DNA from: a virus | Lineage: Duplodnaviria; Heunggongvirae; Uroviricota; Caudoviricetes | IMG/VR virus record: IMGVR_UViG_2872192773_000007 | Direction: 5' to 3' (one strand) | Length of the DNA: 42,812 nucleotides | Shown here: positions 1-42,812 of the stretch, piece after piece | Layout of the letters: the number at the start of each line of letters is the position of its first letter | Numbering within the stretch: the first letter of the stretch is position 1 | Position numbers and translations under genes: made by a program | The notes under the pieces: generated by a model | Told to the model about the DNA's origin: nothing | The model's database searches: none | Seen by the model: the letters and a program-made list of their open reading frames with translations, nothing else

Positions 1-436
1 ATGAAGCGTGAAGAAATCGCTGATCTGATGGCGTTTGTCGTCGTTGCAGAGGAGCGTAGCTTCACTCGCGCAGCAGCCCGCCTGAGCATGGTGCAGTCAG
101 CTTTAAGCCAGATAGTGCGCCGTATAGAAGAACGATTGGGATTGCGGCTTCTGACGCGAACCACGCGCAGCGTTGTACCCACTGAAGCGGGCGAGCATCT
201 TTTGTCTGTTCTTGGCCCTATATTGCATGACATAGATTCTGCCCTGACATCCCTGAGCGATCTGCAGAACCGCCCATCCGGGACAATACGTATTACTACT
301 GTAGAACATGCAGCAAAAACGATATTGTTACCAGCCATGCGCACATTCCTGAAATCGCATCCTGAAATTGATATTCAGCTTACCATTGATTATGGTTTGA
401 CCGATGTCGTTTCTGAACGTTTTGATGCAGGCGTCC
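1..436 (+). pseudogene. LysR-family transcriptional regulator, 3'-truncated by IS600
   Basis: N-terminal HTH region (FTRAAARLSMVQSALSQ) and LysR-type co-inducer domain start; reading frame runs straight into the IS600 right end at 437. Confidence 0.7.
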
Positions 437-479
437 TGAGGTGTACTGGCAATAGCGGACACTACCATTTGTTCTTTTT

Positions 480-1298
480 TTAAGCAGCCATCTGATGATA
501 TTTTTCCCTGAAGGCTGCCGGGGAGATATTCCCCAGACGAGAGTGACGACGCTGACGATTGTAGAAAATCTCAATGTATTCCCGTATTACTGAGATGGCT
601 TCATCCCGGTTATTAAAACGATAGTGGCTCAGGCTCTCATTTTTCAGCGTTCCCCAGAAGCTTTCCATCGGAGCGTTGTCGTAACAGTTACCTTTACGCG
701 ACATTGATGTTTTCAGACCAGACTGCTCCTGTATGACCCGGTAATCGTATGCGCAGTACTGTGAACCTCGATCAGAGTGGTGGATTAGCCCGGCAGGTGG
801 GCGCTGGCTCCTGAGCGCCATAAACAGGGCTTTACCTGTCAGCTCTTTTGTCATGCGCTCTCCCATGGCGTAGCCGACAATTTCACACGTATAAACATCT
901 TTGATGCCAGCGAGGTACAACCATCCCTCCTGTGTGGCAACATACGTCAGGTCCGCCACCCAGACCTGATTTGGTGCTGTAGGAGCGAACGTCTGGTTCA
1001 GCAGATTTGGCGCAACTGGCAGATTGTGGTTCGGGTTCGTAGTCGCTCTGAACTTGCGTTTCTGCTTACAGCGTAGCCTCAGCTCCTTACGAAGACGTGC
1101 CAGTCGGTCACGACCAACGATGATGCCATTCTCTGCCAGCTCCGTCTGGAGCCGCCGGGTTCCATATGTTTCGCGAGTGCGGATATGTGCCACCTTAATC
1201 TCCAGTGTTAGCCGCTCATCACTTTGTTTTCTGTCTGAGGGTTCATGCTGTACCCAGTTGTAATAACCGCTCCTGGATACACCAAATACCTGACACAT
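480..1298 (-). CDS. IS600 OrfB (DDE transposase catalytic subunit)
   Basis: 272-aa ORF with IS3-family DDE region (HSDRGSQYCA...CYDNAPMESFWGTLK). Confidence 0.9.
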   Translation of the reverse strand: MCQVFGVSRSGYYNWVQHEPSDRKQSDERLTLEIKVAHIRTRETYGTRRLQTELAENGIIVGRDRLARLRKELRLRCKQKRKFRATTNPNHNLPVAPNLLNQTFAPTAPNQVWVADLTYVATQEGWLYLAGIKDVYTCEIVGYAMGERMTKELTGKALFMALRSQRPPAGLIHHSDRGSQYCAYDYRVIQEQSGLKTSMSRKGNCYDNAPMESFWGTLKNESLSHYRFNNRDEAISVIREYIEIFYNRQRRHSRLGNISPAAFREKYHQMAA

Positions 1299-1333
1299 CG
1301 CTTCAATGGGAAATTGTTGTCGCCATTGTTCGA

Positions 1334-1636
1334 TTAACGCGTATTTTTCAGCGACTCCTGTGCAAAATACACTGTTGCTTTTTTTAATATATCTCGCTCA
1401 AGGCGAGCTTCATTTAACGCCTTACGCAGTTGCAGAATTTCAGATTCCAGTTCAGCCACCGTGCGGGAACCAGGAGTACCGAGCCCTTTTCTGGCGGCGG
1501 TAACCCATTGTCCTAAAGTGCCTTCAGGAAGGGATAATCGGGAAGCGCCTTCACTGATCGAAAGTTGATTTTCAAGAACCGTTCTGACAGCTTCGGCTTT
1601 GAACTCTTTAGAGTAACGTTGGGTTTTTCTGCTCAT
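1334..1636 (-). CDS. IS600 OrfA (HTH transposase subunit)
   Basis: 100-aa [23 protein letters not shown]..., repeated in all complete IS600 copies in the window. Confidence 0.9.
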   Translation of the reverse strand: MSRKTQRYSKEFKAEAVRTVLENQLSISEGASRLSLPEGTLGQWVTAARKGLGTPGSRTVAELESEILQLRKALNEARLERDILKKATVYFAQESLKNTR

Positions 1637-2163
1637 TATTAGCTCCTTCTGATGCCATTCTATTTCAGGAAGGAGTGTCCGTTAAACTCAGGCTACCTCA
1701 CTTATTCTAAGCAACCGGGTAGCATCATACGGGGCAATTATGGCCGCATTACCATACATGCAACTGTACATAGCTGATTACCTGGCTGACACCATGCATT
1801 TGTCAGCAGAGGAGCACGGCGCGTATTTGTTGCTGATGTTCAATTACTGGCAAACAGGAAAGCCAATACCCAAAAACAGGTTGGCAAAAATTGCCCGTCT
1901 GACTAACGAGCGATGGGTTGATGTTGAACCATCCTTGCGGGAGTTTTTTTGTGATAACGGCGACGAATGGATGCATCTTCGGATTGAGGAAGATCTGGCA
2001 TCTGTCAGAGAAAAATTAACCAAAAAATCAGCCGCAGGAAAAGCATCTGTTCAGGCCAGAAGAAGCAGAAAGGAAGCAGATGTTCAAACAAAACAAGAGA
2101 GAAATTTAACAGGTGTTCAAACAGATGTTGGAGTGGTGTTCGAACATGATGCTGGATTTGCCC

Positions 2164-3069
2164 CTATATTTCCAGACATCTGTTATCACTTAACCCATTA
2201 CAAGCCCGCTGCCGCAGATATTCCCGTGGCGAGCGATAACCCAGCGCACTATGCGGATGCCATTCGTTATAATGCTCGAACGCCTCTGCAAGGTTCTTTG
2301 CTGCCGTTAACCCGTCTGGTTTGGGCATGATACTGATGTAGTCACGCTTTATCGTTTTCACGAAGCTCTCTGCTATTCCGTTACTCTCCGGACTCCGCAC
2401 CGCCGTGTTCTTCGGTTCAAGTCCCAACATCCGGGCGAACTGGCGTGTTTCATTAGCCCGGTAGCATGAACCATTATCCGTCAGCCACTCCACTGGAGAC
2501 GACGGAAGATCGTTGCCGAAGCGGCGTTCCACTGCTCCCAGCATGACGTCCTGTACTGTTTCACTGTTGAAGCCGCCGGTAGTCACCGCCCAGTGCAGTG
2601 CCTCACGATCACAGCAGTCCAGCGCGAACGTGACACGCAGTCTCTCTCCGTTATCACAGCAGAACTCGAACCCGTCAGAGCACCATCGCTGATTGCTTTC
2701 TTTCACGGCCACTCTGCCTGTATGTGCCCGTTTCGATGGCGGTACAGCAGGTTTTCGCTCAAGCAACAGCGCATTCTGGCGCATGAGCCGGTAAACACGT
2801 TTGGCATTGATCGCAGGCATACCATCAAGTTCTGCCTGTCTGCGAAGCAGCGCCCATACCCGACGATAACCATACGTGGGCAGCTCTCCGATAACATGGT
2901 GTATACGGAGAAGCACATCCGTATCATCAGTGTGACGACTGCGGCGGCCATCCATCCAGTCATCGGTTCGTCTGAGAATGACGTGCAACTGCGCACGCGA
3001 CACCCGGAGACAACGGCTGACTAAGCTTACTCCCCATCCCCGGGCAATAAGGGCGCGTGCGCTATCCAC
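2164..3069 (-). CDS. insD: IS2 transposase InsD
   Basis: 301-aa ORF, identical in both IS2 copies. Confidence 0.9.
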
Positions 3070-3392
3070 TTTTTTGCCCGTCCATATTCAACGGCTTCTT
3101 TGAGGAGTTCATTTTTCATCGTTTTCTTGCCGAGCAGGCGCTGGAGTTCTTTAATCTGCTTCATGGCGGCAGCAAGTTCAGAGGCAGGAACAACCTGTTC
3201 TCCGGCGGCCACAGCAGTAAGACTTCCTTCCTGGTATTGCTTACGCCAGAGAAATAACTGGCTGGCTGCTACACCATGTTGCCGGGCAACGAGGGAGACC
3301 GTCATCCCCGGTTCAAAGCTCTGCTGAACAATTGCGATCTTTTCCTGTGTGGTACGCCGTCTGCGTTTCTCCGGCCCTAAGACATCAATCAT
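3027..3392 (-). CDS. insC: IS2 InsC
   Basis: 121-aa [28 protein letters not shown]...; upstream in-frame extension in the ORF track is leader. Confidence 0.85.
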
Positions 3393-4230
3393 CTGTTCTC
3401 CAATGACTAGTCTAAAAACTAGTATTAAGACTATCACTTAAATAAGTGATACTGGTTGTCTGGAGATTCAGGGGGCCAGTCTAGATGCCAACACAAAGGC
3501 AACTAATAAAGATACAGATAAAGATCTAAAAACAGATCTAACCCATCCCAAACCCTTCCCTTCCGGAAGGGAGTTTCGGGATTTTGTGGCTGGAGTGCTT
3601 GAGGGGAGATTATCTGGCGGTACTGCAGCGGAATTTTGTAATTCTGCGGTGGTTGCGTTGCAGGCTGCTGGCCTGGATGTCTGTCGTGAGTATCCGGTGC
3701 CAGAGCGTGGTGACGGTTGCGGAGGGCGGATTGATATCGTCGTGACTGACAGGAACGGTGTCCGGTGTGGGATCGAGCTTGACCGAAATTCTCCGCGACA
3801 GAAATCACTGCTCAAAATCGGTGCTGTTGAAACCGGGATATGTGTCTTGCGGCGCAGTGATATCGCAAGGCACACCGAGCAGGGAATTCTGGTTATCGGT
3901 GGGGCTGTTCGCCAGAAAAAATTTGACCCGTTGTCAGTTGATCTGCCCGACTGGTTGCCAGAAACACTCTGGCATGAGTGGGTCCAGTTCAGGCAGGCAT
4001 TGCGAAAACCGATTCGAACGGAGCTGGGCGCTAACGGGGCGATACGGGAACTGGAAAAATTCCGTCAGCAGGGTTTTACACCTGAGCAGGTGATTCGACA
4101 CAGCATCGCCAATGAATACCAGGGTCTGTTCGCGCCGAAAGGTGTTCGGCCTGAGACGTTGCTCCGACAGGTTAACACCGTCTCGTTGCCGGACAGTGCG
4201 ATCCCGCTAGGCTTCAGGGGGTAACAGACC

Positions 4231-4974
4231 ATGAAAAATATTGCGACAGGAGGCGTTCTGGAGCGTATCCGCAGACTGACCCCACCACATGTAACCGCCC
4301 CATTCAGAACGGTTGCGGAGTGGCGCGAGTGGCAACTTGCTGAAGGCCAGAAACGTTGCGAGGAGATCAACCGCCTGAATCGTCAGTTGCGGGTGGAAAA
4401 AATCCTCCGCTCCGGCATCCAGCCGTTGCACCGGAAGTGTTCGTTTGCGAATTACCGGGCGCAGAACGACGGTCAGCGACATGCACTGAGTCAGGCGAAA
4501 TCCATAGCTGACGAACTGATGACAGGCTGTACGAATTTTGTGTTCAGCGGTAAGCCCGGCACCGGAAAAAATCATCTTGCAGCCGCGATTGGCAACCGGC
4601 TGATGGCGAAGGGGCGTAGCGTGATTATCGTCACCGTGTCCGATGTCATGAGCGTGTTGCATGAGAGCTACGACAACGGCAAATCCGGTGAAAAATTTTT
4701 ACAGGAGCTTTGTGGTGTTGACCTGCTGGTCCTGGATGAAATTGGCATGCAGCGGGATACGAAAAACGAGCAGGTGGTACTGAACCAGATTGTTGATCGC
4801 CGGACGGCATCGTTACGCGGTGTGGGGATGCTGACAAATATTAACCATGCAGCGATGAATACACTTCTCGGCGAGCGGGTGATGGATCGCATGGTCATGA
4901 ACGGCGGGCGCTGGGTTAATTTTAACTGGGAGAGCTGGCGTCCGAATGTTAGCCATTCGAGGGTTGTTAAGTAG
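4231..4974 (+). CDS. DnaC-like replicative helicase loader (phage replication ATPase)
   Basis: Walker A GKPGTGKNHLAAAIG and Walker B DLLVLDEIG; sits directly after the replication-initiator gene, as in Rac ydaU-ydaV. Confidence 0.8.
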   Translation: MKNIATGGVLERIRRLTPPHVTAPFRTVAEWREWQLAEGQKRCEEINRLNRQLRVEKILRSGIQPLHRKCSFANYRAQNDGQRHALSQAKSIADELMTGCTNFVFSGKPGTGKNHLAAAIGNRLMAKGRSVIIVTVSDVMSVLHESYDNGKSGEKFLQELCGVDLLVLDEIGMQRDTKNEQVVLNQIVDRRTASLRGVGMLTNINHAAMNTLLGERVMDRMVMNGGRWVNFNWESWRPNVSHSRVVK

Positions 4975-4988
4975 TTTCAGGAGGATTT

Positions 4989-5411
4989 ATGGCGAAACCT
5001 TTTACTCCCGAACAGCGGGAAGAACTGAAGACGCGAATTGTGGAACTCGTGCATCAGGACGGTCGGGTCACGATTCGGCAGTTGTCCGATGAAACAGGTA
5101 TCAGTCGTGCGTCTGTCGGTCGCTTATGCATAGAACTGGTCGCAAGTGGTGATGTATATAATTCTGGCTACGGCTTATTCCCGTCTGAACAGGCTCGCAA
5201 GGACTGGCAAAGCGCCCGCAAAAAACTCTCGAGAGTAAAGGTGAGGAAACCGGTTGTTGTTGATCCGGACCTTATCTGGTCATTACCTGACGGAGAAATA
5301 CGCCGCTACGACAGGCGCCTGAATATAATCTGTCGCGAGTGCCGGAAGAGCGAAGCTATGCAGCGTGTACTGGCTTTCTATCAGGGTAATTTTCAGGAGG
5401 CGATACTGTGA
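4989..5411 (+). CDS. hypothetical phage protein with winged-helix-like segment
   Basis: 140-aa ORF with GGAGG-type RBS; HTH-like VTIRQLSDETGISRASVGRL. Confidence 0.5.
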   Translation: MAKPFTPEQREELKTRIVELVHQDGRVTIRQLSDETGISRASVGRLCIELVASGDVYNSGYGLFPSEQARKDWQSARKKLSRVKVRKPVVVDPDLIWSLPDGEIRRYDRRLNIICRECRKSEAMQRVLAFYQGNFQEAIL

Positions 5412-5468
5412 ATGAAATTAGCTATCAGGCTTCAATTACCGCTGGCATTCGCATCAAAGGAGAGGAGC

Positions 5469-5825
5469 ATGGAAATAAAACCAGAAGATGAGTTAAGCAA
5501 TATCGTTTTATTTCCGATAAAAGAGGATGACCCTCGTAATCAGGTTAATTTTCTTTATAAGCCATCGGAAAGACCATATTGCCATCACGCCTCTGTACGG
5601 GTTGACGAAAAAGAGCGTCAGGTCCGCTGTAAAATCTGCGGTGCGGTTGTGGAGCCGTTTGACTGGATGCTCTCTGTGGCAAAAAGAGAAACCAGACTGG
5701 CAGATGATGTAAGGCTATTGCGCCAGGAGGAACAGGAAAGGCGGAGAAATATAGAAAAGCTGATACAGATTGAGCGTAACGCGAAAGCGCGGATACGCAG
5801 GGCGACAAAATCCAGAACTGAATAA
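5469..5825 (+). CDS. hypothetical phage protein
   Basis: Start chosen at the ATG after RBS AAAGGAGAGGAG; contains CHH...CKICG cysteine pattern. Confidence 0.4.
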   Translation: MEIKPEDELSNIVLFPIKEDDPRNQVNFLYKPSERPYCHHASVRVDEKERQVRCKICGAVVEPFDWMLSVAKRETRLADDVRLLRQEEQERRRNIEKLIQIERNAKARIRRATKSRTE

Positions 5826-6137
5826 TTAAATTTAGCACTGTTAAAAATTTAATCCTTAACCGGAGGGATTTCTGCACCCTCAAATCATCAGGAGACCGCC
5901 CGAAAGGGCGGTAATGAATGGTTACATTATTTAGAAAAAAATATCCGCGAAAGAGTAGAACAACAGAATTCCTGTTTCTCATTCTGTTTATCGTGTTGAT
6001 GACACCGATATCCCCGCAAATTTTTGTCTGGATAATCGGAAAAATAATTGAGCCAGTTATTGAATTGTATAACGACGTGGTATGGGCGTCATTCAACACA
6101 CTGCACAATAAAATTAATCCGTATAAGGAAAGCTGAT

Positions 6138-6503
6138 ATGGCACTGACGAAAAAACAACGTGCAGAACTGCGCATGAAGTTCGGTGGTCGCTGCGCTTAT
6201 TGCGGCTGCGAACTTGGCGAAAAGTGGCATGCAGACCATGTAAAACCGGTCATTCGTTTTGATGGAAATATGCTTCACCAGGAACGTGACGATATATCCA
6301 ACATGGTACCAGAATGCCACCCATGCAATCTGCACAAGCATTGCAGTAGCCTGGAAGATTATCGACGAATTATCAGTGATGGTCGTCGTGAATTCCTTGC
6401 GTCCGGGAAAGGCAAAGCGCTGGTTCGTATGGGATTGGTTGAAATGAAATCTGACCCGGTTGTGTTCTGGTTTGAAAAATATCAAGAAGGGGCTACGGCA
6501 TGA
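6138..6503 (+). CDS. HNH endonuclease
   Basis: CAYCGCEL...HADHVKP...ECHPCNLHK HNH signature; start at ATG after AAGGAAAG RBS. Confidence 0.65.
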   Translation: MALTKKQRAELRMKFGGRCAYCGCELGEKWHADHVKPVIRFDGNMLHQERDDISNMVPECHPCNLHKHCSSLEDYRRIISDGRREFLASGKGKALVRMGLVEMKSDPVVFWFEKYQEGATA

Positions 6504-7165
6504 CTACTATTACCAAAGAGCGACTGCAATGGCTGGCTAACATTTCTGGCCGCGATGATATTGACGATATAGACGGCGGTGAAATTCGTGAACTGGCGCT
6601 TATCGCTCTGGCATCACTGGAAGCAGAGCCTGTAGCGGAATGCATTGTTGAAGATGGGGGCATGTGTATTGACGGGTTCGGTGAGTATGTGGGTCACTCG
6701 CTGCCTGATGGAATGCATGAGCTTTATGCTGCCCCGCGAATGCGACAACCTGATGGATGGAAAGCCGTAGCTGTAGCGTGGAAGGTGACGTTTACTCAAG
6801 TTGACCAGGAATCTAATACGTTCACTGCTATATATTTTTACAAAGCGGAAGTTGAGCGTTGGGTACGACTGCATAAAGCATGTGATTTTCGGGCAGATAT
6901 AACACCGCTTTACGCAGCGCCGGCAGTGCCGGTTGCAGTAAACGACGACATGGCTTACGCATTCCATCACGCACTGTCAGATTCATCGCTTGGCTCTGAT
7001 GAAATCGAAGAAATTAAAACCGGTTTGCGTGCTGCCTTTGCCAACGTCACTATCCAACCAGAGCCGATAGTGCCGGATGAAATCGGGCCAAACGATAGTA
7101 ATACGTTTGATTATGTTGATGGCTGGAACGCCTGCCGCGCTGCCATGCTTAAGGGAGATAAATAA
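6500..7165 (+). CDS. hypothetical phage protein
   Basis: 221-aa ORF, stop/start overlap with both neighbours. Confidence 0.5.
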   Translation: MTTITKERLQWLANISGRDDIDDIDGGEIRELALIALASLEAEPVAECIVEDGGMCIDGFGEYVGHSLPDGMHELYAAPRMRQPDGWKAVAVAWKVTFTQVDQESNTFTAIYFYKAEVERWVRLHKACDFRADITPLYAAPAVPVAVNDDMAYAFHHALSDSSLGSDEIEEIKTGLRAAFANVTIQPEPIVPDEIGPNDSNTFDYVDGWNACRAAMLKGDK

Positions 7166-7530
7166 TGATTAATCGAACCAAACTGGAGCACATTCTCGAA
7201 TATGCCAGGCAGCAGAAATGTATTGGGCAACTTTGTAAAATTCCACCAGGAGATATGGTTGAAATCGTGGAAATGGCCATGCGTAAGGCTGGCAACTCTC
7301 CGGTAACTCTGGCTGGCTGGATAAGCTGTAGTGATGCAGTTCCTGCTGAATATTGCGATGTGATTCTTCTCGATGATCTCGGGAATGTATTCCCCGGTTC
7401 CTGGGATAAGGTTTTTTGCCCCACTCGTGGCGGGAATAAGATGGCTTTTGTGGACAAAGACGGCGTTGAAGTAGAGAGCTCAACTCACTGGATGCCGCTA
7501 CCGGAACCACCGCAGGAGGTGAATCAATGA
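7165..7530 (+). CDS. DUF551-like phage protein
   Basis: C-terminal MAFVDKDGVEVESSTHWMPLPEPP resembles DUF551 prophage proteins. Confidence 0.5.
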   Translation: MINRTKLEHILEYARQQKCIGQLCKIPPGDMVEIVEMAMRKAGNSPVTLAGWISCSDAVPAEYCDVILLDDLGNVFPGSWDKVFCPTRGGNKMAFVDKDGVEVESSTHWMPLPEPPQEVNQ

Positions 7531-7610
7531 CCTGGCCTGAGGCATTCACCACGGTAGGAATTGCGATGGCGGTGGCGCTGGTGGTGTATTCGATTTGCCG
7601 TTGGGGTTAA
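7527..7610 (+). CDS. small hydrophobic protein (27 aa), translationally coupled
   Basis: ATGA overlap with upstream stop; MTWPEAFTTVGIAMAVALVVYSICRWG; followed by a terminator. Confidence 0.3.
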   Translation: MTWPEAFTTVGIAMAVALVVYSICRWG

Positions 7611-7616
7611 CAAACA

Positions 7617-7646
7617 AAAACCCCGGATTGATGGTCCGGGGTTTTT
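7617..7646 (+). terminator. rho-independent terminator
   Basis: AAACCCCGGA-loop-TCCGGGGTTTTT hairpin with T-run. Confidence 0.5.
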
Positions 7647-7984
7647 GAAGGAAACAAAACAGAAACAGCAATTGCCGTTACCTGTTGTTACCATGGCAAG
7701 TAAACGTATCTCAGGCGAGCGCATTGCGCCGTTCTGACGCAGATAAATTAGCCTGGATAGAAGGTGCTGGCAATAAAAAATAGCGTTTTCTTATCGGTAT
7801 CGGTAAGATTGCTGCGGGTGCTTGAGGCTGTCTGCCTCGGGCATGCCACTGTAAGGCAGACAGAGAAAAGCCCCAGTTAACATTACGCGTCCTGCAAGAC
7901 GCTTAACATTAATCTGAGGCCCAATCTATGTCTCACAAATGTAGGTTAGCCTCTTACGTGCCGAAAGGCAAGGAGAAGCAGGCT

Positions 7985-8140
7985 ATGAAGCAGCAAAAGG
8001 CGATGTTAATCGCCCTGATCGTCATCTGTTTAACCGTCATAGTGACGGCACTGGTAACGAGGAAAGACCTCTGCGAGGTACGAATCCGAACCGGCCAGAC
8101 GGAGGTCGCTGTCTTCACAGCTTACGAACCTGAGGAGTAA
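7985..8140 (+). CDS. hok: Hok/Gef-family type I toxin (51 aa)
   Basis: MKQQKAMLIALIVICLTVIVTALVTRKDLCEVRIRTGQTEVAVFTAYEPEE, recognised Hok-family sequence; structured leader upstream and terminator downstream. Confidence 0.8.
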   Translation: MKQQKAMLIALIVICLTVIVTALVTRKDLCEVRIRTGQTEVAVFTAYEPEE

Positions 8141-8207
8141 GAGACCAGGCGGGGGAGAAATCCCTCGCCACCTCTCATGTGTCAGGCATCCTCAACGCAC
8201 CCGCACT

Positions 8208-8232
8208 AAACCCGCTTCGGCGGGTTTTTTGT
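8208..8232 (+). terminator. rho-independent terminator after hok
   Basis: AAACCCGC-TTCG-GCGGGTTTTTTGTT. Confidence 0.5.
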
Positions 8233-8415
8233 TGCGTGCTGAATACGCAGGGTGAAAAATAACCATATATTTGATTATATACACAACAAAAAATAAAAGT
8301 CATTGTACTTGCACATTAAACAATCAAATATACGGCGTGAAATAAATATTTATCAGATTAATATTTTTGTCTCTATGTGGATATAACCGTTTGTACTTAT
8401 AAACCTGGGGGCATC

Positions 8416-8628
8416 GTGGAAAAAATAAAGAAACTATTTAGTAGCAAATACGCAGTCATACGTCGTGATGACCTGTCAGTTATAGTCGAAATGGATTACT
8501 TCCCTGAAACCCCAAAATCAATAATGTATCGTAATGGTCGAAAGGCAATTTTTTTACCGATGAGGGTAAGTGACATTATGGGAAATGATAAACTGCTGGA
8601 TGAATTGCGAGTCAGAGCATCCTGTTAG
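8416..8628 (+). CDS. hypothetical protein (about 70 aa) in AT-rich island
   Basis: GTG start after CTGGGGG RBS; no recognisable domain; IS1 inserted 2 bp past its stop codon. Confidence 0.35.
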   Translation: MEKIKKLFSSKYAVIRRDDLSVIVEMDYFPETPKSIMYRNGRKAIFLPMRVSDIMGNDKLLDELRVRASC

Positions 8629-8645
8629 TAGGTAATGACTCCAAC

Positions 8646-9149
8646 TTACTGATAGTGTTTTATGTTCAGATAATGCCCGATGACCTTGTCATGCAGCTCC
8701 ACCGATTTTGAGAACGACAGTGACTTCCGTACCAGCCTTGCCAGATGTTGTCTCAGATTCAGATTATGTCGCTCAATGCGCTGAGTGTAACGCTTGCTGA
8801 TAACGTGCAGCTTTCCCTTCAGGCGTGATTCATACAGCGGACAGCCATCCGTCATCCATACCACGACCTCAAAGGCCGACAGCAGGCTCAGAAGACGCTC
8901 CAGTGTGGCCAGAGTGCGTTCACCGAAGACGTGCGCCACAACCGTCCTCCGTATCCTGTCATACGCGTAAAACAGCCAGCGCTGACGTGATTTAGCACCG
9001 ACGTAGCCCCAATGTTCGTCCATTTCAGCGCAGACAATCACATCACTGCCCGGTTGTATGCGCGAGGTTACCGACTGCGGCCTGAGTTTTTTAAGTGACG
9101 TAAAACCGTGTTGAGGCCAACGCCCATAATGCGTGCACTGGCGCGACAT
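8646..9149 (-). CDS. insB: IS1 InsB frame (expressed as InsAB' by frameshifting)
   Basis: 167-aa ORF overlapping the insA 3' end. Confidence 0.85.
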
Positions 9150-9343
9150 CCGACGCCATTCATGGCCATATCAATGATTTTCTGGTGCGTACCGGGCTGA
9201 GAGGCGGTGTAAGTGAACTGTAGTTGCCATGTTTTACGGCAATGAGAGCAGAGATAGCGCTGATGTCCGGCAGTGCTTTTGCCGTTACGCACCACGCCTT
9301 CAGTAGCGGAGCAGGAAGGACATCTGATGGAAATGGAAGCCAC
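9068..9343 (-). CDS. insA: IS1 InsA
   Basis: 91-aa [43 protein letters not shown]. Confidence 0.85.
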
Positions 9344-9476
9344 GCAAGCACCTTAAAATCACCATCATACACTAAATCAGTAAGTTGGCAGCATTACCCT
9401 GTTAGTATTGGCATTAATTCTGGTATACTACATAACGGGCTGAACACCCATTCTACTGCGCCAGCGGAGAACTACG

Positions 9477-10076
9477 ATGGCGCATATACAACTGGTCAAA
9501 CAAACCTCTTCCGGATTACTTCTCCCGGCGACGCCGGAGAGTTGCGATTTTTTGCATCAAATCAAAATAGGTGAGTGGATACACGCAGACTTTAAGCGTG
9601 TGCGTAACTACGCATTCCACAAGCGTTTTTTCAAACTCCTGCAACTGGGATTTGATTACTGGACTCCGGTCGGTGGGGCGATCACGCCTCGCGAACGAAA
9701 ACTGGTATCAGGCTTCGTTGATTACCTGTGCGAATCAGTAGGTCGGGAACACACTCCAGCCCTGAGTGATGCCGCAGAGCAATACCTTAATACAGTTGCG
9801 ACATGCAGAACCCGGGATACGGCATTGCTAAAGTCGTTTGACGCTTTCCGCGAGTGGGTAACCATTCAGGCCGGATTTTACACCGAGCATATTTATCCTG
9901 ATGGTAGTCGTGGGCGCAGGGCAAAATCTATCGCATTTGCGAACATGGACGAAACCGAGTTTCAGCAGGTTTATAAATCTGTACTGAATGTGCTGTGGAA
10001 CTGGATCCTGTTCCGTAAATTTTCCTCTCCGGAGGAAGTCGAAAATGTGGCCGCGCAGTTACTGGAGTTTGCGTAA
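9477..10076 (+). CDS. hypothetical lambdoid nin-region protein
   Basis: 199-aa ORF with GGAG RBS; precedes YbcO-like and Q-like genes. Confidence 0.55.
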   Translation: MAHIQLVKQTSSGLLLPATPESCDFLHQIKIGEWIHADFKRVRNYAFHKRFFKLLQLGFDYWTPVGGAITPRERKLVSGFVDYLCESVGREHTPALSDAAEQYLNTVATCRTRDTALLKSFDAFREWVTIQAGFYTEHIYPDGSRGRRAKSIAFANMDETEFQQVYKSVLNVLWNWILFRKFSSPEEVENVAAQLLEFA

Positions 10077-21018: not shown

Positions 21019-21876
21019 CTAATTGGGTGATAACAGATCCTGTGTATGGGCGTTTCCCTTTGTGCGTGCGTTGATGCTGGTAACGGTAAACGTCATGATG
21101 AACACGACCGCGAATAAGACGACAATCGTCGGAGCTGGTGCGCTGTCGATAAAAAAGGACAGCCAGACACCAGTCATTGACACTATTACCGATATGCCAG
21201 TCGCCAGTAGGAGCGCAATATGAAAGCGTTGTGTCAGGAGTACTGCAATGGCGCCAGGCGCAATGAGCAGAGAAATAGAGAGAATGATACCTACTGCTTT
21301 CAGCGTCGCCACAATGGTCAGGGAAACCATGCACAGCAGCCCATAATGCAGCCATCTCGTATGCAAACCGCTTACCTGCGCCTGTTGATAATCAAAGCTG
21401 AACAGCAAAAAATCCCGCCATTTTACGCTAATAACAAGTGTAACCAGCCCGGCAATAATCACCGTCTGGATTATATCGCCGATGGTTATCCCGAGCATGT
21501 CGCCGAAAAGAATATGGTCAAGATGTACGTCTGGTTTAATTGCAATATACAAGATCAGACCTGCGGCAAACATGCCAGAAAAAACAATCCCCATAACTGT
21601 ATCTTGCTTGATTCGGCTGTTGTCTTTCAGGTATCCCGTCGCCACCGCGCAGAATACTCCGGCGACGAATGCCCCTGTAGCCAGAGGTAACCCCAGAATC
21701 CAGGTAAGCACGATGCCAGGAAAAACCGCATGACTCATCGCGTCACCCATCAGTGCCCAACCTTTCAGGACCAGAAAGACCGACAGCAGCGCACAGGGTA
21801 TGGAAACTACCAGTGAAATCAGCAGTGCGTGACTCATAAAGGTGAACTGCAGTGGCTCCAGTAATAATGCCATCAT
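21019..21876 (-). CDS. sitD: Mn/Fe ABC transporter permease SitD
   Basis: 285-aa multi-pass membrane protein, last gene of a four-gene minus-strand operon with overlapping stop/start codons. Confidence 0.85.
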   Translation of the reverse strand: MMALLLEPLQFTFMSHALLISLVVSIPCALLSVFLVLKGWALMGDAMSHAVFPGIVLTWILGLPLATGAFVAGVFCAVATGYLKDNSRIKQDTVMGIVFSGMFAAGLILYIAIKPDVHLDHILFGDMLGITIGDIIQTVIIAGLVTLVISVKWRDFLLFSFDYQQAQVSGLHTRWLHYGLLCMVSLTIVATLKAVGIILSISLLIAPGAIAVLLTQRFHIALLLATGISVIVSMTGVWLSFFIDSAPAPTIVVLFAVVFIMTFTVTSINARTKGNAHTQDLLSPN

Positions 21877-22730
21877 GAGCGATCCTCCAGCGCTTTATGC
21901 GCACGCCGACGATTTGCCAAAAGTCCATGGGTGGGCGCAAATACAAATGCTAAAAGAAACAGCAGTGTCTGCGCCACCACGATGATTCCACCTGTCGCGC
22001 CGTCCAGAAAGTAACTGACCCACGCGCCGAGGAAACTGGTTACACTGCCAATAGTTACAGCAATTATGAGCAGGCGGGGAAAACGATCGGTTAACAACCA
22101 TGCTGTTGCACCGGGAGTCACCACCAGACAGATCACCAGAAACGCACCAACCGTTTGCAGCGCCGCAACGGTCGAAACCGACAGCAGGGTGAAGAAGAGG
22201 ATTTTTAATCTGCCCGGATGTAATCCAATAGCACGGGCGTGATTCTCGTCGAAAAAGGTCACCATAAGATCTTTCCATTTGAAAAAAAGCACGATGATCG
22301 AGAGAATGCCAATGATAGTGAGTTGCAGGATATCCGCCGGATCGATTGCCAGAATATTGCCCAGGACGATGGTCTGAATGTTCACGGATGTCGGGTTCAA
22401 TGACACCATAAACAGCCCCAGGCCAAAAAAGGACGAGAAGATCAGGCCGATGATGGCATCTTCTTTTAAGCGGGTGCGTTGGTTAAGAAACAGCATGCTG
22501 CCCGCTGCCAGTCCGCCGGAAAAGAAGGCTCCCAGAGAAAACGGAAGCCCCAGCATATATGCCCCCGCAACACCCGGGACAATAGAGTGCGACAGCGCAT
22601 CGCCAATCAGCGACCAGCCTTTTAGCATCAGATAGCATGACAGGAAAGCGCAGAGACCGCCGACCATTGCCGAGACCCACATCGCATTGAGCATATATTC
22701 ATAGCTGAAGGGTTCCAGTAGCACGTTCAT
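21873..22730 (-). CDS. sitC: Mn/Fe ABC transporter permease SitC
   Basis: 285-aa permease paralogous to SitD. Confidence 0.85.
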
Positions 22731-23554
22731 CTTGCTTCCCTCTGCACCGCTGACGGTCGATGTGCCACAAAAGGGCGTTCATCGTCAGTAATAATGCTTT
22801 CTTCCGAGCCGTTAAGTGTGACATGGCGCAGTACGCCGCTAAAAGCCAGCTCCAGGTTCTCGGCTGTAAAAGTGGTGTCTGTCGGCCCGCTTGCCAGGAC
22901 GGTGCCTTTGACCATGACCGTATAATCGCAAAATGTCGTGACTGAGCCGAGATTGTGCGTTGAGACAAGCATCGTTTTGCCTTCCGCGCGTAACTCCCTC
23001 AACAGGCTGATGATTTTCGCTTCGGTTTTCACATCAACGCCGGTAAAAGGTTCATCCAGCAGGATCACATCACCCTGCTGTGCAATTGCTCTCGCCAGAA
23101 AGACGCGTTTCTTTTGTCCACCGGAAAGCTCGCCGATTTGACGATGGCGAAAATCCACCATATCGACACGTTCCAGCGCATCGGTGACAATCTGACGATC
23201 CCTCTTTTTGGCTATACGCAACATACCCATATGCCCATAGCGGCCCATCATCACCACATCTTCCACCAGTACAGGAAATGACCAGTCAACCTCTTCTGAC
23301 TGAGGGACGTAGGCAACCAGGTTTTTCTGTAGCGCCTGTCGCGTGGGAATACCCAGAACAGATATCTTTCCGCTGGTCAGACGCACAAATCCCATAATCG
23401 CTTTAAACAACGTCGATTTTCCGGAACCGTTTACCCCAACCAGAGCGGCAATAGATCCACTTGGTACTGTGAAGGATGCATCGCGCAGTGCTGTGTGCCC
23501 GTTACGCCAGGTGACAGTAACATCATTAACGACAATGCCTGCAGATTGCATCAT
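22727..23554 (-). CDS. sitB: Mn/Fe ABC transporter ATP-binding protein SitB
   Basis: Walker [13 protein letters not shown] signature LSGGQKKR, Walker B ILLDEP. Confidence 0.9.
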
Positions 23555-24468
23555 TATTTCTCCCTTTTCCCGGCTTTAATTCCCTGTACCAGCGTACTGG
23601 TAGTAACCTTAAGAAGGTCGATATACGTAGGTACCGGGCCGTTTTCTGTGCTCAGGGAATCGACATAGAGCACACCGCCGTAGTGTGCGCCGGTTTCACG
23701 CGCAACCTGACGCGCTGGTTTATCGGAAATCGTACTCTCGCTAAAGACTGCCGGGATATGATTTTTCTTAACTATATCAACAACCTTACGTACCTGCTGC
23801 GGTGTTCCTTGTTGATCGGCATTAATCGGCCACAGATAAAGCTCTTTTAGCCCCAAATCGCGTGCGAGATAAGAAAAAGCCCCTTCACTGGTGACCATCC
23901 ATCGCTGATTCTCAGGGAGTTCCGTAATCTGCTTACGCAGGGGGGCAAGGGTTTGGGTAATCTTGGCTTTATAAGTATCGGCATTACGTTGGTAGGTTTG
24001 TGCATTTGCCGGATCGTATTTTATCAACGCATCACGAATATTATCGACGTAAATCAGAGCATTATCTGGCGACATCCATGCATGGGGATTAGGTTTGCCC
24101 TCATAGGGTCCTTCGGTGATCCCTACTGGCGTCACACCCGAAGAGACAATTACTTCTGGAACCCCATTGAGATGCTGGTAAAAGCGTTGGAACCACAATT
24201 CCAGATTCATACCATTGGCGAGAATCAGTTGTGCCCCCTGCGCACGTTTAATATCGCCAGGGGTAGGCTGATACTCATGAATTTCTGCACCAGGCTTGGT
24301 TATGGATGAGACTTCTGCAGCATCTCCAGCCACGTTTTTGGCCATATCCGCGATGATGGTAAATGTTGTAATGACCTTGAATTTTTCAGTTGCACTTGCC
24401 TGAAATGCGATCGAGCAGGTGAGGGCGAGGCACCCCAAGAGCATGGTTACTTTTTTTATTGAGTGCAT
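23554..24468 (-). CDS. sitA: periplasmic Mn/Fe-binding protein SitA
   Basis: 304 aa with signal peptide [26 protein letters not shown]; cluster-9 metal-binding-protein fold signature. Confidence 0.9.
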
Positions 24469-24500
24469 AATTTAGTACCTATAGTGAGCAAAATTAGAAC

Positions 24501-24522
24501 AAACATAGCAACGGCTATGTTT
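24501..24522 (-). promoter_or_regulatory. MntR-box-like palindrome upstream of sitA
   Basis: AAACATAGC-AACG-GCTATGTTT perfect inverted repeat about 35-55 bp upstream of the sitA start. Confidence 0.5.
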
Positions 24523-24544
24523 TATAGCATAACCTATACAAAAT

Positions 24545-24563
24545 GAAAATAATTATCATTAAC
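24545..24563 (-). promoter_or_regulatory. Fur-box-like site upstream of sitA
   Basis: GAAAATAATTATCATTAAC, 15/19 match to GATAATGATAATCATTATC. Confidence 0.45.
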
Positions 24564-24683
24564 AGCTTTGAGGCCTAAAACAGGGATTAGGTTGTTTCCT
24601 GCTGGCGACATGATATTGAGGAAAAAAGTAGAGCAGCTATTAGGCTTTGAAATGACTTTATGAGGAAAATTGTTGATGGCAAA

Positions 24684-24930
24684 AATGGGGCAAAACGCTG
24701 TATAAGGGGCAAAAAAGGGGCAAAAAAGGGGCAAAAAAGAGTGGGTTATCGTAGCTTATTGTTGTCGCTGATAATGTTTAACATATTGAAAAATAAATAA
24801 AATACTTATGAGTCAGATAGTTGTGATTTTTGCCCTTACTTGTTCAGGTCGTATTGTTCTTTCTTTGTAATTTGTTGATTTTCTTGCATTATTTCAGTTC
24901 TCTGGTACTAAATGGGGCAAATTGGGGGCA
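24684..24930. repeat. iteron-like GGGGCAAAA repeat array with AT-rich spacer
   Basis: At least 7 copies of (A)GGGGCAAA(A), including 3 tandem 11-bp units at about 24705-24740 and one inverted copy; AT-rich 24760-24900; sits at the 3' end of the integrase gene. Confidence 0.5.
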
Positions 24931-24940
24931 AACTTTGCAA

Positions 24941-25580
24941 CTACGATAACCGCGCATTCAACATGGCTATCTGTTCGTCGTTCATGTCATCAATCCACAT
25001 ACCGTAAATTTCATACACCATTTGCGCAGTTTCATGCCCCATCTGGCTGGCTATAAATGCCGGGTTCGCTCCTGCCGTCAACAGCCAGCAGGCAAAAGTA
25101 TGTCGCGTGTGGTACGGATTACGGCGGCGAATACCAGCACGTTTTACTGCTGCATTCCATCTTGTACCCAAACTGCTTACCGAGTAATAAGGTTTCTGTT
25201 TTTCGTTACACACCCTGGGCATGAAAACAAAATGCAGTTTTTGTTTTTCAGTTCTGCCGTACTCCCGATGATAAAAAGTGATTTCGCTTTTGCGATGATG
25301 CCCGGTCAGTTTGTATTGCTCCTTCAGTGCTTCAAGAGCCGGCTGCAGTAATGTTACCGTCCGGATCCCGGCATTTGTTTTTGGGGGACCGAACATATCA
25401 AGTATCGTCAGGTTTCTTCTGACATTCACAATTCCCTTCTCGAAATCCACATCCTCCCACGCCAGAGCTGCCAGTTCCCCGTGACGAAGCCCGGAGTAAA
25501 CGGCAAATTTCCACAAGTTTTGGCTCTGTCCTTTTTCACTTTCCATTAATGCATTGAATTCTGTTTTAGATAACGGGTCA
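24941..25580 (-). pseudogene. tyrosine recombinase (integrase) C-terminal catalytic part, 5'-truncated by IS1
   Basis: R...HTRHTFACWLL...Y motifs; reading frame runs into the IS1 left end. Confidence 0.7.
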
Positions 25581-25635
25581 GGTAATGCTGCCAACTTACT
25601 GATTTAGTGTATGATGGTGATTTTAAGGTGCTTGC

Positions 25636-25911
25636 GTGGCTTCCATTTCCATCAGATGTCCTTCCTGCTCCGCTACTGAAGGCGTGGTGCGTAACGGCAA
25701 AAGCACTGCCGGACATCAGCGCTATCTCTGCTCTCATTGCCGTAAAACATGGCAACTACAGTTCACTTACACCGCCTCTCAGCCCGGTACGCACCAGAAA
25801 ATCATTGATATGGCCATGAATGGCGTCGGATGTCGCGCCAGTGCACGCATTATGGGCGTTGGCCTCAACACGGTTTTACGTCACTTAAAAAACTCAGGCC
25901 GCAGTCGGTAA
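25636..25911 (+). CDS. insA: IS1 InsA
   Basis: 91-aa ORF. Confidence 0.85.
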
Positions 25912-26333
25912 CCTCGCGCATACAACCGGGCAGTGATGTGATTGTCTGCGCTGAAATGGACGAACATTGGGGCTACGTCGGTGCTAAATCACGTCAGCGC
26001 TGGCTGTTTTACGCGTATGACAGGATACGGAGGACGGTTGTGGCGCACGTCTTCGGTGAACGCACTCTGGCCACACTGGAGCGTCTTCTGAGCCTGCTGT
26101 CGGCCTTTGAGGTCGTGGTATGGATGACGGATGGCTGGCCGCTGTATGAATCACGCCTGAAGGGAAAGCTGCACATTATCAGCAAGCGTTACACTCAGCG
26201 CATTGAGCGACATAATCTGAATCTGAGACAACATCTGGCAAGGCTGGTACGGAAGTCACTGTCGTTCTCAAAATCGGTGGAGCTGCATGACAAGGTCATC
26301 GGGCATTATCTGAACATAAAACACTATCAGTAA
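25830..26333 (+). CDS. insB: IS1 InsB frame
   Basis: 167-aa ORF (one W/C substitution relative to the other copies). Confidence 0.85.
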
Positions 26334-26349
26334 GTTGGAGTCATTACCC

Positions 26350-26520
26350 ACCGGAACTGATTTGATGAACTATCAACGCTCTTAAATTCCCGGCCTTTTT
26401 AATGTTACTGTTAGTAATCTCCCAGCCTTTCAATGTTTCCCGACATCGTTTTCCTCGAAACATGAACCAGATGCGAATGTATTTACCTCGAATCTCGACA
26501 CCTGTTGGTAATTTAGACAT
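26350..26520 (-). pseudogene. integrase N-terminal fragment (about 57 aa)
   Basis: Minus-strand translation MSKLPTGVEIRGKYIRIWFMFRGKRCRETLKGWEITNSNIKKAGNLRALIVHQ... (integrase N-terminal arm-binding-domain type); same orientation as the C-terminal fragment on the other side of IS1. Confidence 0.5.
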
Positions 26521-26736
26521 ATCATGAGTCTTTGATAAACTGATTTATCTTCGGATAGTTGTACCAGATAATCCCTCGCTTACTGTCTGGCTTCCCTAAA
26601 GGAGATACTCGTTTGAAGTGGAAGCCTTCCACCCAACAGTTCTGGCGGTATGCTTCAATTTGTCTGGCACCCAGACCAGTGCGAAGCATCAGGCTGAACC
26701 GCCCCGGGTTTCCTGGAGAGTGTTTTATCTGTGAAC

Positions 26737-27619
<883 letters not shown>

Positions 27620-27623
<4 letters not shown>

Positions 27624-27946
27624 TTTTTCCAGAGGCGGTCGAACTCCGCCTTCGCAAAATAAGCGGAAGCCTGGCGAAGGATATCGTTACTGCGGTGCAG
27701 TTCACGATTTTCACGCTCCAGCTCTTTCAGACGCTGACGTTCAGCGGTGGTGAGCCCTCCATCACCGCCCCCGGTATCCCGCTCATGCTGGCGAACCCAG
27801 ACACGCAGAGTCTCCGGCGTACAGCCAATCTTTGGGGCAATGGAACAAATTGTCGCCCATTGTGAGTCATATTCGCCCTGACTTTCCAGAACCATACGGA
27901 CTGCCCGTTGACGGACTTCGGGGGAAAAACGAGTATTTTTAGTCAT
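27620..27946 (-). CDS. IS629 OrfA
   Basis: 108-aa [26 protein letters not shown]... Confidence 0.85.
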
Positions 27947-28000
27947 CCTGTTTACCTCTTTCTCAGGAAGTTTAGTCTCCAGGATTCCCGGGGCGGTTCA

Positions 28001-28361
28001 TTCCCAAAATGCACTTGGTTTTACACCGGAATATTCTCATCGTATCCTGCTTGTTGCGTTTCGTTTTGTGTTTGTGGATCCGGGAATGCATATTCAACGC
28101 CTTCCAGTTCAATCCATAGTGCATTACGACCAGCTTTGATTGTCGGCCAGTCCATACCTTTGATTCTTTCCCATGAGCGGGAGGTGAATGTTTTTTCCAG
28201 CAAATCAGCTTTTGCGCGTTTGGCGTCGTTACTGGTGCCCCCATGGTGCTTGTTGAGCAACTCGATAATTTCATCAAGTTAATTTCATCAAGTGCGATTT
28301 CTTTTGCACGCTTTTCTTTTAGCCATGTCGGTGTACCGTCGTTGGCAAATAATTCACTGTT
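28001..28361 (-). pseudogene. phage gene fragment (Rac-like recombination-module region), frameshifted by a 14-bp tandem duplication
   Basis: Two overlapping minus-strand ORF pieces; perfect tandem TAATTTCATCAAGT x2 at about 28266-28293; bounded by IS629 and IS911. Confidence 0.3.
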
Positions 28362-28369
28362 TGAAGTGG

Positions 28370-29538
<1,169 letters not shown>

Positions 29539-29610
29539 TGGAGCACCTGTGTTGTTCTGAGGTGAGCATATCACCTCTGTTCAGGTGGCCAAATTCAGTG
29601 TGCCACTTCA

Positions 29611-29861
29611 CAGCCATGTACCGGATGTGTTCTGCCATGCGCTCCTGAAACTCAACATCATCATCAAATGCGTGGCTGATTGCCTGTTTATTGGCACCGT
29701 GGCGTTGCAAATGGTCGATGCAGAGCGATTCAAACAGGTGCTGAGGCAGACCTTTTTCCAGGTCGTCCGCCAGTTCCGTTTCTTTTTCTTCACGAACGAT
29801 CTGCTGGTAGTGACGAGCCCATGCCATTTCTTCAATACGATCAAAAATCGGATAAGCGCTC
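29611..29861 (-). pseudogene. gene fragment trapped between IS911 and IS600 (about 83 codons, both ends missing)
   Basis: Open minus-strand frame ...[57 protein letters not shown]...; identity not established. Confidence 0.3.
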
Positions 29862-29925
29862 TGAGGTAGCCTGAGTTTAACGGACACTCCTTCCTGAAAT
29901 AGAATGGCATCAGAAGGAGCTAATA

Positions 29926-30228
29926 ATGAGCAGAAAAACCCAACGTTACTCTAAAGAGTTCAAAGCCGAAGCTGTCAGAACGGTTCTTGAAAATCAACTT
30001 TCGATCAGTGAAGGCGCTTCCCGATTATCTCTTCCTGAAGGCACTTTAGGACAATGGGTTACCGCCGCCAGAAAAGGGCTCGGTACTCCTGGTTCCCGCA
30101 CGGTGGCTGAACTGGAATCTGAAATTCTGCAACTGCGTAAGGCGTTAAATGAAGCTCGCCTTGAGCGAGATATATTAAAAAAAGCAACAGCGTATTTTGC
30201 ACAGGAGTCGCTGAAAAATACGCGTTAA
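29926..30228 (+). CDS. IS600 OrfA
   Basis: 100-aa ORF. Confidence 0.9.
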
Positions 30229-30263
30229 TCGAACAATGGCGACAACAATTTCCCATTGAAGCG

Positions 30264-31082
30264 ATGTGTCAGGTATTTGGTGTATCCAGGAGCGGTTATT
30301 ACAACTGGGTACAGCATGAACCCTCAGACAGAAAACAAAGTGATGAGCGGCTAAAACTGGAGATTAAGGTGGCACATATCCGCACTCGCGAAACATATGG
30401 AACCCGGCGGCTCCAGACGGAGCTGGCAGAGAATGGCATCATCGTTGGTCGTGACCGACTGGCACGTCTTCGTAAGGAGCTGAGGCTACGCTGTAAGCAG
30501 AAACGCAAGTTCAGAGCGACTACGAACCCGAACCACAATCTGCCAGTTGCGCCAAATCTGCTGAACCAGACGTTCGCTCCTACAGCACCAAATCAGGTCT
30601 GGGTGGCGGACCTGACGTATGTTGCCACACAGGAGGGATGGTTGTACCTCGCTGGCATCAAAGATGTTTATACGTGTGAAATTGTCGGCTACGCCATGGG
30701 AGAGCGCATGACAAAAGAGCTGACAGGTAAAGCCCTGTTTATGGCGCTCAGGAGCCAGCGCCCACCTGCCGGGCTAATCCACCACTCTGATCGAGGTTCA
30801 CAGTACTGCGCATACGATTACCGGGTCATACAGGAGCAGTCTGGTCTGAAAACATCAATGTCGCGTAAAGGTAACTGTTACGACAACGCTCCGATGGAAA
30901 GCTTCTGGGGAACGCTGAAAAATGAGAGCCTGAGCCACTATCGTTTTAATAACCGGGATGAAGCCACCTCAGTAATACGGGAATACATTGAGATTTTCTA
31001 CAATCGTCAGCGTCGTCACTCTCGTCTGGGGAATATCTCCCCGGCAGCCTTCAGGGAAAAATATCATCAGATGGCTGCTTAA
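30264..31082 (+). CDS. IS600 OrfB
   Basis: 272-aa ORF (one I/T substitution). Confidence 0.9.
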   Translation: MCQVFGVSRSGYYNWVQHEPSDRKQSDERLKLEIKVAHIRTRETYGTRRLQTELAENGIIVGRDRLARLRKELRLRCKQKRKFRATTNPNHNLPVAPNLLNQTFAPTAPNQVWVADLTYVATQEGWLYLAGIKDVYTCEIVGYAMGERMTKELTGKALFMALRSQRPPAGLIHHSDRGSQYCAYDYRVIQEQSGLKTSMSRKGNCYDNAPMESFWGTLKNESLSHYRFNNRDEATSVIREYIEIFYNRQRRHSRLGNISPAAFREKYHQMAA

Positions 31083-31129
31083 AAAAAGAACAAATGGTAG
31101 TGTCCGCTATTGCCAGTACACCTCACAGG

Positions 31130-32554
31130 CTACCTCAAGGCAGCCAGTAATTTGTCTGCATCGACAGGATTTTTGGGCGGAATGTTTTTCCGGGCTTCAT
31201 GGAGTTCTGCCCGTAGTTCCTGATATTTCTCATCAACAGAATTTACCTGTGACTGAGCATCCAGCGGCTGCGTGTTCTGATGATGTTCAGTTGCATCCGG
31301 TTCCATTGTTTCAGCCGTTGCCTGTTCATCTGCCATTGCGCCAGATGGCTGCGTTTTTTCTTCATCATCCTGTTTTCCTTCTTCTGTTACACGTTGCGGC
31401 ATCGGGGCAGAGGAGCGACCGCAGGCAATATCCACGATTTCCGGATCAGGGTTGGCATGATCGGTTTCAGTCAGTACCTTGTTCAGATATTCAGTGACGT
31501 GAGCGGGGATGACCTCGATACCAATCGGTGCTTCTTTCACTGACGCAACCACGATGGCGCGGGAATAATCCATCCCGCCAGGCATGGTGATGAATTTGTC
31601 GCGGAAAACAGAAAAGGGCGGTTTATTTTCAGCGATAATTTCCTCGACACGTTTAGCGTGTGCCGGATGAAGGTTATAAATGTCCACGTCCATTGAACGA
31701 GCCAGTACGCCAGTGGCTACGTCGCGCGCCAGTGACGTCAGATCGTGAACGAAACCTTCGCCGCGATCGGTGAGGTTCCCGCCGCCAGCATTAGCGCCGG
31801 AAGCCGTGCGCGTGATGCGTGAAACACGATTTCCTTTCATCCACTCTTTTGTCAGCAGACCGCGATCGGTGTAGTCTGCGTCCATGTATGCTTCGAAAAA
31901 AGCAGTCATCAGCCCCAGGCTTGAATTGCCTGGATTAGGGAAAACTCTGTCAGTATCACGCACCAGTTTGTGGAGATCGCGAATTTCCAGCGGATCGAGC
32001 AGGCTGGTTTTGTGGGAAACAGCCAGGGCAGTAACAGCTGGTAGTTCTTCATCCCGAGCAATGTGTAATGCCTGGAGTTCGTCGCGTGAAACGTGCGTTA
32101 CTGGTTTTTCGCTGCCGTGTTGCGCAAGCCAGCGAATGGGCAGTTCCTGACCGGAAACTGGCAGGAGCATGTTCTCCTCAATTTCTGTCATGTCTTCGCC
32201 GTTGACGTTGGTATTGTCAGTGCTGGCCGGTTTGTCCTGAACAGAGGGAGAAGATGCGATAAATACCATTGTGATGCCATCTTCCCCGCCTTTTTCGTAA
32301 CGGTTGCAGAATTCCGTATCAAATACGCCTTCTGGCGGGAGGTCATCAACAACGGGCAAATTGACGCGAACAGGTTTTTTAAAGTCATCTTCATCGTAGC
32401 CTGCATCGTCAATCGCAACAGCACCACGGGAGATGGCAATGGATAATTTTTTCGCTTCAGCCCAGTAAAAACCGCCTTTAATACCGAGACGTTTTCTTAC
32501 TTTGTCATTTTTTGCTTCGTAATACAGTGGGTAAACTTGTTTATCGGTGTTCAT
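31130..32554 (-). pseudogene. recE: exonuclease VIII (RecE)-like, N-terminal about 474 aa; 3' part removed at IS600
   Basis: Large acidic ORF immediately upstream of racC/ydaE/kilR-sized genes in Rac order; stop lies 5 bp from the IS600 end; identification rests on gene order and recalled sequence, not a search. Confidence 0.55.
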
Positions 32555-32653
32555 TGTTTTTTAACCTCAACTCAGATTAAAATTACTGCGAGTGATGAAT
32601 AAATGTCCCAGGTTCTTCATTCAGGCCTGCACAGTGTGCAGGCTTTCTTTTTT

Positions 32654-32929
32654 TCAGATTTCACCTTTTAATTTCATTGCAATCAGAGTTGCCAGAAATT
32701 CGGCTTTTTTTTCTGCGGGCAGATTCTTTCCTATGTGCACCAGACACATTTTTTTTACACCATCGTTAAGTGTTTTAACGTTGCCTGATGGACCGTCGAT
32801 ATCAACCACAGTGAATGGGGTTTCTTTATTTTCTGTCTTAATCACGTAGCCAATACGCTTTCCTTCCAGATTAACCTCGTGAACAATGTCATCAGTAGTT
32901 ACAACAGTGGCTTCATAACTGGTAATCAT
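32654..32929 (-). CDS. racC: RacC-like protein (91 aa)
   Basis: 91-aa ORF MITSYEATVVTTDDIVHEVNLEGKRIGYV...; size and position match Rac racC. Confidence 0.6.
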   Translation of the reverse strand: MITSYEATVVTTDDIVHEVNLEGKRIGYVIKTENKETPFTVVDIDGPSGNVKTLNDGVKKMCLVHIGKNLPAEKKAEFLATLIAMKLKGEI

Positions 32930-33003
32930 GTTTTTCTCCTTAATTAAGGTTGAGCGAATCCCTGCCATTGCTGGCATAAATTCAGTTTCGGATAGTCAGT
33001 TAA

Positions 33004-33174
33004 TTAAAGTTCGTGTGCCATCTGGTCTTTTTCGGCACAGATTTCACTACAATATTTTTTCATTTCCGTCGTTGGTATAACTCCACGCATGAAATGAAGT
33101 GGTCTTGTAATGATTTTGCTTTCTTCAATTTCTTTATTGCAAAGGTGATAAGCACATTTTATTTTCTTAGTCAT
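33004..33174 (-). CDS. ydaE: YdaE-like zinc-ribbon protein (56 aa)
   Basis: [56 protein letters not shown]; four Cys; ATG overlaps the kilR stop. Confidence 0.6.
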   Translation of the reverse strand: MTKKIKCAYHLCNKEIEESKIITRPLHFMRGVIPTTEMKKYCSEICAEKDQMAHEL

Positions 33175-33395
33175 TACCATGACTCCGCCTTTACAGGTAA
33201 ACCATCACGACCGAGGAAGACTTTAATCATGCAGTCAGAAATGCATGTTTTTGTAGTCAGGCTACGAATATAAAGTTTTCGCTTTTTAATATTGTTTGCC
33301 GAGGCGATATATGTCCGACCTTCATGAAGAACATAATCGCCAGGAGTCACACACTGACGTGGTATTTCATCAGTTCCGAAGTGATGAGCAATCAT
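33174..33395 (-). CDS. kilR: KilR-like killing protein (FtsZ inhibitor), 73 aa, intact
   Basis: 73-aa ORF with perfect TAAGGAGG RBS; [32 protein letters not shown]... Confidence 0.65.
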
Positions 33396-33471
33396 GGAAG
33401 CCTCCTTAATAAACAGTCTTACAAAGGAAATCTCAGGAAAGTTATTTAATACTTAGCAGCTGGATTTGCCC

Positions 33472-34377
33472 CTATATTTCCAGACATCTGTTATCACTTA
33501 ACCCATTACAAGCCCGCTGCCGCAGATATTCCCGTGGCGAGCGATAACCCAGCGCACTATGCGGATGCCATTCGTTATAATGCTCGAACGCCTCTGCAAG
33601 GTTCTTTGCTGCCGTTAACCCGTCTGGTTTGGGCATGATACTGATGTAGTCACGCTTTATCGTTTTCACGAAGCTCTCTGCTATTCCGTTACTCTCCGGA
33701 CTCCGCACCGCCGTGTTCTTCGGTTCAAGTCCCAACATCCGGGCGAACTGGCGTGTTTCATTAGCCCGGTAGCATGAACCATTATCCGTCAGCCACTCCA
33801 CTGGAGACGACGGAAGATCGTTGCCGAAGCGGCGTTCCACTGCTCCCAGCATGACGTCCTGTACTGTTTCACTGTTGAAGCCGCCGGTAGTCACCGCCCA
33901 GTGCAGTGCCTCACGATCACAGCAGTCCAGCGCGAACGTGACACGCAGTCTCTCTCCGTTATCACAGCAGAACTCGAACCCGTCAGAGCACCATCGCTGA
34001 TTGCTTTCTTTCACGGCCACTCTGCCTGTATGTGCCCGTTTCGATGGCGGTACAGCAGGTTTTCGCTCAAGCAACAGCGCATTCTGGCGCATGAGCCGGT
34101 AAACACGTTTGGCATTGATCGCAGGCATACCATCAAGTTCTGCCTGTCTGCGAAGCAGCGCCCATACCCGACGATAACCATACGTGGGCAGCTCTCCGAT
34201 AACATGGTGTATACGGAGAAGCACATCCGTATCATCAGTGTGACGACTGCGGCGGCCATCCATCCAGTCATCGGTTCGTCTGAGAATGACGTGCAACTGC
34301 GCACGCGACACCCGGAGACAACGGCTGACTAAGCTTACTCCCCATCCCCGGGCAATAAGGGCGCGTGCGCTATCCAC
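33472..34377 (-). CDS. insD: IS2 transposase InsD
   Basis: 301-aa ORF. Confidence 0.9.

Positions 34378-42812: not shown

Follow-up and report, generated by a model that had tools for sequence, protein, structure and literature searches.

The window analysed here is a stretch of DNA of 42,812 nt (IMG/VR record IMGVR_UViG_2872192773_000007, assigned to the Caudoviricetes), and all positions given below refer to it. The locus is organized around a toxin gene, hok, at 7985-8140 on the plus strand. A preliminary description, made from the letters of the window alone, had assigned the encoded protein of 51 amino acids, MKQQKAMLIALIVICLTVIVTALVTRKDLCEVRIRTGQTEVAVFTAYEPEE, to the Hok/Gef family, and the assignment was confirmed by a match to the full Pfam profile HOK_GEF (PF01848; 82.9 bits against a cut-off of 22, E=1.2e-23) and by identity with hokD. 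Members of the family are toxins of about 50 aa with an N-terminal transmembrane helix and a conserved Cys; Cys15 and Cys30 were both present in the protein alignment, and Hok was found to be 92% identical to HokW. No second Hok gene was found in the window. A homologue of relB or relE was found nowhere in the window either, in agreement with the earlier statement that the toxin gene has no relBE partner.

The hok gene is preceded by the Shine-Dalgarno sequence AAGGAG (7970-7975, plus strand), which lies 9 nt before the hok ATG and overlaps the -35 box of the Sok promoter on the other strand. The in-frame upstream extension from 7928 that had been reported was also found. It corresponds to the mok reading frame (7928-8140, plus strand), a 70-aa ORF that is in frame with hok, shares its stop codon and adds 19 codons to it. 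The mok Shine-Dalgarno sequence GAGG is located at 7916-7919, 8 nt before the mok ATG, and mokW is annotated at the homologous place in phage 933W.

For comparative purposes, relatives of the locus were collected by a scan of one genome per species with the single Hok protein. The scan yielded 53 hok loci, and an alignment was built from the 38 distinct full-length mRNAs among them, whose sources are Escherichia, Kluyvera, Citrobacter, Pseudocitrobacter, Pantoea, Erwinia and Photorhabdus. The GAGG of the mok Shine-Dalgarno sequence is invariant in the 38 relatives, and is covered by the ucb element in the full-length fold described below. The 19-codon in-frame layout of mok is found in 24 of the 38, while the remaining relatives have no in-frame upstream ATG, many of them carrying a 1-nt insertion. 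It is probably the translation of mok, rather than the Mok peptide, that counts.

A UACG motif is present at the Tyr47 codon of hok (8123-8126, plus strand). This is a putative site of A-to-I editing by TadA, which would recode Tyr47 to Cys, and TACGAA (8123-8128) is invariant in 38/38 relatives. In K-12, the hokD mRNA is edited at the equivalent position at a level of 6% (PMC12214031), and editing at the equivalent site of the hokC, hokD and hokE mRNAs creates a conserved second cysteine (bioRxiv 10.1101/2025.08.07.668861; PMC12214031). A search for a tRNA-like local hairpin near the UACG site gave no more than a weak fold (-3.3 kcal/mol), and because of this weakness no structural claim is made for the editing site.

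The extent of the conserved cassette was established by megablast searches against phage genomes, in which the matches always started at about 7808 and ended at about 8207-8235. The conserved cassette is therefore about 7808-8232. The matches fall on mokW, hokW and sokW of 933W, of VT2-Sakai (Sp5) and of many other lambdoid phages. Of the span 7650-8235 originally proposed for the locus, the part from about 7808 onwards was thus retained, but the left third (7650-7807) is flanking DNA outside the conserved cassette, common only to close prophage relatives. Related sequence was detected by megablast in 4722 of 5426 complete E. coli genomes, the best full-length E. coli matches showing 98.7% identity and being annotated as hokD in RefSeq.

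A scan of the whole window at gathering thresholds gave a single Rfam match, to family RF01794, 'sok (CssrC)', at 7816-7990 (118.1 bits against a gathering threshold of 59). The match spans model positions 1-157 of 157 and lies on the plus strand, i.e. in the sense of hok. Apart from RF01794, a permissive search of 7450-8450 for other Rfam elements returned only sub-threshold, terminator-driven matches, among them one resembling isrK (30.6 bits, below the gathering threshold of 50).

The full-length hok mRNA is predicted to comprise about 417 nt on the plus strand (7816-8232), from the conserved 5' end GGGUGCUU to the T run of the terminator. The 5' starts of all 38 relatives conform to GGG[U/C]GCUU. 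Seven nucleotides before the mRNA 5' end, at 7804-7809, the sequence TAAGAT aligns with TAGAAT of 933W and with TATAAT of hokC-type loci, at equal distance from GGGTGC; TAAGAT would accordingly be placed as a putative hok -10 box, the -35 region being poor. At the other end, the terminator that had been noted after the ORF was recognized as an intrinsic terminator (8208-8232), composed of a hairpin at 8208-8227 (8-bp stem with 5 GC pairs, 4-nt loop) and a T run.

The folding energy of the 418-nt transcript was -178.4 kcal/mol, compared with -131.3 +/- 5.9 kcal/mol for shuffled sequences (z = -7.98), and none of 100 shuffles was as good. In the minimum-energy fold, the 5' end of the RNA is held by its 3' end: tac (translational activator element, GGGUGCUUGAGG, 7816-7827) pairs with fbi (fold-back inhibition element, CCUCAACGCACCC, 8190-8202), which complements it with one bulged C, to form a 12-bp helix. 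In addition, an exact 9-nt complement exists between 7813-7821 and 8197-8205. In the same fold, positions 7870-7876 (ucb region) pair with the mok Shine-Dalgarno region (7914-7920). The ucb, or anti-SD, element is AAGCCCC (7868-7874), whose partner is the mok Shine-Dalgarno sequence as long as the RNA is full-length, and tac once the 3' end has been shortened. When the last ~50 nt were removed, the RNA refolded: tac now paired with AAGCCCC, and the mok Shine-Dalgarno sequence GAGGC (7916-7920) was left with dcb (GCCUC, 7949-7953) as its sole pairing partner. The tac/fbi and ucb elements that a fold of the leader had been expected to reveal were therefore both found.

Three further hairpins and the target of the antisense RNA complete the picture. 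A metastable 5' hairpin (7816-7847) is predicted for the nascent transcript, with tac paired to the adjacent downstream sequence GCCUCGGGCA, and the first 35 nt of the mRNA fold into this tac-sequestering structure with -21.2 kcal/mol (z = -3.82). The internal hairpin of the 5' domain (7826-7863) is formed by the inverted repeat GGCTGTCTGCCT / AGGCAGACAG. The leader had previously been described as containing such a repeat around 7810-7850; the repeat is real, but sits slightly to the right of that region, at 7826-7837 / 7854-7863, within a 21-nt imperfect repeat (7817-7837 / 7854-7874). In the 3' UTR, a GC-rich hairpin at 8148-8169 emerged from both fold and conservation, and by analogy with R1 would be the 3'-end stabiliser of the processed, translatable mRNA. 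The Sok-target hairpin of the activated mRNA is predicted at 7923-7947; it carries the mok AUG in its stem and exposes the loop CUCACAA (7932-7938), with a YUNR-type CUCA. All the hok-mRNA elements defined for plasmid R1, which include tac, fbi, ucb, dcb and the metastable 5' hairpin (as summarised in PMC9841398), could be located in the window.

These structures were evaluated on the alignment of the 38 relatives. The closed structure was 85.5% paired, as opposed to 39-46% when the pairing partners were slid by 1-3 columns, and 35 of its pairs were changed on both sides. The open structure was 85.8% paired. For the two structures together, the slid controls gave 38-47%, and 30-35 pairs showed compensatory changes, including pairs of tac/fbi. 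The tac/fbi helix itself was 90.6% paired, with 4 compensatory pairs; where tac position 4 changes between U and C, fbi changes correspondingly between A and G (UA in 26 relatives, CG in 10, UG in 2, unpaired in 0). Four compensatory pairs were likewise counted in the internal hairpin of the 5' domain (columns 13-26/36-50; 87% paired) and three in the helix of the 3' UTR hairpin (97% paired). The tac/ucb helix was 99.6% paired, ucb/SD was near-invariant, and SD/dcb (columns 103-108/140-144) was essentially invariant and paired. Because tac/ucb and SD/dcb hardly vary, they are supported by conservation and not by covariation. The RNAalifold consensus, which is independent of the fold of the window sequence itself, recovered tac/fbi, ucb/SD and the 3' UTR hairpin, and also a helix that joins the start region of hok to the 3' portion of its coding sequence.

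The antisense partner is encoded on the minus strand. By transfer of coordinates from the sokW misc_RNA of phage 933W, a Sok-type RNA of ~71 nt is placed at 7866-7936, transcribed from 7936 towards 7866. In the predicted fold (-30.7 kcal/mol, z = -5.44), it consists of a single-stranded 5' tail (7936-7922) with ~14 unpaired nucleotides, one long hairpin (7921-7869) and a U-rich 3' end (7869-7862), CUUUUCUCU. The preliminary description had proposed a Sok-like antisense RNA on the opposite strand around 7930-7990. The homology with sokW bears out the antisense RNA and its strand but not its position, as 7930-7990 holds the Sok promoter and not the body of the RNA. The suggestion that the antisense might be defective found no support, since no damage is visible in the promoter, 5' tail, hairpin or U-tail.

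The Sok promoter (7943-7971, minus strand) sits inside mok and comprises the -35 box TTGCCT (7971-7966), a 17-nt spacer and the -10 box TAACCT (7948-7943), with a predicted start at about 7936 (G). Its sequence is identical to that of the sokW promoter, positions 7940-7987 of the window being identical to Sp5/933W. Takada et al. reported that the antitoxin activity of sokW is lost on mutating its -10 box (PMC8621323): with primers YO-421/422, TAGGTTAG of the plus strand is replaced by CCGGCTCG, which inactivates the sokW -10. The sokW RNA was detected in the same study by Northern blotting with probe YO-592 (PMC8621323), and this probe corresponds to 7907-7936 of the window. It should be noted that a scan for consensus promoters detected neither the hok nor the sok promoter; the latter was missed because its -10 box matches the consensus at only 3/6 positions. 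The prediction of a minus-strand promoter by this generic method was thus negative, which does not refute the antisense RNA. As the identical sokW promoter is functional (PMC8621323), the scan was not accepted as proof that promoters are absent.

Among close relatives, the most variable 15-nt segment of the mRNA is 7921-7935, which corresponds to the Sok 5' tail and target loop. Judged from the aligned sequences, this variability would fit a diversification of antisense specificity. Two other hok loci (L015 and L021) are present in the same Shigella genome, and their sequences differ at this very stretch.

Among experimentally characterized systems, the cassette is closest to hokW-mokW-sokW of 933W and Sp5, a toxin/antisense-antitoxin pair established by experiment (PMC8621323). 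From the -10 region to fbi, the two share 92-93% DNA identity; mok extends hok in frame by 19 codons in both, and both occupy the same lambdoid position, following a DUF551-type gene and a small ORF of 27 aa. They differ at the Hok C-terminus (TAYEPEE in the window against VDYESEK), in the terminator, and in that the prophage of the window is defective and IS-riddled. Moreover, the two differ by about 8 substitutions within the Sok 5' tail / target loop (7921-7939), and therefore the Sok RNA of the window and sokW RNA probably do not cross-react.

The R1 hok/sok system (parB) shows the same elements and both foldings, with tac/fbi in the closed form and tac/ucb plus SD/dcb in the open form, as well as the metastable 5' hairpin and a Sok RNA with a 5' tail (for R1, according to PMC9841398). 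In contrast, R1 is located on a plasmid, the copy of the window being chromosomal and inside a prophage, and the toxins are only ~39% identical. For HokW and Hok, an identity of 44% is given by Takada et al. (PMC8621323). With respect to the Rfam consensus, the hairpin formed by Sok terminator and target domain is ~16-20 nt longer in the window. The Escherichia loci of the hokC (gef)/mokC/sokC type have a Hok 82% identical to that of the window, with the same tac, ucb, SD and dcb sequences and an fbi that covaries with tac; unlike the locus of the window, they have a shorter Sok hairpin (18-nt alignment gap) and a genomic site outside a prophage. A hokC-type copy of K-12 (L023) also has no fbi at the expected place.

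The cassette is located in a decayed lambdoid prophage on a chromosome of the Shigella flexneri type, flanked there by nin-like genes on one side and the Q antiterminator region on the other. At 7285-8837, the window contains an exact copy of a 1,553-nt locus of Shigella flexneri SFBU1023, IS1 junction included, and the same arrangement was found in several NCBI chromosomes of 4.6-4.7 Mb. The genes of this neighbourhood are of the lambdoid nin-Q type, namely HNH, DUF551, hok, 83-aa ORF, DUF1367, YbcO and a DUF1133 Q-like gene. An IS1 element (~8631-9398) is inserted between the 83-aa ORF and the DUF1367 gene, in a spacer of 71 nt; it is the IS1 nearest to hok, ~400 nt past the hok terminator, and leaves the cassette untouched. 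One relative locus (L005) represents the uninterrupted state, without IS1. Elsewhere in the window, repeated IS reading frames are abundant. The 83-aa ORF (8377-8628) equals K-12 Rem in length and position. Homology was considered, but the ORF shows no similarity to Rem and belongs to no Pfam family. Nor is it truncated by IS1, considering that the same full ORF is present in L005, where IS1 is missing.

At the sequence level, every feature of the family was found at the locus: toxin, mok, Sok, tac/fbi, the alternative pairings and the metastable hairpin. We therefore consider it very likely (probability about 0.9) that the locus is a complete and canonical hok/mok/sok type I toxin-antitoxin cassette, of the hokD/hokW subtype. 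The cassette looks structurally intact. It is an ordinary, previously well-described element; the identification is correct. Some observations count against the main reading, namely the poor -35 region of hok and the failure of the simple consensus scan to find either promoter, the absence of post-segregational killing from the chromosomal loci hokA, hokB and hokC (see below), the heavy IS degradation of the prophage, in which a selective role may be gone, and the low editing (6%) of the K-12 hokD mRNA (PMC12214031).

A mechanism can be proposed for the cassette, which combines the sequence elements, pairings and conservation described above with dynamic steps modelled on plasmid R1 and on Sp5 hokW-sokW. 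A weak promoter would give rise to the ~417-nt hok mRNA (7816-8232), whose 5' tac would be locked by the metastable hairpin during synthesis. In the finished RNA, tac would pair with fbi at the 3' end and ucb would cover the mok Shine-Dalgarno sequence, with the result that the RNA would neither be translated nor bind Sok. Slow trimming of the 3' end, up to the hairpin at 8148-8169, would then remove fbi; tac would capture ucb, the mok Shine-Dalgarno sequence would switch to dcb, with which it pairs weakly, and the hairpin with the target loop (7932-7938) would form. At this stage, the short-lived Sok RNA of ~71 nt (7936->7866) would pair with the target region through its 5' tail, blocking the translation of mok and the coupled translation of hok and marking the duplex for RNase III. 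If the supply of Sok stopped, Mok and Hok would be translated, and the 51-aa Hok would depolarise the inner membrane. Editing by TadA at the Tyr47 codon (UACG) may add a second cysteine to the toxin. Slow 3' processing, RNase III cleavage, an unstable Sok and killing upon loss of Sok have been described for R1 (PMC9841398) and partly for hokW-sokW (PMC8621323). In addition, hokW-sokW is triggered at prophage induction in a RecA-dependent manner, phage release being increased about twofold (PMC8621323).

It is possible, although we regard it as unlikely on balance, that the cassette is intact in structure but physiologically silent, a never-activated relic of a dead prophage, as has been proposed for other chromosomal hok loci. 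The chromosomal hokA, hokB and hokC produced no post-segregational killing in earlier work and were proposed to be inactive (as relayed in bioRxiv 10.1101/2025.08.07.668861 and PMC12214031); the host prophage is riddled with IS elements, and the hok promoter looks weak. On the other hand, all the regulatory elements are intact and conserved, as opposed to the visible lesions of the K-12 hok loci, and hokW-sokW, which is nearly identical, is active in the prophage to which it belongs (PMC8621323). Moreover, a sense transcript of ~340 nt of the same RNA family (CssrC), which may come from the copy of the window, was observed by Northern blotting in S. flexneri 301 (PMC3071730).

The second alternative is that the plus-strand element is a free-standing, trans-acting sRNA and not part of a toxin mRNA. 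The RF01794 match is indeed typed 'Gene; antitoxin' and lies on the plus strand, the corresponding Rfam family is presented as a sok antitoxin, and CssrC was reported as an sRNA in Shigella (PMC3071730). However, the ribosome sites and start codons of mok and hok are all on the matched strand, which runs into an intact Hok ORF, the size of ~340 nt in the Northern blot fits the hok mRNA and not the Sok RNA (PMC3071730), and the real antisense is on the opposite strand. This explanation is consequently very improbable.

The last alternative requires a comparison with hokD (relF) of the cryptic prophage Qin of K-12. The hok coding sequence of the window is 100% identical to K-12 hokD at the nucleotide level, and 3' UTR, fbi and terminator are nearly identical. 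The homology breaks off at about 7971, immediately before the hok Shine-Dalgarno sequence, where K-12 has the end of relE. In K-12, tac, ucb, the mok start and the Sok gene are missing and relBE is found instead, while the window has the full leader and no relBE. By definition, the K-12 gene is the third in the relBEF operon and has neither its own leader nor its own mok or sok; this definition does not describe the locus of the window. The absence of the canonical components from K-12 hokD has been ascribed to rearrangement (PMC12214031). An orphan toxin gene that has lost leader, mok and sok, as in K-12, could be suspected from the near-identity of coding sequence and 3' UTR and from RefSeq, which labels close matches 'hokD' only, but it is the least probable explanation of all, being refuted by the sequence comparison, in which the full 155-nt leader of the window, with tac, ucb, mok Shine-Dalgarno sequence and AUG, Sok promoter and Sok RNA, lies beyond the point where the K-12 homology ends. 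By comparison of the two sequences, the locus of the window is the untruncated form of the locus that is truncated in K-12 as hokD/relF.

If the locus is taken as a complete and canonical hok/mok/sok cassette, a more specific role can be imagined for it. Even though its prophage is crippled by IS elements, the cassette may remain active in Shigella flexneri as an addiction or abortive-infection module, which either maintains the remnant of the prophage or kills the cell under phage or SOS stress; TadA may gate its toxicity at the invariant Tyr47 UACG, and the diverged Sok stretch may insulate it from the two other hok copies of the genome. This proposal is speculative, and we consider it rather improbable.

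The value of the locus is mainly one of annotation. The placement of the Sok gene has been corrected, and the Rfam family named 'sok' turns out to mark the leader of the hok mRNA, on the sense strand. From the biological point of view, the cassette is one further copy of an element present in most E. coli genomes, and it raises no new question. It presents the K-12 hokD/relF gene as it looks before relBE displaced its regulatory half. If active, it would be a potential addiction or lysis-timing module within a Shigella prophage remnant.

It should be noted that the Rfam family RF01794, labelled 'sok antitoxin (CssrC)', matches positions 7816-7990 on the plus strand, which is the hok-sense strand, and that the match reaches the hok start codon. 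In S. flexneri 301, the CssrC band in Northern blots is about 340 nt long (PMC3071730), which is the size of a hok mRNA, as against about 70 nt for Sok. Because of the strand and extent of the match and of the size of this band, RF01794 seems to describe the hok leader, and annotation derived from it places 'sok' on the wrong strand and with the wrong size. CssrB, another Shigella chromosomal sRNA, gives a full-length Rfam match at 40000-40182 (plus strand, 151.6 bits). Its distance from the hok leader is about 32 kb here, as against about 18 kb between cssrC and cssrB in strain 301 (PMC3071730); either insertions separate the strains, or the reported cssrC is a different hok copy.

An isrK-like Rfam match at 8149-8230 (plus strand) is below threshold (30.6 bits against a gathering score of 50, E = 1.5e-4); it spans the hairpin of the hok 3' UTR and the terminator, and is probably due merely to the common shape of two hairpins plus a terminator. 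True isrK copies are located at 10950-11026 and 35503-35579, each in a module with a C4 antisense RNA, the first at 10937-11138 on the plus strand, where a c4-a1b1 target match is also found, and the second at 35391-35579 on the minus strand. The presence of two such modules, oppositely oriented and about 24 kb apart, implies either that the prophage DNA has two regions of the immunity/anti-Q type or that an inversion has taken place. Between and around them lie many repeated IS frames (a 272-aa ORF five times, 301-aa and 279-aa ORFs twice each, and the 167-aa ORF of IS1 three times), as well as an ALIL frameshift pseudoknot (27549-27665). Four tRNA genes, namely CAT 'Met', Arg-TCT, Thr-TGT and Gly-TCC, are clustered at 13223-13533 (plus strand), downstream of the Q-like region, a position in which tRNA clusters are common in lambdoid prophages.

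Downstream of hok, an IS1 copy (about 8631-9398; InsA and InsB ORFs on the minus strand, at 9068-9343 and 8646-9149) occupies the short spacer between a conserved 83-aa ORF (8377-8628), for which neither a Pfam family nor a relationship to K-12 Rem was found, and the DUF1367 gene (9477-10076). The insertion is absent from a related contig (L005). Upstream of hok there is a hydrophobic 27-aa frame, MTWPEAFTTVGIAMAVALVVYSICRWG (7527-7610, plus strand), whose start codon shares bases with the DUF551 stop codon (ATGA) and which is followed by a strong bidirectional terminator (7615-7647). It is conserved at the same site, with 81-89% amino-acid identity, in phage 933W (L001, 1384-1461) and E. coli AVS0790 (L002, 5928-6008), neither of which has it annotated; its product may be a genuine small membrane protein.

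Very short contigs, 275-2995 bp in length, also carry near-identical hokD-type fragments (L025, L030 and L063). They come from assemblies that bear the names Acinetobacter idrijaensis, Xanthomonas pisi and a 'Candidatus Scatousia' MAG, which were most likely contaminated with E. coli DNA.

In 24 of the 38 aligned hok mRNAs, mok (7928-7984 in the window) extends hok in frame by 19 codons; the others have no in-frame upstream ATG, frequently with a 1-nt insertion (GGTCAAGG). The sequence of the Mok peptide is evidently not conserved. In the same alignment, the most variable 15-nt stretch (mean column variability 0.229) is 7921-7935, covering the Sok 5' tail and the target loop, in cassettes that are otherwise 88-95% identical. 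Two other hok loci of the same Shigella genome (L015 and L021) also differ in sequence at the tail and loop. This pattern of divergence suggests that the paralogous Sok RNAs are insulated from each other.

Follow-up and report, generated by a model that had tools for sequence, protein, structure and literature searches.

The attP of phage lambda carries the arm-type sites P1, P2, and P′1–P′3, the IHF sites H1, H2, and H′, and a core with the layout C-O-C′, and an attP architecture with arm-type sites is textbook knowledge; such sites are short motifs remote from the crossover point. Excisionase normally binds the P arm, where its sites are typically short direct repeats (cf. X1 and X2 in lambda).

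Closer to the locus described here is the Rac prophage of Escherichia coli K-12, the excision of which has been experimentally documented and the integration of which swaps the N-terminus of TtcA (PMC4632033). The integrase (Int) of the Stx2 phage 933W, which is inserted in wrbA, is 44% identical to the Rac integrase IntR, while that of the P2-like phage phiCTX, with the 3′ end of a tRNA gene as its core, is 34% identical in alignment (31% by tblastn). No description of arm-type sites for Rac, IntR, 933W, or their relatives, nor of the motif string GGGGCA itself, was found in the searchable literature.

The present analysis concerns a repeat array between sitA and the 3′ end of an intR gene within a 42.8-kb window (i.e., the whole stretch of DNA that was analysed). 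The window is Shigella-like, with an IpaH effector, the CssrB sRNA, and many IS copies, and is 99.6–100% identical to S. flexneri SFBU1023 over 5.5 kb. With a probability that we put at roughly 0.85, the GGGGCAAA repeats of this array would be arm-type integrase sites of a complete Rac-type lambdoid attP, situated at the joint of two Rac-type prophage remnants in a Shigella chromosome.

Repeats and genes at the junction

Six exact copies of GGGGCAAA lie on the plus strand within 246 bp (starting at 24687, 24706, 24717, 24728, 24914, and 24925), and the whole 42.8-kb window holds nine matches on both strands vs. 1.72 ± 1.31 expected, a number reached in none of 100 shuffles. The array pointed out in the preliminary description of this locus is therefore real and non-random, although its count of at least seven copies stands only when inverted or degenerate copies are included. 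The three perfect 11-bp tandem units that it listed were recovered by Tandem Repeats Finder as the unit AAGGGGCAAAA, repeated 3.3 times at 24704–24739, and a degenerate copy (GGCAAAAAT, 24678–24686) precedes the first exact GGGGCAAA copy by 11 bp. Its AT-rich stretch was found as well, with a G+C content of 31% between the two repeat groups (24741–24905) vs. 49% window-wide, and a tyrosine integrase ORF on the minus strand indeed ends beside the array, at 24941.

The inverted copy is likewise present, but as a near-copy (24827–24835) that probably falls outside the repeat family. It is kept in close Rac relatives, but since the attPs of phages 933W and RothC have no counterpart, it was rejected as a family member; it is probably not an arm-type site, and its role is uncertain. 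Two small ORFs over the array (24660–24800, plus strand, 46 aa; 24534–24734, minus strand, 66 aa) were rejected as candidate genes, since the plus-strand ORF runs through the repeats and this arm does not code for protein in the Rac clade.

To the right of the repeats follow, in order, the C-terminal part of intR, an IS1, a 423-bp deletion, the N-terminal part of intR, part of xisR, IS elements, a truncated recE, and racC-ydaE-kilR, and this succession of intR, xisR, recE, racC, ydaE, and kilR is the gene order of the left end of Rac. To the left, Rac-like ydaU/ydaV and other phage genes are followed by sitABCD.

The IS load of the window is very high, with copies 99.7–100% identical within each set. 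Besides the IS1 in intR (25581–26348), self-BLAST revealed two further IS1 copies (8631–9399 and 16393–17161). A 1.26-kb IS3-family element is present in five copies, one of them partial (437–1702, 11241–12507, 17162–18112, 29862–31128, and 41060–42323), a 1.25-kb IS3-family element in two (13720–14970 and 28361–29611), and a 1.33-kb IS element also in two (2151–3484 and 33459–34792). An ALIL frameshift pseudoknot was located at 27549–27665, a sok antitoxin RNA at 7816–7990, and the Shigella sRNA CssrB at 40000–40182, beside ipaH. A cluster of four tRNA genes lies on the plus strand between IS copies (13223–13530), inside the left prophage remnant.

Comparison with the Rac attachment sites of E. 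coli K-12

Both Rac junctions of E. coli K-12 were taken and aligned with the window, and BLAST against K-12 Rac agreed with the alignment. Positions 24669–24839 correspond to the phage side of K-12 Rac attR (i.e., the P arm) and positions 24866–24940 to the phage side of attL (i.e., the P′ arm), which continues into the 3′ end of intR. Between them lies the 26-bp core, which occurs only once in the window. The sequence is thus composed of the attR phage-side arm, the common core, and the attL phage-side arm of a prophage known to excise, and since this P-O-P′ order is by definition that of the attP of the excised Rac circle, the site is an intact attP. It is not the attL or attR that the preliminary description had proposed, since both K-12 junctions align with it. 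The coordinates of the attP, its parts, and its neighbours are given in Table 1.

Table 1. Features of the Rac-type attP and of the adjoining genes (window coordinates).
Feature	Position	Strand	Remarks
sitABCD operon (sitA 23554–24468)	21019–24468	−	Cargo of the left-hand Rac-type prophage, at its right end
Rac-type attP, complete (P arm, core, P′ arm)	24669–24940		About −176 to +80 from the core centre; alignment with K-12 Rac junctions
P-arm pair 1 (candidate arm sites): degenerate half-site ATGGCAAAAA (from 24676) and exact GGGGCAAAA (from 24687)	24676–24695	+	GGCA starts 11 bp apart
P-arm tandem array (candidate arm sites): three perfect 11-bp units, GGGGCAAAA at 24706, 24717, and 24728	24706–24736	+	
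Two IHF-consensus-like sites, one mismatch each	24779–24808	24779–24791 −, 24796–24808 +	AT-rich P arm, between arm sites and core
Inverted near-copy TTTTTGCCC (GGGCAAAAA on the minus strand)	24827–24835	−	4 bp from the core; TGCCCT is one mismatch from TGCCCC
Phage-borne substitute ttcA 5′ end	24836–24889	−	ATG 24889–24887; 17-codon stump MQENQQITKKEQYDLNK and stop, ending in P-arm sequence; read from sequence
Rac core/overlap, 26 bp, TTGTTCAGGTCGTATTGTTCTTTCTT	24840–24865		Segment common to K-12 attL and attR, except for T-to-C at 24850
Exact IHF consensus AATCAACAAATTA	24868–24880	−	Between core and P′ pair, lambda H′-like position; sole exact match in the 42.8-kb window
P′-arm pair (candidate arm sites): GGGGCAAA at 24914 and 24925, 11 bp apart	24914–24932	+	Ends 9 bp before the intR stop codon
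intR C-terminal fragment, residues about 198–411 (214 codons), catalytic domain	24941–25582	−	Cut by IS1; NCBIfam tyrosine recombinase matches
IS1 interrupting intR, with adjacent 423-bp intR deletion	25581–26348		IS1 transposase 25830–26333; gap 7642 to 8065 in K-12 BLAST
intR N-terminal 57 codons and most of xisR	26349–26694	−	95% to K-12 (L005, 8065–8410); then cut by an IS3-family element

Identity between the window and the K-12 Rac junctions amounts to ca. 97% for the P′ arm and intR, and to ca. 89% for the P arm, where the difference consists mostly of an extra 11-bp unit in the window. They have in common the repeat motif, the 26-bp core, and the substitute ttcA 5′ end. The K-12 prophage carries one arm at each of its ends, as attL and attR, whereas in the window the two arms are joined. 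The window further differs from K-12 by three instead of two tandem P-arm units, by an intR destroyed by IS1, by sitABCD instead of ynaM/ynaE as the left neighbour, and by one substitution in the core. This T-to-C change lies in an otherwise invariant core, turns an Asn into an Asp in the ttcA stump, and is absent from K-12, H22, and S. flexneri SFBU1023. The start codon of K-12 ttcA is located within the same P′ sequence.

BLAST against phages also matched 24679–24882 to the right-hand terminus of phage Rac-SA53, the annotation of which includes an att core there. Three different left contexts (i.e., sit in the window, ynaM in K-12, and a tail-fibre gene in Rac-SA53) converge at the first repeat (position ~24676), and this onset of homology fits the repeat being the functional edge of the attP.

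The arm-site motif in the IntR integrase family

Written as GGGGCA(AA), the repeat occurs four times on the P arm and twice on the P′ arm and is absent from the core, so that the motif repeated on both arms differs from the core sequence. The tyrosine integrase gene next to it is broken by IS1 in the window, but full-length K-12 IntR carries a separate N-terminal Pfam domain Arm-DNA-bind_2 (PF12167; residues 5–69, E-value of 4e-26) in front of its tyrosine-recombinase catalytic domain (PF00589), so that IntR is expected to recognize, besides the core, another class of sites at a distance from it.

The conservation of the motif was assessed with one genome per species, i.e., 80 loci (L094–L173) from many Enterobacterales genera with an Int 42–100% identical to IntR. 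A pair was counted when TGCCCC-N5-TGCCCC, with no more than one of its 12 defined letters mismatched, fell between −20 and +110 nt of the Int C-terminus. Such a pair was found in 76 of the 80 loci, the other four having degenerate versions, against a background of one pair in the remaining 784,466 positions of these loci on both strands. The bases around and between the hexamers vary across the loci, and in distant IntR relatives the GGGGCA pair lies inside the int C-terminal coding tail with its two copies in different reading frames, so that the constraint is on the DNA and not on the protein. The integrase gene of the more distant IntR relatives thus carries its own P′ arm sites.

The preliminary description had recommended a comparison with the attP arms of phages with a homologous integrase, and the attPs of 933W and RothC have the motif on both arms and in one orientation. 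Six GGGGCA copies form three 11-bp-spaced pairs on the P arm of 933W, with one further pair on P′ at the int 3′ end, and Klebsiella phage RothC (Int 43% identical to IntR) has one GGGGCA pair on each arm. The motif is therefore kept with the integrase family (76 of the 80 loci, 933W, and RothC) while core and flanks change, and these comparisons strongly support a function as arm-type integrase sites, one of the roles that had been put forward for the repeats.

The window and 933W thus share 11-bp-spaced GGGGCA pairs on both arms, in a single orientation, and in both of them the P′ pair lies where int has its 3′ end. In contrast to the window, the annotated core of 933W is different and shorter (7 bp), its P-arm pairs are three in number, and its P′ pair is inside the int coding tail. 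In phiCTX, an 11-bp-spaced direct-repeat pair is likewise found on each side of the core (a 2 + 2 layout), but the repeat is GTTCCCA instead of GGGGCA. As for lambda, its attP resembles that of the window in its length of ca. 250 bp, its location just downstream of the int 3′ end, its short core, its arm repeats, which on either side bear no relation to the core sequence, its tandem sites about one helical turn apart beside int, its intervening AT-rich DNA, which in the window holds candidate IHF sites, and its integrase with a separate N-terminal arm-binding domain. The window differs from lambda in its candidate arm motif (GGGGCA), domain family (PF12167), 11-bp-spaced pairs, and core in the ttcA 5′ end.

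The resemblance of the IHF-like layout to that of lambda is suggestive only. Three IHF-like sites with at most one mismatch are present in the 286-bp att region vs. 0.26 expected from the window density (ca. 11-fold), in DNA that is AT-rich, and the exact match at 24868–24880 falls inside the ttcA coding stump, with the native ttcA 5′ end (K-12 ttcC) also fitting the consensus.

On this basis, the site would be the attP of a heterobivalent, lambda-type tyrosine integrase, in which IntR would contact GGGGCA(AA) through its N-terminal arm-binding domain and act on the 26-bp ttcA core with its C-terminal domains. The putative arm sites would be paired one helical turn (11 bp) apart, as two P-arm pairs, one of them enlarged to three units here, and a single P′ pair abutting the int stop codon, and the AT-rich DNA with its IHF-like sites might let the arms fold back on the core, as in lambda. 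IntR does contain an arm-binding domain and the paired motif is family-wide; that IntR binds the GGGGCA repeats is what we infer.

A scan of IMG/VR with IntR for the footprint yielded only 99–100% identical copies, most of them ending right after int. The phage record vB_EcoS-683R6 (99% IntR, located mid-record) was considered as a free attP and rejected, as it is a prophage with the host flanks ttcA and dbpA.

Origin of an intact attP in a chromosome

The most likely reason for an intact attP in a chromosome is that two Rac-type prophages were inserted in tandem at ttcA, one with sit and the other with ipaH. An incoming attP of the same integration specificity would have recombined with the resident attL or attR, leaving a P-O-P′ joint between two prophages, of which the left one would end with the sitABCD cargo and the right one start with the IS1-broken intR. 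Such arrangements are by convention interpreted as prophages in tandem at a common att site (PMC8112680). The tandem history was read from the window, and the outer attL (with a second intR) and attR would lie outside of it. The array had earlier been taken to mark the boundary between the sit operon and a prophage remnant; a boundary it is, but with sit being cargo of a Rac-type prophage, it would be the junction of two prophage remnants.

Among 5426 complete E. coli genomes, the P-O-P′ joint was present in 38, while part of the junction sequence was matched in 2918, mostly at attL- or attR-type places. In E. coli Jnd12, the joint connects late genes to a full intR-xisR-recET, and in E. coli H22 it links a complete prophage with sit to no more than a piece of int.

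The same element could also have had another history, in which the P-O-P′ order arose by rearrangement of a single prophage, i.e., by excision and re-insertion through homologous or IS-mediated recombination, or by an inversion between lambdoid prophages. The window is packed with IS copies, the Jnd12 genome has only one att-related place, and the gene order of the window by itself (ydaU/V, late genes, sit, attP, intR, and then kilR) is compatible with a single genome in circular permutation, all of which would suit such a rearrangement. Nevertheless, H22 has, in addition to its full sit prophage, P-O-P′, and int fragment, a second att place elsewhere, which fits a deleted second prophage. Moreover, a 712-bp segment (98.5% identical) occurs both next to sitD (20077–20788) and next to ipaH (37235–37946; ipaH at 38156–39871, minus strand), as expected for two related prophages, suggesting that the sit and ipaH cargos occupy the same position in these prophages. 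The window also contains two sets of the C4 antisense RNA/isrK module, one per prophage remnant (10937–11138, plus strand, and 35391–35579, minus strand). We therefore regard the rearrangement of a single prophage as unlikely, albeit worth keeping in mind.

Other functions of the repeats

The preliminary description had also mentioned excisionase, and the repeats might be sites for XisR (i.e., the excisionase or recombination directionality factor) instead of the integrase. The tandem 11-bp array sits on the P arm, and XisR binds the Rac attR fragment that contains it (PMC4632033). The same study by Liu et al., however, reported in EMSA that XisR shifts the 294-bp AttR fragment and not the 291-bp AttM fragment (PMC4632033). 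When the published primers were mapped on K-12 (locus L004), AttM proved to span 4669–4959, i.e., all P-arm GGGGCA copies (4817, 4836, and 4847) up to one base before the core (4960), whereas AttR spans 4790–5083 and comprises the same P-arm repeats plus the core and the bacterial side. A fragment with every P-arm repeat is thus left unshifted, indicating that the repeats are insufficient for XisR binding. Furthermore, the P′ pair abutting int has the same motif and is kept in 76 of the 80 relatives, and the motif tracks an integrase family with a conserved arm-binding domain, so that an XisR function of the repeats appears quite improbable.

As an observation in its own right, the XisR EMSA is positive only when the core and the B′ side are added and negative on the whole P arm. 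An excisionase would not usually bind elsewhere than on the P arm, and the EMSA should therefore be used with caution.

The second role suggested early on, an iteron-type replication origin of a genomic island, would have an initiator bind the repeats and melt the adjoining AT-rich stretch. The direct repeats do adjoin a stretch of 31% G+C, but the flanking genes are sitA and intR without an adjacent initiator gene, and the only replication-type genes (ydaU/ydaV-like and DnaC-like) are 20 kb away. No match to the DnaA box TTATNCACA was found within 24684–24930 with one mismatch allowed, and the 11-bp unit with its conserved core of 6–8 bp falls below the usual iteron length. A distance of 23 kb separates the two halves of the array in K-12, one being at attR and the other at attL, and they do not form a contiguous unit with the AT-rich region there, while across the 80 loci the motif follows integrase genes. 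Taken together, the adjacent initiator, the DnaA boxes, and the contiguous array with AT-rich unit of an iteron origin are all missing, and such an origin is very improbable.

Hardly any credence can be given to the repeats as a regulatory region of sitABCD (e.g., operators for Fur, MntR, or another regulator), since, although they precede the start codon of sitA by 210–470 bp and have an MntR-like palindrome nearby (24501–24522), they do not travel with sit in other contexts, the upstream region of the sit operons of lambdoid phages with other integrases (phage 21, Perceval, and lambda-like ev phages) being common only up to 24665 and without the repeats, and K-12 and Rac-SA53 having the repeats with no sit there.

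In the BLAST against phages, the part shared with these sit-carrying phages is 24469–24665, i.e., the sit promoter region, and the homology stops just before the repeats, which indicates that the repeats belong to the att/int module. They are therefore not the ordinary sitA upstream sequence that the preliminary description had named as the finding that would speak against it. Perceval carries sitABCD as a moron (PMC9928086).

Within the sit promoter region, we noticed a perfect 9-bp inverted repeat, AAACATAGC-N4-GCTATGTTT (24501–24522), which the terminator scan flagged as a hairpin, and a Fur-box-like AT-rich sequence, AAATAATTATCATTA (about 24545–24564), upstream of sitA. Judged by eye, the two resemble operators of the sit promoter for MntR and Fur, respectively. 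The promoter/terminator scan gave counts not above those of shuffles, with this palindrome as the single "terminator", and a scan of 24469–24940 at Rfam gathering thresholds returned no RNA family, on which ground an RNA element was rejected.

Present state of the attP and array length

Returning to the site as a Rac-type attP, it is most likely inert in this genome, given that IS1 splits an intR that has also lost 423 bp, that only a truncated xisR is left, that the core carries a substitution, and that strains which are nearly identical differ in their number of repeats. The array is length-polymorphic among close relatives. The P arm of the window has four GGGGCA copies, of which three stand in tandem, whereas K-12, Rac-SA53, and H22 each have three and S. 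flexneri SFBU1023 has one, with the tandem array itself comprising three units in the window vs. two in K-12, Rac-SA53, and E. coli H22. In S. flexneri SFBU1023 (L130, 3540–3860, vs. window 24687–24728), a 41-bp repeat-to-repeat deletion has left the single P-arm GGGGCA. An exact search of IMG/VR for the three-unit array yielded no match, so that the third unit looks lineage-specific.

Implications

The element is an ordinary one that does not challenge current understanding. The Rac attL/attR and the ttcA core were already known, and the family-wide GGGGCA pair is a modestly new point. For Shigella, the analysis places the sit locus at the right-hand end of a Rac-type prophage, which is followed head-to-tail by another Rac-type remnant, with ipaH, and the tandem arrangement would explain why two virulence cargos have become neighbours at the ttcA hotspot.

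For a large integrase clade including the Stx-phage integrases, the comparison yields a candidate arm-site consensus of TTTGCCCC-N5-TGCCCCA at the int 3′ end, which may be of use for locating the ends of prophages and for designing minimal attP substrates. It is conceivable, though we hold it only tentatively and consider it rather doubtful, that GGGGCA-N5-GGGGCA is the common arm-site motif of the whole IntR/Int933W clade (PF12167), whatever the attB, and that co-resident integrases could occupy each other's arms. If so, Rac, Qin-type, Stx (933W), Klebsiella/Enterobacter, and other prophages might help or hinder each other's integration and excision, and leftover attPs like the one described here could serve as decoys or secondary recombination partners.
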